Part shown: piece after piece, positions 1-64,000 of the stretch
Layout of the letters: the number at the start of each line of letters is the position of its first letter
How positions within the stretch are numbered: the stretch's first letter is position 1
Assembly: GCA_050733935.1 (NCBI GenBank)
Contig: JBOHUC010000024.1
Location: forward strand, 8,750 to 72,749
DNA from: Candidatus Eiseniibacteriota bacterium
GTDB taxonomy: Bacteria; Eisenbacteria; RBG-16-71-46; DASYSL01
Direction: 5' to 3'
DNA: 64,000 nucleotides
The notes under the pieces: model-generated
Databases searched by the model: none
Seen by the model: the letters and a program-made list of their open reading frames with translations, nothing else
Told to the model about the DNA's origin: nothing
Translations under genes and position numbers: made by a program

Positions 1-728
1 GGCGTGTGGGCGATCGCGTGGAGAACCGCGGCCGGGCTGTCGCCGTCGAAGGGTGGCCGGCCGGCGAGGAGCTCATAGGACAGCACGCCGAACGAAAAGA
101 CATCCGATGACGGCCCGACGTCTCCGCCGGTCACCTGCTCGGGCGACGTGTACCGGAGCGTGCCGACAAGCGAGCCCGTGACGGTGAGGTTCGGATGTCC
201 GGTCCGGAATTTCGCGATGCCGAAGTCGACGAGCTTCGCTCCGCCTTCTTCGGTGAGGAGCACGTTGCCGGGCTTGATGTCGCGGTGGGTGATGCCGTGA
301 CTGTGGGCGGCCGCCAGCGCTTCGGCGACCGGAAGCGCGATGCGCAGGTAAGCATCCGCGGAGACGGGTGTCGCGAGCGCCGCACTCCCGAGCGACCTGC
401 CGGGCACCCACTCCATGACCAGGAACGGCGCCCCCACCTCGTCGATGTCGTAGATCGTGACGATGTTCGCGTGCTGGAGCGCCGCAAGCGAACGGGCTTC
501 GTGGCGCACGCGCTCGGCCGCGGCCGGATCAACCGGGCGGAGCCCGGGGAGGAACTTGAGTGCCACCTGGCGACCCAGCCGGGTGTCCTCAGCATGGAGC
601 ACGACCCCCATGCCACCCTCCCCGGCATTTCCGAGAATGCGAAATTGTCGAAATTGCTCACCGACGTTTGGAATCGCCACGAAGTTGGAACTCCTGGACG
701 GCCGCCGCAGGGTGAAGACCGCGGACAT
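1..728 (-). CDS. Serine/threonine protein kinase, partial; the C-terminus lies beyond the window start
   Basis: Minus-strand translation gives GEGGMGVV (Gly loop), VALK (Lys), HRDIKPGNVLL (catalytic loop), DFGIAK and TSPEQ. The start is uncertain: ATG near 728 or GTG near 680. Not in the ORF table because no stop falls inside the window. Confidence 0.7.
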   Translation of the reverse strand, partial: MSAVFTLRRPSRSSNFVAIPNVGEQFRQFRILGNAGEGGMGVVLHAEDTRLGRQVALKFLPGLRPVDPAAAERVRHEARSLAALQHANIVTIYDIDEVGAPFLVMEWVPGRSLGSAALATPVSADAYLRIALPVAEALAAAHSHGITHRDIKPGNVLLTEEGGAKLVDFGIAKFRTGHPNLTVTGSLVGTLRYTSPEQVTGGDVGPSSDVFSFGVLSYELLAGRPPFDGDSPAAVLHAIAHT

Positions 729-810
729 TCTCACGGAATTCGTCCCGTCATGGAAGAGGCCATCCCGCGTATGCGGCTCGCGGCCGGGCGACCTGGCGCC
801 TCCCCCTCTC

Positions 811-1095
811 TTATTCGAGCGCGATCACTTTGGCGCGGAAGTCGCCGCGCGGCGTGACGAGCCGGCTAGAAGCTACGCGGCATCTCTCGCCCTCGCGAGC
901 GTCATGACACGGACGGAATGGCGGACCCGCCAGTGCGTCGTTGTCGCCAGCTTCGATCCGCTTCTGAAGGCCGGCCAGGCGCGGACTGGTTGGTGTGTCC
1001 TGGGATGTTGGCCCGGACTCGGGAGAGGCCGCCGCATCGGGGGCGATCAAGAGGCTCATCAAAAACAGGGTGAGGGCCGCGCCCGTCACCCACAC
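811..1095 (-). CDS. Hypothetical small protein, possibly secreted
   Basis: 94-aa ORF with a hydrophobic N-terminus and non-Arg-rich composition. No recognisable domain. Confidence 0.2.
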   Translation of the reverse strand: MWVTGAALTLFLMSLLIAPDAAASPESGPTSQDTPTSPRLAGLQKRIEAGDNDALAGPPFRPCHDAREGERCRVASSRLVTPRGDFRAKVIALE

Positions 1096-1342
1096 TTTGC
1101 ACCTAGTTGCCTTCCGGGTTGGAGAAGTCCACCGGGACCGTCGGGTTAACGCACATGTTAGGTGGTTTGCTACCGCGGATTGTTCTGAGACCGTCGGTCA
1201 TTAACAGTCCCCTTGTGCTGCCCATAGCACTGAGCTTGCAATCCCGAAGACCCGATCTTGTATGCCTGCGAAACGCTGCCGTTCACCTGCGGCGGACCGA
1301 GCGACCGCAGGGAGCGAGGCCCCGCGTCAGGTGAACGGCATG

Positions 1343-2524
1343 TTAGGCAGTACCCGTTGACGCGACGAACTCGGAGACGGACATGTTGAAGCCAGCTTGC
1401 TTGACTATCTTCGCAAGGGTACCTATCCGCAGGTCCCCGGGATGCAAGGGGACCGGGAACTTACTCCCGTTCGGCGCTCGCCAGATCTCGTGACTGCCTT
1501 TGCCCTGTCGCCAGATCGAGCATCCGCCGGCGCGGAGGCGACGGGCGAGATCTCCGTACCGAAGGTACCGAAGGCCTAGTCGAAATCGGGCCGCAAGTGG
1601 TGAGCCGCGTTGTACTATGTAATTCACACGGCTGGTGACACGGCTCAGTCCCGTAAACGCTTGTGGCGATGAATGCCAAATCGCCGGGTCGCACCCAGGG
1701 ATTGAGGGAAGCGCAAAGCGGTGGTTCTCCTCTGCGAAGAGGGCCCGTGTGTCGGTGAACGCTCGAGTCTCGAGCACGCGATCGGCTTCCGCATATCCGG
1801 GTGCGCATGTCCGAATGTATTGCCGCAGCGCGTCCAGCGCGACCTGGCGCTTGCCCGGATCATTCGGCTTACGAAACGCCCGCTCCTTGACCTTGCGATA
1901 TCCGTAGGCGGTGGCAAGCGTCTCCTCGACGCACTTCGATGTCCCAAAAGTCATGCGGAACCAGCGCTCGAAGGGCTCACGATAGAGCGGAGAGCGATGA
2001 GTGATCTCCAGTCGGGTAGCGAACACCTCGACCGCGTGATGAAAGGCTTCGTGACCATACAGAAAAATGCGCGCTGCGATCATGGAGTCTCGACCGGAGA
2101 GGGCTCCGGAGGAGTTTACGGTCAACTGCTGGGCCAACCAGTGGACACCTTCAAGGACGAGATAGACGCCCCACCAAGTCGGGTGGAAGTAGTGGAACGG
2201 CAGATAAAACGCGAGCGCATCAGGAGGAGGCGTGCTACCGCCATGGTGAGTCGCAGGCGCACCGGGAAACGCGGCTCCATCTCCGAAGCGTGGTAGGTCG
2301 GAATCTGGAAGAAAGTCTACGGACGTTACCTGCGTCGGGGCTCCAGCGACACTCGACAGCACGGATTCATAATCCATGACGTCGTTGACGGGCTCCCAGA
2401 GTTGGCCTTCGGGGTCTTCAATCGGAACGAAGAGCCAGTCGTCTTCCCATCCCGGCGGAAGCGGATGGTCAGCGAAGATTTCTGGAATCTGTTGCCGTAA
2501 CGTGTCGAGGTCGTCGATGGCCAT
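1343..2524 (-). CDS. Fusion protein with an N-terminal HExxH-containing domain and a C-terminal HicA/YcfA-like toxin domain
   Basis: The C-terminal 60 aa (GCSIWRQGKGSHEIWRAPNGSKFPVPLHPGDLRIGTLAKIVKQAGF) match the HicA/YcfA consensus (GSH, PxH, KQAG). The N-terminal ~320 aa carry a YGHEAFHH (HExxH) motif. Composition is protein-like, not antisense junk. Confidence 0.6.
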   Translation of the reverse strand: MAIDDLDTLRQQIPEIFADHPLPPGWEDDWLFVPIEDPEGQLWEPVNDVMDYESVLSSVAGAPTQVTSVDFLPDSDLPRFGDGAAFPGAPATHHGGSTPPPDALAFYLPFHYFHPTWWGVYLVLEGVHWLAQQLTVNSSGALSGRDSMIAARIFLYGHEAFHHAVEVFATRLEITHRSPLYREPFERWFRMTFGTSKCVEETLATAYGYRKVKERAFRKPNDPGKRQVALDALRQYIRTCAPGYAEADRVLETRAFTDTRALFAEENHRFALPSIPGCDPAIWHSSPQAFTGLSRVTSRVNYIVQRGSPLAARFRLGLRYLRYGDLARRLRAGGCSIWRQGKGSHEIWRAPNGSKFPVPLHPGDLRIGTLAKIVKQAGFNMSVSEFVASTGTA

Positions 2525-2634
2525 GTTGACTACCTTGCCGCAGCCCGAATCTGCCTAACGCCATGCCGCTCAGCCGCCAGCGAAGCATTGCGGTCGCATC
2601 GTAGCAGAGGCGCGAGCCTCCGGGGTGGCGACCC

Positions 2635-3696
2635 TCAGGAAGAGTAGATCGGGCGGTTCTCCGATGCTGGGACAGGCGCACGAACCACGAAGCTCCCGCT
2701 CGAGCGCGGCATCCACGGGGGCGGCTCGAGCACCTTTTGGAGCGGAGAGCGTGGAGACGTCCAGATCATGAAGGCCGATCCGCGATCCCGCCACTCGTTG
2801 CGCACCGCGCGCCACAGATGTCGCACGGCGTCCTCGTGGCCCGGGCGAAACCACACGCGGCTTGCCCCGATCTCGCGCATGAGTCCGTCTTTCGGAACGA
2901 TCCGAATCAGATGGTTGAGGAGCCACGGCACGACCGGCATGCGAACCATGCGGGTCGTCCGGATCCGCCCCCCCTCGATCACCGCGAGCCCCGCGACCAT
3001 CTCGCCCGCGTGCGTGACCGCCACCCGCAAATGCCGAAATTGAGACTCCAGCGGAGTCTCCTCGCACCACGCGCGGAGGCCTTCGGCCGTCTCGGGCGCA
3101 TAGAAATTGAATTCCGCATGGAACGTGTTGACGCCCTCGACGAAGGACGCGAGGCCTTCGCCATCGGACAGCTCGAGTGCACGCTCCTGATAGGCGCTCG
3201 AGCGGGGTGCGCGCGAAGCGGCAGGCATCGGAAAGACGGTCAGGCAATCGCGCAGCGTCTGCGTGCTCCAGCGGGCCGCGGTCTTCACTGAGCCCGTGTT
3301 GCCGCGCTGGATGCCGGCGTAGATCACTCCACCTTCTCCGACTCGCTCGTGCGCCCGCTCTACCCGTGCGTCGGCGATCTGCGCGGCAAGCCCGCGCCGC
3401 CGCATCACGGGGTGCACGACGAGGGAATTGAGGAAAGCGTAGGGACGCAGCTCTCCCTCATACTGGCAGCGACCAAAACGGATGAGCCCGGCTCCTGCGA
3501 GCCCTTCGAATCCATCCGACTCGGCGACCACGCCTTCGAAATCTCCGTGGAGCGCTCGCAGCGCGTCCCACGGCGGAATCTGAAAGCGCGAGGAGACCTG
3601 GAAGCGCCCGGCGTCCGCGCTCTGCGCAAGGAGTGTCGCGAACGCGGGGCCGTCCGCGGGAACGATCGGACGCAGGCGGAAACCGTAATCGGTCAT
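2635..3696 (-). CDS. GNAT family N-acetyltransferase, two-domain
   Basis: GNAT motif A (LVVHPVMRRRGLAAQI) lies in the N-terminal half. The internal ATG at 3696 (MTDYGF...) is preferred over the ORF start at 3714. Confidence 0.7.
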   Translation of the reverse strand: MTDYGFRLRPIVPADGPAFATLLAQSADAGRFQVSSRFQIPPWDALRALHGDFEGVVAESDGFEGLAGAGLIRFGRCQYEGELRPYAFLNSLVVHPVMRRRGLAAQIADARVERAHERVGEGGVIYAGIQRGNTGSVKTAARWSTQTLRDCLTVFPMPAASRAPRSSAYQERALELSDGEGLASFVEGVNTFHAEFNFYAPETAEGLRAWCEETPLESQFRHLRVAVTHAGEMVAGLAVIEGGRIRTTRMVRMPVVPWLLNHLIRIVPKDGLMREIGASRVWFRPGHEDAVRHLWRAVRNEWRDRGSAFMIWTSPRSPLQKVLEPPPWMPRSSGSFVVRAPVPASENRPIYSS

Positions 3697-3749
3697 ACGC
3701 CCCAAAACTAGCATGCAACCTTTCCCCGCTCCCGAACCACAGAGGGGAC

Positions 3750-4310
3750 ATGGAAGCCCACGCTCCCGAGCCCGCCGATCGTGAACTGGTGGAGCGGTTC
3801 CTAAGGACGCGATCGGACGCCGCCTTCCTCGCGCTCTACGACCGCCACACCGAGGCGCTTTACGCGTTTGCGGCGCGGCTCGTCGGGAGCGCGTCGGGCC
3901 ACGAGCCGGCCGAGCTCGTTCAGGAGGCCTGGCTTCGCGCGCTCACGGGGCTTTCCCAATTCCGGTGGGGATCGAGCCTCCGCACGTGGCTCTGCGGAAT
4001 CGTTCTCAATCGCTGGCGCGAAGTGCGCCAGCGGGAAGTCCGGGAGCGCCGATTCGAGATCGTGGAGGGCTCGCGTTCGCCGGAGGGGACGGCACTGCCG
4101 GCCGGCGACGCGGTCCTCCTCGAGCGGGCGCTGGCGACACTGCCGGAAGGATATCGAGAAGTGCTGCTGCTGCACGACGTCGAGGGTTACACGCATGAGG
4201 AGATCGCACGGCACTTCGGGATCGTCGAAGGCACATCGAAGAGTCAGCTCCACCGGGCGCGTCGCGCGCTTCGTGAAGCCCTGGGACTGACGGAGAAGGA
4301 GCGGGCATGA
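3750..4310 (+). CDS. ECF (sigma-70 family) RNA polymerase sigma factor
   Basis: Regions 2 and 4 are recognisable (LVERFLRTRSDAAFLALYDRH; ...LLLHDVEGYTHEEIA...GTSKSQLHRAR). The start is MEAHAP within the longer ORF 3633-4310. Confidence 0.85.
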   Translation: MEAHAPEPADRELVERFLRTRSDAAFLALYDRHTEALYAFAARLVGSASGHEPAELVQEAWLRALTGLSQFRWGSSLRTWLCGIVLNRWREVRQREVRERRFEIVEGSRSPEGTALPAGDAVLLERALATLPEGYREVLLLHDVEGYTHEEIARHFGIVEGTSKSQLHRARRALREALGLTEKERA

Positions 4311-4963
4311 GTGACGATCGCAAGCCGCACGAGGACGATCCGGGACGTCCGGCGCTCGAAGGTTGGGGCGCCGCGTGGCGGCCGCCGGCCTCGCTCCGCG
4401 AAGACACGTTGCGGGCTGCGCGGGCGCGCGGCCTCGTGGGGGGACGAAGGATGAATCGATGGAGCTTGTGGGTCGGCGCGGCGGCGGCAGCGGTTCTGCT
4501 GTTCGTCGCAGGATTCGGGCTCGGATCGCAGCGCGTACCCGGCGCGCCGGAGGAGACGAACGTGGCCAGCACGAAAGGATCGACCGCGGGAGAAGCGGCC
4601 GCACCGGACGCCCCGACGGGACCGCTCTTCGCGCTCTTCCTGTTCGAAGACAAGGGCTACCAGCAGCCCACGCCCGACGCGCTCGGCGCGCGCATCGGCG
4701 AATACTCGAGCTGGGCGCGCAGCATCGGGGAGTCGGGCCGCTACGTGACCGGGGAGAAGCTCGCGGACGACGGATCGTTCTGCCGTCTCGAGAAGGGAGC
4801 GCTCACCGCGTCGGGTCCCGTGCACGACTCGACTCGCGGGGTCCTCGCAGGCTACTTCATCATCGGAGCGGCGAGCCTCGAAGAGGCGCGCTCGATCGCT
4901 CGCAACTGCCCCCACCTCAAGTACGGCGGGAGTGTGGAGATCCGGCGGCTCGAAACGACCTGA
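4307..4963 (+). CDS. Putative anti-sigma factor with one TM helix and a C-terminal YciI-like domain
   Basis: ATGA overlap with the sigma factor stop. There is a TM segment (WSLWVGAAAAAVLLFVAGFGLG). The C-terminus (GVLAGYFIIGAASLEEARSIARNCPHLKYGGSVEIRRL) resembles the YciI/DGPF fold. Confidence 0.6.
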   Translation: MSDDRKPHEDDPGRPALEGWGAAWRPPASLREDTLRAARARGLVGGRRMNRWSLWVGAAAAAVLLFVAGFGLGSQRVPGAPEETNVASTKGSTAGEAAAPDAPTGPLFALFLFEDKGYQQPTPDALGARIGEYSSWARSIGESGRYVTGEKLADDGSFCRLEKGALTASGPVHDSTRGVLAGYFIIGAASLEEARSIARNCPHLKYGGSVEIRRLETT

Positions 4964-4987
4964 TCGAGCCCCGGCGGCTGCCTGGGC

Positions 4988-5659
4988 TCAGGCGCCGAGC
5001 ACGAAGTCGAACGTCGCGAGCTTGTGGGTCCGCCCGTCGGCCACGTTCATGAGGAGCTCGGGCTGGAAGATGCCGTCCCGCTGATTCCGGGGCTCGTTCG
5101 GGAAATAGAGCTGGGTCGTGAGGATCTTCCCCTTCGGCGCCTGGACGCGCACATGGAAGTGGCGCGTCCGTCCCGGATAGAGACCGGGGACGACCGTCTC
5201 GAGCCGGAACTTCCCGTCGGCGTCCGCGAACTGATGCCCGCGGCATCGGTAGCCCTCGTTGTCGTAGTCCCCGTCGCCGTCGGCGTGCCAGAAGTCGAGG
5301 AGTGCCCCCGCGACGGGCTTGCAGTTCTTCGAGAACACGCGTCCCGCGAGCACGATCGGCGTCCCCGGAACTCCCTTCTCGAGGAGCGACTTCTTGAGCG
5401 GGGAGTTCGGCGTGTAGAAGGGGCCCGCCGTTTCGGAGGGCGTGATGTCGTCGTCGTCCGCGCACGGCGGCGTTGCGGCGAGGACCGGCTCGTCGGCGCC
5501 CGCGGCGGACGCCGCGCGCTTCGTGGATTCGGCGGCCCACACGTCTGCGGCGCCCGCCGCGTGCGCGATCCAGGCGGCGACGGTCCATCCCGCGGGCAGG
5601 AGCAATGCAGACTTCAGGAATCGGCGGCGATCCAGCAACGGCTCGATGCGATCGGACAT
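4988..5659 (-). CDS. Intradiol ring-cleavage dioxygenase family protein with a Tat signal
   Basis: Twin-arginine signal (RRRFLKSALLLPAG). Dioxygenase C-terminal motifs are present (GRVFSKNCKPVAGALLDFWHADGDGDYD, PGRTRHFHVRV). The internal ATG at 5659 is preferred. Confidence 0.7.
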   Translation of the reverse strand: MSDRIEPLLDRRRFLKSALLLPAGWTVAAWIAHAAGAADVWAAESTKRAASAAGADEPVLAATPPCADDDDITPSETAGPFYTPNSPLKKSLLEKGVPGTPIVLAGRVFSKNCKPVAGALLDFWHADGDGDYDNEGYRCRGHQFADADGKFRLETVVPGLYPGRTRHFHVRVQAPKGKILTTQLYFPNEPRNQRDGIFQPELLMNVADGRTHKLATFDFVLGA

Positions 5660-5750
5660 GCGGCGCTCCCTCCGAGGCGGTGGATTCGACGGTAGGGAAC
5701 GCGCCGGGGCCTGTGCAAACCCAAAGCACGGCCGGTGTGCAATCTCTGCG

Positions 5751-8141
5751 TCAGGCCAGTCGGGCATCGCTCCCGGCGGCACGCCCGGTATCGATCCGCA
5801 CTTCCTTGAAGAGCGCATGATTCACGGCGCTGACCATGGGAGCTTCGAGAGGCCAGACAAGAGTGAGATTGGATCTGCGCGGGGCGTACGGCTCCCGATC
5901 CAGAACCGGATGCAGGTTCGGGTTCAGGCGCGCCGAGACCGGGGAGAGGTCCGCATTGACAGGCTGACGCAGGTACACGAGGGCCCGGTCCAGATCGCCG
6001 AGGCGGACACACGCCTCGGCGAGCAAGTAGCACGAGCCCGTGTTGAGACCCCGCGGGTCCTTCAGTTCCTCGACCAGCCTCCGAGCCTCGTCGTGACGAC
6101 CAGTACCCGCCGCGATGGCAGCACGGGACGCGTCCATCTCATGCCCATCCGCTCCATCCTTCAGAGCTTCCTCGAGCGTCTGCTCGGCGCGGGCATAGTC
6201 CCCTCGCAGGATGTGCGCCGCAATTCGAAGACCGTAGCTGCCGTTGATGTAAAACGTCGCATCCGTCATCTCTCGCAGGCGCCGGGCAGTGGCGATCGAC
6301 TCCTCGATCCTCTCCGTATCCAAAAGGAGAACCGAGAGCCAGGTTACCGCGAAGAGCTCCTGCGGATCGATTTCGAGCACACGGCGGATGAGACGTTCCG
6401 TTCCGGCCACGTCCGCGAGCGCATACTTGTTGACCGCCAGGTTCAACATGGCCGGCGTGAACCGTGGATTCACTTCGAGGGCACGCTCGAGCTCCATGCG
6501 TGACTCGGCAGCCTCACCGGATTGTCGCAATACGAGAGCGAGGGCCTTGTGGCCTTCCGCAAGACGCGGATCGATTGCAATGGCTCGCCGCGCCGCTTCG
6601 ATGCCTGACCGGCGGGCTTCAACCGGGTCGTCGGTCAACTGGAACTGAAGCATCTGTCCGTAGCAATCCGCGATCCCCGACCAGGCGAGTGCGTAGTTGG
6701 GATCGATCTCGGTGGCCTCGCGGAAGAACTCGAAGGCCTCGCGGATGCTCTTCTCCGAATACTGGCGATAGCGGTCCCGCCCTTTCAGGTAGAGATCGTA
6801 CGCGCGGACATCCTTTGGCCGCTCCTTGCCCAGGTTCTCGGATTCGCCGGGCCGCAGCGCGACGCGAAGCGCTTCGGCAATGGAGGACGCGATTTCTTCC
6901 TGAACCGCGAACACGTCCTCGAGAGTCCGGTCGTAGCGATCGGCCCAGAGATGGAATCCGTCTGCGGCATTGATGAGCTGTGCGGTGATCCGCACGCGAT
7001 CGCCGGCGCGCCGGACGCTGCCCTCGAGCACCGCCCGGACCCCGAGCTCAGTACCGACCTTCGCGATGTCGACGGCTTGCCCGCGATAGCGGGCAACGGC
7101 ATTCCGTGAGGCCACGCGCAGGCCCTTGATCTTCGAGAGATCGGTCAGAATGTCCTCGGTGATTCCCGAGCAGAAGTAATCGCTCTCCTTGTCGGCGGCC
7201 AGGTTCTCGAAATAGAGCACAGCGAGCGACGGAAGCTCCGCGGCTTTCGGGCCGATTCCGGACGCGGGTCCGCGTCCCGCCGAGGAGAGTTCGGCGGCGA
7301 TGGCCGAAAGCTCGCGGCGCAAATCGCCGATGTCGCGCGGCCGCTCCGTTGCATCCTTCGTGAGGCAACGTTCCATGAGCTCCCGAAGGCGGACCGGCAC
7401 GCCCGGCGGCAGCGCACTCCAGTCCGGCTCGCGCTCGAGGATTCCGGCAATCACGTCGGAGGAGGTTTCGCCGGCGAACGTCTGTTTGCCGCTCAGGCAT
7501 TCGAACAGCAGGCAGCCGAACGCCCACACGTCGGTGCGGCGATCCACGGGCTTCCCGCGCGCCTGCTCGGGGCTCATGTACGGTGCTGTGCCGAGAACGA
7601 CCCCGTGTTCGGTGATCGAGGGGGCCTGGGGCGTCACGGTGAGGTCGGAGGACGAGCCGGGCTCGGTTCCCTTCGCGAGCCCGAAGTCGAGCACCTTGAC
7701 GGCCCCGGACGGCGTGAGAATCACGTTCGCGGGCTTGAGGTCGCGATGGACGATCCCGCGTTCGTGCGCGGCATCGACGGCGGCCGCGATTTGACCGCCC
7801 AGGTCGAGCGTCTCGCGCACGCTGAGCGGGCCCCGGGCCAGGCGTGCGCTCAGCGTCTCGCCGTCGACGAACTCGAGAACGATGTACGGCGTGCCGTCGA
7901 CGTCCTCGAGCCCGTGGATCATGGCGATGTTCGGATGATTGAGCGCGGCCACGAGTTTCGCTTCGCGCTCGAATCGCGCGCGGCGCTCGGGGTCGCTCGT
8001 GAAGGCCTTCGGCAGGGACTTGATCGCGACCGTCCGCTCGAGGCGCGTGTCGCGCGCGCGGTAGACCTCGCCCATCCCACCTGCGCCAAGGGGCGCAAGG
8101 ATCTCGTACTGACCGAGGCGTGTGCCGGTCATCAGGGACAT
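5751..8141 (-). CDS. Serine/threonine protein kinase with a C-terminal TPR repeat region
   Basis: The N-terminal kinase domain shows GAGGMGEVY, AIK, HRDLKPANVIL, DFGLAK and SPEQ. It is followed by a central sensor-like module and C-terminal TPR repeats. Confidence 0.85.
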   Translation of the reverse strand: MSLMTGTRLGQYEILAPLGAGGMGEVYRARDTRLERTVAIKSLPKAFTSDPERRARFEREAKLVAALNHPNIAMIHGLEDVDGTPYIVLEFVDGETLSARLARGPLSVRETLDLGGQIAAAVDAAHERGIVHRDLKPANVILTPSGAVKVLDFGLAKGTEPGSSSDLTVTPQAPSITEHGVVLGTAPYMSPEQARGKPVDRRTDVWAFGCLLFECLSGKQTFAGETSSDVIAGILEREPDWSALPPGVPVRLRELMERCLTKDATERPRDIGDLRRELSAIAAELSSAGRGPASGIGPKAAELPSLAVLYFENLAADKESDYFCSGITEDILTDLSKIKGLRVASRNAVARYRGQAVDIAKVGTELGVRAVLEGSVRRAGDRVRITAQLINAADGFHLWADRYDRTLEDVFAVQEEIASSIAEALRVALRPGESENLGKERPKDVRAYDLYLKGRDRYRQYSEKSIREAFEFFREATEIDPNYALAWSGIADCYGQMLQFQLTDDPVEARRSGIEAARRAIAIDPRLAEGHKALALVLRQSGEAAESRMELERALEVNPRFTPAMLNLAVNKYALADVAGTERLIRRVLEIDPQELFAVTWLSVLLLDTERIEESIATARRLREMTDATFYINGSYGLRIAAHILRGDYARAEQTLEEALKDGADGHEMDASRAAIAAGTGRHDEARRLVEELKDPRGLNTGSCYLLAEACVRLGDLDRALVYLRQPVNADLSPVSARLNPNLHPVLDREPYAPRRSNLTLVWPLEAPMVSAVNHALFKEVRIDTGRAAGSDARLA

Positions 8142-8250
8142 GAGAAAGCCTTCGATCGGGTCGATTCGGAGCAGACCGCCATCATCGAGCGGGAGGAGTG
8201 TCTGTCGCTGCAGAAAGATACAGGCTCACGGCCCCGGCGTTCAAGCGCGC

Positions 8251-9018
8251 TCAGCGTGCGGTGTAGCCCCCGTCGATCACGAGCTCGCTTCCGGTCACGA
8301 ACTTCGATTCGTCGGATGCGAGATAGAGGATGCCGTAGGCGATGTCGTCCGGCTCGCCCATGCGCCCGAGAGGGTGGCGTGCGGCGATCGTCTTCTTCCC
8401 GCCTTCCACGTCGCCCGACGCCTCAAGGAAGCCCTCGACCATCGGCGTCCAGATGAAGCCCGGGTGAACCGAGTTCACCCTGATGTTTTCGCGCGCGTAG
8501 TACATCGCATCCGTCTTGGTCATGAGGCGAAGCGCCCCCTTCGACGCATGATATGGCGGAGCATCGGGCGCGCCGACGAGCCCGTAGATCGAGGAGAGAT
8601 TCACGATGCTTCCGCCGCCTGCCTTTCGCAGGTGTGGGATCGAGTGCTTCGTGCAGAAAAAACAGCCCTTCACGTTCACGGCCTGGACCCGGTCCCACTC
8701 GGCCTCGGTGATCTCTTCGGTCGGCTTGCTCGCGCCGCTGATGCCCGCGTTGTTGACGAGAACGTCGAGCCGCCCGAATTCCTGAACGACCTCTGCGATC
8801 ACGCGCCGGACTTCGTCCTCTTTCGCCACGTCGAGGTGCCAGTACTTCGCGCGCCCGCCGGCCGTGCGTATCTCCTCAGTGAGCTTCGCGCCCTCGCTGT
8901 CGAGCACGTCCGTCACCGCGACCGACGCCCCTTCCCGCGCGAGCATGAGACACGCCGCACGGCCGATGCCGAGCGCCCCGCCCGTGACGATCGCGACCTT
9001 TCCTGCCACTCGATTCAT
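8251..9018 (-). CDS. SDR family short-chain dehydrogenase/reductase
   Basis: TGGALGIG Rossmann motif, NNAG, and the YxxxK catalytic motif (PYHASK). The start at M10 is preceded by AGGAGA 5 nt upstream. Confidence 0.85.
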   Translation of the reverse strand: MNRVAGKVAIVTGGALGIGRAACLMLAREGASVAVTDVLDSEGAKLTEEIRTAGGRAKYWHLDVAKEDEVRRVIAEVVQEFGRLDVLVNNAGISGASKPTEEITEAEWDRVQAVNVKGCFFCTKHSIPHLRKAGGGSIVNLSSIYGLVGAPDAPPYHASKGALRLMTKTDAMYYARENIRVNSVHPGFIWTPMVEGFLEASGDVEGGKKTIAARHPLGRMGEPDDIAYGILYLASDESKFVTGSELVIDGGYTAR

Positions 9019-9181
9019 TTCGTTCTCCTGTCGCCTGTGAACCATCCGCCCGGAGAGTAGGAGAGCGAACCAGAAGCCGCAACGCGGGCCCTTCCGATGG
9101 GAGGGGCCCGCGCGCGTCGGGGGGAGAGCTCGAGATGTCAGCGGAACGCCCGCTCTCGGGCAAGTTCCGTTCGTACCTTCT

Positions 9182-9880
9182 TCAGGCCGCCGTTCGCTCC
9201 GCGGCTCGATCAGCGACTCGATCCGATCCGGTCGATCCCTTCCGGGGCGCCGGCGTGCGCACGAGCTTGCGATAGAGCGCCGGATCCGGATTCCTGAGGT
9301 AGCGACCGATCCGGTCGCGGAGGAACACGCGCGCCCGATGGAGGCGCGAGTTCACCGCGGAAACCGTGATGCCCATCGCCTCCGCCGTCTCGGCGCTCGA
9401 GAGATCCTGCAAATCGTGAAGAACGAACGCGGCGCGCTGCTCGGTCGGCAGGGCCTGAATCGCGTCTTCCATGATGCGCCGCGTCTCGTCGGTCAGGATT
9501 TCCTCGTCCGGCGTCGCCGACCAGTCCGGGAGCTCCCACGCGCTCCGCACGTCCGCGTCCTCGGAGGGGTGATCGAGCGAGACCAGGTTCGCCCGCCGGG
9601 CACGCGCCTTCATGAGCGCGGCATTCGTCGCAATGCGGTAGATCCAGGTCGAGAAGCGCGCGTCCTGACGGAAGCGCGGGAGCGCGCGGTACGCGCTCAC
9701 GAACGTATCCTGGAGCGCGTCCTGCGTGTCCTCCTCGTGGCGAAGGATCTTGAACAGGATGCGATAGACGATGTTCGTATAGCGTCGAACGAGCTCGTCG
9801 AACGCGGGGGAATCGCCCCCCTGTGCGCGTTTCACGAGAGCTTCGTCCGACTCTCGAGCCAGCAGCGTCGATAGCGTCAT
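9182..9880 (-). CDS. ECF sigma factor with a C-terminal extension
   Basis: ALVKRAQGGDSPAFDELVRRYTN (region 2) and region 4 (LHDLQDLSSAETAEAMGITVSAVNSRLHRAR). About 50 aa follow region 4. Confidence 0.85.
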   Translation of the reverse strand: MTLSTLLARESDEALVKRAQGGDSPAFDELVRRYTNIVYRILFKILRHEEDTQDALQDTFVSAYRALPRFRQDARFSTWIYRIATNAALMKARARRANLVSLDHPSEDADVRSAWELPDWSATPDEEILTDETRRIMEDAIQALPTEQRAAFVLHDLQDLSSAETAEAMGITVSAVNSRLHRARVFLRDRIGRYLRNPDPALYRKLVRTPAPRKGSTGSDRVADRAAERTAA

Positions 9881-10551
9881 GACTGGCCTCCTTCCCGGGC
9901 CCCGCTTCCTGCGGGCACGTCCTTCCGGCGCAACGTATCGAGATAGCGCGTCAGCATCGTTTCGCAGTCGGAAAAGGCCCCCGGCCCGCGCACGGCCTTG
10001 GCGAGCAGGATCGTGCCCTCGAGCATCGAGAGCAGGAATCCTCCGGCGACGCCGGGAGAGAAATCGTCTGCGAGCTCACCGTCCCGCTGACCGCGCGCCA
10101 GCGCGTCGGCAATGAGCTGTTTCAAGTCGTCGAAGCACGCCACCAGCTCGCGGCGAATGTCTTCGTGCACGTCCGTCGTCTCGGCGGCGAAGTTGCCGAG
10201 AAGACATCCACGCTTGCAGCCGCCGTCCGTCTGATACTGGATGGCCTGGCGGAAGAAGGCCTGGACCTGAGGGATCGCGTCTCCTGTCCCGGTGAAGACG
10301 CTGCGCGTGAGCTCCTCGCGAACGAACAACCGGTATCGGTACAGGAGCTCCCGTCCCAGGTCCTCCTTGCTCTTGAAGTAGAAGTAGAACGAACCCTTCG
10401 GCACCCCGCTCGCGTCGAGAATTTCCTGGAGGCCGGTGTTCTTGAACCCCTTCTGATGGATGAGCTCGGTGGCCGCAGCCAGGATTCGCGCTTTGGTCTC
10501 CTCACCCTTGCGTGTGGGGGCGACGCCGAGTTCGTTCATGCCGTCCATCAT
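9877..10551 (-). CDS. TetR/AcrR family transcriptional regulator
   Basis: N-terminal TetR HTH (KARILAAATELIHQKGFKNTGLQEILDASGVPKGSFYFYFKSKE). The stop overlaps the start of the ECF sigma gene (ATGA). Confidence 0.85.
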   Translation of the reverse strand: MMDGMNELGVAPTRKGEETKARILAAATELIHQKGFKNTGLQEILDASGVPKGSFYFYFKSKEDLGRELLYRYRLFVREELTRSVFTGTGDAIPQVQAFFRQAIQYQTDGGCKRGCLLGNFAAETTDVHEDIRRELVACFDDLKQLIADALARGQRDGELADDFSPGVAGGFLLSMLEGTILLAKAVRGPGAFSDCETMLTRYLDTLRRKDVPAGSGAREGGQS

Positions 10552-10752
10552 ATAGACGACCGGTCTATTACGAAGACAAGTCGGCGTAAAGCTCCGATCG
10601 GCCCTGGTTGCTGAGCAGCAAGTGCTCCCAGGCGAAGCGCGCCCCTGACCACGTTCGGCCGGGTGCGACCCCGACGCCTCGGATCTTGAAGTCTTATCTG
10701 GTCAATCACTTGCGTCCGTCGAGGAAAACCGAAAAGGCGAGCCCGAATCCCG

Positions 10753-10779
10753 TTGACGTGGATATCGAAGGGATATAAT
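10753..10779 (+). promoter_or_regulatory. Sigma-70-like promoter (TTGACG-15 nt-TATAAT) with a TGATATCA palindrome just downstream
   Basis: Perfect -10 hexamer and near-perfect -35 about 40 nt upstream of the SPFH gene. The RBS AAGGGGG lies before the ATG at 10818. The divergent tetR suggests the palindromes are operator sites. Confidence 0.55.
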
Positions 10780-10817
10780 ACTGATATCACTCAACCGAAA
10801 GGGGGTTCGAGAAACCC

Positions 10818-11690
10818 ATGACCAAAGAGACCCAGGCTCACCCGCTCCCCGGAATTCTCGGGCTGTTCCTCTTCCTCGGACTACTCGCCGTGTCGACCTG
10901 GTTCGTGTTCCGGGCATCGCCGATCGAGCCTTACGTGCTGTCCGTGTCGCTCGGGATCTTCGGGTTCCTCGTGGCCACCCTGGTGCTGAACGGTCTTTTC
11001 ACCGTGCAGCCGAACCAGGCGGTGGTGCTGATCCTGCTCGGCAACTACAGCGGGACTGTGCGCACGCCCGGCTGGTGGTTCACGAATCCGATCATGAGCA
11101 AGAAGCGCGTGTCCCTCCGCGTCCACTCGCTGAACGGCGAGAAGCTCAAAGTGAACGACCAGGATGGGAATCCGGTCGAGATTGCCGCCGTCACGGTGTG
11201 GCGCGTGCGCGACTCGGCGCAGGCCATCTTCGACGTGGAGAAATATGTGGAGTTCGTCGCGGTCCAGAGCGAGACCTGCGTTCGCCATCTGGCGAGCCAG
11301 TATCCGTACGATTCGCACGACGACGTCACCTTGTCGTTGCGCGGCAGCATGGACCAGATCGCCGACACGTTGAGCACGGAGCTCCAGACGCGCCTCGACA
11401 AGGCCGGCGTCGAAGTGATCGAAGCGCGACTCTCCCACCTCGCGTACGGGCCGGAGATCGCAAGCGCGATGCTGCGCCGCCAGCAGGCGGGAGCGGTCGT
11501 TGCCGCCCGCATGCGGATCGTGGACGGCGCGGTCGGAATGGTCGAGATGGCGCTCGAGCGGCTCGCCCAGCGGCACACGGTCGAGTTCGACGAGGAGAAG
11601 AAGGCGGCCATGGTCTCGAACCTGCTCGTCGTCCTGTGCAGCGAGCAAGCGGCAAGCCCGGTCATCAACGCAGGGACGCTTCACACCTAG
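10818..11690 (+). CDS. SPFH/band-7 (stomatin/prohibitin-like) domain membrane protein
   Basis: N-terminal TM segment followed by an SPFH-like core. First gene of a co-directional cluster. Confidence 0.8.
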   Translation: MTKETQAHPLPGILGLFLFLGLLAVSTWFVFRASPIEPYVLSVSLGIFGFLVATLVLNGLFTVQPNQAVVLILLGNYSGTVRTPGWWFTNPIMSKKRVSLRVHSLNGEKLKVNDQDGNPVEIAAVTVWRVRDSAQAIFDVEKYVEFVAVQSETCVRHLASQYPYDSHDDVTLSLRGSMDQIADTLSTELQTRLDKAGVEVIEARLSHLAYGPEIASAMLRRQQAGAVVAARMRIVDGAVGMVEMALERLAQRHTVEFDEEKKAAMVSNLLVVLCSEQAASPVINAGTLHT

Positions 11691-11729
11691 CCCGAGAACG
11701 GGCGAAAGGATCGGGACGGAACGACGATC

Positions 11730-11945
11730 ATGGCACTGCGAAAGGCATTCCTGCTCCGGGTGACGCCCGAGCTCCATGAGGCCCTCGAAAAGTGGGCCGC
11801 GGACGAGCTGAGGAGCGTCAACGGGCAGATCGAGTACCTTCTCTCGCAGGCCGTGAAGCAAGCCGGCCGGGAGCGACGCCGCGCCCGGACCGGCCCGGAG
11901 AATGACGAGTCGCGGCCGCAAGGCTCGAAAGAGGAGACGTCATGA
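11730..11945 (+). CDS. Arc-type ribbon-helix-helix DNA-binding protein
   Basis: [31 protein letters not shown] matches the Arc/MetJ RHH pattern (L-R-hydrophobic-P-E-L-H ... S-hydrophobic-N). Confidence 0.55.
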
Positions 11946-12205
11946 CCCAGATCAAGGTGTACCCGGCGCCCTGGATGCGGTGGTTCGTCGTCGCGCTTCT
12001 CGTTCCGGTCTGGGGCTTCATCACCTACGGCACGTTCTTCCAGACCGGCGAGGAGCGCGTCCCGATCTTCATGTGGGTGTTCATCACGGTCATCTTCGTA
12101 TTCGTCGGGACCATGCTGTTCCTGGGCGGCGCGCGGCGGATGCCCACGCACGTGCTCGAGGTGGACGACGAGGACATCAGGCGATTGCTCGGCAAGGGCA
12201 AGTAG
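11942..12205 (+). CDS. Small two-TM membrane protein, hypothetical
   Basis: ATGA overlap with the RHH gene. Two hydrophobic helices. Confidence 0.5.
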
Positions 12206-12233
12206 CGGACACCGTCACACGGGGAACGAAGCG

Positions 12234-13212
<979 letters not shown>

Positions 13213-13220
<8 letters not shown>

Positions 13221-14430
13221 TTCCCGCCGCCCCGAGTGGCTTCCGGTCGCCCGCTTCGAGACGTTTCGGACGCTCAGGCGGGGGGACTTCATCGTCACCC
13301 TTCTCATCATGCCGCTCATCATCGTGGGCGTTTCGTTCGGCGTGAACGTTCTCACGAAGCGCGCGAGCCGGCCGGCGAAGGTTGCGCTCGTCTCCGAGTC
13401 GCCGCTCCTCACCCTGGGCACGGCCCCGTTCGACTCGATCGAAGGAATCGCGCTCGTGCGCGTCAGCGGAGCGGCCGCCACGCCCGAATCGCTCGCCCGC
13501 GCGGTCGACACGAAGGCGCTCGATGGTGCGATCCTGGTTCCGGCACGTTTCGCAGCCGACGACTCCGTCCGGCTCATCGTCCGGCGTGCGGATCCATCGT
13601 GGGTACGGCGCGTGCACGATCCTTTCCGGGTCGCGGCACGCCACGCGCGGGCCGTCGACGCGGGGCTCGCGCGCGAGATCGCGACGGCGCTCGACGATCC
13701 GGTGAAGCTCGCGCAGTCCCCGACGCAGCCCTCGGGTGGAACCGAGCGGGCGGACCGCGCTGTGGCGTTCGCCCTCGCGGTCCTGCTCCTGAGCACGATT
13801 TACGCGACGGCGGCCTATCTTGCGGTCGGGATTACGGGAGAGAAACAGGCACGCGCGACCGAGGTGATCATCTCCGCGATTCGCCCGCAGGCCTGGATGG
13901 ACGGCAAGCTGATCGCGTTCACCGCACTCGGTCTGCTTCAGCTCGTGGTCTGGGCCGCCTCGCTCGCGGCGATCGCCATCTTCATGTCGTGGTGGAAACT
14001 GCCGCCGGTCGATCCGGTCGCGCTCGCGACGAACCTGGCCTTCGCGGTGCTCGGGTTTGCGTTCTACGTTGCGCTCTTCGCGGCCATCCTCGCGACGATC
14101 AAAGACCTTCAGTCGACGTCGAAGTTCCAGGCCTACCTGTACTTCCTGCCGGTCATCCCGCTTCTGTTCCTCGATCCGGTGGTGGACAACCCGGAGTCCA
14201 CGCTTGCGATCGTGCTCTCCTGGTTCCCGGCGTTCTCTCCGATGCTCATGCCGGCACGGCTCGCACTGCACGCCGCGGCCTGGTGGGAGGTCGCGGGCGC
14301 GCTCGTGCTCCTTGCGTTCGCGACGTATCTCATGCGCCTCGCGGCCGGGCACGCGTTCCGGATCGGGATGCTCATGTACGGGAAGGAAGTGAGCCTGCCC
14401 GAGCTCGTGCGCTGGGCACGAACCGAGTAG
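13213..14430 (+). CDS. ABC-2 family transporter permease
   Basis: GTG start overlapping the ATPase stop (GTGACTGA), with RBS AGGAGGA at 13201. Multi-TM protein within the longer ORF 12895-14430. Confidence 0.75.
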
Positions 14431-14468
14431 CGAGTTGGCGGGCGGCGGCGGGCGCGACCGCCGCGACG

Positions 14469-14957
14469 TCAGCGCGCGGCGGGAACGGTTGCGAGAGTGG
14501 TGAGCGCTTCTCCGGCCACGCGGTAGGTCGTCCAGTCGTCGAGCGGCACCGCACCGAGCGATTTGTAGAACGCGATCGAGGGTTCGTTCCAGTCGAGCAC
14601 CGCCCACTCGAGACGTCCCCCGCCCCGCTCGAGCGCAAGAACGGCAAGCCGCGCGAGAAGCGCGCGCCCCACGCCCCGGCCCCGTGCTTCCGGAAGCACG
14701 AAGAGATCCTCGAGCCACAGGCCGGGCTTGCCGAGAAACGTCGAATACGTCGGGAAGAAAAGTGCGTACCCCACCGGCTGCTCTTCCAGGGACGCGACGA
14801 GCGCTTCCGCGCAGGGGCGCGGTCCGAAGAGCGCACGTTCGAGGTCCGCTTCGGTCGCGACCAGCGTGTGCTGGAGCTTTTCGTAGACCGAGAGCGCCTG
14901 AACGAGGCGATGGAGCAGGGGAACGTCGGCCGGCGTGGCCGCCGCGATGCGGATCAC
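14469..14957 (-). CDS. GNAT family N-acetyltransferase
   Basis: RGRGVGRALL motif A and a typical ~160 aa length. Confidence 0.8.
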   Translation of the reverse strand: MIRIAAATPADVPLLHRLVQALSVYEKLQHTLVATEADLERALFGPRPCAEALVASLEEQPVGYALFFPTYSTFLGKPGLWLEDLFVLPEARGRGVGRALLARLAVLALERGGGRLEWAVLDWNEPSIAFYKSLGAVPLDDWTTYRVAGEALTTLATVPAAR

Positions 14958-14961
14958 CGTC

Positions 14962-16302
14962 TCAGGCTCCGCGAACGGCCGAGAGCTTGGGGTCCTTGGC
15001 CTTCACCTCGCCGCCTTCGGTCGAGAGATTTGCGCCCGCTGCGGCCGAAGACTCCGCGCTTGCGGCCGCGAGCTTCTGCGCCTCGACGGTCGCAGGGTCG
15101 TTGTAGCCCTTCTGCACTTCGCGGGGAATGTAGGCCTCGAGGAGCTGGGTCAGCGCCGCGGTCTCCTTGACCAGGTTCCGCGCGACGACCATGCGCTGCA
15201 CCTGGTTCGTGCCTTCGTAGATCTGCGTGATCTTCGCGTCCCGCATGTATTTCTCGATCGGATAGTCGCGCATGAAGCCGTAGCCGCCGAACACCTGGAC
15301 GGCGTCGGTCGTCACCTTCATGGCCGTCTCCGTCGCGTAGAGCTTCGCCATCGCGGCCATCTTGTTCGCCGTCGGAAGCTTCTTGTCGAGCGCGGTCGCA
15401 CTCGCGTACACGAGCTGGCGCGCCGCCTCGATCTGGGTGGCCATGTCGGAGAGCAGCTGCTGGATCATCTGGAACGAGTTGATGGACTGGCCGAACTGCT
15501 GGCGGCGCGCAGAGTAGACCATCGCGTACTCGAGCGCGCCCTGCGCGAGCCCCAGGCCCTGAGCCGCCACGCCGGGGCGCGCGAGATCGAGCGTGCCCAT
15601 CGCGTGATGGAAGCCGAAGCCCGGTTGCCCTCCGAGGAGATGCGCGGTTTCGACCCGGACGTCCTTGAAGTGGGTCTCGACGACGGGGACACAGCGGATC
15701 CCCATCTTGTCTTCGACCTTCCCGACCGTGAAGCCCGGCGTTCCCTTCTCGACCAGGAACGCGGAGATACGGCGCGACTTCGACGCCGGATCGGAGACCG
15801 CGAAGACCGTGTAGAGATCCGCGGCGCCGCCGTTCGTCGTCCACTTCTTCTCGCCGTTCAGAACCCAACCGTCGCCTGCGGGTTTCGCATCGAGGCGGAG
15901 GCTCGCCGCGTCCGAGCCCGCGAACTTTTCGGAGAGACAGAATGCGATGAGCTTCTCCCCGCTCGCGATCTTCGGCAGCCAGCGCTTCTTCTGCTCCTCG
16001 GTCGCTCCGACGAGGATCGGGAACGAGCCGAGCGCGTTCACGCAGTACATGACGCCGACGCCGCCGCACGCGCGCGAGAGTTGCTCGATCACGAGACAGA
16101 GATCGAGCACTGTGCCGCCGGCCCCGCCGTATTCCTTGGGGATCCAGACGCTGAAGAATCCAGCCTCGGCGAGCGCGTCCTTGATTTCCCACGGATACTC
16201 CTGGAGATCGTCGTATTTCTTCGCGAGCGGACGCACGACCTTCTCGGCCACCTGGCGGGCCTTCTCCTGCCACATGCGATTCTGGTCGTTCAGGAACGGC
16301 AT
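14962..16302 (-). CDS. Acyl-CoA dehydrogenase with a ~60 aa low-complexity C-terminal extension
   Basis: ACAD N-terminal, middle and C-terminal domain motifs (WTTNGG, YEGTNQVQRMVVAR). The start is taken at MPFLNDQ. Confidence 0.85.
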   Translation of the reverse strand: MPFLNDQNRMWQEKARQVAEKVVRPLAKKYDDLQEYPWEIKDALAEAGFFSVWIPKEYGGAGGTVLDLCLVIEQLSRACGGVGVMYCVNALGSFPILVGATEEQKKRWLPKIASGEKLIAFCLSEKFAGSDAASLRLDAKPAGDGWVLNGEKKWTTNGGAADLYTVFAVSDPASKSRRISAFLVEKGTPGFTVGKVEDKMGIRCVPVVETHFKDVRVETAHLLGGQPGFGFHHAMGTLDLARPGVAAQGLGLAQGALEYAMVYSARRQQFGQSINSFQMIQQLLSDMATQIEAARQLVYASATALDKKLPTANKMAAMAKLYATETAMKVTTDAVQVFGGYGFMRDYPIEKYMRDAKITQIYEGTNQVQRMVVARNLVKETAALTQLLEAYIPREVQKGYNDPATVEAQKLAAASAESSAAAGANLSTEGGEVKAKDPKLSAVRGA

Positions 16303-16340
16303 CGGAGTCCTCTCGGGCAAGCAAGGATCGGAAGGTGGGG

Positions 16341-16385
16341 GCAACGAAAAAGCCGCCGGCATGATAGCACAGCCGGCGGCCTCGA
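16341..16385 (-). terminator. Rho-independent terminator for the lipoprotein/Rieske transcript
   Basis: The minus strand reads GCCGCCGGC-loop-GCCGGCGGC followed by TTTTT. Confidence 0.5.
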
Positions 16386-16417
16386 AGCCTCGGGGGCACT
16401 ACCGTCACCGGGGCGTC

Positions 16418-16576
16418 TCAGAACCAGATCGGGCCCGTTCCGATCGACACGCTTCCATACGGGCCGCCGCCGTATCCTCCGCGGATCGGGACCGAGATTC
16501 CGACCGATCCGTAGCAGCCGGCGAGCGCGATCACGGTCAGCGTGACGACAAGCAGAAGACGAAATGAAGTGCGCAT
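16418..16576 (-). CDS. Small Gly-rich lipoprotein (52 aa)
   Basis: MRTSFRLLLVVTLTVIALAGC lipobox signal, RBS AAAGGAG 6 nt upstream, followed by a terminator. Too short for the ORF table. Confidence 0.55.
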   Translation of the reverse strand: MRTSFRLLLVVTLTVIALAGCYGSVGISVPIRGGYGGGPYGSVSIGTGPIWF

Positions 16577-16611
16577 GATCGGCTCCTTTCAGAACCGCCC
16601 AGGGCCGCGTG

Positions 16612-16923
16612 TCAGTCCGGCAGCGTCAGGTAGAGTCCATCCTGCTGTTCCACAATCGGGTACGTGCGCAGGTCGCGCCCCGGAACGGTCTCGCATCGGC
16701 CGGTCGGAAGTTCGAACTGCCATCCATGCCATGGACACGTGACGAGCAGTCCCTCGAGATATCCCTCGTGCAGCGGACCCTGGCGATGCGGACACTCGTT
16801 CGAAATCGCGTAGTGAGTTCCGTTCGCGTTGAAGACCGCGATCGCAACTCCTCCCTCCTCGATCAATCGGGACTGACCGGGGGCGATTTCTCCCGGACTT
16901 GCGATCCGGACCGTGCGTGACAT
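16612..16923 (-). CDS. Rieske [2Fe-2S] domain protein (NirD / oxygenase ferredoxin-like)
   Basis: CPHRQGPL ... CPWHGWQF, i.e. CxH-Xn-CxxH. Confidence 0.85.
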   Translation of the reverse strand: MSRTVRIASPGEIAPGQSRLIEEGGVAIAVFNANGTHYAISNECPHRQGPLHEGYLEGLLVTCPWHGWQFELPTGRCETVPGRDLRTYPIVEQQDGLYLTLPD

Positions 16924-17047
16924 GGGGGTTCATTCCCTGCGGTGGAGGTGTAGGATGGGTTTCCCGGGGGTCGGCGCGCCGACCTCCGTGCGCGCGCCGG
17001 CCGCATCCTATCCAATGCACCTCCATGGTCTCAACCTCGGAGGCATC

Positions 17048-18325
17048 ATGAGCACCACCGCCCCGACCGCTCCTCGTCGCTCCACCGGCCATTCCCCGTT
17101 CCAGGCGGCGAACGCGCTGTTCGATCGCGCCGCCGAGAAGCTCGACCTCGATCCCGCGATGCGCGCGATGTTGCGCGCGCCACAGCGCGAGATCGGCGTG
17201 CGGGTGTCGTTCGAGCGCGACGACGGTGTCTTCGAGACCGTCGCGGGCTATCGCGTTCAGCACAACGACGCCCGGGGGCCGTTCAAGGGGGGAATCCGTT
17301 ATCACCCGGCGGTGGATCTGGACGAGGTGCGCGCACTGGCGGCCCTCATGACGTGGAAGACGGCCCTCGCCGATCTTCCGTTCGGCGGGGCGAAGGGCGG
17401 GATCGCAATCGATCCGAAGCCTCTCTCGCGCGGCGAGCTCGAGCATCTGACACGCGCGTACACGCGCGCGATTGGTCCCCTGATCGGACCCAAGGTCGAC
17501 GTGCCGGCTCCGGACGTGAACACGACACCACAGATCATGGGGTGGCTCGCGGACGAGTTCGGGCGCATGTGCGGCGAGTGGTCGCCTGCGGTCGTGACCG
17601 GGAAGCCGATCGAAGCGGGCGGCTCGCTCGGACGGACCGAGGCCACCGGGCGCGGGGCGGCACTCCTTGCGCGCGCGCAGGCGAAGCGGCAGGGCATCGA
17701 GATGCGCGGCGCCACGGCCGTGATCCAGGGCTTCGGAAACGCGGGCGCGTACGCCGCGCGGTTTCTCTCCGAAATGGGCGTGCGCGTGCTGGCGGCCGGC
17801 AATTCGCGTGCGTCGCTCCACAACGAGCGGGGCATCGACGTCGAGGAGCTGATCGGCCACGACGCGCGTACCGGTGGCCTCGCAGGCTTCGGCGGCGCGG
17901 GACCGGTCGGGCACGCGGACCTCCTCGCGATCGAGTGCGACATTCTCGTGCCCGCGGCACTCGGGGATGCGATCGACGAGACGAACGTGGGACGGCTCAA
18001 GACGCGTCTCATCGTCGAGGCCGCGAACCACCCGATCACGCCGGCGGCCGATGCCGAGCTCGAGCGGCGCGGCATTCCTGTGATTCCGGACATCCTCGCG
18101 AACGCGGGCGGCGTGACCGTGAGCTACTTCGAGTGGGTGCAGAACCTCCAGCAGCAGCAGTGGACCGAGGAGCACGTGAACGCGGCGCTCGCCGCCGTGC
18201 TCGATCGGGCCTACGAAGCGGTGTCGAAGCGTGCTTCCGAAGCGCGCGTGTCGTTGCGCACGGCGGCGTTCATGGTCGCGATCGAGCGGGTCGCGGCGGC
18301 GGCCCGCGCGCGGGGTGCGGCCTGA
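17048..18325 (+). CDS. gdhA: Glutamate dehydrogenase (Glu/Leu/Phe/Val dehydrogenase family)
   Basis: GGAKGGI active-site motif and a GFGNAGAYAARF NAD(P)-binding glycine-rich motif. RBS GGAGG precedes the ATG at 17048. Confidence 0.88.
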   Translation: MSTTAPTAPRRSTGHSPFQAANALFDRAAEKLDLDPAMRAMLRAPQREIGVRVSFERDDGVFETVAGYRVQHNDARGPFKGGIRYHPAVDLDEVRALAALMTWKTALADLPFGGAKGGIAIDPKPLSRGELEHLTRAYTRAIGPLIGPKVDVPAPDVNTTPQIMGWLADEFGRMCGEWSPAVVTGKPIEAGGSLGRTEATGRGAALLARAQAKRQGIEMRGATAVIQGFGNAGAYAARFLSEMGVRVLAAGNSRASLHNERGIDVEELIGHDARTGGLAGFGGAGPVGHADLLAIECDILVPAALGDAIDETNVGRLKTRLIVEAANHPITPAADAELERRGIPVIPDILANAGGVTVSYFEWVQNLQQQQWTEEHVNAALAAVLDRAYEAVSKRASEARVSLRTAAFMVAIERVAAAARARGAA

Positions 18326-18328
18326 GCG

Positions 18329-19681
18329 GTGGCGGCACGAGACGTCCGCCGTAAGGTCACGTTCCCGGCAGCCCGGGGCCTCCTGCGGGTTCTCGCGAGC
18401 CTTGCGATCACGGCTCTGGCGGCGCTTCCCGGCTGCGGCCCCGGTGCGGAGGACGCGGGGCGCCCGCCGCCTCTTCGCGTGCTCCTCCCTCCCGGCGAAC
18501 GTCCGTTCTGGGAGCCGCTCGCCCGCACCTTCGAGCATGCGAACCCGGGGATACGAGTTCTTCTCGTCGAGGGACCCCAGCCCACGGACCTGCGCGAGAA
18601 CCTGTACACCGCATCCCTCCTGGCCCGCGATCCGACGTTCGACCTCGTCTATCTCGACGTCACCTGGACTCCCAAGTTCGCGGCCGCGGGGTGGCTCCTT
18701 CCGCTCGACGACCGACTCGGCACATTTGGTCGCGCACGATTCCTCCCCGAAGCACTCGACGCAGGCGTGTATCGGGATCAGCTGTATCGCATCCCCGTGC
18801 GCACGGACATGGGCCTCCTGTTCTATCGACGGGACTGGCTCGATTCCGCCGGCATCGCGCCGCCGACGACCTTCGACGAGCTCCTGCGTGCGGCCCGGGC
18901 GTTTCACGATCCTCCCGCGCGCTTCGGCTACGTGTGGCAGGGCAGGCAGTACGAAGGCCTCGTGTGCAACTACCTCGAGGTCCTGCACGGGTTCGGCGGA
19001 GCCTGGACCGACGCTCGCACCGGGGAGGTCGCGCTCGATCACGCGCCGGCGATTGCCGCGCTCCGATTTCTCCGCTCCACGCTCGGCGCGGCGGGAGTGT
19101 CTCCACGCGGCGTGACCACCTACCAGGAAGAGGAGAGTCGGCGGCTGTTCGCGGACGGGCGAGCGGCTTTCCTGCGCAACTGGACCTACGTGTGGCGCCT
19201 CTTGCAGCGCGAAGATTCCCGTGTCCGCGGACGCGTGGGCGTCACGCTTCTGCCGCGCGACTCGGCAGGCCGTCCGGCGGGAACCCTCGGAGGGTGGGGC
19301 CTCGGCATCTCGCGCTACAGCCGAAGCCCCGATCTCGCGTTCGCGTTCATCCTTCACGCAACAACGATCGAGAGCCAGCGCGCGCTCTGCGAGCCGACCG
19401 GTTACGCGCCCTCGATCCTCGCCGCGTACGAGGATTCCACCCTCCTCGCGGCCAACCCCTTCCTCGCTCACTTTCGCACGTTGCATGCCGGAGCCGTGGC
19501 GCGGCCGGCCCTTCCCCGTTACGCGCTCGCTTCCGACGTGCTGCAGCGGCATCTGAGCGCGGCTCTCGCCGGACTCGCCGACCCGGCCGACGCGCTGCGA
19601 GATGCCGCTCGCGAGACTCGAATGCTCCTCGGGGACGGGAGCGTCGGGAGCGCGGCCGGAACCGGAACGAGGACTCGATGA
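18329..19681 (+). CDS. ABC transporter substrate-binding lipoprotein (carbohydrate type, family 1)
   Basis: GTG start, lipobox ALPGC, SBP_bac_1-like length and composition. Confidence 0.75.
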   Translation: MAARDVRRKVTFPAARGLLRVLASLAITALAALPGCGPGAEDAGRPPPLRVLLPPGERPFWEPLARTFEHANPGIRVLLVEGPQPTDLRENLYTASLLARDPTFDLVYLDVTWTPKFAAAGWLLPLDDRLGTFGRARFLPEALDAGVYRDQLYRIPVRTDMGLLFYRRDWLDSAGIAPPTTFDELLRAARAFHDPPARFGYVWQGRQYEGLVCNYLEVLHGFGGAWTDARTGEVALDHAPAIAALRFLRSTLGAAGVSPRGVTTYQEEESRRLFADGRAAFLRNWTYVWRLLQREDSRVRGRVGVTLLPRDSAGRPAGTLGGWGLGISRYSRSPDLAFAFILHATTIESQRALCEPTGYAPSILAAYEDSTLLAANPFLAHFRTLHAGAVARPALPRYALASDVLQRHLSAALAGLADPADALRDAARETRMLLGDGSVGSAAGTGTRTR

Positions 19682-20577
19682 CGCCCCCGTCGTCACGCCG
19701 TCGCGAGGAATCGTGGCAGCAGGCACTCCTCCTGGCGCCGGGAGCGATCCTGATCGCAGTGGTCGTCGCGCTACCGATCGCACGCGTGCTTCAGCTCTCC
19801 GCAAGCCGGGTCGAGCTCGCCGAGGGAATCGTCCTTCGCTGGGCGGGCCTCGAGCCGACGTTTCGGCTCTGGCAGGACGGACGGTGGTGGGCGGCGCTCC
19901 GCAACACGCTCGTGTTCGCGCTGTCCTCGGTCGCAATCGAAATGGTGCTCGGAACGGCGATGGCCCTGGTCCTTCATCGGACGTTTCGCGGGCGCGGTGC
20001 GGTGCGGGCTCTCGCCGTGCTCCCGTGGGCGCTGCCCACGGCCGTCATGGCCCTCGCGTGGGCCTGGATCTTCAATGATTCGTTCGGAGTCGCGAACGAT
20101 CTCCTGGGACGCATCGGCCTCGCCCGGGAACCGATCGCATGGCTCGCGCAGCCGTTCACGGCCATGTTCGCGTTGGTCGTCGCGGACGCGTGGAAGACCA
20201 CGCCGTTCGTCGCCCTGATCGTGCTGGCGGGGCTCGCTTCGATCCCGCAGGACCTCGTGGATGCGGCACGCGTCGACGGGCTCCCGCCGCACCGGATCTT
20301 CACGCGCGTGATCCTTCCCCTTCTTGCGCCCTCGCTCGTCATCGCGGCGGCCTTTCGGCTCGTGCAGGCCTTCGGCGCGTTCGATCTCGTCTATGTCATG
20401 ACCGGTGGCGGACCGGGCGGATCCACCGAGACCGTGTCCCTGTACGCGTACCAGAACTATTTCCGCTACCTGGACTTCGGATACGGATCGACGATCGCGG
20501 TTCAGGGCGCGCTCATCGTCGCCCTCCTCGCGTACGCGATTACGCGGCTCGGGCCGCGCGCGGAGGATCGAACGTGA
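19678..20577 (+). CDS. Sugar ABC transporter permease (MalF/UgpA-like)
   Basis: ATGA overlap with the SBP gene. Multi-TM protein with the EAA-like loop AARVDGLPPHRIFTRVILPLLAP. Confidence 0.85.
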   Translation: MTPPSSRRREESWQQALLLAPGAILIAVVVALPIARVLQLSASRVELAEGIVLRWAGLEPTFRLWQDGRWWAALRNTLVFALSSVAIEMVLGTAMALVLHRTFRGRGAVRALAVLPWALPTAVMALAWAWIFNDSFGVANDLLGRIGLAREPIAWLAQPFTAMFALVVADAWKTTPFVALIVLAGLASIPQDLVDAARVDGLPPHRIFTRVILPLLAPSLVIAAAFRLVQAFGAFDLVYVMTGGGPGGSTETVSLYAYQNYFRYLDFGYGSTIAVQGALIVALLAYAITRLGPRAEDRT

Positions 20578-21401
20578 GAGCCGACCGGATCGCGTTCGCG
20601 GGCGTCGTGACCGTGCTTGTCGCCTGGAGCCTCGGGCCCGCGGTGTGGCAGCTTCTGACCGCGCTCAAGCCGGACAATCAGATCGCGCGCTATCCGGTCG
20701 TCTATCTCCCCCGGCCGGCCACCCTCGAACACTTCTTCGCGCTGTGGAGCCGCAAGCCGTTTGGCGCTTACCTGCTCAACAGCGCGCTCGTGGCGCTCGG
20801 GGCGACCGCGATCTGCCTCGCCGCCGCGTTCCCGGGAGCCGCCGCTCTCGCGCGGATGGCGGGACGCACGCGCGACGCGGTCCTGCTCCTTCTTCTCGGC
20901 CTCGCGCTCTTTCCCCCGGTGCTTCTCCTGTTTCCTCTCTACGAGGGCGTACGCGCGCTCGGATGGATCAACCGGCCGGAGGGGCTCGTTCTCCCGTATG
21001 CGGCGTTCAATCTCCCGCTCGCGGTCTGGGTCCTCGAGAGCGCTTTCCGCTCGCTCCCCCGTGAGCTCGACGAAGCCGGCCGTCTCGACGGGCTTTCGGT
21101 CGTCGGCCGGATCCGAAGGATTCAGGCTCCGCTCGTCGCGCCTTCCGCCGCCACCGCCGCCATTCTCGTGTTCGTGTTCTCGTGGAACGAGTTCATGCTC
21201 GCGCTCACGTTTCTCACGCGCGACACGTCGAAGACGGTGACGGCCGGCATCGCGAGCGTGGGCGGTGCGTCGCTGTACGAGATCGCGTGGGGGCAGTTGT
21301 CGGCGGCGACCGTCTTCGCAACGGTCCCGCTCGTGGTGCTCGTTCTCTTCTTCCAGCGTCGAATCGTCTCGGGACTCACGCGCGGCGGCGTGAAGGGTTG
21401 A
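20574..21401 (+). CDS. Sugar ABC transporter permease (MalG/UgpE-like)
   Basis: GTGA overlap with the previous permease. EAA loop: EAGRLDGLSVVGRIRRIQAPLVAP. Confidence 0.85.
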   Translation: MRADRIAFAGVVTVLVAWSLGPAVWQLLTALKPDNQIARYPVVYLPRPATLEHFFALWSRKPFGAYLLNSALVALGATAICLAAAFPGAAALARMAGRTRDAVLLLLLGLALFPPVLLLFPLYEGVRALGWINRPEGLVLPYAAFNLPLAVWVLESAFRSLPRELDEAGRLDGLSVVGRIRRIQAPLVAPSAATAAILVFVFSWNEFMLALTFLTRDTSKTVTAGIASVGGASLYEIAWGQLSAATVFATVPLVVLVLFFQRRIVSGLTRGGVKG

Positions 21402-21435
21402 GGCTTTCGAGGCCTTCGCGCGACTTCGTCCGGCG

Positions 21436-22041
21436 CTAGCGGGGGTGCCTTCGAAGGCGTGAGAGAAATTCTTCGCGGCGGGCGGGATCGTCCATCGCCC
21501 CGCGGAAGACCGAAGTTTCGACGCGCGCGCGCTTCCGCGCCCCGCGCATCTCCATGCAGAGGTGCCGCGCTTCGAGGAGGACCGCCACGCCGCGGGGTGC
21601 GAGCGCCCGGGTGAGCTCGTCGGCGATCTCCGCCCCCAGGTTCTCCTGGAGCGTGGGACGTCGTGCGCGGTAGTCCACGAGGCGCGCGATCGCGCCGAGT
21701 CCGACGACGGATTGGTCCGGCAGATAAGCGACGTGCGCGCGGCCGAAGAACGGCAGGAGATGGTGCGCGCACATGGCGTGGAACGGCAGGTCGCGCGCGA
21801 GCACGAGCCCGGCGCCCGGATCCGGATTCGGAAACGCGGCGAGGTCGGGAGCCTGTGCCGGGTCGAGACCCGCGAACAGTTCGCTCCACAGCTCGGCCAC
21901 CCGCTCGGGGGTGCCGGTCAGGTTCGCCCCCTCCGCCGGAACTCCGAGGGCGCGCAGCGCCTCGGCCAGAGCTTGTGCCGCCGTCCGAACGTCGACCTTC
22001 GTCACGAGAAGCCCTCCTCGATCGGGAATGGACGGAACCAA
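21436..22041 (-). CDS. folE: GTP cyclohydrolase I
   Basis: HAMCAHHLLPFFGRAHVAYLP matches the FolE active-site segment (CEHH..PF.G..H..Y.P). Confidence 0.85.
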   Translation of the reverse strand: MVPSIPDRGGLLVTKVDVRTAAQALAEALRALGVPAEGANLTGTPERVAELWSELFAGLDPAQAPDLAAFPNPDPGAGLVLARDLPFHAMCAHHLLPFFGRAHVAYLPDQSVVGLGAIARLVDYRARRPTLQENLGAEIADELTRALAPRGVAVLLEARHLCMEMRGARKRARVETSVFRGAMDDPARREEFLSRLRRHPR

Positions 22042-22076
22042 GCTATCACAGGGCTTCGGCAGCCGTGTGCTAGGCT

Positions 22077-22925
22077 TTGACCGTCATGCATCGCGCATTG
22101 CCTGCCCTCCTTCTCGGTGGATCACTGTTCTTTCTTCCGGCCTGCTCGGGCGGATGGCGCAACCTCGCGGAACCCGCGGGCCCGCGCTACGCGGGCTGCT
22201 GCGTCGCGCCGCCCGGCGCCATCGACACGCTCCGCGTCGTCACGTTCAACATCAAGTTCGCGCAGGAAATCGACCGGGCCATTCGGCTCTTCCGCGACAC
22301 GCCGGAGCTCCGGAGCCCGGACATCGTGTTCCTCCAGGAAATGGACGAGCGCGGCGTGAGCAAGCTCGCGCGCGCGCTGGCTTTGAACTACGTGTACTAC
22401 CCGGCCGCCATCAATCTGGGGAAAGGGCGGCTCTTCGGAAACGCCGTCCTCGCGCGCTGGCCGATCGAAAACGACCGGAAGATCCTGCTGCCGCACGGCG
22501 CGCGCTTGAGCGGCCTGCGGCGCATTGCTGTGCGCGCGACCGTGAACGTGAACGGACAATCGCTTCGCCTCTACTCCCTCCATTTCGCGACCGCGTTCGA
22601 GCTCGGCGGCGACGCGCTTCGGGACCAGGCGCTTGCGGTCCTCGAAGACGTTCAGGAGGACGACGAGCCCGCGATCCTGGCCGGCGACCTCAACAGCCTC
22701 GGGCTCCAAAAGGTGCTTGCCGAAGGCGGGCTCGCGTGCGCGACCGGCGGGCTCGGACCCACGACCTATTTGTTCAGCCTCGACCACATCTACCTGAAGG
22801 GGCTCGAGCGCTGCCCCACGGCCGCGGCGGGCGTCATCGCCGAGAACTACGGAGCGAGCGATCATTCCCCGGTCTGGGCGCTCGTCGAGATGCCCCGCGA
22901 CTTCCGATCGAGCGCCGCCCCGTGA
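22077..22925 (+). CDS. Endonuclease/exonuclease/phosphatase (EEP) family lipoprotein
   Basis: Lipobox FFLPAC. EEP motifs: VVTFNIKF, FLQEMD, and the C-terminal SDHSPVWA. Confidence 0.75.
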   Translation: MTVMHRALPALLLGGSLFFLPACSGGWRNLAEPAGPRYAGCCVAPPGAIDTLRVVTFNIKFAQEIDRAIRLFRDTPELRSPDIVFLQEMDERGVSKLARALALNYVYYPAAINLGKGRLFGNAVLARWPIENDRKILLPHGARLSGLRRIAVRATVNVNGQSLRLYSLHFATAFELGGDALRDQALAVLEDVQEDDEPAILAGDLNSLGLQKVLAEGGLACATGGLGPTTYLFSLDHIYLKGLERCPTAAAGVIAENYGASDHSPVWALVEMPRDFRSSAAP

Positions 22926-23650
22926 AGGCTTCCGCCGGCGCTCCGCGCGCCGTCTTCTTCGACGTCGGCGACACGCTGCTCGACACGAGCTCGATGCTCG
23001 ATGCCGCGCTCTTCACCGCGCTCGTTCCGATCGACGCGAAACGGACGATCGAGGACGTGCGCGCCGCGGTGCAGGCCTCCGCAGCGGATTTGCCCGCGCA
23101 ACGCCCGTCCTATCTCGATCCGCGCGAGAACGCAGCCTGGTGGATCGATCGCTACCGGCGGGTGGCGGACGCGCTCGGACTCACGGGAGAGGCGCACGAG
23201 CGGTTCGTCGAGGTCGTGTCGGAGGGCCACTTCGCGGGCGATCCGCTCCGGGTCGTGCCGGAGGCTCCCGCCGCACTCGAACGGCTCACTGCGCGCGGCG
23301 TGCGCCTCGGCGTGATTTCGAACTGGGACGACACGCTCGAGCCGATCCTCGAGCGGAAGGGTCTTCGGAGATACTTCCAGGCTGTCGTGGCCTCCACGCT
23401 GTTCGGAACCGCGAAGCCTTCGCGCGCGATCTTCGATCACGCGCTCAGGATGCTGGGCGTTCCTGCGGAAGAGGCGTGGCACGTCGGAGACGATCCGCGC
23501 GCGGATGCTCTCGGGGCGCTCGAAGCGGGGCTCTCAGCGGTGCTGCTCGATCCGTACGGTCTCTATCCGGGGGTCGAAGCGGCGGGGGCACGCCGCGCGC
23601 GCAACTTGACCGAGGCCGTTGATCACATCCTGAACGGAAGTCCCGCTTGA
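22922..23650 (+). CDS. HAD superfamily hydrolase
   Basis: GTGA overlap. HAD motif I (VFFDVGDTLLD) near the N-terminus, a motif II Ser/Thr, and motif III/IV (K ... GDD). Confidence 0.75.
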   Translation: MKASAGAPRAVFFDVGDTLLDTSSMLDAALFTALVPIDAKRTIEDVRAAVQASAADLPAQRPSYLDPRENAAWWIDRYRRVADALGLTGEAHERFVEVVSEGHFAGDPLRVVPEAPAALERLTARGVRLGVISNWDDTLEPILERKGLRRYFQAVVASTLFGTAKPSRAIFDHALRMLGVPAEEAWHVGDDPRADALGALEAGLSAVLLDPYGLYPGVEAAGARRARNLTEAVDHILNGSPA

Positions 23651-24480
23651 AGCACGATCATCATCATCGTGCGACGTCGAACCCGGCGGATCCGTGGGAG
23701 GTTTCGACGGGCGAGAGCGAAGCGTTCGTGCGGCGCGCATGGAACGCGTGGAGCGCGGACGGAGGCAACTCTCAGGACGGCTCCGGGGGCTCCCGCCGAC
23801 GCCCGCGACTCCTCGACGTCGGCGCCGGAGCGGGACGGCTCGCGGCGGCGCTCGTGCGCGCCGGATTCGACGTGGCCGCGCTCGAGCCGGAGCCGGAGAC
23901 GGCGGCGGCCGCACGCGCCCGCGGGCTCGAAGTCCTCGAGACCGACGTCACGGAATGGACGCGGCCCGCGCCGGAAACCGGGGAAACTCCCTTCGACTGC
24001 ATTCTGTTCGCGCGCTCGCTCCACCACATCCCGGATCTCGAACGCGCGCTCACGATCGTTCGCGATGCGCTGAAGCCCGGGGGCCTCGTCGTGCTCGAGG
24101 AGTTCACACACGACGAAGCCGACGAGCCGACCGCGCGCTGGTATTTCGAGCGATTCGATGCCGGGGTGCGGGAGGGGTTTCTTCGCCCGCCCGACGACGA
24201 AGAGCCTTTGACGGCGACCGGCCTCGCGCGCTGGCGTTCGGTCTTCGATCACGATCCCCCGCTCCACGGGGGACAGACGCTGCTCGATGCGCTCGCGCGG
24301 ATCATTGCGCCGCCGGTCCTGGTCGAGCGCGCACCCTATCTCTATCGCTGGTTCGAGGAGCGGTCGCTTGTGCCCGATCCCGCGCGCGTGCGTTCCGTTC
24401 TGAGCGAGGAGAAGGAAGCCGTGGCGGGGGGAATTCTCAGGCCCGTCGGGCTACGAGCGGTCGCCGTCCGTCCGGCTTGA
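23647..24480 (+). CDS. Class I SAM-dependent methyltransferase
   Basis: Motif I (LLDVGAGAGRLAAAL). A TTG start overlaps the HAD stop, so the true start is uncertain. Confidence 0.65.
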   Translation: MKHDHHHRATSNPADPWEVSTGESEAFVRRAWNAWSADGGNSQDGSGGSRRRPRLLDVGAGAGRLAAALVRAGFDVAALEPEPETAAAARARGLEVLETDVTEWTRPAPETGETPFDCILFARSLHHIPDLERALTIVRDALKPGGLVVLEEFTHDEADEPTARWYFERFDAGVREGFLRPPDDEEPLTATGLARWRSVFDHDPPLHGGQTLLDALARIIAPPVLVERAPYLYRWFEERSLVPDPARVRSVLSEEKEAVAGGILRPVGLRAVAVRPA

Positions 24481-24972
24481 GGGCGTGCCCCCCGGGACGT
24501 ATCCGCGCACGGGCCGCATCTCCATCCAGCTCCAGGGATGCTCGAGCGGAGTGAAGCCGGTCTTCTCGTACAGGCCTTGCGCGTCGCGCGTCGCGAGGAT
24601 CCAGCGCCGGAAGCCCTGCAATGCCGGGTGCGTCACGATCGTCTCCATGAGCCACTTCGAGAGACCGCGGCCGCGATGTTCCGGGGCGACGAACACGTCG
24701 CCCACGTAGGCGAACGTCGCGTAATCCGTGATGACGCGCGCGAACCCGACCTGCTCGTCGCCGCGGTAGATCCCGAACGGCATCGAGTGTTCGATCGAAC
24801 GGCGCATCGTCTCGAACGGAATCTGGGTCGCCCAGTACGAGGATTCGGCCAGAAAGCCGTGGACGACTTCGAGGTCGAGCCGCGCGCGATCCGTGCTGAT
24901 CGCGTACTCGCCGCGCTGCCAATCAAGAGGATCCGAACTCGGGGGTGTGCTGGCGCGCGTCTCGTCGTTCAC
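24451..24972 (-). CDS. GNAT family N-acetyltransferase
   Basis: HRGRGLSKWLM motif A and a typical ~170 aa length. Confidence 0.75.
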   Translation of the reverse strand: MNDETRASTPPSSDPLDWQRGEYAISTDRARLDLEVVHGFLAESSYWATQIPFETMRRSIEHSMPFGIYRGDEQVGFARVITDYATFAYVGDVFVAPEHRGRGLSKWLMETIVTHPALQGFRRWILATRDAQGLYEKTGFTPLEHPWSWMEMRPVRGYVPGGTPSSRTDGDRS

Positions 24973-25004
24973 TCACGAATCTCCTGCGGCCGCCGACCGC
25001 GCCG

Positions 25005-25961
25005 TCAGTTGACGCGAGTGACCGCTCCGAGCAGGTACATGTCGCCCGTCGGCTGGGAAACTCCGCCCGCGGGCTCGAGCGTGACCGCGAACGCTCCGAT
25101 GCGTTGCGGCTCGGGCACCTCGGGCAGGACGTGCGTTGCGCGTCCTTGTTCGTCGACCGGGAAGACTCCCTCGCTCTTCGGCGTCTGACCTTCGATCACC
25201 CAGAGCTGGTAGTCCTTGCCGGCCGGCGGACGCGGCAATCCGTACGCGTAGAACACGGCCTTCTTTTCCTCCGGCGACCAGAGCACCCGCGCCTGGCTCG
25301 AAGGCGAAGGCTTCAGACCGCCGAGCGCGACGATGCGCAGTCTCGGCGAGTGAACGACGTCCATGACGCGCGCGAGCTCCTGGTTCTCGAGCGTGACGCG
25401 TTCGAGGTCGGCACGCACGAGAGCGAGCTGACCCTGGAGCCTGTACGCATAAACACCGGAGAGCGAGGCCGCCAGGATGCCGGCGAATGCAAGAGCGGGA
25501 GAGATCCTTTGCCAGAATCCGGGCTTCGGAGAAGGGGTCGCCTCGACCTTCCTCGGCGGCCATGGCGCAGGAGAAGGCTCGTAGGTCGGCTTGATCTCGG
25601 GCACGCCGGGACGCCACGGCATGCCCGGAACGTGTCGCTTCGCCCCGTCTTTCGCATCCGCGCGCCGGTCGGTGGCGGTTCCACTGATCGCCGTGTCGAG
25701 AGCGGTCTTCTCCGCGCGGGCGACTTCCGCCGCGAGGTCCGCTTCGACGGCCGCGAGCACGCGGTCGCGCAGCGCGGCCGGCACGGGAGTCACCGCAACC
25801 GAATACGCGAGCGCATCTCCGACCGCGTCCATGCCCGCGAGCTCCCGCTCGCACGTCGCACAGCCGGAAGCCAGGTGGCGCTCGAACTGCTCGAGCTCCT
25901 CGCCTTCCAGCAGGCCGAGTGCGTAGTCGGGTGCAAGCTCGGTGAAGCGATCCTCGTTCAC
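25005..25961 (-). CDS. Anti-sigma factor with an N-terminal zinc-finger and a C-terminal RskA-like domain
   Basis: HLASGCATCE (HxxxCxxC), a TM segment, and a C-terminal anti-sigma-K-like region. The stop overlaps the start of the sigma gene at 25958-25961. Confidence 0.75.
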   Translation of the reverse strand: MNEDRFTELAPDYALGLLEGEELEQFERHLASGCATCERELAGMDAVGDALAYSVAVTPVPAALRDRVLAAVEADLAAEVARAEKTALDTAISGTATDRRADAKDGAKRHVPGMPWRPGVPEIKPTYEPSPAPWPPRKVEATPSPKPGFWQRISPALAFAGILAASLSGVYAYRLQGQLALVRADLERVTLENQELARVMDVVHSPRLRIVALGGLKPSPSSQARVLWSPEEKKAVFYAYGLPRPPAGKDYQLWVIEGQTPKSEGVFPVDEQGRATHVLPEVPEPQRIGAFAVTLEPAGGVSQPTGDMYLLGAVTRVN

Positions 25962-26671
25962 GTGCGATCGTCCTCCGGTTGCGCGAGCATCCCCGCTTCG
26001 GCGAACTCCCCGAGCATGTCCCGAAGCCGGATCATGCCCTGCCGGATGCGCGCCTTGATCGTGCCCAGAGGCGCCTCCAGCTTCTCCGCGATTTCCGAGT
26101 GACTCAACCCTCCGAAGTACGCCATCTCGAGGGCCGTGCGTTGCGCCTCCGGCAGGACTCCGAGGGCCCGGGCGACCGCGTTTCGCAGCTCGCCCACGTA
26201 GGCGGTTTCGTTCGGATCCAGCTGCTTCGGCGCGACATCGGCCTGGCGCTCGACTTCATAGGCATCGCTCGTCTTCGACTGCGTGCGCCGGGCGCGAATG
26301 CGATCGATCGCGCGGTTGCGCGCGAGCGAGACGAGCCACCCCAGGAACGCGCCGCGTTCCGCATCGAAGAGCTCCGCCCGGCGCCACAGGTGCAGAAACA
26401 CGTCCTGTGTCAGGTCCTCGGCTTCGGTCGCATCGCGCAGGATGCGGAGACCAAGGCCGTAGACCATGCTCGAGTGCCGGTCGTAGAGCGCTCGAAGGGC
26501 ATTCGAATCGCGCTGCCGGACGCGGACCATGAGGTCGGCGTCATGCGCGTTCGACTCGTTTGCGAGCTGGCGGGCGGGTGCGGGCGTCAAGCGTTCCTCG
26601 TGGAAGCCCCGGCGTGCGGGGGTGGACCGACGGCCGCCTCGTGCAACCGTCCGTCCCCAAGGCTCGCTCAA
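25958..26671 (-). CDS. ECF sigma factor
   Basis: DADLMVRVRQRDSNALRALYDRH (region 2) and region 4 (AYFGGLSHSEIAEKLEAPLGTIKARIRQGM). The start could be internal. Confidence 0.8.
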   Translation of the reverse strand: MSEPWGRTVARGGRRSTPARRGFHEERLTPAPARQLANESNAHDADLMVRVRQRDSNALRALYDRHSSMVYGLGLRILRDATEAEDLTQDVFLHLWRRAELFDAERGAFLGWLVSLARNRAIDRIRARRTQSKTSDAYEVERQADVAPKQLDPNETAYVGELRNAVARALGVLPEAQRTALEMAYFGGLSHSEIAEKLEAPLGTIKARIRQGMIRLRDMLGEFAEAGMLAQPEDDRT

Positions 26672-26866
26672 TGTACCCTCGACGTCCGTTAGGCCGCAAG
26701 CCGAGGGGGGTTCGAGCCGCGTTCATGTTTCAATACGGACGCGGGACGCTGCCGGATGGGTCGCGGGTCGTCCAAACGGTGCCGGCGGTCGCCTGTGCTA
26801 TGCTCCGCGCGCCTTTACCAGCCAAGGGGCCCTTGCCCAGGGTCCCTTTGCCTTGACCAGGACCCC

Positions 26867-28732
26867 ATGGAGGAGTCCTTGGGCACTCCCGCCAAATCGA
26901 CCGGGAACGATCTCCGTCAACTCGGCTGGCTTCTCGCCTGGGCCGTCGTCTTCTGCGACATCGGCACCAGCGTCTACTACGTGCCGGGCATTCTCTACGG
27001 CGACGTCGGCGACCTGGCCCCGGTCTTCGTCGCGCTCACGACGATCGGATTCATCCTGCTCGCCACGAAGTACGTCGAAGTGTCGTGGCGGAATCCCGAG
27101 GGCGGCGGTGTCGTCACGGTCGCCACCAAGGCGTTCAGCCCGTTCGTCGGCGCGATCGGCGGCATGCTCATCATCGTGGATTACTTCCTCACGTCCGCGA
27201 TCTCCTCCGTCAGCGCGTGGCAGTACATCGGCTCGGTCCTTCCGTTCTTCAGCCAGCATGTCGAGCTCATGGCCGGGCTCGGGCTCGTCTTCCTCGCGCT
27301 CATCAACATCGTCGGGATCAAGGAAAGCGCGACCCTCGCGCTCTACATGGCGGCCGCCTCGTTCGGCGTGAACCTGATCGTCTTGGGCGTCGTCGCGGTC
27401 AATCTCACCCCCGAGCAGTGGGCGTTCGCGCTCGAGCAGACGCGCGCGGTCCGGTCCATTCCCGCTCAGTCCGCGCTCATCGGCTTCGCAGGTGCCTGGC
27501 TCGCGTTCTCGGGGCTCGAGAGCATCAGCCAGCTCTCGCCCGCGATGCGCCACCCGATCCGGTCGACCGCAAGCCGCGCGATGCTCCTCGTCGTGCTGAC
27601 GATGGCCGTCACGTCTCCTCCGCTCACGACCCTGGCGGTCGCGGGTCTCGACGAGATCACGAAGCAGGCGAGCAAGGAGTACTTCATCTCCGAGCTCGGG
27701 CGCATCTACGGCGGCCCGTGGCTCGCGTGGAGTGTCGTGATCTCCGCCTCGGCGCTCCTTCTCTTCGCCGCGAACACCGCGTTGATCGGCGGCTATCACG
27801 TGTTCCTCGCACTCTCGCGCGCCGAATACCTGCCGTCCGCGCTCGCAAAGCGGAACCGCATCTTCGGAACCCCCCACATCGGAATCATCCTGTTCACGGT
27901 CGTCACGTTTGCGATCGTGCACGCGACGCAGGGCCGGCTCGAGATGCTCGGCCACATGTATTCGTTCGGGCTCCTGGGCGCGTTCACGTTCACGTCCGCC
28001 GGGCTCGACGTGATCCGATGGCGCGAGGGCCAGCGCGGCCCGGTGTTCTGGGTCGGGCTCGTGACGACCGCGATGGTCGCGACTGCCTGGGGCGTGAACA
28101 TCATCTTCAAGCCGCAGGCGACCCTGTTTGGCGGCGGCGTGGTCCTGCTCGGTGTCCTGATCGCAGTCGGCATCCGAAAGGACTGGGCGATCCGAATGCT
28201 GAACCAGCTCCCGTGGGTCGCGAGCGAAGCCGCGCGGCAGCGGACGCGCGCGGAGGACATCTGGGAGCGCCGGAGTCGCGAGATCGTCTCGCTCGAGACT
28301 GCGATCGAAGCGTCACAGATCGAGCCGTCGAGGACGCTCGTCGCGATTCGCGATTCGAACCCGCGCCTCATCGACGAGGCGATCCTCCGGGCCAAGGGCA
28401 TCGGCGACACCGCCATCTTCGTGCTCGCGGTGACCGAGTGGCCGGGGTTGTTCTCGGGCGAGCAGCTCCAGCCCGAACCGCGGTTGCTCGAGGCGATCGA
28501 CGACGCGGCCGACCGCATTCGTGCGGCGGGGCTCACGCCGATCGCGGTCTGGCGACTGTCGCACGATGCAGCGCGCTCGATCGCCGACGCCGCGCGCCAG
28601 CTCGAAGTGAACGCGGTCATGGTCGGAGTGAGCCAGCGCTCGCAGCTCGTCCACATGCTCCGCGGGTCGGTGTTGAAGGGCCTGCACCGGCTCCTCCCCG
28701 GAGACCGGATCCTCATTCACACGGTCGGCTAG
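26867..28732 (+). CDS. APC family amino acid/polyamine permease fused to a C-terminal UspA domain
   Basis: 12-TM APC-like core. The C-terminal ~140 aa are Usp-like (TAIFVLAV ... NAVMVGVSQRSQL ... GSVL). Confidence 0.8.
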   Translation: MEESLGTPAKSTGNDLRQLGWLLAWAVVFCDIGTSVYYVPGILYGDVGDLAPVFVALTTIGFILLATKYVEVSWRNPEGGGVVTVATKAFSPFVGAIGGMLIIVDYFLTSAISSVSAWQYIGSVLPFFSQHVELMAGLGLVFLALINIVGIKESATLALYMAAASFGVNLIVLGVVAVNLTPEQWAFALEQTRAVRSIPAQSALIGFAGAWLAFSGLESISQLSPAMRHPIRSTASRAMLLVVLTMAVTSPPLTTLAVAGLDEITKQASKEYFISELGRIYGGPWLAWSVVISASALLLFAANTALIGGYHVFLALSRAEYLPSALAKRNRIFGTPHIGIILFTVVTFAIVHATQGRLEMLGHMYSFGLLGAFTFTSAGLDVIRWREGQRGPVFWVGLVTTAMVATAWGVNIIFKPQATLFGGGVVLLGVLIAVGIRKDWAIRMLNQLPWVASEAARQRTRAEDIWERRSREIVSLETAIEASQIEPSRTLVAIRDSNPRLIDEAILRAKGIGDTAIFVLAVTEWPGLFSGEQLQPEPRLLEAIDDAADRIRAAGLTPIAVWRLSHDAARSIADAARQLEVNAVMVGVSQRSQLVHMLRGSVLKGLHRLLPGDRILIHTVG

Positions 28733-28741
28733 GTCCGCCTG

Positions 28742-29383
28742 ATGAGCGACACCTCGTCGGTCGCGCTCCCCGCGCTCGTCGATCTCGGCGCGGTGTTCGT
28801 GAGCGCGCTCTCGGGGGCGCTGTTCGCGCAGAGCAAGCGCATGGATCTCGCCGGGCTTGCCGGGCTTGCGATCGTGACCGGGCTCGGCGGAGGAATGATC
28901 CGCGACGTGCTCCTGCAACGCGGGCTTCCTGCGGCCCTCGCCGACGCGCGCTACCTCGTGACCGCGCTTGCCGGAGCGCTTGCGGTGCTCGCGTTCGGAG
29001 CGCTGGTCGCGCGCGCCGCTCGTGCGCTTCTCGTCGTGGATGCGCTGAGCCTCGGCGTGTACGGGGTCGTCGGCACGCTCAAGGCGGTCTCGTTCGGGCT
29101 TTCGTTCGTGCCGGCCGTGTTCCTGGGCGTGATTACCGCGGTGGGCGGCGGTGTGTTGCGCGATGCGCTCGCGGGCGAGATCCCCGCGATCTTCAAGCCC
29201 GGCGAGCTCTACGCCGTTCCGGCCGTATTCGGCTGCGCGATCCTCGTCCTTCTTCTGGACGCGGGCTGGAGCCAGGTCGCCGCCGGAGCAGCGGGCTTCG
29301 TCGCGATCGTCGTCTTCCGCCTCCTGTCGCTTCAGTTCGGCTGGCGGACGCGCGCCGCAGGCGCGTCCGGCCCCGGGACTTGA
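28742..29383 (+). CDS. UPF0126 (YadS/TRIC-like) membrane protein
   Basis: Duplicated GGGMIRDVLL / GGGVLRDAL motifs. Confidence 0.75.
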   Translation: MSDTSSVALPALVDLGAVFVSALSGALFAQSKRMDLAGLAGLAIVTGLGGGMIRDVLLQRGLPAALADARYLVTALAGALAVLAFGALVARAARALLVVDALSLGVYGVVGTLKAVSFGLSFVPAVFLGVITAVGGGVLRDALAGEIPAIFKPGELYAVPAVFGCAILVLLLDAGWSQVAAGAAGFVAIVVFRLLSLQFGWRTRAAGASGPGT

Positions 29384-29493
29384 CCGGAGACCTGAGCGGG
29401 AACGGCCGCTGCCGCTCCCCTGTTCGTGCAATGCTCGCAAAGTTTCGTCGCCGATCCGCATCGTAAGACCTGAAGACCAGGAGCTCTCCCGCC

Positions 29494-29976
29494 ATGAGCG
29501 AAGTCCGCATTTTCCTCCGTCACACGGTCGCCACGCTCGCCTACCGGGGCGGCAAGGCCACACGCGGCGCCACTTCTGAGTTCGGCAGCTTCAAGGTGGG
29601 GCCCACGACACGCACGCCGCGCGAGATCGTGGCGCACGTCGGCGATCTCCTCGAATGGGCTCTGACGATGGCGCAGGGTCAGGAGAAGTGGGTGCGCGCG
29701 ACGCCGGTCTCGTGGGAGGGCGAGGTCCAGCGCTTTCACCGCTGCCTGCAGGCGTTCGACGCCTACCTCGAGTCGGGCGAGCCTCTCAACGTGAGTGTCG
29801 AGCGGCTATTCCAGGGACCCATCGCCGACGCTCTCACGCACGTCGGGCAGGTCGCGATGCTCCGGCGTCTCGCCGAGGAGCCGATGAAGGGCGAGAACTA
29901 TGCGCGGGCACAGATCGAAAGCGGACGCGTCGGGCCGGATCAAGTCCCCGCCGAGCCGAAGAACGAATTCGACTGA
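29494..29976 (+). CDS. DinB superfamily protein
   Basis: His-Asp-His triad spacing typical of DinB_2 (EIVAHVGDLLEW ... DALTHVGQVAMLRR). Confidence 0.6.
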   Translation: MSEVRIFLRHTVATLAYRGGKATRGATSEFGSFKVGPTTRTPREIVAHVGDLLEWALTMAQGQEKWVRATPVSWEGEVQRFHRCLQAFDAYLESGEPLNVSVERLFQGPIADALTHVGQVAMLRRLAEEPMKGENYARAQIESGRVGPDQVPAEPKNEFD

Positions 29977-30016
29977 ACCTGGGGTGCGGCAGGTTGTCCG
30001 GCCGATGTGCCGCGAG

Positions 30017-30141
30017 ACTCGCCCGGGTAACTTGCCCCGGGGCAACGTTGACATAACGAACGATGAACTCGCTCTGGAGCGAATTCATCAACGGTGTTGA
30101 TCGCCGCCAGGAGCCCGTGAACTTGCCCCGGCGTGTTGAGG
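30017..30141. repeat. Two copies of the palindromic repeat AACTTGCCCCGGGGCAAGTT in a convergent intergenic region
   Basis: GTAACTTGCCCCGGGGCAACGTTGAC and GTGAACTTGCCCCGGCGTGTTGAG. The same palindrome occurs three times at 53505-53625. Confidence 0.6.
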
Positions 30142-30160
30142 GGAACACCGCCCGAGCCCC

Positions 30161-30727
30161 CTACCGACCGAACTTGTTCTCCATCTTCTGATTGAAGGCG
30201 GTCGACTGGCCGCGCGGGATGCTGAGCGAGCGGAACGACGCGCCGCCTGCGTGCTTCGCAAGCAGCACGATCTGTCCCACATGATTCCCGTAGTGCGTGA
30301 GCTGACGATGGATCGCTGCGATCACTGTGTGCGGCTCGCCCCGGATCGTGATCGTCCTCTGGAGATCGTCCCCCTTGAGCGGCTCGAGGGCGGTGAACAG
30401 CGAGTTCCAGCCCGCCTGCCAGCGGGCCATGAGCGCTTCGCGCGTGTCGGCTTCGCCCGGCTCGAACTCGGTGTCGCGGTTCCGGTCCGGCTTCTCGCCG
30501 TCGCTCGTCAGGAAGTCGGTCCAGCGCGACCGCAGGTTTCCCGCGATGTGCTTGACCACGACCGCGATGCTGTCTCCTTCCGGCGCGGGCACGTCGAAGA
30601 ACGTGGCGTCGTCCACCTGGTCGAGTGCCTTCTCCGCGAGCTTCTTGAGACCGCGGAACTCTTCGATAGCGTTCGCAAGCACGAGATCGCCGACAGTGCC
30701 CTGCGTCCCGGCCGGATTGCCGCTCAT
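30161..30727 (-). CDS. DUF1572 family protein (DinB/YfiT-like fold)
   Basis: IAVVVKHIAGNLRSRWTDFLTSDGEKP...TIRGEPHTVIAAIHRQLTHYGNHVGQIVLLAK. The start is the internal ATG, and the Arg-rich upstream ORF portion is rejected. Coordinates follow ORF-table arithmetic. Confidence 0.7.
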   Translation of the reverse strand: MSGNPAGTQGTVGDLVLANAIEEFRGLKKLAEKALDQVDDATFFDVPAPEGDSIAVVVKHIAGNLRSRWTDFLTSDGEKPDRNRDTEFEPGEADTREALMARWQAGWNSLFTALEPLKGDDLQRTITIRGEPHTVIAAIHRQLTHYGNHVGQIVLLAKHAGGASFRSLSIPRGQSTAFNQKMENKFGR

Positions 30728-31368
30728 GTGCCACCTCCCATGGGATGCTGCGGCCACGCCGCAAGCGGTCGCCCGATCGCCTCGCGCGCGCGCCGGGCCT
30801 GTTCGAGATGCCGCTCCTGGTGGACTGCGATCGCCGCGAACCATGCGCCGAGACGCACACGAATGAGCGGGGTCGCGGCCGATCCCACGCGCACGCGGGA
30901 CAGCGCGAGGCCGCGCGCGCGCTCGACACGCGCGAGTAGCTCTTCCTGAAGGATCAAGAACGACTGCACCACACCCTCGATCGTGAGATGCGACCGCGGG
31001 ACGAACGCCCGGGGCGTGCGCATGCGCTGCGTCGGGCGGCCCTTCACGCTCGCGAGCGAGCGGACGAACAGGCGGTCGAACCATCCGTAGTCGATCGGAT
31101 TTGCGACGCCGGGCGTGACGTTACCCACGCCGCCCGATCGCTCCCGTGTCTTCTCGATGCCCCGATCGAGCCGGGGCAGCATGAGCCCGCCCTGCACGTT
31201 CAAATGATCGAGGCACTGTCCGACGGACCACGAACCTGGCTCCGGCTCGCGGATGAACTCGGCGGGAGAGAGTCCGTCGACGAGCGCTTGCGCGCGCACC
31301 TGATCCCGGTGGTATGCGCGCGCGCATTCGTCGAGATCGAGCGGCAGCGCAGCCGCGGGTTTCTTCAC
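30724..31368 (-). CDS. DinB family protein
   Basis: C-terminal HQERHLEQ motif. The GTG start is inferred at 31368, and the stop overlaps the DUF1572 start (ATGA). Confidence 0.5.
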   Translation of the reverse strand: MKKPAAALPLDLDECARAYHRDQVRAQALVDGLSPAEFIREPEPGSWSVGQCLDHLNVQGGLMLPRLDRGIEKTRERSGGVGNVTPGVANPIDYGWFDRLFVRSLASVKGRPTQRMRTPRAFVPRSHLTIEGVVQSFLILQEELLARVERARGLALSRVRVGSAATPLIRVRLGAWFAAIAVHQERHLEQARRAREAIGRPLAAWPQHPMGGGT

Positions 31369-31381
31369 CGGCGCGGAGCTC

Positions 31382-31891
31382 TCATCGCGACCCCCCGGAT
31401 GGACAGACAGCGCGGACGTACGGGAACTCGACCTTTCTCGACTTCCCGTCGACCGTCCCTTCGATCCAGGCCTCGAGCGAGCCGTCGCGCCCGCGGCGAT
31501 ACGCGACACGCTGCGGGAAGTCGTGCGTCGCGTTCTCGAACACGACAAGCGAGTCGGTGAGCGTGATCGACGTGAACGACGCCTGCGATTGACCTGACGG
31601 CAGCGAGGTGAACACGAGACGACCGTCCTTCTCCTCGATCCTGAGCTGCTCGTACTCGACCACGCGCTGTTCCGCGAGCGAGACCGTCCGGCTCGAGCCG
31701 AGCATGAGTCCCGCCGCCGGCGCCATCCACTGCTCTTCGACGAGACGCTTCGTGGATTCGCGCTTCCAGCAACCGGCGAGCCACTCGAGGCGCGCGAGCG
31801 CGGTCGGTGCGGTCGGCGCGGTCGGTGCGGCCGGTGCGGCCGGTGCGGCCGCGGCGCAGACGATCGCAGTCGCGACCCAGGCGGCGATCAA
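31382..31891 (-). CDS. NTF2-like/SnoaL-like fold small protein with an N-terminal PAAPTAP repeat
   Basis: LEWLAGCWKRE ... VVFEN ... FPQRVAYRR pattern. Putative TTG start overlapping the DUF1684 stop (TTGA), with GGAGGG upstream. Confidence 0.45.
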   Translation of the reverse strand: MIAAWVATAIVCAAAAPAAPAAPTAPTAPTALARLEWLAGCWKRESTKRLVEEQWMAPAAGLMLGSSRTVSLAEQRVVEYEQLRIEEKDGRLVFTSLPSGQSQASFTSITLTDSLVVFENATHDFPQRVAYRRGRDGSLEAWIEGTVDGKSRKVEFPYVRAVCPSGGSR

Positions 31892-32541
31892 TGACCCTCC
31901 ACGTCCAGCATGCCCGCCTCGATCGCAACCGGGAGCCAGTTCTCCCGTGGCGGCAGCGGACAGATCCACGTCGAATCGTAGGCGCAGTACGGGTTGTAGG
32001 CTTTGTTGAAATCGAGCACGAACTTGTGCGTGTCGAGGGAGTCGAGGTGAACGTACCGGCCACCGCCATAGGTCGCGATGCCGCTCGTCGAGTCCGCAAA
32101 CGCGATGAAGTACTGCTCGGGGTGCTCGAACGGCCGGTAGACGATGAGACGAAGCGTGTCTCCGCGGACGAGGAACGGATAGCTCCCGTACTCGAAGTAA
32201 GGCGAAGACTTCCCGCGGTTGTCCGGAAGCTGGATCGCCTTCGGCGGCCGGTAGCGCTCGAGATCCCCGACGAAGCGCCAGGTCGGAGCGTACGGATAGA
32301 AGCCAAGCTCCGCGAACGACGCCCGCATCTCCTCCGGGAGCGGCGAATCCGATCCGCGCATGACGTCGTCCCACTGCTGCTTGTGAGTTGCGAACTGGGA
32401 CTGAAGCATGGAGAGCGTCGCGGGCGGCAGCTCCTCGTTCCGTGCCGGCGGGACGGGACCTCCCTCGTCCTTCTTCGCGCAACCTGGAAGCAGGCCGCCC
32501 AACAACAGCAATGTGGCGGCGAGCCGCAGCGACCGCCTCAC
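31888..32541 (-). CDS. DUF1684 domain lipoprotein
   Basis: Lipobox LLPGC and the [13 protein letters not shown] signature. The GTG start overlaps the SPFH stop (GTGA). Confidence 0.75.
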
Positions 32542-33296
32542 ACCTTCTTCTCCATGAACGCCTTGAGGAAGTCAATCGGCACCGGGAAGATGGTCGTCGA
32601 GTTGTTCTCGGTCGCCACCTCGGCGAGCGTCTGCAGGTAGCGGAGCTGAAGTGCCGCCGGCTCCCGGCCGATGATCGCCGCAGCCTCGGCGAGCCTTTGG
32701 GCCGCCTGGAACTCGCCCTCGGCGTTGATCACCTTCGCCCGGCGTTCGCGCTCGGCTTCGGCCTGGCGGGCAATCGCGCGCTGCATCTCCTGCGGCAGAT
32801 CCACGTGCTTCACTTCGACGACACTCACCTTCACGCCCCAGGGATCGGTCTGGTTGTCGATGATCTTCTGCAGATCCTGGTTGATCTTCTCGCGCTCGGA
32901 GAGGATCTCGTCGAGCTCGGCCTGACCGCAGATCGAGCGCAACGTGGTCTGCGCGATCTGGCTCGTCGCATACAGGTAGTTCTCGACTTCGACGACGGCG
33001 CGCGAGGCGTCGACGACGCGAAAGAAGATGACCGCGTTCACCTTGACCGAGACGTTGTCCCGCGTGATCACGTCCTGGGGCGGAACGTCCATGCTCACGG
33101 TTCGCAGGGAGACCTTGACCATCCGGTCCACGACCGGGATCAGGAAGATGAGCCCGGGCCCCTTCGTTCCGATGAGCCGGCCGAGTCGGAACACGACGGC
33201 GCGCTCGTACTCGCGCAGCACCTTGACGGCGCTTCCGAGGATGAGCACGAGCAGAATGACGAGCGGCAGCATGAATCCGGTGAAGATCTGTGTCAT
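32538..33296 (-). CDS. SPFH/band-7 (stomatin-like) protein
   Basis: TM segment plus SPFH core ([17 protein letters not shown] ... [16 protein letters not shown]) and a coiled-coil tail. ATGA overlap with nfeD. Confidence 0.85.
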
Positions 33297-34702
33297 GGAG
33301 CCTTCGCCTCCATCGCGACCGCGGCGGTCGCGTCCCGGGTCTCGAGGGGCATCACGCGTGCGGTGAGCCCCTCGAGACGCACGATCTGAACCGCACTGCC
33401 CGCCCGGATGGGCGGTGCCCCCGGAGCCGCAAGCGCGCCCCAGATCTCGCCCCGCACCCGGACCTGTCCGGCCTGGGTCCCGCTGATGTCCGAGATCGCG
33501 ACTCCCTGTCCGCCCACGAGCCCCTCGGCCCCGGTCACGGGCTTCCGGCGCTGCGCCCTCAAGCCTGCGCCGAGCGCGAACAGGAAGAACGCGGCGACGC
33601 CGATGGTCGTGCTCGCGATCACGCCGAGCGAGACCCGAAACGCGGGCCCCGAAGCCGGATTGAAGAGGAGGAGCGAGCCCGCCACGAACGCGAGCACGCC
33701 GCCGGATGCGAGAATGCCGTGGCTCTGCACCTTGAGCTCGATCAGGAAGAACACCATCGCGAGCAGGATGAGGAGGAGCCCGCCCAGATTGACGGGCAGC
33801 GTCTGGAACGCGATGAGCGCGAGCACGAGGCAGATCGCACCGATCACTCCCGGCAGGATCGATCCCGGATTCGAGAGCTCGAACACGAGCCCGAGCGTCC
33901 CGAGATTGAACAGGATGTAAGCCACGGTCGGATCCGCGAGCGTCGAGAGGACGCGGTGACGGAGCGAGGGCTCGATCTGGTGCACGGTGGCGCCGGTGAG
34001 TTCGAGCGTGAGCTCGCCCGAGCGGACGCGCACCGTCCGTCCGTCGGCCTTCGCGAGGAGCTCGTGCACGTCCCTTGCGACGAAGTCGACGACGCCGAGC
34101 TCGATCGCTTCCTTCTCGGAAGCAGCGACCGCTTCGCGCACCGCACGCACGTTCCATGCGGCGTTCCGGCCGCGCTCCTTCGCGAGCGTTTCGATGAACG
34201 CGGCCGCGTCGTTCGTCGCCTTGCTCTTGAGCGTCGAGTCCATCGGCGCGCCCATCGCGACCGGCGAGGCGGCGCCGAGATTCGTGTTCGGGGCCATGGC
34301 CGCGACGTGGGAGGCCGTCACGATGAAGAGTCCGGCGGACGCGGCGCGCGAGCCTTCGGGCGCGACCCAGGTGATCACCGGCACGTTGCTCTTGAGGATG
34401 GCCTGCACGATCGAGCGCATCGAGGCGTCGAGTCCGCCGGGCGTGTCGAGCTCGATCACGAGCGCGGCACGATCGTTCTTCTCCGCACTCGCGATGGCGT
34501 GCGTCACCTGCTCGAGCACGATCGGCGAGATCACTTTGTCGACGCGGATGACGTCGGCGGAAGGCACGGCCGACGCGGCAGACGCGGCCGATGCGGCCGA
34601 CACGGCCGGCTCGGCGGCGCGAGCGGCGACCGGAACGGCCGGCGCGGCGACGGCGCTCAGCAGGACGGCGAGAAATGGAAGGTTCGGGAAGCGACGATGC
34701 AT
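33293..34702 (-). CDS. NfeD family membrane-bound ClpP-class serine protease
   Basis: Signal peptide, ClpP-like domain ([21 protein letters not shown] ... [12 protein letters not shown]), multi-TM region and a C-terminal OB-fold. Classic partner of SPFH. Confidence 0.8.
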
Positions 34703-34806
34703 GCGGGCCTCGTGGAGCGCAGCATAGCGCACCCCGCGGCCGCGTGCTACGATGCCTCTACCCTGTGTCACCTCCGACCCCAGTCCTCCCGGAGGGTATC
34801 GCCGGA

Positions 34807-36906
34807 ATGGTTCGCTCTTCCGACCCCGTCGCGTCCGAGCGCCCCTTGCGCAAGGGCGCGGACGGACGTCCCACACGCGAAGCGCTCGAGCGTCAGAATT
34901 TCGAGCTCACCGCACTGCTCGAGATCGCGCGCGGACTCTTGTCCGCCGGCGATCCCGGACAGGCCGTGGGCCAGTTCCTGCTCTCCTGCGTGGCGGGTGT
35001 AGGGGCCGCGAGCGCTGCGGGCCTCCGCTGGGAGGCCGACCGCGGCCGGCTCAGGCTGTGGCGGCACTACGGCTATCAGGAAGCGATCGTCACCGACATC
35101 CGTCCGGTGCTCGACCCCGAAGACCTCGTCTTTCTCGAAAGCGCGGAAGCCCGGAGCGGCGTGTCACTCAAGCCGTCGCCCGGAAGCGATCGCTGCCGCG
35201 ACTTCGTGCGCCGAAACGGCGACTGGCTCGCGCGTCTCGATGCGCAGGCAATTGTCCCGCTCGTCGGTCGCGGCGGCTTCTACGGACTTGCGGTCTGGGG
35301 ACCACGCCTTCTCGGCGAGGACTACGGCGACGACGAGCTCGATCTTCTCGCGACCGCCGCCCAGCTCTGCACGCAGGCGCTCGAGAACCTCCTCTATCAC
35401 TCGACGGGAGCCGCGTCCGGTGAGCAGCCGACGTTCGGTCCGGTCGAACCGACCGAAGCTCCGGGCGCGCTCGAGCCCGACGCGGGACCGTCCGCGCATC
35501 TCGGCAAACTTTCGCTCTCGGAGCTGCGCCGGCGATTTCCGATCACGCAGGAGATCGTGGGCGAGAGCCCGACGTTCGAGCGCTTCTTCCGCGAAGTCGC
35601 GATGGTCGCGCCCGCGCGCTGCCCCGTGCTCATCCTTGGCGAAACCGGAACGGGCAAGGAGCTCGCGGCCCGCGCGATCCATCACCTCTCACCGCGCGCC
35701 GAGCGGCCGTTCGAGGTGGTCGACTGCGGCTCGATCCCGCGCGAGCTGATCGAGAGCGAGCTCTTCGGGCACGTGCGCGGCGCCTTCACGGGCGCGACAC
35801 GCGATCGCCGCGGCGCGTTCGAGCTCGCGAACGGCGGAACGCTGTTCCTCGACGAGATCGGCGAGCTCCCGAACGGCGCACAGACGCGCCTCCTCCGGGT
35901 TCTCCAGGAAGGACGCTTCCGCCGCGTCGGCGACGAGCGCGCGATCCAGGTGGACGTGCGCGTGGTCGCCGCCACGAACCGCGACCTTCTGAGCGAGGTC
36001 AAGGCCGGCCGATTCCGCGAAGATCTCTACTATCGTCTCAACGTGTTCTGCATCCGTCTGCCGGCGCTGCGCGAGCGGCGCCAGGACATCCCGCTCCTCG
36101 TCTCCCACGTCCTGGACCGGCTCGCCGACGATCTCGGCGGCCCGCCGCCGCGGCTTCCGACCGCCGTGCTCCGCCGCCTCGAGGAGTACGCGTTCCCGGG
36201 CAACATTCGGGAGCTTCGAAACCTCCTCACCGCCCTCGTGCTGCGCACGCAGGGTCGTGTGCCGACGCTCGAGGATCTCGACAATCTCCTCGAGCATTCG
36301 GAGGCGGGGCTCCTCGGGAACGGGTTCGCATCCCAGGGCGCGGGCCGCGAGGCGCGGCCGGCGTCGGGGCCGGGCTCGCGCTATCCGGATGCGCCCGCTC
36401 CGGTCGGTGCCGGGACTCCCTATCGCGATCCGGACGATGACGACGGCCCGTCGCCCTCGCGACCGCTCAAGCGCGACGTCGAGACGACCGGCGCCTGGGT
36501 GCTCGACCAGCTCCGTCGTTGCGACTTCAACCTGAGCCAGGCCGAGAGAAGCCTCGCGCGCCTCCGCCGCTCACCGGCCGGGCGAGCTGCAGCCCCGGTC
36601 GCCGACCGCTCGAGCCTCACGTATTACTTCCAGGGCGAATGCTTCAAGGCTTTCGCGGCCGCCGGCTTCGACCTGAAGCGCGCGGCGCGCGCGATCGCCG
36701 TCCTCCCCGACCTCGAGGATCGCGCCCGCGCCCGCCTCGAGGGCTACCTCGAATTCGTGATCGAGATCACGAACGAAGCGAACGATGACAACGACGCGCG
36801 GGAACGCTGCCGCGCGCGCCTTCCCAAGCTCCCCGCCCCCTACCTGCCGCACCTCGATGCAGTCGTCGACGCCTGTCGACGCGGAGGCTGGTCCCTCGGC
36901 AAGTAA
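34807..36906 (+). CDS. Sigma-54-dependent transcriptional activator (GAF, AAA+, HTH) with an extra C-terminal domain
   Basis: GETGTGKE Walker A, GAFTGA motif (HVRGAFTGA), the arginine-finger region, and an HTH with an insertion. RBS GGAGGG lies 10 nt before the ATG at 34807. Confidence 0.85.
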
Positions 36907-36927
36907 CGGTCCCGCTCCCGCGGCCGC

Positions 36928-37194
36928 CTAAGGCTGGTTCATCGGCGGAGGGGGCGGCGGTGGCGGCGGAGCGTTCCCGTCATTGCATCCGCTGAGATCC
37001 TCGAGGAATTCGTCGATCATGATGTAGATGTACGGCGCCTTGTCGCGCAGGAACTTGAAGATCGCACCTCCAAGCCGCGCCCAGGGGTTGTGTGTCTCGA
37101 TCGAGCTGCCGGCCATTGCCGCGCGCGGGGATGCGGCGAGGCTTCCCGCGGTCACGAGGGCGACGAGAGTAAGAAGGCTCACGAGCTTTCGCAT
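36928..37194 (-). CDS. Small secreted protein A with a poly-proline tail (paralog family)
   Basis: Signal peptide MRKLVSLLTLVALVTAGSLAA, core ...NPWARLGGAIFKFL...IDEFLEDL, and a C-terminal PPPPPPPPP. Confidence 0.55.
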   Translation of the reverse strand: MRKLVSLLTLVALVTAGSLAASPRAAMAGSSIETHNPWARLGGAIFKFLRDKAPYIYIMIDEFLEDLSGCNDGNAPPPPPPPPPMNQP

Positions 37195-37511
37195 GTGCGT
37201 GTCTCCGAAGGGGACCGTGTCTCCGACGGGGAACGTGTCCTCGCGAGGGCGGTGATGCGCCGAAGCGAACGCGCCGTCGAGGAGTGACGGCGCGTCACGT
37301 CGGCGAACGGCTCCCGGGCGACCACACGACGGATCGCACCGGGAACCGCACTTCGAATCGCGCGAGCGGCCCATCGCACGATGCCGCGGCCCGGACCCGC
37401 TTCCGCGGGAGTCCACGCGGGCTCCGCAAAAGCGCTGAGCAAGGCGAGAACGCCGAGCACCGCGAGCCCGACCACGACGAGCGATCGACGGACGCACGAG
37501 AGGCGAATCAA
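37179..37511 (-). CDS. Putative small secreted protein D (paralog family, weakest member)
   Basis: TTG start overlapping the stop of B (TTGA). Strong signal peptide (IRLSCVRRSLVVVGLAVLGVLALLSAFA). The mature part is Arg-rich, so this may be a spurious frame. Confidence 0.3.
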   Translation of the reverse strand: MIRLSCVRRSLVVVGLAVLGVLALLSAFAEPAWTPAEAGPGRGIVRWAARAIRSAVPGAIRRVVAREPFADVTRRHSSTARSLRRITALARTRSPSETRSPSETRTCESS

Positions 37512-37774
37512 CCGCTCGAATCCGCCGGCGGCCAGGGTGGATCCCCGGGAACCCACTGATCGATCACGTCCTCGAGGAACTCGAGCACCCGCTTGAGGGC
37601 CCGCCGGATCAACTCGACCGGCACGCGCGGAAGATCCCATCCCTGGATCTCGAACGAGGGTGTCCGGTCCCCGTCGTCTACACCGGCGACCGAAATCGGT
37701 GGAGCCGGGAGCCCGAGCGCGATGGCCAGCACGAGTACGAGCGCGAGCTTCAGGGGGCTTCTCCGGGCGCTCAT
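37508..37774 (-). CDS. Small secreted protein B with a Pro-rich tail (paralog family)
   Basis: ATGA overlap with C. Signal peptide, then ...RVLEFLEDVIDQW, then PGDPPWPP. Confidence 0.5.
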   Translation of the reverse strand: MSARRSPLKLALVLVLAIALGLPAPPISVAGVDDGDRTPSFEIQGWDLPRVPVELIRRALKRVLEFLEDVIDQWVPGDPPWPPADSSG

Positions 37775-38130
37775 TCCTGCTCGGGAGCGTTGCAGGATCC
37801 AGAAGCTGGCGACCCGGGTGCAGGGTCGCCGTGACCGGGACTGCGCGCAGGTTCGATGGCCGGTCCGGCCGCGGGACCGACAGGAACCGGAGCGATCATC
37901 GGGGGTCGGGGCGGCGGATTGTGGCGCTTTGCGCTCTCCCAGTATCCGCGCACGAGCTCGCTGATGCCATCGAGGCCGTCGAACATGGCGCGCGTGAGCC
38001 AGAGGCCGATGCGCGCGGCATCGTACGGATTGGCGGTGAACGCCGGGAGCGGGACGATCGGATGTGCCGGCGCGGAGCGCGGCACGAGGACGAGTCCGAT
38101 CGAGAGAAGAACGAACGCGAGAGATCGCAT
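37771..38130 (-). CDS. Small secreted protein C with a Pro-rich tail (paralog family)
   Basis: Signal peptide MRSLAFVLLSIGLVLV, core ...NPYDAARIGLWL...ISELVRGYWE, then a NPPPRPP...Pro/Gly/Ala-rich tail. RBS GAGG precedes the ATG at 38130. Confidence 0.55.
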   Translation of the reverse strand: MRSLAFVLLSIGLVLVPRSAPAHPIVPLPAFTANPYDAARIGLWLTRAMFDGLDGISELVRGYWESAKRHNPPPRPPMIAPVPVGPAAGPAIEPARSPGHGDPAPGSPASGSCNAPEQE

Positions 38131-38204
38131 GCGACCTCACGGCGGGAGCGGGCCCGGGGGCTCCCTTGGATCGACTGCGCCGGGGCCGCGCGAATCACGC
38201 GGAA

Positions 38205-38221
38205 CGCAAGCCGGGTGCCAG
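38205..38221 (-). promoter_or_regulatory. Sigma-54 (-24/-12) promoter
   Basis: The minus strand reads CTGGCACC-CGGC-TTGCG, matching TGGCACG-N4-TTGC. It lies about 75 nt upstream of gene C with no intervening ORF. Confidence 0.6.
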
Positions 38222-38378
38222 AAGGCAGACAGGCTCGAGTCGGCCACGCCCTGGCAGCGACACGCTCGCGTCCAACGAGTTAGGGACGAATCGTCTTCTG
38301 CAGACGCCCGAGACGCGCCGCAACTTCGCCGAACGAGGGACGCACGGCGTCGAGCGCTCGACGAATCGGCGGGTTAGA

Positions 38379-39314
38379 TCAGAGGATTCGCTTCCCGAGG
38401 GCAGACAGAAGGAGCTCGACGGCCAGATTGGCCGTCTGGTTGTGCTCGTCGAGCACCGGATTCACTTCCATGAGATCGAAGGCCATGAGGCGGCTCGAAT
38501 CCGACACCATCTCCATCGCAAGATGGGCCTCGCGATACGTGATGCCGCCGGGCACGGTCGTCCCGGTGCCCGGAGCGAACGACGGATCGATGCAGTCCAT
38601 GTCGAACGAGACATGAAGTCCGCCCGTTCCGTTGAGCGCGATCGCGAGCGCCTCCTCCATCACGGCCCGCATGCCCCGTTCGTCGATCTGGCGCATCGTG
38701 AACACGTGCACGCCAACCTGCTCGATGTTGCGCTTTTCACCCAGGTCGATCGAACGCGGGCCCACGAGCACGGCATTCTTCGGATGCACCTTGGGCTTGA
38801 AGCCCGCGATCTCGGTCATGTCCCGGTCGCCGAGCCCGACGGCGATCGCGAGCGCCATGCCGTGGATGTTCCCCGACGGAGTCGTCTCCGGCGTGTTCAT
38901 GTCGCCGTGCGCGTCGAACCAGATGAGGCCCATCGTCTCGTCGCGCTTCCTGAGATACGCGCCCAGGCCCGACGTCGAGCCGATCGCAACCGAGTGATCC
39001 CCGCCCAGGACGACGGGCAGGCACCCGTCGTCGAGCGACTGCTCGACTGCGATCGAAAGCTCGCGGCAGGTCTCGAGGATCGGCGCCTTGTACTTGAGCT
39101 TCGAGTCCCCGTGCTCCTGCTGCTCAGGAAGCTTGACGCGCACGTCGCCGAAATCCTCGACCGTGTATCCGAGCGCGCGCAGCCGGCTCCCGAGCTCGGC
39201 CACCCGCAGGGCCGAAGGGCCCATGTCCACGCCCCGCCGTCCGGCGCCCAGATCCATCGGGGCGCCGACCAGGCGGATGCGCTTGCTCGCGAGCACGCTC
39301 GGTACCGTCGACAT
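38379..39314 (-). CDS. rocF: Arginase (ureohydrolase family)
   Basis: GGDHSVAIG, DAHGDMNTP, SFDMDCIDP and GGITYRE manganese-binding motifs. Confidence 0.82.
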   Translation of the reverse strand: MSTVPSVLASKRIRLVGAPMDLGAGRRGVDMGPSALRVAELGSRLRALGYTVEDFGDVRVKLPEQQEHGDSKLKYKAPILETCRELSIAVEQSLDDGCLPVVLGGDHSVAIGSTSGLGAYLRKRDETMGLIWFDAHGDMNTPETTPSGNIHGMALAIAVGLGDRDMTEIAGFKPKVHPKNAVLVGPRSIDLGEKRNIEQVGVHVFTMRQIDERGMRAVMEEALAIALNGTGGLHVSFDMDCIDPSFAPGTGTTVPGGITYREAHLAMEMVSDSSRLMAFDLMEVNPVLDEHNQTANLAVELLLSALGKRIL

Positions 39315-39574
39315 AGTTACAAGTCCTTGGCTTGAGTGAAGTTGACGGGGCCCGTCCGGGCCGTCTCAAGGTCGAGTCTAGCCCACGGCCCGGGTGCGCT
39401 CAACCTCAGGGAAGGGCCAACATTCCGGGTTGTGCCGCGGGGATTCGAGGCGTAGCGTTTCTGTCGCTTCCGATGGCCCCGTTCGGCAAGCGCCGATGGG
39501 GCAAATGCCCGGGCGTGAAGACCCGGGCAAAGCGGGCCGATCCCGCCGGCGGTCACGCCGACGAGATCCCCCGC

Positions 39575-39612
39575 AAACCAAGGCCCGCCGCGGATCCGCC
39601 GCGGCGGGCTCG
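39575..39612 (+). terminator. Orphan Rho-independent terminator-like hairpin
   Basis: CCCGCCGCGG-ATCC-GCCGCGGCGGG followed by T8 on the plus strand. No annotated plus-strand CDS lies upstream. Confidence 0.45.
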
Positions 39613-39753
39613 TTTTTTTTCCATTCCCTGACAGCATCGCGCGCGCCGTCGTTGCCAACGCCGTTGTGCATCACGCAAAGTCGTGCGCGCAGTGACATCC
39701 CCCAAGTTCGCCGCTCGCGCCCACGTTCTCGCCCGCGCGACACGTCCTAAGAG

Positions 39754-41370
39754 ATGCGATTCCCGCGGGCCGGGGAGTTCCGATCCATGATGCATCCCGA
39801 CGGAATGCACTTTCATCACGGTCCCAGGGAGATCGACACCGGCGTCACACGCCGGGATTTCCTGCGCGGCAGTCTGGCCCTGGGCGCCGGCATCGTCGTG
39901 TCCCGCCTCGCGCTCGACGCGTGGGAACCGGTGCTTGCACAGGCGGCGGAATCCCAGCTCCCGCCGGTCACGTCGTTCCTCAAGCAGGATCAGGTCCAGG
40001 AGCTGCTCAAGATCGCGCTCTCGAAGGGCGCCGAGTTCGCGGAAGTGTACGGCGAGTACACGATCAACACCGCGTTCGTCCTCGACGAGAACGAGCTTCG
40101 CCAGGCGCAGTACGGAATTCTCTCCGGCGTCGGCGTGCGCGTGCTGTCGGGCGAGGTGACCGGTTACGCGTACGCGGACGATTACGAGATGGCGAGTCTC
40201 CGCGAAGCCGCGCGCGTCGCGGCCTCGGCAGCAGCGTCCGGAGCAGCCGGAAAGCCCAAGGCGTTCGCCGTCTCGCCCGCGAAGTCGCCGTTCGTGCTTC
40301 AGCGCCCGGCTCCGCTCTTCACGACCGAGATCGGGAAGATCGAGCGTTGCCAGCGCGCGAACCAGGCCGCGCGCGCGAAGGACCCGCGCATCAAGCAGGT
40401 TCAGGTGACGATGGCGGACACCGCGAAGGCGATCCTGGTCGCAAACTCCGAAGGCCTCTGGGCCGAGGACCGGCAATTCATCTCGAGCCTCGTGTGCGTC
40501 CCGACCGCGATCGACGGCACGAACCGCCAGACCGGCATCTCGATCGGCGGCGGCGCGGTCGAGCTCGACTACTTCGAGACGAATACGCCCGAGATGATCG
40601 CGAACGACGCCGCGGACACGGCGATCGCGCTCCTCGGAGCCGTGGACGCGAAGGCCGGCAGCTATCCCGTCATCATCAACAAGGGCTGGGGCGGCGTGCT
40701 CGTCCACGAGTGCTTCGGGCATTCGCTCGAGGGCGACGGCATCCGCAAGAAGACCTCGATCCGCGAGAAGCAGTTCGGCCAGAAGGTGTGCGCCGACATC
40801 GTGGACATCTACGACGACTCGACGGTTCCGAACTGCCGCGGCTCGTTCAAGGTGGACGACGAGGGAACGCCCTCCCAGAAGTCGCACGTGGTCGAGAAGG
40901 GCATCCTCAAGGGCTACCTGTGGGACCGCCTCAACGCCAAGCTCACCGGCAACGTGAGCAGCGGGAACGGGCGGCGGAACAGCTACCGCGACTACCCGAT
41001 CCCGCGCATGACGAACACGTACATTGGGGGCGGAACGAGCGATCCGCAGGCTCTCCTCGGATCGGTCAAGAACGGGCTCTTCTGCAAGTCGCTCGGCGGC
41101 GGCTCCGTGAATCCGGCGGACGGCAACTTCTCGTTCGTCGTCCAGGAGGCGTACCTGATCGAAGGCGGAAAGATCACGAGCGCGGTCAAGGGTGCGACCC
41201 TCACCGGGAACGCCGCCGACGCGATGCTGCGCGTCGAAGGCCTCGGAAACGATCTCAAGATCGACACCACGCGCGGCACGTGCGGCAAGGACGGGCAATT
41301 CAAGCCCGTCGGCGTCGGCCAGCCGACCGTCCTCTTCTCCGAGATGACTGTGGGAGGGACCCGTGCCTGA
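39754..41370 (+). CDS. tldD: TldD family metallopeptidase with a Tat signal
   Basis: HECFGHSLEGD (HExxxH) and a twin-arginine motif (TRRDFLRGSLALGAG). The start could be the ATG at 39787. Confidence 0.85.
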   Translation: MRFPRAGEFRSMMHPDGMHFHHGPREIDTGVTRRDFLRGSLALGAGIVVSRLALDAWEPVLAQAAESQLPPVTSFLKQDQVQELLKIALSKGAEFAEVYGEYTINTAFVLDENELRQAQYGILSGVGVRVLSGEVTGYAYADDYEMASLREAARVAASAAASGAAGKPKAFAVSPAKSPFVLQRPAPLFTTEIGKIERCQRANQAARAKDPRIKQVQVTMADTAKAILVANSEGLWAEDRQFISSLVCVPTAIDGTNRQTGISIGGGAVELDYFETNTPEMIANDAADTAIALLGAVDAKAGSYPVIINKGWGGVLVHECFGHSLEGDGIRKKTSIREKQFGQKVCADIVDIYDDSTVPNCRGSFKVDDEGTPSQKSHVVEKGILKGYLWDRLNAKLTGNVSSGNGRRNSYRDYPIPRMTNTYIGGGTSDPQALLGSVKNGLFCKSLGGGSVNPADGNFSFVVQEAYLIEGGKITSAVKGATLTGNAADAMLRVEGLGNDLKIDTTRGTCGKDGQFKPVGVGQPTVLFSEMTVGGTRA

Positions 41371-42745
41371 CACTTCGAAATCCCAGGTCCCGCTCAAGCA
41401 GGCGGCCGAGATGGCCGTGTCGTTTGCCACGAAGGCGGGTGCGGCCGAGGCGGACGCGCTCATCGAGTCGGGAAGCCAGTACACGGTCAACGTGCACGGC
41501 GGAGGCATCGAGCAATTGAAGCAGGCGCAGACGCGCGGGCTCGGGCTGCGCGTGTTCGTGGATCACAAGCTCGGCTTCGTCTACACGTCCGATCTCAGGC
41601 CCGATGCGCTCAAGGACATCGCGGAGAAGGCCGTGGCGCTCGCGAAGAAGAGCCAGCCCGACGAGTTCGCCGGGCTCCCCGGCCAACCGCCCGGCATGCT
41701 CGCGAACGCGGACGCGCTCGAGTTGTTCGATCCCGCGGTCGATTCGCTCTCGCCCGAGAAGAAGATCGCGATGGCGAAGGACCTCGAGAAGGCCGCGCTC
41801 GCGTACGACAAGCGGATCACGCGCTGCGACGGCTGTTCGCTTCAGACCGGGATCGGCGAGACGTTCTTCGCGAGCTCGGCCGGAGCGCCGATCTCCTACC
41901 GCGCGACCTTCATCGGCATGTTCGTCAATCCCCTGGCCGATGACGGCGCACGCCAGCAGTCCGGCAACTACGGCGAGTTTCAGCGCCGGATCGGGCTCCT
42001 CGGGAGCCCCGAGTCGATTGCGAAGGAAGCCGGACGTCGGGCCGTCGAGCGCATCGGAGCGCGCGGCGTGCCGACACAGAAGGTGCCCGTCGTCCTGCAC
42101 CCGGACATCGCGGGCAACTGGTTCCAGAACATGTTCAATGCGTTCTCGGGCGAGCAGGCGTTCAAGAAGATCAGCTACCTGACCGAGAAGGTCGGCCAGC
42201 CGATCGCCTCCGAGCTCGTCACGATCGTCGACGACGGCACGATGAAAGCCGGCGTCGGCACCGCACCGTTCGACGGCGACGGCCTTCCCACACAGAAGAA
42301 CCTCCTGGTCGACAAGGGCGTGATGAAGATGTTCGCCTACAACGCGTACTGGGGCCGGAAGGCGAAGGTGAAGAGCACCGGGAACGCGGGGCGCGGCTAC
42401 CAGAACACGCCGCAGATCGGCAGCAAGAACCTGTATCTCGCGGCCGGAACGTCGAAGCTCGCGGACATCTTCAAGTCCGTCGAGCGCGGCTTCTACATGG
42501 TCGACCAGGGCGCGTTCGGCTACAACCAGACGACCGGCGCGTATTCGTATCAGGCCGCCGGATTCTGGATCGAGAACGGCGCGAAGGCGTTTCCCGTGCA
42601 GGAGATCACGGTCGCCTCGACGACGCTCGAGATGCTCAAGAACATCGTCATGGTGGGTGACGACCTCGTGTTCAACGGCAACGTGAACTCGCCGACGATC
42701 AAGATCGCCGAGATGACGGTGTCGGGTCGGGAGAGCGCGGGCTAG
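41363..42745 (+). CDS. pmbA: PmbA/TldE family metallopeptidase partner
   Basis: PmbA/TldD fold lacking HExxxH. Overlaps the tldD stop by 8 nt. Confidence 0.85.
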   Translation: MPDTSKSQVPLKQAAEMAVSFATKAGAAEADALIESGSQYTVNVHGGGIEQLKQAQTRGLGLRVFVDHKLGFVYTSDLRPDALKDIAEKAVALAKKSQPDEFAGLPGQPPGMLANADALELFDPAVDSLSPEKKIAMAKDLEKAALAYDKRITRCDGCSLQTGIGETFFASSAGAPISYRATFIGMFVNPLADDGARQQSGNYGEFQRRIGLLGSPESIAKEAGRRAVERIGARGVPTQKVPVVLHPDIAGNWFQNMFNAFSGEQAFKKISYLTEKVGQPIASELVTIVDDGTMKAGVGTAPFDGDGLPTQKNLLVDKGVMKMFAYNAYWGRKAKVKSTGNAGRGYQNTPQIGSKNLYLAAGTSKLADIFKSVERGFYMVDQGAFGYNQTTGAYSYQAAGFWIENGAKAFPVQEITVASTTLEMLKNIVMVGDDLVFNGNVNSPTIKIAEMTVSGRESAG

Positions 42746-42829
42746 GGGCACACGCGGACGAAATGACTCGGGCGCCTTCTCCGGCGGACGATTTGCCGGA
42801 ACGGGCGCCCGCTTCTTTTTGTCCGCTTC

Positions 42830-44386
42830 TCAGTTGTAGTGCTTGAGGCGCGGCCACGCACCCCGGAGATCGACACGCGGCTTCCGCGCAATCGAGACAT
42901 CGAGCCCGCGCTCGTAGGGCATCGACCACCGGGATTGGGTCTGGCCGACGATCTCGATGTCCTCGAAGAGCTCCGCGTTGTCCTCACGGTCTCCGCCGAT
43001 GATGATGAGCACGTCACATTCGCCCTCGCCGGGGCCCCACAGCCAGTAGCTGTTGTGACCGCTCAACGCGTGCGGCAGCCCGAGCCGTCGGCCGAGCACG
43101 TCGATCGCTCCCGCCTCCCCGTAGTTCTGGCCGAAGATCCGGCAGCGAACCTGCTCCTCGGGCGTGAGGCGCCGGTACGCTTCGGCCACGAGTGCCGTCA
43201 TCTCCTCCCAGCCGAACATGTCCGCGAAGTGCTGCGGGAGCGCGCCCATTTCGTGACGCTCCTCCGTCCGCGGAGCGAGCCCAAGAGCCGCCTGGTAGCG
43301 CACGTAGGTCTCGGCCGGAAGGAGCGGGAGCGCGAGCGGCGCGCTCAGAACGCCACCGGCGACGACGAGCACGACCGCCATCGCACGCAGCACGACGCGC
43401 GCGTGCGTGCGCGTCCAGCGCTCGATCGCGATACCACCGAGCGCGAGCAGGCCGCAGTAGGCGGGAGCCAGGTACGAGGCCCGCGCGCTCCCGGCCACGA
43501 GCAGGAGCGCGAGAACGGCGAGATAGAGCCCGACGAGAATGCGCCCCTTGCCCGAGTCGCGCGAGAACGCGCCATACAGGATGCCTGCAATCCAGACGGG
43601 CACTGCGCCGACGTTCATGTAGAGGATCTGGTCCCCCAGGAATCCGATCACCGTCGGCCGGACCATCTTATGGGAAGCGGCGTTTCGCATGAACTCGAGC
43701 GTCGGCCAGCCGTGGCCGATCTGCCAGACGACGTGCGGCAGGAAGAAGAGCCCCGCAAGGCCGATCGCAACCCACGGCCAGGGCCCGCGCAGGACGCGTC
43801 GGTAGGGCGTGAGGAGGAGGCCGGCCCCGAGGCCCCCGAGAAACCAGATCATGCTGATCTTGTTGAGAAGGCCGAGACCGCACACGATCCCGAGGAGGAT
43901 CCACTCGCGTTTCCGATCCGCGGCGAGGGCGCGCAGGACGAGCCACGTCGCGAGGGGCCAGAACAGGAGCTCGAACGCGTTCATCGAGTAGTAGCGGCCC
44001 GTGCCCAGGAAGACCGGTGAGAGGACCGCGGCCAGGGCGGCGAGCCCCAGCGCGAAGCCCCTCCCGCCCAGCTCGCGCGCGATCAGGCCCGTGAAAACGA
44101 CCGTTGCGACGCCCGCGAGGGCGGGAACGATCCGAAGTGCCGGAAGCGAGTCTCCGAGGAGCGCGCGCACGACCGCGAGCACCGCGATTGAAAATGGCGG
44201 GTGGTCGACGTAGCCCCAGTCCAGATGCTCGGTGCTCGCTAGGTAGTAGAGCTCGTCGCGGAAGTACCCGTACTGCCCGATCGCGGCCAGGTGGAGAAGG
44301 AGCTTCGCGGCCACGAGCGCGACCAGCACACCAATCGCGACTCTGGGAGTCTTGTGGTTTGCCGAATCAGGAGGGCGCTGGTTCAT
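42830..44386 (-). CDS. Glycosyltransferase family 39/83 (ArnT/PMT-like) membrane protein
   Basis: Multi-TM N-terminal region with the DHPPF loop motif typical of ArnT/PMT_2. Confidence 0.75.
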   Translation of the reverse strand: MNQRPPDSANHKTPRVAIGVLVALVAAKLLLHLAAIGQYGYFRDELYYLASTEHLDWGYVDHPPFSIAVLAVVRALLGDSLPALRIVPALAGVATVVFTGLIARELGGRGFALGLAALAAVLSPVFLGTGRYYSMNAFELLFWPLATWLVLRALAADRKREWILLGIVCGLGLLNKISMIWFLGGLGAGLLLTPYRRVLRGPWPWVAIGLAGLFFLPHVVWQIGHGWPTLEFMRNAASHKMVRPTVIGFLGDQILYMNVGAVPVWIAGILYGAFSRDSGKGRILVGLYLAVLALLLVAGSARASYLAPAYCGLLALGGIAIERWTRTHARVVLRAMAVVLVVAGGVLSAPLALPLLPAETYVRYQAALGLAPRTEERHEMGALPQHFADMFGWEEMTALVAEAYRRLTPEEQVRCRIFGQNYGEAGAIDVLGRRLGLPHALSGHNSYWLWGPGEGECDVLIIIGGDREDNAELFEDIEIVGQTQSRWSMPYERGLDVSIARKPRVDLRGAWPRLKHYN

Positions 44387-44413
44387 TCGTCCCTCGAAGT
44401 GGTTGGGAGGGCT

Positions 44414-45370
44414 CTACGCCGCGGGTGGAGACGCAGGCGGCGGGATCGCCGGCGGTGGAATCGCCGGAGTCACGTCCGCGGGCCGGGCCGCGGTGGCGGG
44501 CGCGGGCTTCGGCTTCCGCACGTGCGCCGCCGCCTCGAGATAGCGCCAGCGCACCTGACCGTTCAACTCGCCCCCGATCATGAACGCAAGGGCCGTGAGA
44601 TAGAGCCACGTCATGAGCACCAGAAACGCGCCGAGGATCCCGTAGAGCTTGTCCATGCGGCCGTAGAGCGAGAGGTAGCGATCGAACCCGTAGCCGATCG
44701 CGACCCACAGGAGCCCGAACAGGATCGCCCCCGGCACCGTCCAGCGCCAGTCGACGCGCGGGAGCGCCGGCGCGATCGAGTAGAGCGCCACGCCGACGCT
44801 CGTCGCAACCAGGAAGTACGCAGGCCAGCGCGCCCAGCCGAAGAGCCCGGGCAGGTCGACCGGCGTGGGCCAGCTCGCGATCCAGTTCTTCACCAGCGAG
44901 GATCCGACGAGCAGGATCTCGAACGCCGTGATGAGTCCGAATCCGACTGCGACCACGAGCACGATCGCAAGGAGCCTCCGGTACCAGAACGGACGGTACT
45001 CGGTGACGCGATACGCCCGGTTCAGCCCGCCCATGATGACGTCGAATCCGTTCGACGCGACCCACGTCACGCCGACGAGTCCGAGTCCGAGCACGGGGGC
45101 GGTCCCCCGCGAGAGGGCCGCACGCATCGAGGCGAGCGTCGCTTCGACGAGATCGCGCGTGTCACCGGGAGTTGCGCTTTCAATCAGGAGTCCGAGCGTC
45201 GAGAGAAATCCGGGGTTCGCTCCCAGGGCCGTGAGAAGCCCGATCAGAACGAACATGCCGGGGAACAGCGCGTAAATCCAGTGATACGCGATCTGGGTCG
45301 CGAGCCCGTGGCAGTCGTGCTCGAAGATGCCCTTCACCGTTCCCGCGAGCGATTTCCGGAGGAGGGTCAT
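44414..45370 (-). CDS. YihY/BrkB family membrane protein
   Basis: Six-TM protein with ...FDVIMGGLNRAY... and a Pro/Ala-rich C-terminus. Confidence 0.72.
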   Translation of the reverse strand: MTLLRKSLAGTVKGIFEHDCHGLATQIAYHWIYALFPGMFVLIGLLTALGANPGFLSTLGLLIESATPGDTRDLVEATLASMRAALSRGTAPVLGLGLVGVTWVASNGFDVIMGGLNRAYRVTEYRPFWYRRLLAIVLVVAVGFGLITAFEILLVGSSLVKNWIASWPTPVDLPGLFGWARWPAYFLVATSVGVALYSIAPALPRVDWRWTVPGAILFGLLWVAIGYGFDRYLSLYGRMDKLYGILGAFLVLMTWLYLTALAFMIGGELNGQVRWRYLEAAAHVRKPKPAPATAARPADVTPAIPPPAIPPPASPPAA

Positions 45371-45392
45371 CGGAGAGCGCTCCCCGGGCCGG

Positions 45393-47030
45393 TCAGAGCG
45401 GAGCGGGCAGGTAGTCGGACGCGGCGGCGCGCGAGCGCGCGATCGAACTTCCGGCGTCCTTCGCCGCGCTCAGCACCTCGGCGCGCACGCTCTCGACCCG
45501 CCAGGAGCGCGTGGGCTCCTGCGCGATCTCGGTGAAGATCTGACGGGCGGCCGGCGCCTCCCCGATCGACAGCAGCGATTCCGCAAGCAGGGACGCTCCG
45601 ATCAGGTCGTGCGGCGAGGTCTTCCGCACGTTCTCGAGTGCGGAGATCGTGCGCAGCGTGTCCCCCGCCGCCCATAGCGCCTCGGCGTACGTGCGGACGA
45701 GGATCGGATCGCCTCCGGACGCCTCGCTTCCCGCGCGTGCGGCGAGCACGGGAAGACCGGGAGCACCGCGGTTCACGCGGATCGTGCGCGAGAGCCAGTA
45801 GAGCGCGGCCGGACGCCGGAGCGGATCGCCCGCCGCCTGGTACAGCTTGTCGCCGGCGAGCGAGAACTCTCCGCGCTCGATCAGTTGCTCGGCCGCTTCG
45901 AGCTCGGGCGAGGACCAGGCCGGTAGCGGCGATCCTCCGGCGCGCGTCGCGGATGCGAGGCCGGCCGCCGGATTGAGCCTTCGCGCTTCGTCGAACGCGA
46001 GGCGCGCCTGCGCGGTGTCCCCCTCCTCACGATGAATGCGGCTTGCGAGGAGCGGCACGAGGTAGTTCGTCGGATCCACGCGGCGCAGCGTCCGGAGCAT
46101 GGTCCACGCGCGGGCGGTGTCACCGGCGGCGAGCCGCTCGAGCGTGATGTTGTAGCCCGCGTCGAACGACAGCGAATCGCGGCGGGACGCGCGCTGGAAG
46201 AAGACGAGCGCCGAGTCGCGGTTCCCGAGCGCGCGCTGCACCAGGCCCATCTCGACCGCCCACACGGGCTGATCGGGATCCTGGGCGAGCAGGTAGTGGA
46301 GCGCTTCCGCCGCCTCCCGGTCTCGCCCGAGTCCGCGCAACGCCTGCGCCATGTGCTGACGCGCGCTCAGATCGTTCGGCACCTGGTAGAGGTGAAGCTT
46401 GAGCCCCTCGTACGCGCCGTTGTAATCGCCGCGCGAGAGCATGAGGCCGAGGCTCGTGGACCACCACAGGTACGACCGGCTCTGATCCTGCTCGACGGCC
46501 CGCGCGCGCTCGATCGCCTTGTCGGCCTCCCCGAGCTCGGCGCGCGTCCAGTGGTAGACGCACTTCGTGTACCACGCGGTCCCGAACAGCGAGTCGGCCG
46601 CGAGCGCGTACTCGAGCGACTTCTTGCCCTCCTCTTCGAGTCCGAGCTGGAGGAACGAGACCTGGGCGAGGCGGTTCCAGATCGGCGCCTGGTCGGGAGC
46701 GAGCACGGCCGCGTGCTCGTAGGCCTGGAACGCCGCGCGAAACCGGCGCTGGCGCATGTAGATCCCGCCGAGAACGTCGAACACCTCGGCCGAGAGCGAA
46801 TCCTTCTGGATGGCGGCGAGCCCGGCCTGATAAGCGCCGGACAGGTTGTTCTGGCGCAGCCGGCTCTTCACGCGATTGAGCTCGACCTGGGCCGCATCGT
46901 TCGCCTTGAAATGAGCGCCCGGAATCTCCGAGCGCAGGACGACCGCCCGTGCAGGCGGAGAGAAGAACGTGAGTGCGAGCGCGACGAGCAAGGCGAAACC
47001 GGCCAGAAGGGTGCGGCGGCTCGTGATCAT
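45393..47030 (-). CDS. Secreted tetratricopeptide repeat protein
   Basis: Signal peptide MITSRRTLLAGFALLVALAL...ARA and multiple TPR motifs. RBS AAGGAA precedes the ATG at 47030. Confidence 0.75.
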   Translation of the reverse strand: MITSRRTLLAGFALLVALALTFFSPPARAVVLRSEIPGAHFKANDAAQVELNRVKSRLRQNNLSGAYQAGLAAIQKDSLSAEVFDVLGGIYMRQRRFRAAFQAYEHAAVLAPDQAPIWNRLAQVSFLQLGLEEEGKKSLEYALAADSLFGTAWYTKCVYHWTRAELGEADKAIERARAVEQDQSRSYLWWSTSLGLMLSRGDYNGAYEGLKLHLYQVPNDLSARQHMAQALRGLGRDREAAEALHYLLAQDPDQPVWAVEMGLVQRALGNRDSALVFFQRASRRDSLSFDAGYNITLERLAAGDTARAWTMLRTLRRVDPTNYLVPLLASRIHREEGDTAQARLAFDEARRLNPAAGLASATRAGGSPLPAWSSPELEAAEQLIERGEFSLAGDKLYQAAGDPLRRPAALYWLSRTIRVNRGAPGLPVLAARAGSEASGGDPILVRTYAEALWAAGDTLRTISALENVRKTSPHDLIGASLLAESLLSIGEAPAARQIFTEIAQEPTRSWRVESVRAEVLSAAKDAGSSIARSRAAASDYLPAPL

Positions 47031-47038
47031 GGATTCCT

Positions 47039-48841
47039 TTATCGAAGGAGGAGCGGGCGGATGTCCGCCCGGAGGAGGTTCACCGCACCTCCCGCCTGAA
47101 ATGCAATCCGGCGGCCGTCGGGCGACCAATCGCCGTGCTGGTCGGAAGAGAGTGGGTTCTCGACCAGCGGCCGGGCTTCGCCGGTCGCGAGATCGAGGAG
47201 CCACAGGTCGGCATCGCCGCGGCGCACGCGGGTGAAGAGCACGTGGGAACCGTCCGGAGAGACGGCCGGCTGCGCATCCCACGATCCGGGGACGTCGTCG
47301 CTCGTGAGCGCGACGGGAGCACCCGGTCCGCCGTCGAGAGAGGCGCGCCAGAGCGAGGGACGTCCCTCCCGAAGCGACGCATAGACGAGCGCGCCGCCGT
47401 CCGGCGTGAACGCGGGCGCGTGGGCGCCGCCGGGCGCCCCGATCGTCACGGCGCGGAGCCGGCGCGCGACGCCCTCCATCAGATAGAGATCGAACCCGGT
47501 CCCGAGGTCCGCGGAGAACGCGAGCGCGCGGCCATCCGGCGACCAGCGCGGCTCACCCTTCGCTCCCGCCCCGTGCGTGACCGTTTCGAGATCCGCCCCG
47601 GTGGCATCCGTGAGCGCGAGGTTCGTCCCGCCCTGCTCGCGGTCGGTGACGTAGATGATCTGGCCGCTCGCCCTGGACCAGTTCGGCATCCGGTCTTCGG
47701 CCGGAAAGCGCGTCACCTGCTTGGCCGGCCCGGTGGCGGCTTCTCCCTTCGCGTCCATGATCCATAAGTCATCGTTCCCGGAGCGGGTCGAAACGAACAG
47801 AACATGAAACCCGTCTCCAGACCAGGACGGCTCGCGATCATCGAACAGCGAGGAGCTCAGCGTGTCGGTTCGCGCGCCGTCGAGGTCACGCGCGACCACG
47901 ACCCACGGACTCTGGCGGTCGAACCAGAGCGTCTTCCCCTTCGGATCCCAGGCCGGCCGTCGCGCCTGCTGGAACGCCGCCGTGACGGGCCGCCAGGGCG
48001 CGAGAACGGGCGCGGGGAAGGGCTTGTCGTCCGCGCGGTAGGAAGTCCCGCGCGACTTGTCGATGCGCGCGATCCAGAGATTCGAGTAGCCTGTCGAATC
48101 CGAAGCAAACGCGAGCCACTTCCCGTCGGGCGAGAACGCGGGATCGGATTCGCGCGCCGCTCCCGCCGTGAGCTGGATCGGAACGCCGCCCTTCGCAGGC
48201 ACCCACCACAGGTCGCCCTGCCAGACGTACGCGATGCCTTTGCCGTCGGGGCTGTAGGCCGGACGCGCGAGCGGGAACGGAGGCAGCGCCTTGACGAGGG
48301 TCGTGCGCGCGAAGTCGGCCACGCGAATCTCGACGAGCTCCCAGCTCGAGTCGCTCTTCGCGACGCCGGCGACACGGTCGCCATCCGGCGCATACACGGC
48401 GTCCCGGATCAGCACGTCGAGCGGGCGCGGATCGCCGCCCGCGGCGTCGACCACGAACGCGCGCTCATCCGATCCGTCAGGGGTGGTGCGGGTGAAGAGG
48501 ATCCGCTTGCCGTCCGACGTCCAGGTCGGCCGCGAGACGTTGCCCGGGCCGACTGCGATCGCCCGCGGCTCGCCGGTGGGAAGTGCGCGCACGAACAGCG
48601 CGCGCGTCCCGTCCCCGCGCTCACTCACGAAGCAGAGCGACTTCCCGTTCGGTGCGATCGCGACGTCGCCGTCCCACGCGGCGTCCTGCGTCGCCTCCGT
48701 GAGCGCGGGCAGCGTCCCCGGCTCGTAGCGGCCGCAACCCGTCGCGAACAGAACGAGCGCCGAGAAGCTCCCGAACAAAAATGCGAAAGCCCGCCCTCGG
48801 CTGGCGGGCTCGCTCGGGATCCGATGGGTGATGCGTGACAC
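47039..48841 (-). CDS. TolB-like WD40/PD40 beta-propeller lipoprotein
   Basis: Many PD40 repeats (SPDGKWLAF, WSPDGRALAF, WSPDGRRIAF). Lipobox FATGC. The GTG start is inferred just after the upstream stop, and the upstream Arg-rich ORF part is rejected. Confidence 0.68.
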   Translation of the reverse strand: MSRITHRIPSEPASRGRAFAFLFGSFSALVLFATGCGRYEPGTLPALTEATQDAAWDGDVAIAPNGKSLCFVSERGDGTRALFVRALPTGEPRAIAVGPGNVSRPTWTSDGKRILFTRTTPDGSDERAFVVDAAGGDPRPLDVLIRDAVYAPDGDRVAGVAKSDSSWELVEIRVADFARTTLVKALPPFPLARPAYSPDGKGIAYVWQGDLWWVPAKGGVPIQLTAGAARESDPAFSPDGKWLAFASDSTGYSNLWIARIDKSRGTSYRADDKPFPAPVLAPWRPVTAAFQQARRPAWDPKGKTLWFDRQSPWVVVARDLDGARTDTLSSSLFDDREPSWSGDGFHVLFVSTRSGNDDLWIMDAKGEAATGPAKQVTRFPAEDRMPNWSRASGQIIYVTDREQGGTNLALTDATGADLETVTHGAGAKGEPRWSPDGRALAFSADLGTGFDLYLMEGVARRLRAVTIGAPGGAHAPAFTPDGGALVYASLREGRPSLWRASLDGGPGAPVALTSDDVPGSWDAQPAVSPDGSHVLFTRVRRGDADLWLLDLATGEARPLVENPLSSDQHGDWSPDGRRIAFQAGGAVNLLRADIRPLLLR

Positions 48842-48846
48842 GCGGC

Positions 48847-49170
48847 TCAGGTCTTGAAAGACTTGCCGCAACCGCATCCGCCACCGGTGGCGTTCGGGTT
48901 CTTGATCGAGAAACCCTCGGAGCCGAGATCCTCCTTGAAGTCGATCTCGGAGCCGTTGAGGAGCGGGAGGCTGTCTCCGTCCACGAGGAGCTTCACGTCC
49001 CCGTGGCTGAACACCTGGTCGCCTTCGGCCGGGTCGTCGAACACCATGTCGTACTGGTAGCCCGAGCAGCCGCCGGGAACGACGCGGATCCGGAGACCCT
49101 TGTCCTCCGCACCTTCCGCCACGAGGATCTCGCGCAGCTTGAGCGCGGCGGTATCTGAGAGCGTGACCAT
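48847..49170 (-). CDS. A-type iron-sulfur cluster carrier (IscA/ErpA/HesB family)
   Basis: CSGYQY ... GCGCGKSF cysteine signature. Confidence 0.85.
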   Translation of the reverse strand: MVTLSDTAALKLREILVAEGAEDKGLRIRVVPGGCSGYQYDMVFDDPAEGDQVFSHGDVKLLVDGDSLPLLNGSEIDFKEDLGSEGFSIKNPNATGGGCGCGKSFKT

Positions 49171-49291
49171 CCGTCTTCCACCTTTCGAGAGTCGGGGGAT
49201 TGCAGGCCGCTTCGAGCGGCCTCACACACGGCAAGCATAAGGGCCGGGCGGAAGCACTGTCAAATCCGCCCGGCCCTCGACGCCAGGGCCT

Positions 49292-50668
49292 CTAATTCAC
49301 GACCGTCACGCGGGTCACAGCCTTTACACCCGGGAATTCGAGGCGTGCGAGGAAGAGCCCGCTGCTCACGCGGCGCCCCGCGTCGTCGCGACCGTCCCAC
49401 TCGACGCCCGTCGCGGCGAGCGGCGCTTCGAGACTCCGGACCTGCCGCCCCGCGACCGTGAACAGCGTGATGCGGCCTGCCGCCGGAAGCGGAAGCCCGA
49501 ACGCAAGGAGAGAGGTTCCATCCGTGACCGCAGGCTGCGCGCGGAAGCGAAGCGTTCCGCCGGCGAGCGCGGCGGTTCCGTCGCCCGCGCCGCCCGCACC
49601 GTCGCGCGGCTCGAGCACGAAGCCTCGCATCCCGCCCTCGTGAATGCCCCAGCCTACGATCTGTCCCGCATCGTTGATCCCGCGCGCTTCCCAGAACTCC
49701 CATCCCTCGGCGTTCGCGACCAGGCTCTTGAGCTCGACTGGCTCTTCTCCCGCGAGGGCGACGAACGCGCGGCATCCGCCCCACGAGCCGACGACGTCGC
49801 CGTGCGCGTTCACCCCGTAGGCGCGGCCCCCCTGAGCCCCGATCCGCTCGACCTTTCCGTTCGCGTAGCGCACGGGCTGGAACTGGTGGGAGCCGTCCTC
49901 CGACGCGCCGACCACGAGTCCCGCCGCGTTCACCGCATAAGCGTGGCTGTGCCGGCCGCCGGGAAGCGTGCCCAAGTCCTCGAGACGTCCGCTCGCCTCG
50001 CTCCAGGCGAAGGCGTGCGACGCGGCATCGCCCTGGATCCCGGCGTCCCCGACCACGAGACCGGCGTCGTTCACGGCGAACGCGCGGCTGTGCGTGCCGC
50101 CCAGCGTACCGAGATCGATCGTCTCGCCCGACGGGCTCCTCTGGAACGCGCGCTCGCTCGTCTCCTCCGCGACGGTCGTGCCGACGACGACTCCGCGTGC
50201 GTTGATCCCGCGGGCGCCACCCGAGGTTGCGCCGAGGTCGTCACTGAAGCGCTCCCCCCCGCGAACCGCGTGCAGGCGGAATTCCGAGTCCTTTGCCCAG
50301 CCTGCAAGCGTGCCGCTCGAGTTGAGGGCGTAAGCGAATGATTCGCCCTCGGCGCGCAGCGGCGTCATCCACTGGAACTTCCCCGCGCTCCATCGAAACC
50401 CGATCGCGGAGCCGTCCTCCCCGATCGCCCCGAAGAGCGTCCCGGCCACCTGACCCGCGTCGTTGATCGCGTAGGCCTGCGTGTCGCCGCGTTCGGAGGC
50501 GATCGGAACGAGCGTGTAGCGCGGTGCGTTGGCGGGTGCGGCAGCGGGTGCGGCAGCGGGTGCGGCAGCGGGCGCGGCACCTGCGGCGGCGAGTGCGGGT
50601 GAAGCAAAGGTCGCCCCGGCGAGAAGAGCAGCTGCGGCCACGGAGGGCAGAGCGGGAAGGTTCGGCAT
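49292..50668 (-). CDS. Secreted HAF-family extracellular repeat protein with a C-terminal T9SS/FlgD-Ig-like sorting domain
   Basis: Signal peptide plus an (AAAP)n linker. Repeated H-A/S-F-x-W ... NxxGxVVG modules. C-terminal ...GRQVRSLEAPLAATGVEWDGRDDAGRRVSSGLFLARL... RBS GGAG precedes the ATG at 50668. Confidence 0.7.
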   Translation of the reverse strand: MPNLPALPSVAAAALLAGATFASPALAAAGAAPAAAPAAAPAAAPANAPRYTLVPIASERGDTQAYAINDAGQVAGTLFGAIGEDGSAIGFRWSAGKFQWMTPLRAEGESFAYALNSSGTLAGWAKDSEFRLHAVRGGERFSDDLGATSGGARGINARGVVVGTTVAEETSERAFQRSPSGETIDLGTLGGTHSRAFAVNDAGLVVGDAGIQGDAASHAFAWSEASGRLEDLGTLPGGRHSHAYAVNAAGLVVGASEDGSHQFQPVRYANGKVERIGAQGGRAYGVNAHGDVVGSWGGCRAFVALAGEEPVELKSLVANAEGWEFWEARGINDAGQIVGWGIHEGGMRGFVLEPRDGAGGAGDGTAALAGGTLRFRAQPAVTDGTSLLAFGLPLPAAGRITLFTVAGRQVRSLEAPLAATGVEWDGRDDAGRRVSSGLFLARLEFPGVKAVTRVTVVN

Positions 50669-50779
50669 GGCGCAATCTCCGGTTGAGGGGTTTCGAATGA
50701 GGCCCGAGCATACGCCCGTCCGGGGGGACGTCAAAGCAGCGAGCGGAGCGCCTGTGGTATCCTCTTGTCGCAAACCCCC

Positions 50780-51649
50780 ATGGACCTGTCCCTGATCCTC
50801 GTCTACTACAAGGCCCGTGAACACCTGAGGGCCTGCCTGCCCTCCCTGCCCGCGGCGTGCGCGGGACTCTCGTACGAGGTGATCGTGGTCGACAACGCCT
50901 CGGCGGACGGTGTGGCGGCCGAAATGAGACGGGAATTCCCTCACGTCCGCTGGATCGAGAATTCCGAAAACGTGGGGTTCGCTCGCGGCGTGAACCGCGG
51001 GCTCGCAGTCGCGGGCGGCCGCGCCATCGCGCTCCTCAATCCGGACACGATCGTGGAGCCCGGAGCCTTCTCCACGCTCGTGCGTCATCTCGACCAGCAC
51101 CCGGCGACGGGCGCCGTCGGGCCCAAGATCCTCGACCCGGATGGCTCGATTCAGCTCTCCTGCCGGCGGTTTCCCACGCACTGGACGGGACTCTTCAACC
51201 GCTACTCGCTCCTCACCCGGCTCTTTCCGAACAACCCGTGGAGCCGCGCCTATCTCATGCTCGATTTCGATCACGCCTCGACACGGGCTGTCGACTGGAT
51301 CTCGGGCGCGTGCCTCGTGACCCGGCGCGACGTGGTCGAACGCGTCGGACCGATGGACGAGGCGTTCTTCCTCTTCAACGAGGACGTGGACTGGTGCCGC
51401 CGCATGCACGATGCGGGCTACGACGTCGTCTATCTTCCGGAAGCGCGCTGCATGCACGCGATCGGCGCGTCGAAGGGCGCGATTCCGCTGTGGCTCATCT
51501 GGCGGCGACACCAGGGCATGCGCCACTATTTCCGTAAGCACCACAAGGGACCGTGGCCGGTCATGCTGCTCACGGATCTCGGGATCCTCCTTCGCTGCGC
51601 CGCCCAGGTCGCGCTCAATCCCCTGCGCGCGCTCGGAGGTCCCGCTTGA
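50780..51649 (+). CDS. Glycosyltransferase family 2
   Basis: VDNASADG (DxD) and a GT-A fold N-terminal region. The ATG at 50780 is preferred over the TTG at 50765. Confidence 0.8.
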   Translation: MDLSLILVYYKAREHLRACLPSLPAACAGLSYEVIVVDNASADGVAAEMRREFPHVRWIENSENVGFARGVNRGLAVAGGRAIALLNPDTIVEPGAFSTLVRHLDQHPATGAVGPKILDPDGSIQLSCRRFPTHWTGLFNRYSLLTRLFPNNPWSRAYLMLDFDHASTRAVDWISGACLVTRRDVVERVGPMDEAFFLFNEDVDWCRRMHDAGYDVVYLPEARCMHAIGASKGAIPLWLIWRRHQGMRHYFRKHHKGPWPVMLLTDLGILLRCAAQVALNPLRALGGPA

Positions 51650-52701
51650 CGCCGGGCTGGCTCGGCGTGCTCGCCCTCACCGCCGCTGCGTTCGTGGTCG
51701 CGATTGCGTTCACGCCGGCCGTCATGCGGGCGGCGCAGCGTTTCGGCTTCGTCGATCATCCGGGCGAACGCAAGGTCCATCGCGAGCCGATGCCTACCGG
51801 CGGCGGTTTCGCAGTCGCGGGCGCGTTCTTTGCCGTCCTGTGGATCTCGACGTTGTTCCCGGGAGCCCCGCCGATGCGCGCGGTCATCGGGCTCACGGTC
51901 GTCGGCGTCCTCGCTCTCCTCCTCGGATATTTCGACGACCGCTTCCGGCTTCCGGCGTGGTTCAAGCTCATCGTCCAGGCGGGCTGCGGAGTCTTGCTGC
52001 ACCAGTTCGGCTTTGGCGTCGACAAGCTCTCGAACCCGTTCGCGGGCGATCGAGCGGCGATCGAGCTCCAGGGCCTCGGAATCCTGGTCGACGTCATCTG
52101 GGTGCTCGCGATCACGAACGCGATCAATCTGATCGACGGTCTCGACGGCCTGGCCACGGGCGTGGTCGCGATCGCGACGGGGGCGCTGGTCGCGGTCGCG
52201 ACCATCCATCAAGACGCCTCGGTGATCTGGGTGGGAGCGATCCTGGTCGGTGCGTGCCTCGGGTTCCTGCGCTACAACTTCCCGCCCGCGCGCATGTTCC
52301 TCGGCGACACGGGGAGCCAGTTCCTCGGCATGATGATGGCGGCGCTCGCGCTGCTCGAGAACAACAAGGGCACGGCCGCGATCACGCTCCTCCTTCCGAT
52401 CGTCGCGATGGGCCTGCCGCTCCTCGATTCAGGGCTCGCGTTCGTCCGGCGGCTCGGTCGGGGCGGCCGGATCTTCCGCGCCGACCAGGAGCACCTGCAC
52501 CACAGGCTCCTCCACCTCGGGCTCACGCAGCGCCAGGTCGTCACGCTCATGTACTACGCGTGCGCGTACCTCGGGATCACGGCCTACATGCTGTCGTTCC
52601 TGCCGCGGCGGGCGGTGCTGCTCGTCCTCGTCCTCCTCACCATGGGCCTCGTGCTCGCGCTCGAGACGCTCGAGTTCATCGATCGCCGATCCCGTCGCTA
52701 G
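51646..52701 (+). CDS. Glycosyltransferase family 4, undecaprenyl-phosphate sugar-phosphate transferase (WecA/MraY-like)
   Basis: VDHPGERKVH, NAINLIDGLDGLA and FLGDTGSQFLG motifs. The TTG start overlaps the GT2 stop (TTGA). Confidence 0.75.
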   Translation: MTPGWLGVLALTAAAFVVAIAFTPAVMRAAQRFGFVDHPGERKVHREPMPTGGGFAVAGAFFAVLWISTLFPGAPPMRAVIGLTVVGVLALLLGYFDDRFRLPAWFKLIVQAGCGVLLHQFGFGVDKLSNPFAGDRAAIELQGLGILVDVIWVLAITNAINLIDGLDGLATGVVAIATGALVAVATIHQDASVIWVGAILVGACLGFLRYNFPPARMFLGDTGSQFLGMMMAALALLENNKGTAAITLLLPIVAMGLPLLDSGLAFVRRLGRGGRIFRADQEHLHHRLLHLGLTQRQVVTLMYYACAYLGITAYMLSFLPRRAVLLVLVLLTMGLVLALETLEFIDRRSRR

Positions 52702-52715
52702 CTTTTGCTTTTGCG

Positions 52716-52755
52716 CGGTCGCGCGGAGCGTTCTTCGGTCGCGCGGGGCGTCTTT
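52716..52755. repeat. Two 20-bp tandem direct repeats (CGGTCGCGCGGRGCGTYTTT) plus a degenerate third
   Basis: Seen directly in a locally lower-GC intergenic stretch, 52702-53040. Confidence 0.5.
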
Positions 52756-53040
52756 GGTCGGGGCCCGGTGCGCGATCGCGCCGAACTTTTTTGGCGCGCT
52801 ATGAGAGATTTTTCTTGACGCTCTTTCAGCGTCGGAGCGGTTGTCGCTCCCGGGTCTCTCAAAGGACACGCGCGAGCGTGCTCAGGATCGCTCGACTCGC
52901 GAGATCCGGCGGAGGTCCGGCGCAGCGCTCATGAGGCTCTGAACGACGCTCGTTGCGCGGCTGTCCGGGCGTGTCCGCCGCTCGTGATAGAAATGAATCG
53001 AGTCCCCGCTCGAAGGTGCGCCCCCGGTGGAGTCGTTGCC

Positions 53041-54198
53041 ATGCGTGCCTACGCCCTGACTCACCTCAGCGATGAAGTCCTGCTTCGCAATCTGAACGAG
53101 CTCGTTGCGCGGGACCGCCTGACGACGACGGAGCTCCTCGCCTGCCTGGCCGAGGTCGATGCCCGCAGGCTCTACGTCCCCGCGGGCTACACGTCGATGC
53201 ACGCCTTTTGCGTCGACGGCCTTCACCTGTCCGATGACGCAGCCTTCAAGCGGATCCAGGCCGCGCGGGCGGCGCGGCAGTTTCCGGCCCTCTTCGGAGC
53301 GCTGGCCGAGGGGCGGCTTCACCTCACGGCCGTGCGCCTCCTCGCGCCCCATCTCACCGAGGAGAACGCGGACGAGCTGATTCGGGCCGCGTCGCACCGG
53401 CGTAAGGGCGAGATCGAAGAGTTCCTCGCCCGGCGTTTCCCCCTGCCCGAGGGGCAGTCGATGGTCCAGACGCTCCGCGCGCTTCCCTCGGTTCGGGCGT
53501 TACCGAAGGTGGAACTTGCCCCGGGGCAAGTTGCCGCTGCGGTGCGAGGTCTCCTGGGCGAGGTTGCCCCGGGGCAAGTTGAGTCTCGTGAGCCGCAGCC
53601 GGCCGGTGAACTTGCCCCGGGGCAAGTTGGAACGGCGGTCGGAGGGCCTGCCTCCGCCCCGACGACGGCTCCGGCGCGCTACCTGCTTCGGCTCGCCATT
53701 GGAAAGACCACCCACGACCGGCTGCGGTACGCGCAGGAGTTGCTCAGCCATTCGGTGCCCTCGGGGGACATCGAGGCCGTTCTGGATCGCGCGCTCGAGG
53801 CCCTCATTCGTCAGCTCGAGTCCCGAAAGTTCGCGGCCACGAAGGAGGTGAAGCCAAAGCGTCGTGCGAACACGAAGCCCACGACGTCGGACAAGAGCCT
53901 GGGGGCGGTACCCATGCGGCGGGAGTCGGCTCGTGACCGGTACGTCCCGGCACGCGTCAAGCGTGGGGTCTGGAAGCGCGATCAGGGTCGGTGCACGTTC
54001 GTGGGTGAGAGCGGACATCGCTGTGAGGCGCGAAGCTTCCTCGAATTCGATCACATTGAGCCGCTGGCCCGAGGCGGAAGCGCGACCCGGGAGGGAACGC
54101 GACTCCGATGCCGGGCTCACAATCAGTTTGAAGCCGAGCGAGTGTTCGGCACCGGGTTCATGGCCCACAAACGAGAGCAGGCTCGAGCGGGCACCTAG
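53041..54198 (+). CDS. HNH endonuclease with an N-terminal DUF222-like domain (REP13E12-type)
   Basis: C-terminal HNH motif (...WKRDQGRCTFVGESGHRCEARSFLEFDHIEPLARGGSATREGTRLRCRAHNQ). The N-terminus is DUF222-like. Three in-frame palindrome copies encode ELAPGQV repeats. Confidence 0.75.
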   Translation: MRAYALTHLSDEVLLRNLNELVARDRLTTTELLACLAEVDARRLYVPAGYTSMHAFCVDGLHLSDDAAFKRIQAARAARQFPALFGALAEGRLHLTAVRLLAPHLTEENADELIRAASHRRKGEIEEFLARRFPLPEGQSMVQTLRALPSVRALPKVELAPGQVAAAVRGLLGEVAPGQVESREPQPAGELAPGQVGTAVGGPASAPTTAPARYLLRLAIGKTTHDRLRYAQELLSHSVPSGDIEAVLDRALEALIRQLESRKFAATKEVKPKRRANTKPTTSDKSLGAVPMRRESARDRYVPARVKRGVWKRDQGRCTFVGESGHRCEARSFLEFDHIEPLARGGSATREGTRLRCRAHNQFEAERVFGTGFMAHKREQARAGT

Positions 54199-54259
54199 CA
54201 CGACGAGTACGACGAGGCGTGCCCGCACACCGGAGCGCGCGGAGCTTCCTCTGCTGCGG

Positions 54260-55090
54260 CTAGCGGAAGCGGCCCGGCCCCCCGCCTTGCGCGAACAGCG
54301 GCAGCTGCACCGAGGATCCCGTGTTCCACGCGGGGCACATCGGCTGGAATTCGCACCAGTTGCAGAGCGGAGTGATCCGCGGCGGAAAATCGTCCGCCTG
54401 GGCCGCGCGCTGGATGCGCGCGATGAGCCCGAGCACGTTGAGTTTCAACTCGCGCAACTGGTCCGGTGTGCGGATCGAGAAGAGCATCCGGTCGTGGGCC
54501 AGGTAGTGCCACACGAGCTTGATCGAGTGCACATCGGGCAGCTGGAGCGTGACGCCCAACTGATAGAGCGCGAGCTGGCGATCGCGGTCGATCTCGTTCT
54601 GCGACGGCAGGCGGCGCGAGGTCTTGTAGTCGTGGATCTCGTAGTTCCCGCCGCCCAGATCCACGAGCCGGTCCACATAGCCGGTCAGGTGGACGTCGTT
54701 CTCCGGATCGAGCGGATAGGTGACGAGCATTTCCGCGCCCAGCGTGCGGCCGCGGTTGAACGGGTCGTGGCGCCGATAGTAGAGCTCGAGGCACCGCTCG
54801 GCGATGCGGCGATAGCCCGCGACCGTCTCTCCCGCCCGCACGACGTGGACGGCGCCGGACCACTCCCGTCCCCAGGCCTCCCGAAAGTGATCGAGGATTT
54901 CGGCCTGCGTGGGCTTGTAGCCCATCTCGATCGACTGATAGAGGAATTCGAGCGTCTCGTGGACGCGCTTCCCGAGGAACGACTCGATGCTCTCCCGTGG
55001 CGGGACTTCGACCTGATCCACGTACCGGAGACGGTATTGGAGCGGGCAGTTCTCGTAGGCATTGAGTCGGGAGTTCGAAAACGTCGCCAT
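54260..55090 (-). CDS. PD-(D/E)XK nuclease family protein (Cas4/RecB-like with a Cys cluster)
   Basis: N-terminal Cys (YENCPLQY), the D...E-x-K motif (VDRLVDL ... YEIHDYKTS), the QxxxY motif (QLALYQL), and a C-terminal CNWCEFQPMC. Confidence 0.7.
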   Translation of the reverse strand: MATFSNSRLNAYENCPLQYRLRYVDQVEVPPRESIESFLGKRVHETLEFLYQSIEMGYKPTQAEILDHFREAWGREWSGAVHVVRAGETVAGYRRIAERCLELYYRRHDPFNRGRTLGAEMLVTYPLDPENDVHLTGYVDRLVDLGGGNYEIHDYKTSRRLPSQNEIDRDRQLALYQLGVTLQLPDVHSIKLVWHYLAHDRMLFSIRTPDQLRELKLNVLGLIARIQRAAQADDFPPRITPLCNWCEFQPMCPAWNTGSSVQLPLFAQGGGPGRFR

Positions 55091-55139
55091 CGAGGAGCAA
55101 GTATAGTCCGCTCCTCGGACGCTCTGCTAGTGTGCCCGC

Positions 55140-55763
55140 ATGTCTCGCGCGCGACTTGCTGTCGCTTTCGCCGCGGTCGTCGCTCTGACCTCGCTCGCGC
55201 TCGTCGTCGGTTGCGGGGGCAATGACCGTTCGCGTGATCGCGCATCCGGGCGCGGCGGCGCGGCGCGTGAGACGCCGGCAGGAGAGACGCCGGCGGGAAC
55301 GGCAGGGGGGACGGGGACGCCCCAGGGCGCCGGGCCGGCCGATACGTCGCGCGAGGGGCGCACGTTCGTCGCGACCTACGACGACGGTCCCGTGGATCGC
55401 CTCCGGATCGTGCGCGACACCGCGGGCGGCCTCGTGGTCGAAGGGGCCACCGGCTTTCCGGATGGCACCGCGGTTCTGATCTCGCTGCTCCGTCCCACAG
55501 CCGGCGGGCGCACCGAAACCGTGGCGGCCACGCGCGCCCTGGTCGAGCTCGGGCGTTTCCAGGGCGAGCCCCTGCTCGCGGCGAGCGGACCGGTCCCGGA
55601 AGGCCCGGTCACGATTCGCGTGCTCGTGTCCTTCGCCCCGGGTCGCCAGTCGGACGCCGTCCTTCAGGCGACGGCGCGCGGGCGGCGATTCGGCGGCGCC
55701 GGAATGCGCGACACTCCCGACGGCCATGCCGTGTACGAGAGCACCGTGGAGGCGAACCTGTGA
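55140..55763 (+). CDS. Hypothetical lipoprotein
   Basis: Lipobox LVVGC signal peptide followed by a Gly/Thr/Pro-rich linker. Confidence 0.6.
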   Translation: MSRARLAVAFAAVVALTSLALVVGCGGNDRSRDRASGRGGAARETPAGETPAGTAGGTGTPQGAGPADTSREGRTFVATYDDGPVDRLRIVRDTAGGLVVEGATGFPDGTAVLISLLRPTAGGRTETVAATRALVELGRFQGEPLLAASGPVPEGPVTIRVLVSFAPGRQSDAVLQATARGRRFGGAGMRDTPDGHAVYESTVEANL

Positions 55764-57049
55764 AGAAGCGCCGGAGTGAGCACCGGAGTGACCGCCAGGG
55801 CGAGCGCGTGCGCATCGTCGTGCGCGAAGCGCGAAAGGGCGAGGAGGAGAAGCTCGCCGACAGCGGATTCCGTTCTTTTCGCACAGCCGATCGCGAGTCG
55901 TGGCTCAAGTACGTGTTCCGCGAGAACCCGCACCTCGTGGCGCCGGATACGCTCGTCGCCGAGATCGGAGGCCAGATCGCGGGCCAGGCCTCCGGTTTCC
56001 GGTTCACGATGAGCCTCGCCGGACGCGACGTGCCGGTGCGCGGCATCGCCGCCGTCGCGGTCGTCCCCGAGTTCCGCCGCCAGGGCGTGGCGGACGCCGT
56101 GATGCTCGCGCTCCACCGCCAGATGAAGCGGCGCAAGGAAGCGCTGTCCATGCTGTATCCGTTCCGGATGTCGTTCTACCGGAAGTTCGGCTACGGGACG
56201 GTGGAGTGGCTCGAGTTCCTGCGCGTGAGCCCCGATCAGCTCCCCGAATCGCCGCTGCGCCGGAACGTGCGCCGGTTCGATCGCGAGAAGGACGCCGCCG
56301 CTCTCGCGCGCGCCTACGAGGCGGCCCGCGCCGGCACCTCGGGCCGCATCCTGCGCAGCAAGGACTGGTGGGATGTGCGCGTGCTCGCGCGCGTCGGCGA
56401 GGGCGTGGTCTACGTCGACCCGGGCTCGCGCCGGATCACGGGCTACGCCCTGTTCGACATCCCCGCCGATCCCCCCTATCCGCGCCAGCACGCGCTCGTG
56501 CGCGAGCTCGTCGCGGCCACGCCCGAAGCGTTTCGCGGGATCCTCGGTTTCTTCGAATCGCTCGGGGATCAGTACAAGATGCTCGAGCTCTCGTTTCCAC
56601 GCGGACAGGGCCTGGGACTCGAGCAGAACTTCGGAGTGATCGGACTTCCCGAGCCGCTCCGTCTCTTTCAGACCGCGGGCTACGCGTCGGCCGGGGCGAT
56701 GCTCCGGCTCGTCGACGTCGCGGCGGCGTTCGCGCTCCATCCCGGACCGGCGGCGAACGGAGCCCGGGGACGGCTCGGCCTCGATCTCGAGGACCCGGTG
56801 TTCCCGGGTCAGACGGGCGCCTTCGATGTGACGTTCGGGGCCTCGGGCGCGCGTGTCGCGCGCGGACGGAGCGCGCGCGATCGGCTCGCGCTTTCGGTCG
56901 CGACGCTCGCTCAGATCTACGGGGGTGGGACCTCCGCGCGCGTGCAGCTCGGACAGGGAATGATCGCGGGGAGCGCGCGCGCGGCGCGGCTCCTCGATCG
57001 CGCGTTCGAGGGTCCGCCGGTTCACCTGCTGCCGCTCAACGGATTCTGA
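55760..57049 (+). CDS. Eis-like GNAT acetyltransferase (GNAT plus a sterol-carrier-like C-terminal domain, ends in Phe)
   Basis: RRQGVADAVM motif A, ~400 aa, and a C-terminal ...LPLNGF. The GTG start overlaps the upstream stop (GTGA), and the N-terminal 16 aa are uncertain. Confidence 0.72.
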   Translation: MKKRRSEHRSDRQGERVRIVVREARKGEEEKLADSGFRSFRTADRESWLKYVFRENPHLVAPDTLVAEIGGQIAGQASGFRFTMSLAGRDVPVRGIAAVAVVPEFRRQGVADAVMLALHRQMKRRKEALSMLYPFRMSFYRKFGYGTVEWLEFLRVSPDQLPESPLRRNVRRFDREKDAAALARAYEAARAGTSGRILRSKDWWDVRVLARVGEGVVYVDPGSRRITGYALFDIPADPPYPRQHALVRELVAATPEAFRGILGFFESLGDQYKMLELSFPRGQGLGLEQNFGVIGLPEPLRLFQTAGYASAGAMLRLVDVAAAFALHPGPAANGARGRLGLDLEDPVFPGQTGAFDVTFGASGARVARGRSARDRLALSVATLAQIYGGGTSARVQLGQGMIAGSARAARLLDRAFEGPPVHLLPLNGF

Positions 57050-57091
57050 TCGAACCTGGCCGCGTCAATATCGCGGCCTATCGTCACATCG

Positions 57092-57652
57092 TCACATCGT
57101 CGGCGGCGGCTCGACTCCCATCATCCTCAAGTAGAGAGCGAGCTGCGCCCGGTGGTGGATCTCGTGTTCCTGCGTACACGCGAGAATCCAGTGGAGCGTC
57201 GCCTTCTTCTCGGCTCCGCTCTGCGCCCGGTACGTGATCACACGATCGATCTCGAACGCGGGCTTGTCGAGCCACGCTTGCGTGCGCCGGTGCTCGACGT
57301 CGAGCAGCTCGAGGAGCGCGGCATGATCGCGCGCTTCCGGCACCGTGACCCAGCCCTGCTGCGGATCCGCATGCGGCACGACCCACTCCTCGTACGGTCC
57401 ACCCTCGAGCACGTGATGGATCCAGCCGCGCTCCGATTCCGCGATGTGGACGAGGAGCTGCTGGGCGGTGAGCATTGCGGGGCGGGGCTTGAAGTCGAAG
57501 CGATCGACCGGCAGCGCCTCGACCGCGAGCCTGAGGAACGGGCGGTACTGCGCGTCCCAGAGCGGAAAATAGGAACGGACCGTCCCGGCGGCCGAAGCGG
57601 CCGACAGACCGCGCGCGGTATCACGGATGCGGACGGCGATGGACGTCGCCAA
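57092..57652 (-). CDS. DinB family protein
   Basis: LLVHIAESERGW ... and the C-terminal QEHEIHHRAQL motif. Confidence 0.75.
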   Translation of the reverse strand: MATSIAVRIRDTARGLSAASAAGTVRSYFPLWDAQYRPFLRLAVEALPVDRFDFKPRPAMLTAQQLLVHIAESERGWIHHVLEGGPYEEWVVPHADPQQGWVTVPEARDHAALLELLDVEHRRTQAWLDKPAFEIDRVITYRAQSGAEKKATLHWILACTQEHEIHHRAQLALYLRMMGVEPPPTM

Positions 57653-57756
57653 GAGTCACCTCGCGAAACGAAAGCGCCGGACCCCGCGAGGGATCCGGCG
57701 TCGTGACAGCTCGAAGGTGGTCGCCCGTCAGGAAGCCCGGGCGGCCGCGGACCGCG

Positions 57757-58290
57757 TCAGATGCCCGCGTCGACCACGAGCACGAGCGTGGCAGGATCGA
57801 CCACGAAGTCGTTCCCCGATCCGCCCACCACGTAGATCGTGAACATCCCGTCGCCCTTGATCTCGTTGAGAACGGTTCCCTTGCCGTCCGGAGCAAAGAG
57901 CTTCGCGGAGTCGTCCCAGTCGATCGTCACCGTCTCCCCGGCCGGGACGTCGAACGGGCCCCAGAGCAGGAGGGCATTGGTCGTGATCTGGTTCACCGTC
58001 GTGTAGCTCGTCTCATCGGCCGTGATGTAGACCGTGACGGTGGCGTCAGGACCGCCGGTGTTCGTGACCGTTCCGAGTACCGCGAGATCGGCCAGTCCGT
58101 CGAGATCGTCCTTGTGATCGTTGTAGCTGTCGATCGTGTTCAGGTCGACGTCTTCCTCATGGAACGGGGTGCCGCTGTCGATGGTGATCGGCGCATCCAG
58201 AGGGACGTCAATCGTGATCTGCCCCGTCGTCAGGATGCACCCGACGAACAGGAGGGGCAGTACGAGGGCAAGCGTTTTGAATCTCTTCAT
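57757..58290 (-). CDS. Hypothetical Asp/Thr-rich lipoprotein
   Basis: Lipobox LFVGC. GC content is lower than in the neighbours (about 60%). No recognisable domain. Confidence 0.6.
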   Translation of the reverse strand: MKRFKTLALVLPLLFVGCILTTGQITIDVPLDAPITIDSGTPFHEEDVDLNTIDSYNDHKDDLDGLADLAVLGTVTNTGGPDATVTVYITADETSYTTVNQITTNALLLWGPFDVPAGETVTIDWDDSAKLFAPDGKGTVLNEIKGDGMFTIYVVGGSGNDFVVDPATLVLVVDAGI

Positions 58291-58299
58291 GGCGCCCTC

Positions 58300-58854
58300 C
58301 TACCATCCAGGGGTGATGCGGCGGCCGAGGCCAAGGGTGACGCCGACCCACTTGCGGGACGCGTCCCCGGTATCCACCATGTTCATCTCGCCGCGCAAGT
58401 CGATGAGCCAGCCGCCCGGCCCGGCACCCATGCCGAGGCCGAAGTTCCACGTCAGCTTGGACTGGTCGAGACCTTCGCGTGTCATCACGGTCGAGCCGAC
58501 GCCGCCGAACGGGTAGAAGCGGAAGCCTTCTCCCGTAAGCCGACCCAGGGCGACGTTGATCCCTGCAGACTTGAGGTCGATACCGTCCCGCTCGGTCGTG
58601 ATCCCCCCGATGTCCAGTTCGGTGGTCCCGCCGGAGCCTGCGAAGAAGTAGGGCTCCAACGAGAAGATCGTGCTCGTCGAGGCCGGGAAACGCACGCCGA
58701 AGCGCGCGCTCGTGGCATCATTATCTTCCTGCTCGATCGGGATGCTCGCTCCGCCCATGCCAACGATGCCGAACGAGAGCGGCTCTGCCAGGACCGGAGT
58801 TACGGCCGAGCCGAGAGCGAGCGCAGCGATGAGACCGATGTTTCGCATGCGCAT
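58300..58854 (-). CDS. Outer-membrane beta-barrel protein (OmpA-like/porin-family barrel)
   Basis: Signal peptide MRMRNIGLIAALALGSAVTPVLA, alternating amphipathic strands, and a C-terminal aromatic residue (...ITPGW). RBS GGGAAGGGAGAA is present. Confidence 0.65.
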   Translation of the reverse strand: MRMRNIGLIAALALGSAVTPVLAEPLSFGIVGMGGASIPIEQEDNDATSARFGVRFPASTSTIFSLEPYFFAGSGGTTELDIGGITTERDGIDLKSAGINVALGRLTGEGFRFYPFGGVGSTVMTREGLDQSKLTWNFGLGMGAGPGGWLIDLRGEMNMVDTGDASRKWVGVTLGLGRRITPGW

Positions 58855-58938
58855 GGGATTCTCCCTTCCCTGTCTCCCGGCCGCCGCGGACGCTCCGCGC
58901 CCGGACCGGACCACGAGCGGGGTGCCCGCGGCGGGGTC

Positions 58939-58966
58939 AGATTATCCGCAACAATTGTTGTGTCAA
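58939..58966 (-). promoter_or_regulatory. Sigma-70-like promoter (TTGACA-16/17 nt-TAATCT) with the 12-bp palindrome CAACAATTGTTG in the spacer
   Basis: The minus strand reads cTTGACAcaacaattgttgcggaTAATCT upstream of the OMP gene. Confidence 0.5.
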
Positions 58967-61863
58967 GAGCTTTGCGTGGCGACCCCCGGAGCTAAGTCGA
59001 GCACCCGCACCGCCTCTTCGAACCAACCGGGGGCCCCGGAGCGCAGGTTCTCGACCAGCGCGCGGTGGCAGGTGAGCACCAGAACCTGGTGCCCGGAGCG
59101 AGTCACCTCACCCAGGGCCTTCAGGAAATGGGCCGCCCGTTCGTCGTCGCTCGTGGCGAATGGATCGTCGAACAAGAGCGGCAGTCGTTCACGCCCGCGC
59201 GCGAGGTACTCGCAGATCGCAAGCCGAAGCGCGAGCTCGACCTGGTCCCGCGCGCCGGCCGAAAGTGCCGCGTCGAGTCGGGAACCGGAAAGCCGCTCGC
59301 CTCCCATCGAAAGGGAAACCTCGAGCTGATCCGAAATGCGGAAGCCTTGATGCGGAAGGCCGAAGCGCACGAGGAACGACTCCGCACGACCCGCGAGATG
59401 CTCCGACCAGCGCGCGTTCGTCTCGCGCGCGACGGTCTGGAACCGCTCGCGCGCCAGCTCGACGGCGTCCTTGAACTGGCGCGCGCGGACGAGCGCCGCC
59501 GAGAGTCGCGTCCGATCCGCGAGGAACCGCGCGAGCCGCTCCGCCGAGTCGCGATCCCGGCCGCCCACGCGCGCGTGAAGATCGATCTGCTCGCTACGCA
59601 CGACCGAGAGCTCGCGCTCGATCGACGCCGCGTCCCGGTCGCCTTCCGCGGGCACGGGCGCGGGCGCGGCTGCGCTCGAAGCGGACGCCGGATCCTCCGC
59701 TGCAGCGAGCTCCGCGCGCAGGCGCTCGAGCTCGGCCGTCTGCGCGCGCTGCGCCCCCTCCGAGAGCAGGCGCTCCTCGGCCCGCGGAATGAGCTCGCGT
59801 TCGAGCGTCTCGAGACGTGCATGCTCGCGGGCACGACGCTCGACGGCCTCGATGACTTCGGCCTCGTTCACTTCTGCGGACGCAAGCCCCAGGCGCTTTG
59901 CGATCGCGACGAGGTCGGCGCGCGCGTCGTCACGCCGCAGCCCGGCCACGCGCTCCTGATCGACGAGACGGGCCTCGACGGCTTCGAGCGACTTCGCGCG
60001 CGCCCGCGCATCGAGCACGGTGCCGATTCCGAGGCGAAGCTTCGCCAGCGCCTCGTGCGCGGGGATGCTCTCGGGAAGACCCGCGCGCCGGGCCAGCCGG
60101 ACGACGTGCTCGAGCGCTTCGGCCCGGCCCGAGCGCGCGCGCGTCGCATCCTCCTCGAGCCATCCGGCGCGCTGGTTCTCCGAGCTCACGCGCAGGAATT
60201 CGCCGTGCTCGCGCAGGAGCGCGGTCACGTCCGGAAATCCGAGGCGTCCCGAAAGGCCGGCCAGGAGATCCTCGCGCGCCTTCCGGCGATGCTGGAGCTC
60301 CCCGAGTCGCCGCTGCGCGTCGAGCACCTGCTTGAGCGCTTCGTTGCGCGCGTTGTTCCGGTGTACCGCGCTCCGGAACAGGAACACAGTGCCGAGGGAA
60401 AGCCCGAGAAGCGTCCCGCCGAGGCCGACGAAGCTCTGGATCACCTGCCCGTGAAGCGCAAACCAGACAGCCGCCGCGCAAGCGACGAGCCCGACCCCGA
60501 TGAACGTGATTCCCCAGCCCCTCTGGCGCCCGCGCTGGCGCGCGATCGCCTCGATCTGCCCCTGGCCCCCCGTGATCGCACGCTGCGCGTTCTCGGTCTC
60601 GACGACGATCGCCTGCGTCTGCGCCGGGTACTGCGTGAGGAGTGTCCGATCCTCGCCGGAGAGACCGCCGAAGCGCCCGGCCCGCTCCGCGAGATACGCG
60701 AGCGACAGGCCGCGCGCCACGAGCTCGCTCTCGAGCGCTCCGAGCTTGTCCGCCGATTCCCGCTCCTGACGGGTGACGCGCTCGAGGTCCTTCTCGAGCA
60801 TGTGGAGCTCTTCGATGTGGCCGGGCGCGGCCCACTCGAACGCGCCGTGCTTCGCCAGCAGAGTCTCGAGTTCGAGCCGGGGAGCAGCGAGATCGCGCTC
60901 GCGCTCCTTCGCAATCTGCTCGAGGGTCGAGAGCGCGGATTCATTCTCCGCTTTCGCGCGTGCAAGGCGGCTCGCCGCGTCCGCCGGGAAATCCCGCGAA
61001 CCCTCGAGACCCTTCACTTCCGTGCGATGGGATTCGAGCTCGCGCCGTTCCGCCGCATCGCGCTCGAGCACGGCCGCGAGATCGCCTATGCGCCGCCGCG
61101 TCTCCTCGCGCCGCACGCGGGTGAGCGCGGCCGTGAGGCGCGCCTCCCTGAGCCCGAGCTCGGTGAGACGCTCGAGCGCGTCCGCGAGCTCGCGCCGCTC
61201 GTTCTCCGCCGAAGCGAGATCCACCTTGTTGGTGGCGAGCGCAATCTCGAGCTTCTTGATCTCGTTCGTGACCAGGCCCGACTGCTGCATTCCGCGATAG
61301 GAACGGAGCGCGTTGTCGAGCACGCCGAACGCAGCCACGGCGGATGCGTCCCCGGTCACGCTCGAGGCCATGCTCTCGAGCATCGCGGTCAGGGAGCCGT
61401 CGGGCCTCACGTCCGCGCCGCCGAGCCGGCCGGGACCGGGCTGCATCCAGAGTGCGGTGCGCGCGAACTGGTCGATGTTCATCCCGAGCAGCTCTTCACC
61501 CAGCTTGTACTCGCCCGAGCCGTGACGGAACGAGTCCGTGACGTCACGACCGTCCTCGTGCACGTTGAGGCGGCCGTTTCCGAAGTGGCGGCTCACGATG
61601 TAGCGCCGGCCCTCGATCTCGAACTCGAGCTCGAGCGCGTACGTCCTCCCGCTCCACGGCCGGTGCTGATCGAGCGGTGTCTCGCGTTCCCGATACGCAC
61701 GGCGGTCGCTGTCGAGTCCGTAGAGGGCGGCCACGATCGCGGCCGCGAGCGTGGTCTTCCCGCGCTCGTTTCCGCCCACGATGAGATGGATGCGCTCGGG
61801 CTCGAACGTCCACGTCCCGGTCAGCGCGCCGAATCCCTCGATCTGAAGACGACGCAGGTTCAC
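58963..61863 (-). CDS. SbcC/Rad50-like AAA ATPase with a long coiled coil and an internal two-TM hairpin (YhaN-like)
   Basis: N-terminal Walker A (IVGGNERGKTT), a C-terminal signature/Walker B/D-loop region (...LPLLFDDPFATSDD...), and mid-protein TM helices (WGITFIGVGLVACAAAVWFAL, FVGLGGTLLGLSLGTVFLF). The GTG start overlaps the sbcD-like stop (GTGA). Confidence 0.8.
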   Translation of the reverse strand: MNLRRLQIEGFGALTGTWTFEPERIHLIVGGNERGKTTLAAAIVAALYGLDSDRRAYRERETPLDQHRPWSGRTYALELEFEIEGRRYIVSRHFGNGRLNVHEDGRDVTDSFRHGSGEYKLGEELLGMNIDQFARTALWMQPGPGRLGGADVRPDGSLTAMLESMASSVTGDASAVAAFGVLDNALRSYRGMQQSGLVTNEIKKLEIALATNKVDLASAENERRELADALERLTELGLREARLTAALTRVRREETRRRIGDLAAVLERDAAERRELESHRTEVKGLEGSRDFPADAASRLARAKAENESALSTLEQIAKERERDLAAPRLELETLLAKHGAFEWAAPGHIEELHMLEKDLERVTRQERESADKLGALESELVARGLSLAYLAERAGRFGGLSGEDRTLLTQYPAQTQAIVVETENAQRAITGGQGQIEAIARQRGRQRGWGITFIGVGLVACAAAVWFALHGQVIQSFVGLGGTLLGLSLGTVFLFRSAVHRNNARNEALKQVLDAQRRLGELQHRRKAREDLLAGLSGRLGFPDVTALLREHGEFLRVSSENQRAGWLEEDATRARSGRAEALEHVVRLARRAGLPESIPAHEALAKLRLGIGTVLDARARAKSLEAVEARLVDQERVAGLRRDDARADLVAIAKRLGLASAEVNEAEVIEAVERRAREHARLETLERELIPRAEERLLSEGAQRAQTAELERLRAELAAAEDPASASSAAAPAPVPAEGDRDAASIERELSVVRSEQIDLHARVGGRDRDSAERLARFLADRTRLSAALVRARQFKDAVELARERFQTVARETNARWSEHLAGRAESFLVRFGLPHQGFRISDQLEVSLSMGGERLSGSRLDAALSAGARDQVELALRLAICEYLARGRERLPLLFDDPFATSDDERAAHFLKALGEVTRSGHQVLVLTCHRALVENLRSGAPGWFEEAVRVLDLAPGVATQSS

Positions 61864-63083
61864 CGCGCGGCCTCTCCGATGTGCTCGTAGCGCGGCGCGA
61901 CGTCCCCGAGCCGAAGCGCATCGAGTCCGTAGTAGAGCGCCGCCTCGAGCAAGCGCCGACGCTCGGGATCGTTCTCCCGATCCATGTCCTCGAGCAACGA
62001 GCGCGCGAACCGCTCCTCGGTCGTGCGCGGCTCCGTGCGCCGGTAGACGTCGAGGTCGTAGTCGGGACGAAGCGCCGACGCATTGATCTCGAGGTGGAAG
62101 CAGCGGTTCGCGAACGCGTCCGCGCCCGGGAGGAGCTCCACGCCGGGCCGAACACGGCCCGTGAGCGTGACGAGCGCGATGTCGTCGGGATTGACGAATG
62201 CGAGATCGAGCTCCTCGGCGATCCGCTGGGTGAGCGCCTCCGGCGAGCCGACGGACTGGAGGCGCACTTCGATCCGGTGCAGGCGGCGCCGGTCGAGCTC
62301 GAGGACGTCCACATCCACGCGCCGGTGATGTCCATTGTGATCGACGGTGACGATCTGAACGTAGCGGCGATCCGTCTCGTCGACGCAGAGCGCGAGCGGC
62401 GAGCCGGAATAGCTTCCGCGAACGACTCCTTCCTCGTCCGTGATGCGGGCCGGGCGGTGGTAGTGACCGAGTGCGGCGTAATCGGCGCCCCACGCGATCA
62501 GCTCGTCGTCGGAGAACGGTGCCGTGAGCTTCTTCCCGAGCGGGAAGAACCCGTCGCGCGAGCCATGGAGCAGGAGCACGTGGAGCTTTCCGGGCGCGAG
62601 CGACGGCCGGTCGAGCGCGAGCACGCGCTCGCTCGAATCCACGTTCTCGTGCACGCATCGCCCCCACACGAAGACGTCGTCGCGGCCCGGGAGCGGCACG
62701 CCCGTGATCTGCGGCAGATCGAAGATGTGGACGTGCGCAGGCCAGGTCGCCTGACCCGCGGCTTCGAGCTTGCGGTTGTCGTAATAGAACGTGGCCCGGG
62801 AGAAGCAGTCGTGGTTGCCCGGAGCGATGAAGATGGGCGGGCATCCCGGTTGCGAGACGCACTCGATCGCGCGCGCCACGGTTTCACGATCCACGATCTC
62901 GCCGTCGAACAGGTCCCCGGGAATGAGGATTGCGTCGAGCTTGCGCTCGATGGCGACCTGCACGGCGCGGGCGAACAGCTCGCGCTGATCCTGGCGCCGC
63001 TTCTCCGCGACGGGGGCGGGGAGCCACGTGAACGGGCGCCCCAGATGGAGATCGGAGAGCTGGAGGAACGTGAAGGAAGGCAT
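61860..63083 (-). CDS. SbcD/Mre11-like metallophosphoesterase (YhaO-like)
   Basis: Calcineurin-like motifs (LQLSDLHLG, IPGDLFD, GNHD, LLHG, GHYH). The internal ATG at 63083 is preferred. Confidence 0.8.
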   Translation of the reverse strand: MPSFTFLQLSDLHLGRPFTWLPAPVAEKRRQDQRELFARAVQVAIERKLDAILIPGDLFDGEIVDRETVARAIECVSQPGCPPIFIAPGNHDCFSRATFYYDNRKLEAAGQATWPAHVHIFDLPQITGVPLPGRDDVFVWGRCVHENVDSSERVLALDRPSLAPGKLHVLLLHGSRDGFFPLGKKLTAPFSDDELIAWGADYAALGHYHRPARITDEEGVVRGSYSGSPLALCVDETDRRYVQIVTVDHNGHHRRVDVDVLELDRRRLHRIEVRLQSVGSPEALTQRIAEELDLAFVNPDDIALVTLTGRVRPGVELLPGADAFANRCFHLEINASALRPDYDLDVYRRTEPRTTEERFARSLLEDMDRENDPERRRLLEAALYYGLDALRLGDVAPRYEHIGEAAR

Positions 63084-63178
63084 CGGGTTGCACCCTACAC
63101 GCCGAGGAGGACAGGAACAAGCCTTGGCCGCTCCGCGGCTGGTCCGCACCGCGCGCGGCATGGTACCGTGAGCGTGTC

Positions 63179-64000
63179 ATGATCGATCCGTTCGGCCGCT
63201 CCATCCGCTATGTGCGCATCTCGGTCACCGACCGCTGCAATCTCCGGTGTCAGTACTGCATGCCCAACGGCTACCTGGGCGGCGAGTCGCCGGCGGACAT
63301 CCTCTCGTACGAGGAGATCGCGACGATTGCCGAGGCGATGGTGGGTCTCGGGGTCCGGAAGTTCCGCCTCACGGGCGGCGAGCCGCTGGTCCGGAGAGAT
63401 CTCCACGTCCTCGTGCGCATGCTGCGCGCGTTTCCCGAAGTCGAAGACCTCGCGCTCTCGACCAACGCGGTCCTCCTGAGGCAGCAGGCGCCCGCGCTGC
63501 GCGAGGCCGGCCTCAATCGGGTCAACATCTCCCTCGACACCCTGAATCCGGAGACGTTCCGCCGGATCTCGGTCAACTCCTCGCTCGACCTCGTCCTCGA
63601 CGGCATCAAGGCCGCGGAGGAGGTCGGGCTCGACCCGATCAAGCTCAACATGGTCGTGATGAAGGGCGTGAACGACGGTGAGATCGAGGACATGGCCCGC
63701 CTCACGTTCGAGAAGCCGTGGACGATCCGCTTCATCGAGGTCATGCCGATGCGGCAGGACCCCGGGCGCCAGGCCGGCCAGTATGTCTCGACCGACACGA
63801 TTCAGGCCCGGCTCGAGCGGGTCGGAACGCTCGTCCCCGTCCCGCGCGACGCGAATGCGGGTCCGGCCCGCGAGTACCGCTTCGAGGGCGCGCGCGGGGC
63901 GGTTGGCTTCATCACCCCGCTCTCGCACACGTTTTGCGCCACCTGTAATCGAGTGCGGATGACGACGACCGGGAAGCTCCGCCTGTGCCTGTTCGGCGAG
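63179..64000 (+). CDS. moaA: GTP 3',8-cyclase MoaA (radical SAM), N-terminal part; continues past the window end
   Basis: Translation from the ATG at 63179 gives MIDPFGRSIRYVRISVTDRCNLRCQYCMP (CxxxCxxC radical SAM motif), GGEPLVRRDL and NGV. It is not in the ORF table because no stop falls inside the window. Confidence 0.85.
   Translation, partial: MIDPFGRSIRYVRISVTDRCNLRCQYCMPNGYLGGESPADILSYEEIATIAEAMVGLGVRKFRLTGGEPLVRRDLHVLVRMLRAFPEVEDLALSTNAVLLRQQAPALREAGLNRVNISLDTLNPETFRRISVNSSLDLVLDGIKAAEEVGLDPIKLNMVVMKGVNDGEIEDMARLTFEKPWTIRFIEVMPMRQDPGRQAGQYVSTDTIQARLERVGTLVPVPRDANAGPAREYRFEGARGAVGFITPLSHTFCATCNRVRMTTTGKLRLCLFGE

What the first reader, a model, noticed from the sequence alone, without database searches (positions are those of the whole stretch)
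53505..53625. The same palindromic repeat inserted in-frame three times inside the DUF222-HNH endonuclease gene, encoding ELAPGQV peptide repeats
Three copies are present: GAACTTGCCCCGGGGCAAGTT, GTTGCCCCGGGGCAAGTT and GAACTTGCCCCGGGGCAAGTT. They lie 17-30 nt apart within the ORF at 53041-54198 and translate to ...ELAPGQVAAAVRGLLGEVAPGQVESREPQPAGELAPGQVGTAV. The frame is kept open, so the ORF stays intact, but the repeats sit in a linker between the DUF222 and HNH parts. Either a REP/MITE-like element has colonised coding sequence, or this HNH family (similar to the mycobacterial REP13E12 repeat family) is the source of the dispersed palindrome. Either explanation is unusual.
Basis: seen in the sequence. 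Interest (0 to 1): 0.65.

Follow-up and report, generated by a model that had tools for sequence, protein, structure and literature searches.

The report
Hairpin repeats inside a nuclease gene
The three "ELAPGQV" peptide repeats are the by-product of a 22-base DNA palindrome that nearly every member of a very large family of multi-copy HNH nuclease genes keeps in its flexible linker, and that also occurs as free-standing clusters between genes, which suggests a new partnership between a palindromic repeat and a nuclease.

Summary
Three copies of TTGCCCCGGGGCAA lie exactly 48 nt apart, in frame, in ORF 53041-54198; shuffles give none.

It is not a recent insertion and not a peptide repeat. 78 of 81 homologous genes carry 1-5 near-perfect 22-nt palindromes (consensus CAAC-NNGNN-CCGG-NNCNN-GTTG) at the same place, a linker that AlphaFold2 predicts as disordered.

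- The stems covary: TT/AA, AT/AT, TC/GA and TG/CA, and GCC/GGC, GCG/CGC, GTC/GAC. This produces the peptide variants QLAPGQV, QHAPGHV, QLVPGRV and QLAPGPV.
- Codons that are rare in these GC-rich genes (GTT, CAA, CGA, CCA, CAT) are used wherever pairing needs them.
- Copies also occur out of frame, across a stop codon, after genes, and as solo intergenic clusters. One such cluster is in this window at 30029-30138.
- Of 120 metagenome contigs holding the exact 20-mer, 50 have it in or at a gene of this family. The other 70 have solo copies, mostly intergenic.

Best reading: a REP-like hairpin element whose home is a selfish, multi-copy HNH gene, and which is probably the cis-acting DNA substrate of that nuclease. 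That last step is inferred, not shown. The "DUF222" label is only weakly supported. I found nothing about it in the literature searched.

The parts
52807..53040 (+). Conserved 5' region of the gene unit. It contains the GATTTTTCTTGACG box (TTGACG at 52815-52820), a TGnTAnnAA box (GTGATAGAAAT at 52984-52994) and a C-rich segment with GGAG just before the ATG.
   Evidence: DNA similarity to the closest homologue, L201, begins exactly at 52807. Paralogue pairs begin their similarity at the same TTGAC box, 215-255 nt upstream of the start. The alignment of 53 leaders is.
53041..54198 (+). HNH-family nuclease gene of 385 aa. It has an N-terminal helical domain (residues 1-132), a disordered linker (about 135-210), a middle helical pair (222-267), a second short disordered stretch, and an HNH domain (about 300-385).
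   Evidence: ORF. It is 100% identical to an 'HNH endonuclease' of a Candidatus Eiseniibacteriota MAG.
53512..53533 (+). Palindrome copy 1, GAACTTGCCCCGGGGCAAGTTG, with a perfect 20-nt palindrome at 53513-53532. It encodes ELAPGQV.
   Evidence: It is 100% conserved in L201.
53560..53581 (+). Palindrome copy 2, GAGGTTGCCCCGGGGCAAGTTG, with a perfect 14-nt core at 53564-53577 and a degraded outer left arm. It encodes EVAPGQV.
   Evidence: The same degraded form is conserved in L201.
53608..53629 (+). Palindrome copy 3, GAACTTGCCCCGGGGCAAGTTG, with a perfect 20-nt palindrome at 53609-53628. It encodes ELAPGQV.
   Evidence: It is 100% conserved in L201.
30029..30048 (.). Solo extragenic copy A, AACTTGCCCCGGGGCAACGT, with its core at 30032-30045. 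Eighteen nt are identical to the reverse strand of gene copy 2. It lies between the convergent ORFs 29494-29976 (+) and 30161-31084 (-).
30062..30089 (.). Solo extragenic copy B, GATGAACTCGCTCTGGAGCGAATTCATC. It is a family-type palindrome of another stem variant (CTCGCT/AGCGAG), the same variant found in the linkers of L021, L059 and L077.
30119..30138 (.). Solo extragenic copy C, GAACTTGCCCCGGCGTGTTG. The left arm is identical to gene copies 1 and 3; the right arm is degraded.

Best explanation
SHOWN:
- The repeats are copies of a 22-nt DNA palindrome with consensus CAAC NN GNN CCGG NNC NN GTTG. It is selected, or homogenised, at the nucleic-acid level.
- It is an old, nearly universal feature of the disordered linker of a very large family of stand-alone, multi-copy HNH nuclease genes. 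The peptide ELAPGQV is simply what the palindrome spells in the frame this family uses.
- The same element also exists outside genes, as single copies or small clusters of mixed stem variants, mostly in intergenic DNA at gene ends. It is therefore a REP-like dispersed hairpin element whose main residence is this gene family.

INFERRED (mechanism):
- The palindromes extrude as DNA hairpins or cruciforms and are the cis-acting substrate that the encoded nuclease binds and nicks. The N-terminal DNA-binding-like domain and the HNH domain would be joined by the flexible tether that the palindromes themselves encode.
- Nicking or recombination at these sites would copy palindromes to new places, giving the solo clusters. 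It would expand and contract the linker array and homogenise the copies within a gene. It may also help the gene cassette to duplicate.
- This works like the REP/RAYT or IS200/IS605 hairpin-enzyme pairs, but with an HNH enzyme and with the sites inside the enzyme's own reading frame.
For: Family-wide presence:
- 89 perfect palindromes (arms of 8 or more) lie in 84 kb of homologous genes, against 84 in 971 kb of flanks. The great majority of the 89 are of the family type, at offsets of about 420-720 nt.
- 78 of 81 genes hold 1-5 in-frame copies with at least 9 of 11 pairs.

Covariation:
- Pair 6-17 is TA 64, CG 39, GC 31, AT 4, with 3 unpaired.
- Pair 5-18 is TA 91, AT 30, CG 10. Pair 9-14 is CG 82, GC 30, TA 19. 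Pair 10-13 is CG 124, GC 11, TA 4.
- With instances chosen by peptide pattern alone, 273 of 392 free cells pair, against 171.5 +/- 7.4 (maximum 198) in 5000 permutations.

Synonymous sites obey pairing:
- Val GTT is 96 of 131 in the motif against 9% in the rest of the gene. Gln CAA is used 79 times at codon 1, with no CAG among the listed codons, against 19% in the rest of the gene. Arg CGA, Pro CCA and His CAT behave the same way.

Independence from the peptide:
- Copies are read in another frame (STCPGAS), overlap a stop codon, or lie 280 nt upstream of the ATG in L089.
- One lies 2 nt after the stop codon in L017, and several are out of frame at the 3' end of L052.
- L061 has a solo tandem array of five copies with a 31-nt period.

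Conservation:
- Between the window and L201 (78% identical units in different genomic contexts), the three palindromes are 100% identical. The spacers between them are 63-73% identical.

Link between gene and solo copies:
- Of 120 metagenome contigs with the exact 20-mer, 50 have it in or at this gene family. The other 70 have no family gene on the contig.
- In the two cases where a solo cluster and a gene share a contig (this window and L061), they share the stem variant. In L061 they even share the same mismatch. Only 3.3% of between-gene pairs share a core.

Concerted evolution and selfish habit:
- Cores are identical in 39% of within-gene pairs against 3.3% of between-gene pairs (L016/L020).
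- There are several paralogues per genome, no conserved neighbours, and each copy has its own conserved upstream region.

DNA rather than RNA:
- Non-Watson-Crick cells in pairs 3-10 are G.T 12 and A.C 12, so wobble is not tolerated more than A.C.
- Pair 10-13 covaries although it would leave only a 2-nt loop.
Against: - No biochemical or genetic evidence links the protein to the palindrome. The role of the nuclease is an inference from co-location.
- In about 1 Mb of flanks from genomes that carry the gene, solo copies are rare: two clusters. The gene therefore does not obviously disperse them in those genomes.
- The 70 solo contigs (251 kb) carry no family gene.
- A single gene can hold different stem variants (L020, L068). 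This argues against sequence-specific recognition of the stem and leaves only recognition of the structure plus CAAC/GTTG.
- Gene units are not generally bounded by palindromes. Only L089/L157, L185 and L017 show this.
- The sharp ends of paralogue similarity may only mark the limit of selective constraint, not the ends of a mobile unit.
- Instances were selected for at least 9 of 11 pairs, which inflates the paired fractions, though not the diversity of pair types.
Confidence: 0.45

Rival explanations
1. RNA-level element. The hairpins act in the transcript: as attenuators or pause sites that keep a toxic nuclease low unless translation is tightly coupled, or as 3'-end or stability hairpins. 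The solo copies at gene ends would then act like REP-type mRNA stabilisers or terminators.
For: - The region folds strongly as RNA (-86.9 kcal/mol, z = -4.3).
- Solo copies sit mostly just downstream of stop codons, often between convergent genes. REPs and terminators accumulate in such places.
- One copy lies 2 nt after the stop codon of L017.
Against: - G.U pairs are not tolerated more than A.C: 12 against 12 in pairs 3-10.
- Pair 10-13 covaries although an RNA hairpin cannot close a 2-nt loop.
- No U-tract follows the copies, and the terminator scan finds none of them.
- Perfect dyad symmetry up to the centre is not needed for an RNA stem-loop.
- This reading does not explain why identical 20-mers are dispersed across unrelated loci and across contigs with different GC content.
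Confidence: 0.2
2. Functionless, self-perpetuating palindromes. The linker is simply the one place in or near the gene where hairpin-prone DNA is tolerated. Insertions, slippage, template switching and gene conversion keep the arms symmetric without any benefit to the gene.
For: - Copy number and spacing vary freely.
- L201 has a partial 15-nt duplication next to copy 1.
- Stem changes are concerted within a gene, as in L016 against L020. This pattern fits conversion rather than stepwise compensation.
- Centre pair 11-12 decays by CpG-type changes in 22% of copies.
Against: - The copies are retained in 78 of 81 genes across deep divergence and in about 8,000 clusters at 50% identity.
- They are 100% conserved while neighbouring linker bases diverge.
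- Strongly disfavoured codons are maintained.
- Other disordered linkers and other genes in about 1 Mb of flanks have not acquired them.
Confidence: 0.15
3. Peptide-level short linear motif. [QE]LAPGQV repeats in a flexible linker bind a partner protein, and the DNA palindrome is incidental.
For: The motif is widespread at the protein level and sits in a disordered linker, which is where linear motifs live.
Against: - The peptide varies widely (QHAPGHV, QLVPGRV, QLSPGTV, QLAARPV, PLDSNPV), exactly as pairing dictates.
- Residue pairs that would break pairing are nearly absent: L..H once and H..Q three times, against L..R 36, H..H 36, L..Q 27 and L..P 23.
- Synonymous positions are constrained.
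- Copies in another frame and outside ORFs keep the palindrome but not the peptide.
Confidence: 0.05
4. Recent colonisation of this particular gene by a REP/MITE-like mobile repeat.
For: Solo copies of the same core exist in the window and in metagenomes. Rickettsia palindromic elements show that in-frame colonisation of genes can happen (PMC10969869).
Against: - The position and frame are the same in nearly all homologues.
- The same three copies are present in the closest homologue, which lies in a different genomic context.
- No other gene in the window carries one.
- The unit is 22 nt, without terminal repeats or target duplications.
Confidence: 0.03
5. A degenerate or miniature CRISPR-like array: three roughly 22-nt palindromic repeats at an exact 48-nt period, next to a Cas4-like PD-(D/E)XK gene at 54260-55090.
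For: The period is regular. The neighbouring ORF hits Cas4 models at E = 3e-10.
Against: - The 'spacers' are homologous coding sequence, conserved at 63-73% in L201.
- The array is in frame inside a conserved ORF.
- Spacing varies from 12 to 228 nt in homologues.
- The PD-(D/E)XK neighbour is found next to none of the 80 other loci, and it matches the general PDDEXK_1 family.
Confidence: 0.01

Closest known systems
REP / REPIN elements and their RAYT (Y1 HUH) transposases (e.g. PMC3116915, PMC3337134)
   Same: Both are short GC-rich palindromes with a conserved outer tetranucleotide and a variable, covarying stem. Both are dispersed in intergenic DNA at gene ends, often in clusters of more than one variant, and both are tied to one enzyme-coding gene that carries copies of the repeat at its own locus.
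   Different: The associated enzyme here is an HNH nuclease, not a Y1 HUH transposase. The conserved tetranucleotide is CAAC/GTTG, not GTAG. The repeats lie inside the enzyme's reading frame rather than flanking it. The enzyme gene is multi-copy, whereas RAYTs are typically single-copy (PMC5581495). Solo copies are scarce in the genomes sampled here.
Rickettsia palindromic elements (RPE), as reviewed in PMC10969869
   Same: A palindromic repeat present in frame inside protein-coding genes, adding a peptide segment that the protein tolerates.
   Different: RPEs are about 100-150 bp and are inserted into many unrelated genes of one genus. Here the unit is 22 nt, is confined to one gene family across several phyla, sits at one conserved position, and is ancient rather than newly inserted.
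[quoted passage not shown]
   Same: Tandemly variable coding repeats whose DNA shows dyad symmetry, spread by horizontal transfer and shuffling within genomes.
   Different: PARCELs encode a 25-residue amphipathic domain in surface or membrane proteins. Here the unit is 7 residues in a disordered linker of a nuclease, and the peptide has no evident structural role.
IS200/IS605-type hairpin-guided elements (established knowledge, not tested here)
   Same: A single-gene element without terminal inverted repeats, in which DNA hairpins are the cis sites recognised by the element's enzyme.
   Different: In that family the hairpins are subterminal and the enzyme is TnpA (Y1). Here the hairpins are internal and coding, and the enzyme is an HNH nuclease. 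No defined element ends were found.
DUF222-HNH '13E12 repeat' genes (REP13E12) of mycobacteria (named in PMC10589994)
   Same: A repeated unit of about 1.4 kb consisting of one gene, with an N-terminal helical domain and a C-terminal HNH domain, present in several copies per genome with an unknown means of spread.
   Different: This protein does not reach any Pfam DUF222 score, and only 3 of 50 relatives do so weakly. Whether REP13E12 genes hold linker palindromes was not examined.

Membership tests
REP/REPIN-RAYT system | Short imperfect palindrome (about 20-40 nt) with a conserved flanking tetranucleotide and a covarying stem | tested here: met
   The palindrome is 22 nt. CAAC/GTTG is conserved and stem pairs 5-10 covary. 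The tetranucleotide is not the canonical GTAG.
REP/REPIN-RAYT system | Extragenic and highly repeated (tens to hundreds of copies per genome) | tested here: inconclusive
   Solo intergenic copies exist: 70 of 120 metagenome hits, 65 of them outside GC3-supported ORFs. Only 2 clusters occur in about 1 Mb of flanks from gene-bearing genomes. Contigs that hold solo copies carry about one further copy per 35 kb. No whole genome could be scanned.
REP/REPIN-RAYT system | Associated Y1 HUH transposase (RAYT) gene flanked by the repeats | tested here: not met
   The gene that carries the repeats is an HNH-family nuclease. No scan for RAYT genes was run on the window or on the loci, so a RAYT elsewhere in these genomes is not excluded.
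Rickettsia palindromic elements (RPE) / intragenic MITEs | Element of 100-400 bp, inserted in frame into many unrelated genes, present or absent between close relatives | tested here: not met
   The unit is 22 nt. It lies in one gene family, at one position, in 78 of 81 homologues, and no other gene of the window carries it.
MITE | Terminal inverted repeats bounding a non-coding unit, with target-site duplications | tested here: not met
   Solo copies have unrelated flanks and no larger shared unit. No duplications were seen at the ends of the gene unit.
DUF222-HNH (13E12 repeat) family | Pfam PF02720 (DUF222) domain at the N-terminus | tested here: not met
   The window protein has no hit at E <= 1. 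Three of 50 relatives hit, with a best E of 1.2e-3, below any curated threshold. A remote relationship is not excluded.
HNH (beta-beta-alpha-Me) nucleases | HNH domain with the catalytic His...Asn...His motif and Cys ligands | tested here: inconclusive
   Pfam HNH scores 13.7 bits against a cut-off of 21.4 for this protein, and 16 of 50 relatives hit weakly. Residues D337, H338, N361, H360, C318, C328 and C357 are invariant in 50 sequences. The best, non-significant, fold and sequence matches are HNH enzymes: EcoKMcrA, Cap5 and Gme HNH. Sources annotate it as HNH endonuclease. Activity is untested.
CRISPR array | Identical repeats separated by unique spacers of foreign origin, non-coding, with cas genes nearby | tested here: not met
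   The repeats are in frame in a conserved ORF. The 'spacers' are homologous between the window and L201. The Cas4-like neighbour is not conserved at other loci.
Rfam RNA families | Match to a curated covariance model | tested here: not met
   No match at E <= 1 in 52500-54500. None at gathering score in the whole window.

The most novel reading that the evidence does not exclude
This HNH family is the enzyme of a previously undescribed class of REP-like hairpin elements (CAAC-N14-GTTG). It carries its own DNA substrate inside its reading frame, so the flexible tether between its DNA-binding and nuclease domains is encoded by the very sites the protein acts on. The gene is then at once the enzyme, the master copy and the source of the dispersed palindromes. 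Cutting or recombination at these sites also drives the gene's own duplication and the variation in linker length.
Probability: 0.3. Interest if true: 0.85.

Novelty: new variant of a known kind. Interest (0 to 1): 0.7.

Why it matters
Only one enzyme class, the RAYT tyrosine transposases, has so far been tied to bacterial palindromic repeats. How stand-alone HNH genes of the DUF222/13E12 type multiply in genomes is unknown.

This family has about 8,000 clusters at 50% identity, is common in soil bacteria, and shows a tight, ancient link between an HNH nuclease gene and a covarying DNA hairpin. That link gives a concrete, testable substrate for an enzyme family with no known function.

It is also a clean example of a nucleic-acid structure dictating a conserved "protein motif". 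This is a caution for motif and domain annotation: QLAPGQV, QHAPGHV and the other variants are not peptide signals.

If the nuclease proves to be hairpin-specific, it could be of practical interest as a structure-guided nicking enzyme.

Tried and rejected
- **Tandem repeat:** Tandem Repeats Finder finds no 48-nt repeat, and the spacers are unrelated.
- **Known RNA:** Rfam found nothing at either threshold.
- **Defence system:** PADLOC gave no hit for the HNH protein.
- **Phage or plasmid origin:** the 20-mer is absent from 2.9 million viral contigs. The protein has no real homologue in PLSDB plasmids.
- **Conserved neighbours or operon:** the flanking GT4 and PD-(D/E)XK genes occur at none of the 80 other loci. 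The closest homologue sits between different genes.
- **Second gene copy or pseudogene at the 30029 cluster:** tblastn with 120 family proteins finds nothing there.
- **Palindromes as general boundaries of the gene unit:** seen only in L017, L089/L157 and L185.
- **Single-sequence nhmmer on the upstream region:** almost no hits. Conservation appeared only after anchoring on the start codon and the TTGAC box.
- **Sequence search of the PDB:** nothing significant.
- **Literature:** no paper contains the peptide, and none links HNH genes to REP-like repeats.
- **CRISPR-like reading:** rejected, as set out under the rival explanations.
Full report
**1. The observation**

- GAACTTGCCCCGGGGCAAGTTG occurs at 53512-53533 and again at 53608-53629. 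Each contains a perfect 20-nt palindrome.
- A shorter version, GAGGTTGCCCCGGGGCAAGTTG, lies at 53560-53581. Its perfect core is 14 nt.
- The three centres are exactly 48 nt (16 codons) apart.
- All are in frame in ORF 53041-54198 and spell ELAPGQV, EVAPGQV and ELAPGQV.
- Dinucleotide-preserving shuffles of the window give no match. The whole window has only six perfect palindromes with arms of 8 or more, and two are these.
- It is not a tandem repeat, because the intervening sequences are unrelated.
- A fourth core copy lies at 30032-30045.

**2. The gene**

The protein is 100% identical to an "HNH endonuclease" of a Candidatus Eiseniibacteriota MAG.
- Pfam gives no DUF222 hit and only a sub-threshold HNH hit.
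- Among 50 relatives, 16 hit HNH weakly, 8 hit RuvA_C in a C-terminal tail that this copy lacks, and 3 hit DUF222 at E about 1e-3.
- The catalytic-type residues D337, H338, H360 and N361, and three cysteines, are invariant.
- The AlphaFold2 model has a confident helical N-terminal domain (1-132, pLDDT above 95) and a disordered stretch (about 135-210, pLDDT about 40) that contains the three repeats. Two helices follow (222-267), then a second short disordered stretch and the HNH domain.
- The family is very large. A profile search gives 7,971 clusters at 50% identity with E <= 1e-30 and 18,380 with E <= 1e-10.

**3. The repeats are a family-wide nucleic-acid feature**

Most of the 120 closest proteins carry one to four linker motifs: [QE]LAPGQV, QHAPGHV, QLVPGRV, QLAPGPV, ELALGRV or ELAPAQV. 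I fetched 80 homologous loci from named genomes. Most are Eisenbacteria MAGs; others are Limnocylindria, Dormiibacterota, Myxococcales, Omnitrophota and Acidobacteriota.

- Perfect palindromes with arms of 8 or more are twelve times denser in the genes than in the flanks: 89 in 84 kb against 84 in 971 kb.
- The great majority of those in the genes are family-type palindromes at offsets of about 420-720 nt, which is the linker.
- Their sequences differ but stay palindromic. Examples are CAACTTGCCCCGGGGCAAGTTG, CAACATGCCCCGGGGCATGTTG, CAACTCGCCCCGGGGCGAGTTG, CAACTGGCCCCGGGGCCAGTTG, and cores such as ..GCGCCGGCGC.., ..GTCCCGGGAC.., ..GTTCCGGAAC.. and ..GCCGCGCGGC... L045 has a perfect 42-nt palindrome.
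- 78 of 81 genes have one to five in-frame copies with at least 9 of 11 pairs.

The pair table shows several Watson-Crick types at most stem positions:

| Pair | Watson-Crick types observed |
|---|---|
| 6-17 | TA 64, CG 39, GC 31, AT 4 (3 unpaired) |
| 5-18 | TA 91, AT 30, CG 10 |
| 9-14 | CG 82, GC 30, TA 19 |
| 10-13 | CG 124, GC 11, TA 4 |

Those instances were chosen by pairing, so I repeated the test on instances chosen by the peptide pattern x[LH]xPxxV alone. I scored only the four pairs that this pattern does not fix. 273 of 392 cells pair, against 171.5 +/- 7.4 (maximum 198) when partners are dealt out at random 5000 times.

Synonymous positions follow the pairing rule against the codon bias of these GC-rich genes:
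- Val GTT is 96 of 131 in the motif, against 9% elsewhere in the genes.
- Gln CAA is used 79 times at codon 1, with no CAG among the listed codons, against 19% elsewhere in the genes.
- Arg CGA, Pro CCA and His CAT behave the same way.
- The third base of the Leu codon tracks the second base of codon 6: CTT with CAA, CTC with CGA, CTG with CCA.

At the protein level this appears as correlated residues in 149 representatives that are less than 50% identical to one another. L..R occurs 36 times, H..H 36, L..Q 27, L..P 23 and L(S)..T 13. The pairing-breaking L..H occurs once and H..Q three times.

**4. The peptide is dispensable; the palindrome is not**

- In the distant homologue L089 the linker palindrome is read in another frame (STCPGAS). 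A second copy overlaps the stop codon, and a third lies 280 nt upstream of the ATG.
- In L017 a copy identical to the internal one lies 2 nt after the stop codon. In L052 three copies lie out of frame at the 3' end.
- Between the window and its closest homologue L201, the three palindromes are 100% identical while the spacers between them are 63-73% identical. The two units are 78% identical from 52807 to 54185 only, and lie between different genes.
- The same pattern holds for L016/L020 and L005/L007.
- Copies within a gene share their 14-nt core far more often than copies in different genes, 39% against 3.3%. L016 and L020 differ by the same multi-base symmetric change in two copies each. 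Copies within a gene are therefore homogenised.

**5. Solo copies**

The window's fourth copy is part of an intergenic cluster between the convergent ORFs 29494-29976 (+) and 30161-31084 (-). The latter is a DUF1572/DinB protein. The cluster has three members:
- AACTTGCCCCGGGGCAACGT (30029-30048);
- GATGAACTCGCTCTGGAGCGAATTCATC (30062-30089), another stem variant also seen in the linkers of L021, L059 and L077;
- a degraded GAACTTGCCCCGGCGTGTTG (30119-30138).

No family coding sequence is nearby.

L061 has a solo tandem array of five copies with a 31-nt period, 7.6 kb from its HNH gene. The array carries the same imperfect variant as that gene's first linker copy. Otherwise about 1 Mb of flanks holds no convincing solo copy.

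- In 48 the match lies inside a family gene. In 2 (L089, L157) it lies at both edges of one.
- The other 70 have no family gene on the contig, by tblastn and by profile search.
- Of the 70 solo copies, 65 are not inside GC3-supported ORFs. Codon-position GC contrast drops around them to 0.12, against 0.28-0.35 in the flanks.
- Many lie just after stop codons, often between convergent genes.
- Thirty-one are accompanied within 300 nt by one to three further palindromes of other stem variants.
- Their flanks are unrelated to one another.
- The contigs range from 47 to 74% GC.

The element is therefore REP-like and dispersed. Even so, 42% of a sample of its occurrences lies in or at a gene family that can occupy only a very small part of any genome.

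**6. The gene's habit**

- Several paralogues occur per genome, with no conserved neighbours.
- Paralogue pairs are similar from about 230-300 nt upstream of the ATG to the end of the gene. The similarity starts at a conserved GATTyCnnTTGAC(A/G) box. In the window this box is at 52808-52820.
- A TGnTAnnAA box lies about 60 nt upstream of the start, followed by a C-rich segment with GGAG.
- This behaves like a selfish single-gene cassette. However, the sharp ends of similarity may only mark the limit of constraint.

**7. DNA or RNA**

The region folds strongly either way. Two points favour DNA.
- Non-Watson-Crick cells in pairs 3-10 are as often A.C as G.T, 12 each.
- Pair 10-13 covaries through non-synonymous double changes (Pro-Gly to Ala-Arg or Ser-Arg), although it would close a loop of only two bases.

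Centre pair 11-12 is mismatched in 22% of copies (CCAG 25, CTGG 6), as expected from CpG decay without strong correction. From memory, two-base loops closed by 5'-C.G-3' are reported for DNA hairpins but not for RNA. I did not verify this.

**8. Mechanism**

Shown: the element is a nucleic-acid palindrome under constraint, integral to this gene family, homogenised within genes, and also dispersed as solo copies.

Inferred, with confidence about 0.45: the hairpin or cruciform is the cis-acting substrate of the encoded HNH nuclease, in the manner of REP/RAYT or IS200/IS605. Nicking or recombination there would explain the solo clusters, the linker expansion and contraction, and the concerted evolution.

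Rivals are RNA-level control (0.2), functionless self-maintaining palindromes (0.15), a peptide motif (0.05), recent colonisation (0.03) and a CRISPR-like array (0.01).

**9. Comparison with known systems**

The closest systems are REP/RAYT, Rickettsia palindromic elements (in-frame palindromic insertions, PMC10969869), PARCELs (dyad-symmetric coding repeats, PMC2996958) and the REP13E12/DUF222-HNH repeat genes. The element fails defining features of each. The enzyme class differs, the unit is 22 nt, it is restricted to one family, and there is no Pfam DUF222 match.

Full-text searches found no paper that contains the motif or that links HNH genes to REP-like repeats.

**10. Verdict**

The feature is a new variant of a known kind: a palindromic repeat tied to a nuclease gene and embedded in frame in that gene. 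The structural and evolutionary claims are well supported. The enzymatic link is a hypothesis that can be tested directly.

Noticed in passing
window 29977-30160: An intergenic cluster of three family-type palindromes lies between the convergent genes 29494-29976 (+) and 30161-31084 (-). It contains two different stem variants and one degraded copy, and sits 23 kb from the HNH gene. No family coding sequence is nearby.
   Followed up: yes
window 52807-53040, and the same region of L001-L080: The HNH genes have a conserved leader of about 220-250 nt. It begins with a GATTyCnnTTGAC(A/G) box, has a nearly invariant TGnTAnnAA box about 60 nt before the ATG, and ends in a C-rich CCGCCCCCG..GGAG segment. 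I did not test whether it is a promoter plus a structured RNA. Rfam finds nothing.
   Followed up: partly
window 54260-55090 (-): A PD-(D/E)XK nuclease gene (Pfam PDDEXK_1, E = 2.6e-33; Cas4 models at 3e-10) lies convergent to the HNH gene, 61 nt away. It is found next to none of the 80 other family loci, so the adjacency looks accidental.
   Followed up: yes
window 52766-52792: A terminator-like hairpin with a T-run (CGGTGCGCGATCGCGCCG AACTTTTTTG) follows the upstream glycosyltransferase gene (51553-52701), just before the start of the HNH unit.
   Followed up: no
window 52984 vs 53041: The mechanical ORF list starts this ORF at GTG 52984. Homologues all begin at the ATG at 53041 (M-R-x-Y...). 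The GTG lies inside the conserved TGnTAnnAA box.
   Followed up: yes
L037, L042, L013, L017 (C-terminal tails); 8 of 50 aligned relatives: Some family members have a C-terminal extension that hits Pfam RuvA_C, the RuvB-binding domain of the Holliday-junction protein RuvA. It is sometimes preceded by a further in-frame palindrome (IEHAPAHV). This hints at a link to four-way or cruciform DNA. The window copy lacks the extension.
   Followed up: partly
L045 1607-1648; L061 1-170; L055 10466-10739: Extreme forms of the element. L045 has a perfect 42-nt palindrome in a linker. L061 has a solo tandem array of five copies with a 31-nt period, which is not a multiple of three. L055 has five copies at a 63-nt period in one linker.
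   Followed up: partly
L139, L109/L128, L172, L186, L190, L194, L017 (right after solo or 3' palindromes): Several solo palindromes are followed at once by a second small inverted repeat of the form GTGAAAnnnTTTCAC. It resembles parS half-sites in the opposite order. The N-terminal domain's weak fold matches include ParB/Noc DNA-binding domains (E above 3, not significant).
   Followed up: no
L099 719-930; L198 2170-2385: These contigs have tandem arrays of the palindrome, at periods of 63 and about 96 nt, inside long open frames that are not family genes. They may be other proteins with the element in a repeat region.
   Followed up: no
window 14683-14700, 16969-16984, 38348-38363, 57291-57306: Four other perfect 16-18-nt palindromes occur in the window. 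None is of the CAAC..GTTG type, and the number is about what the flanks of other loci show (0.09 per kb).
   Followed up: no
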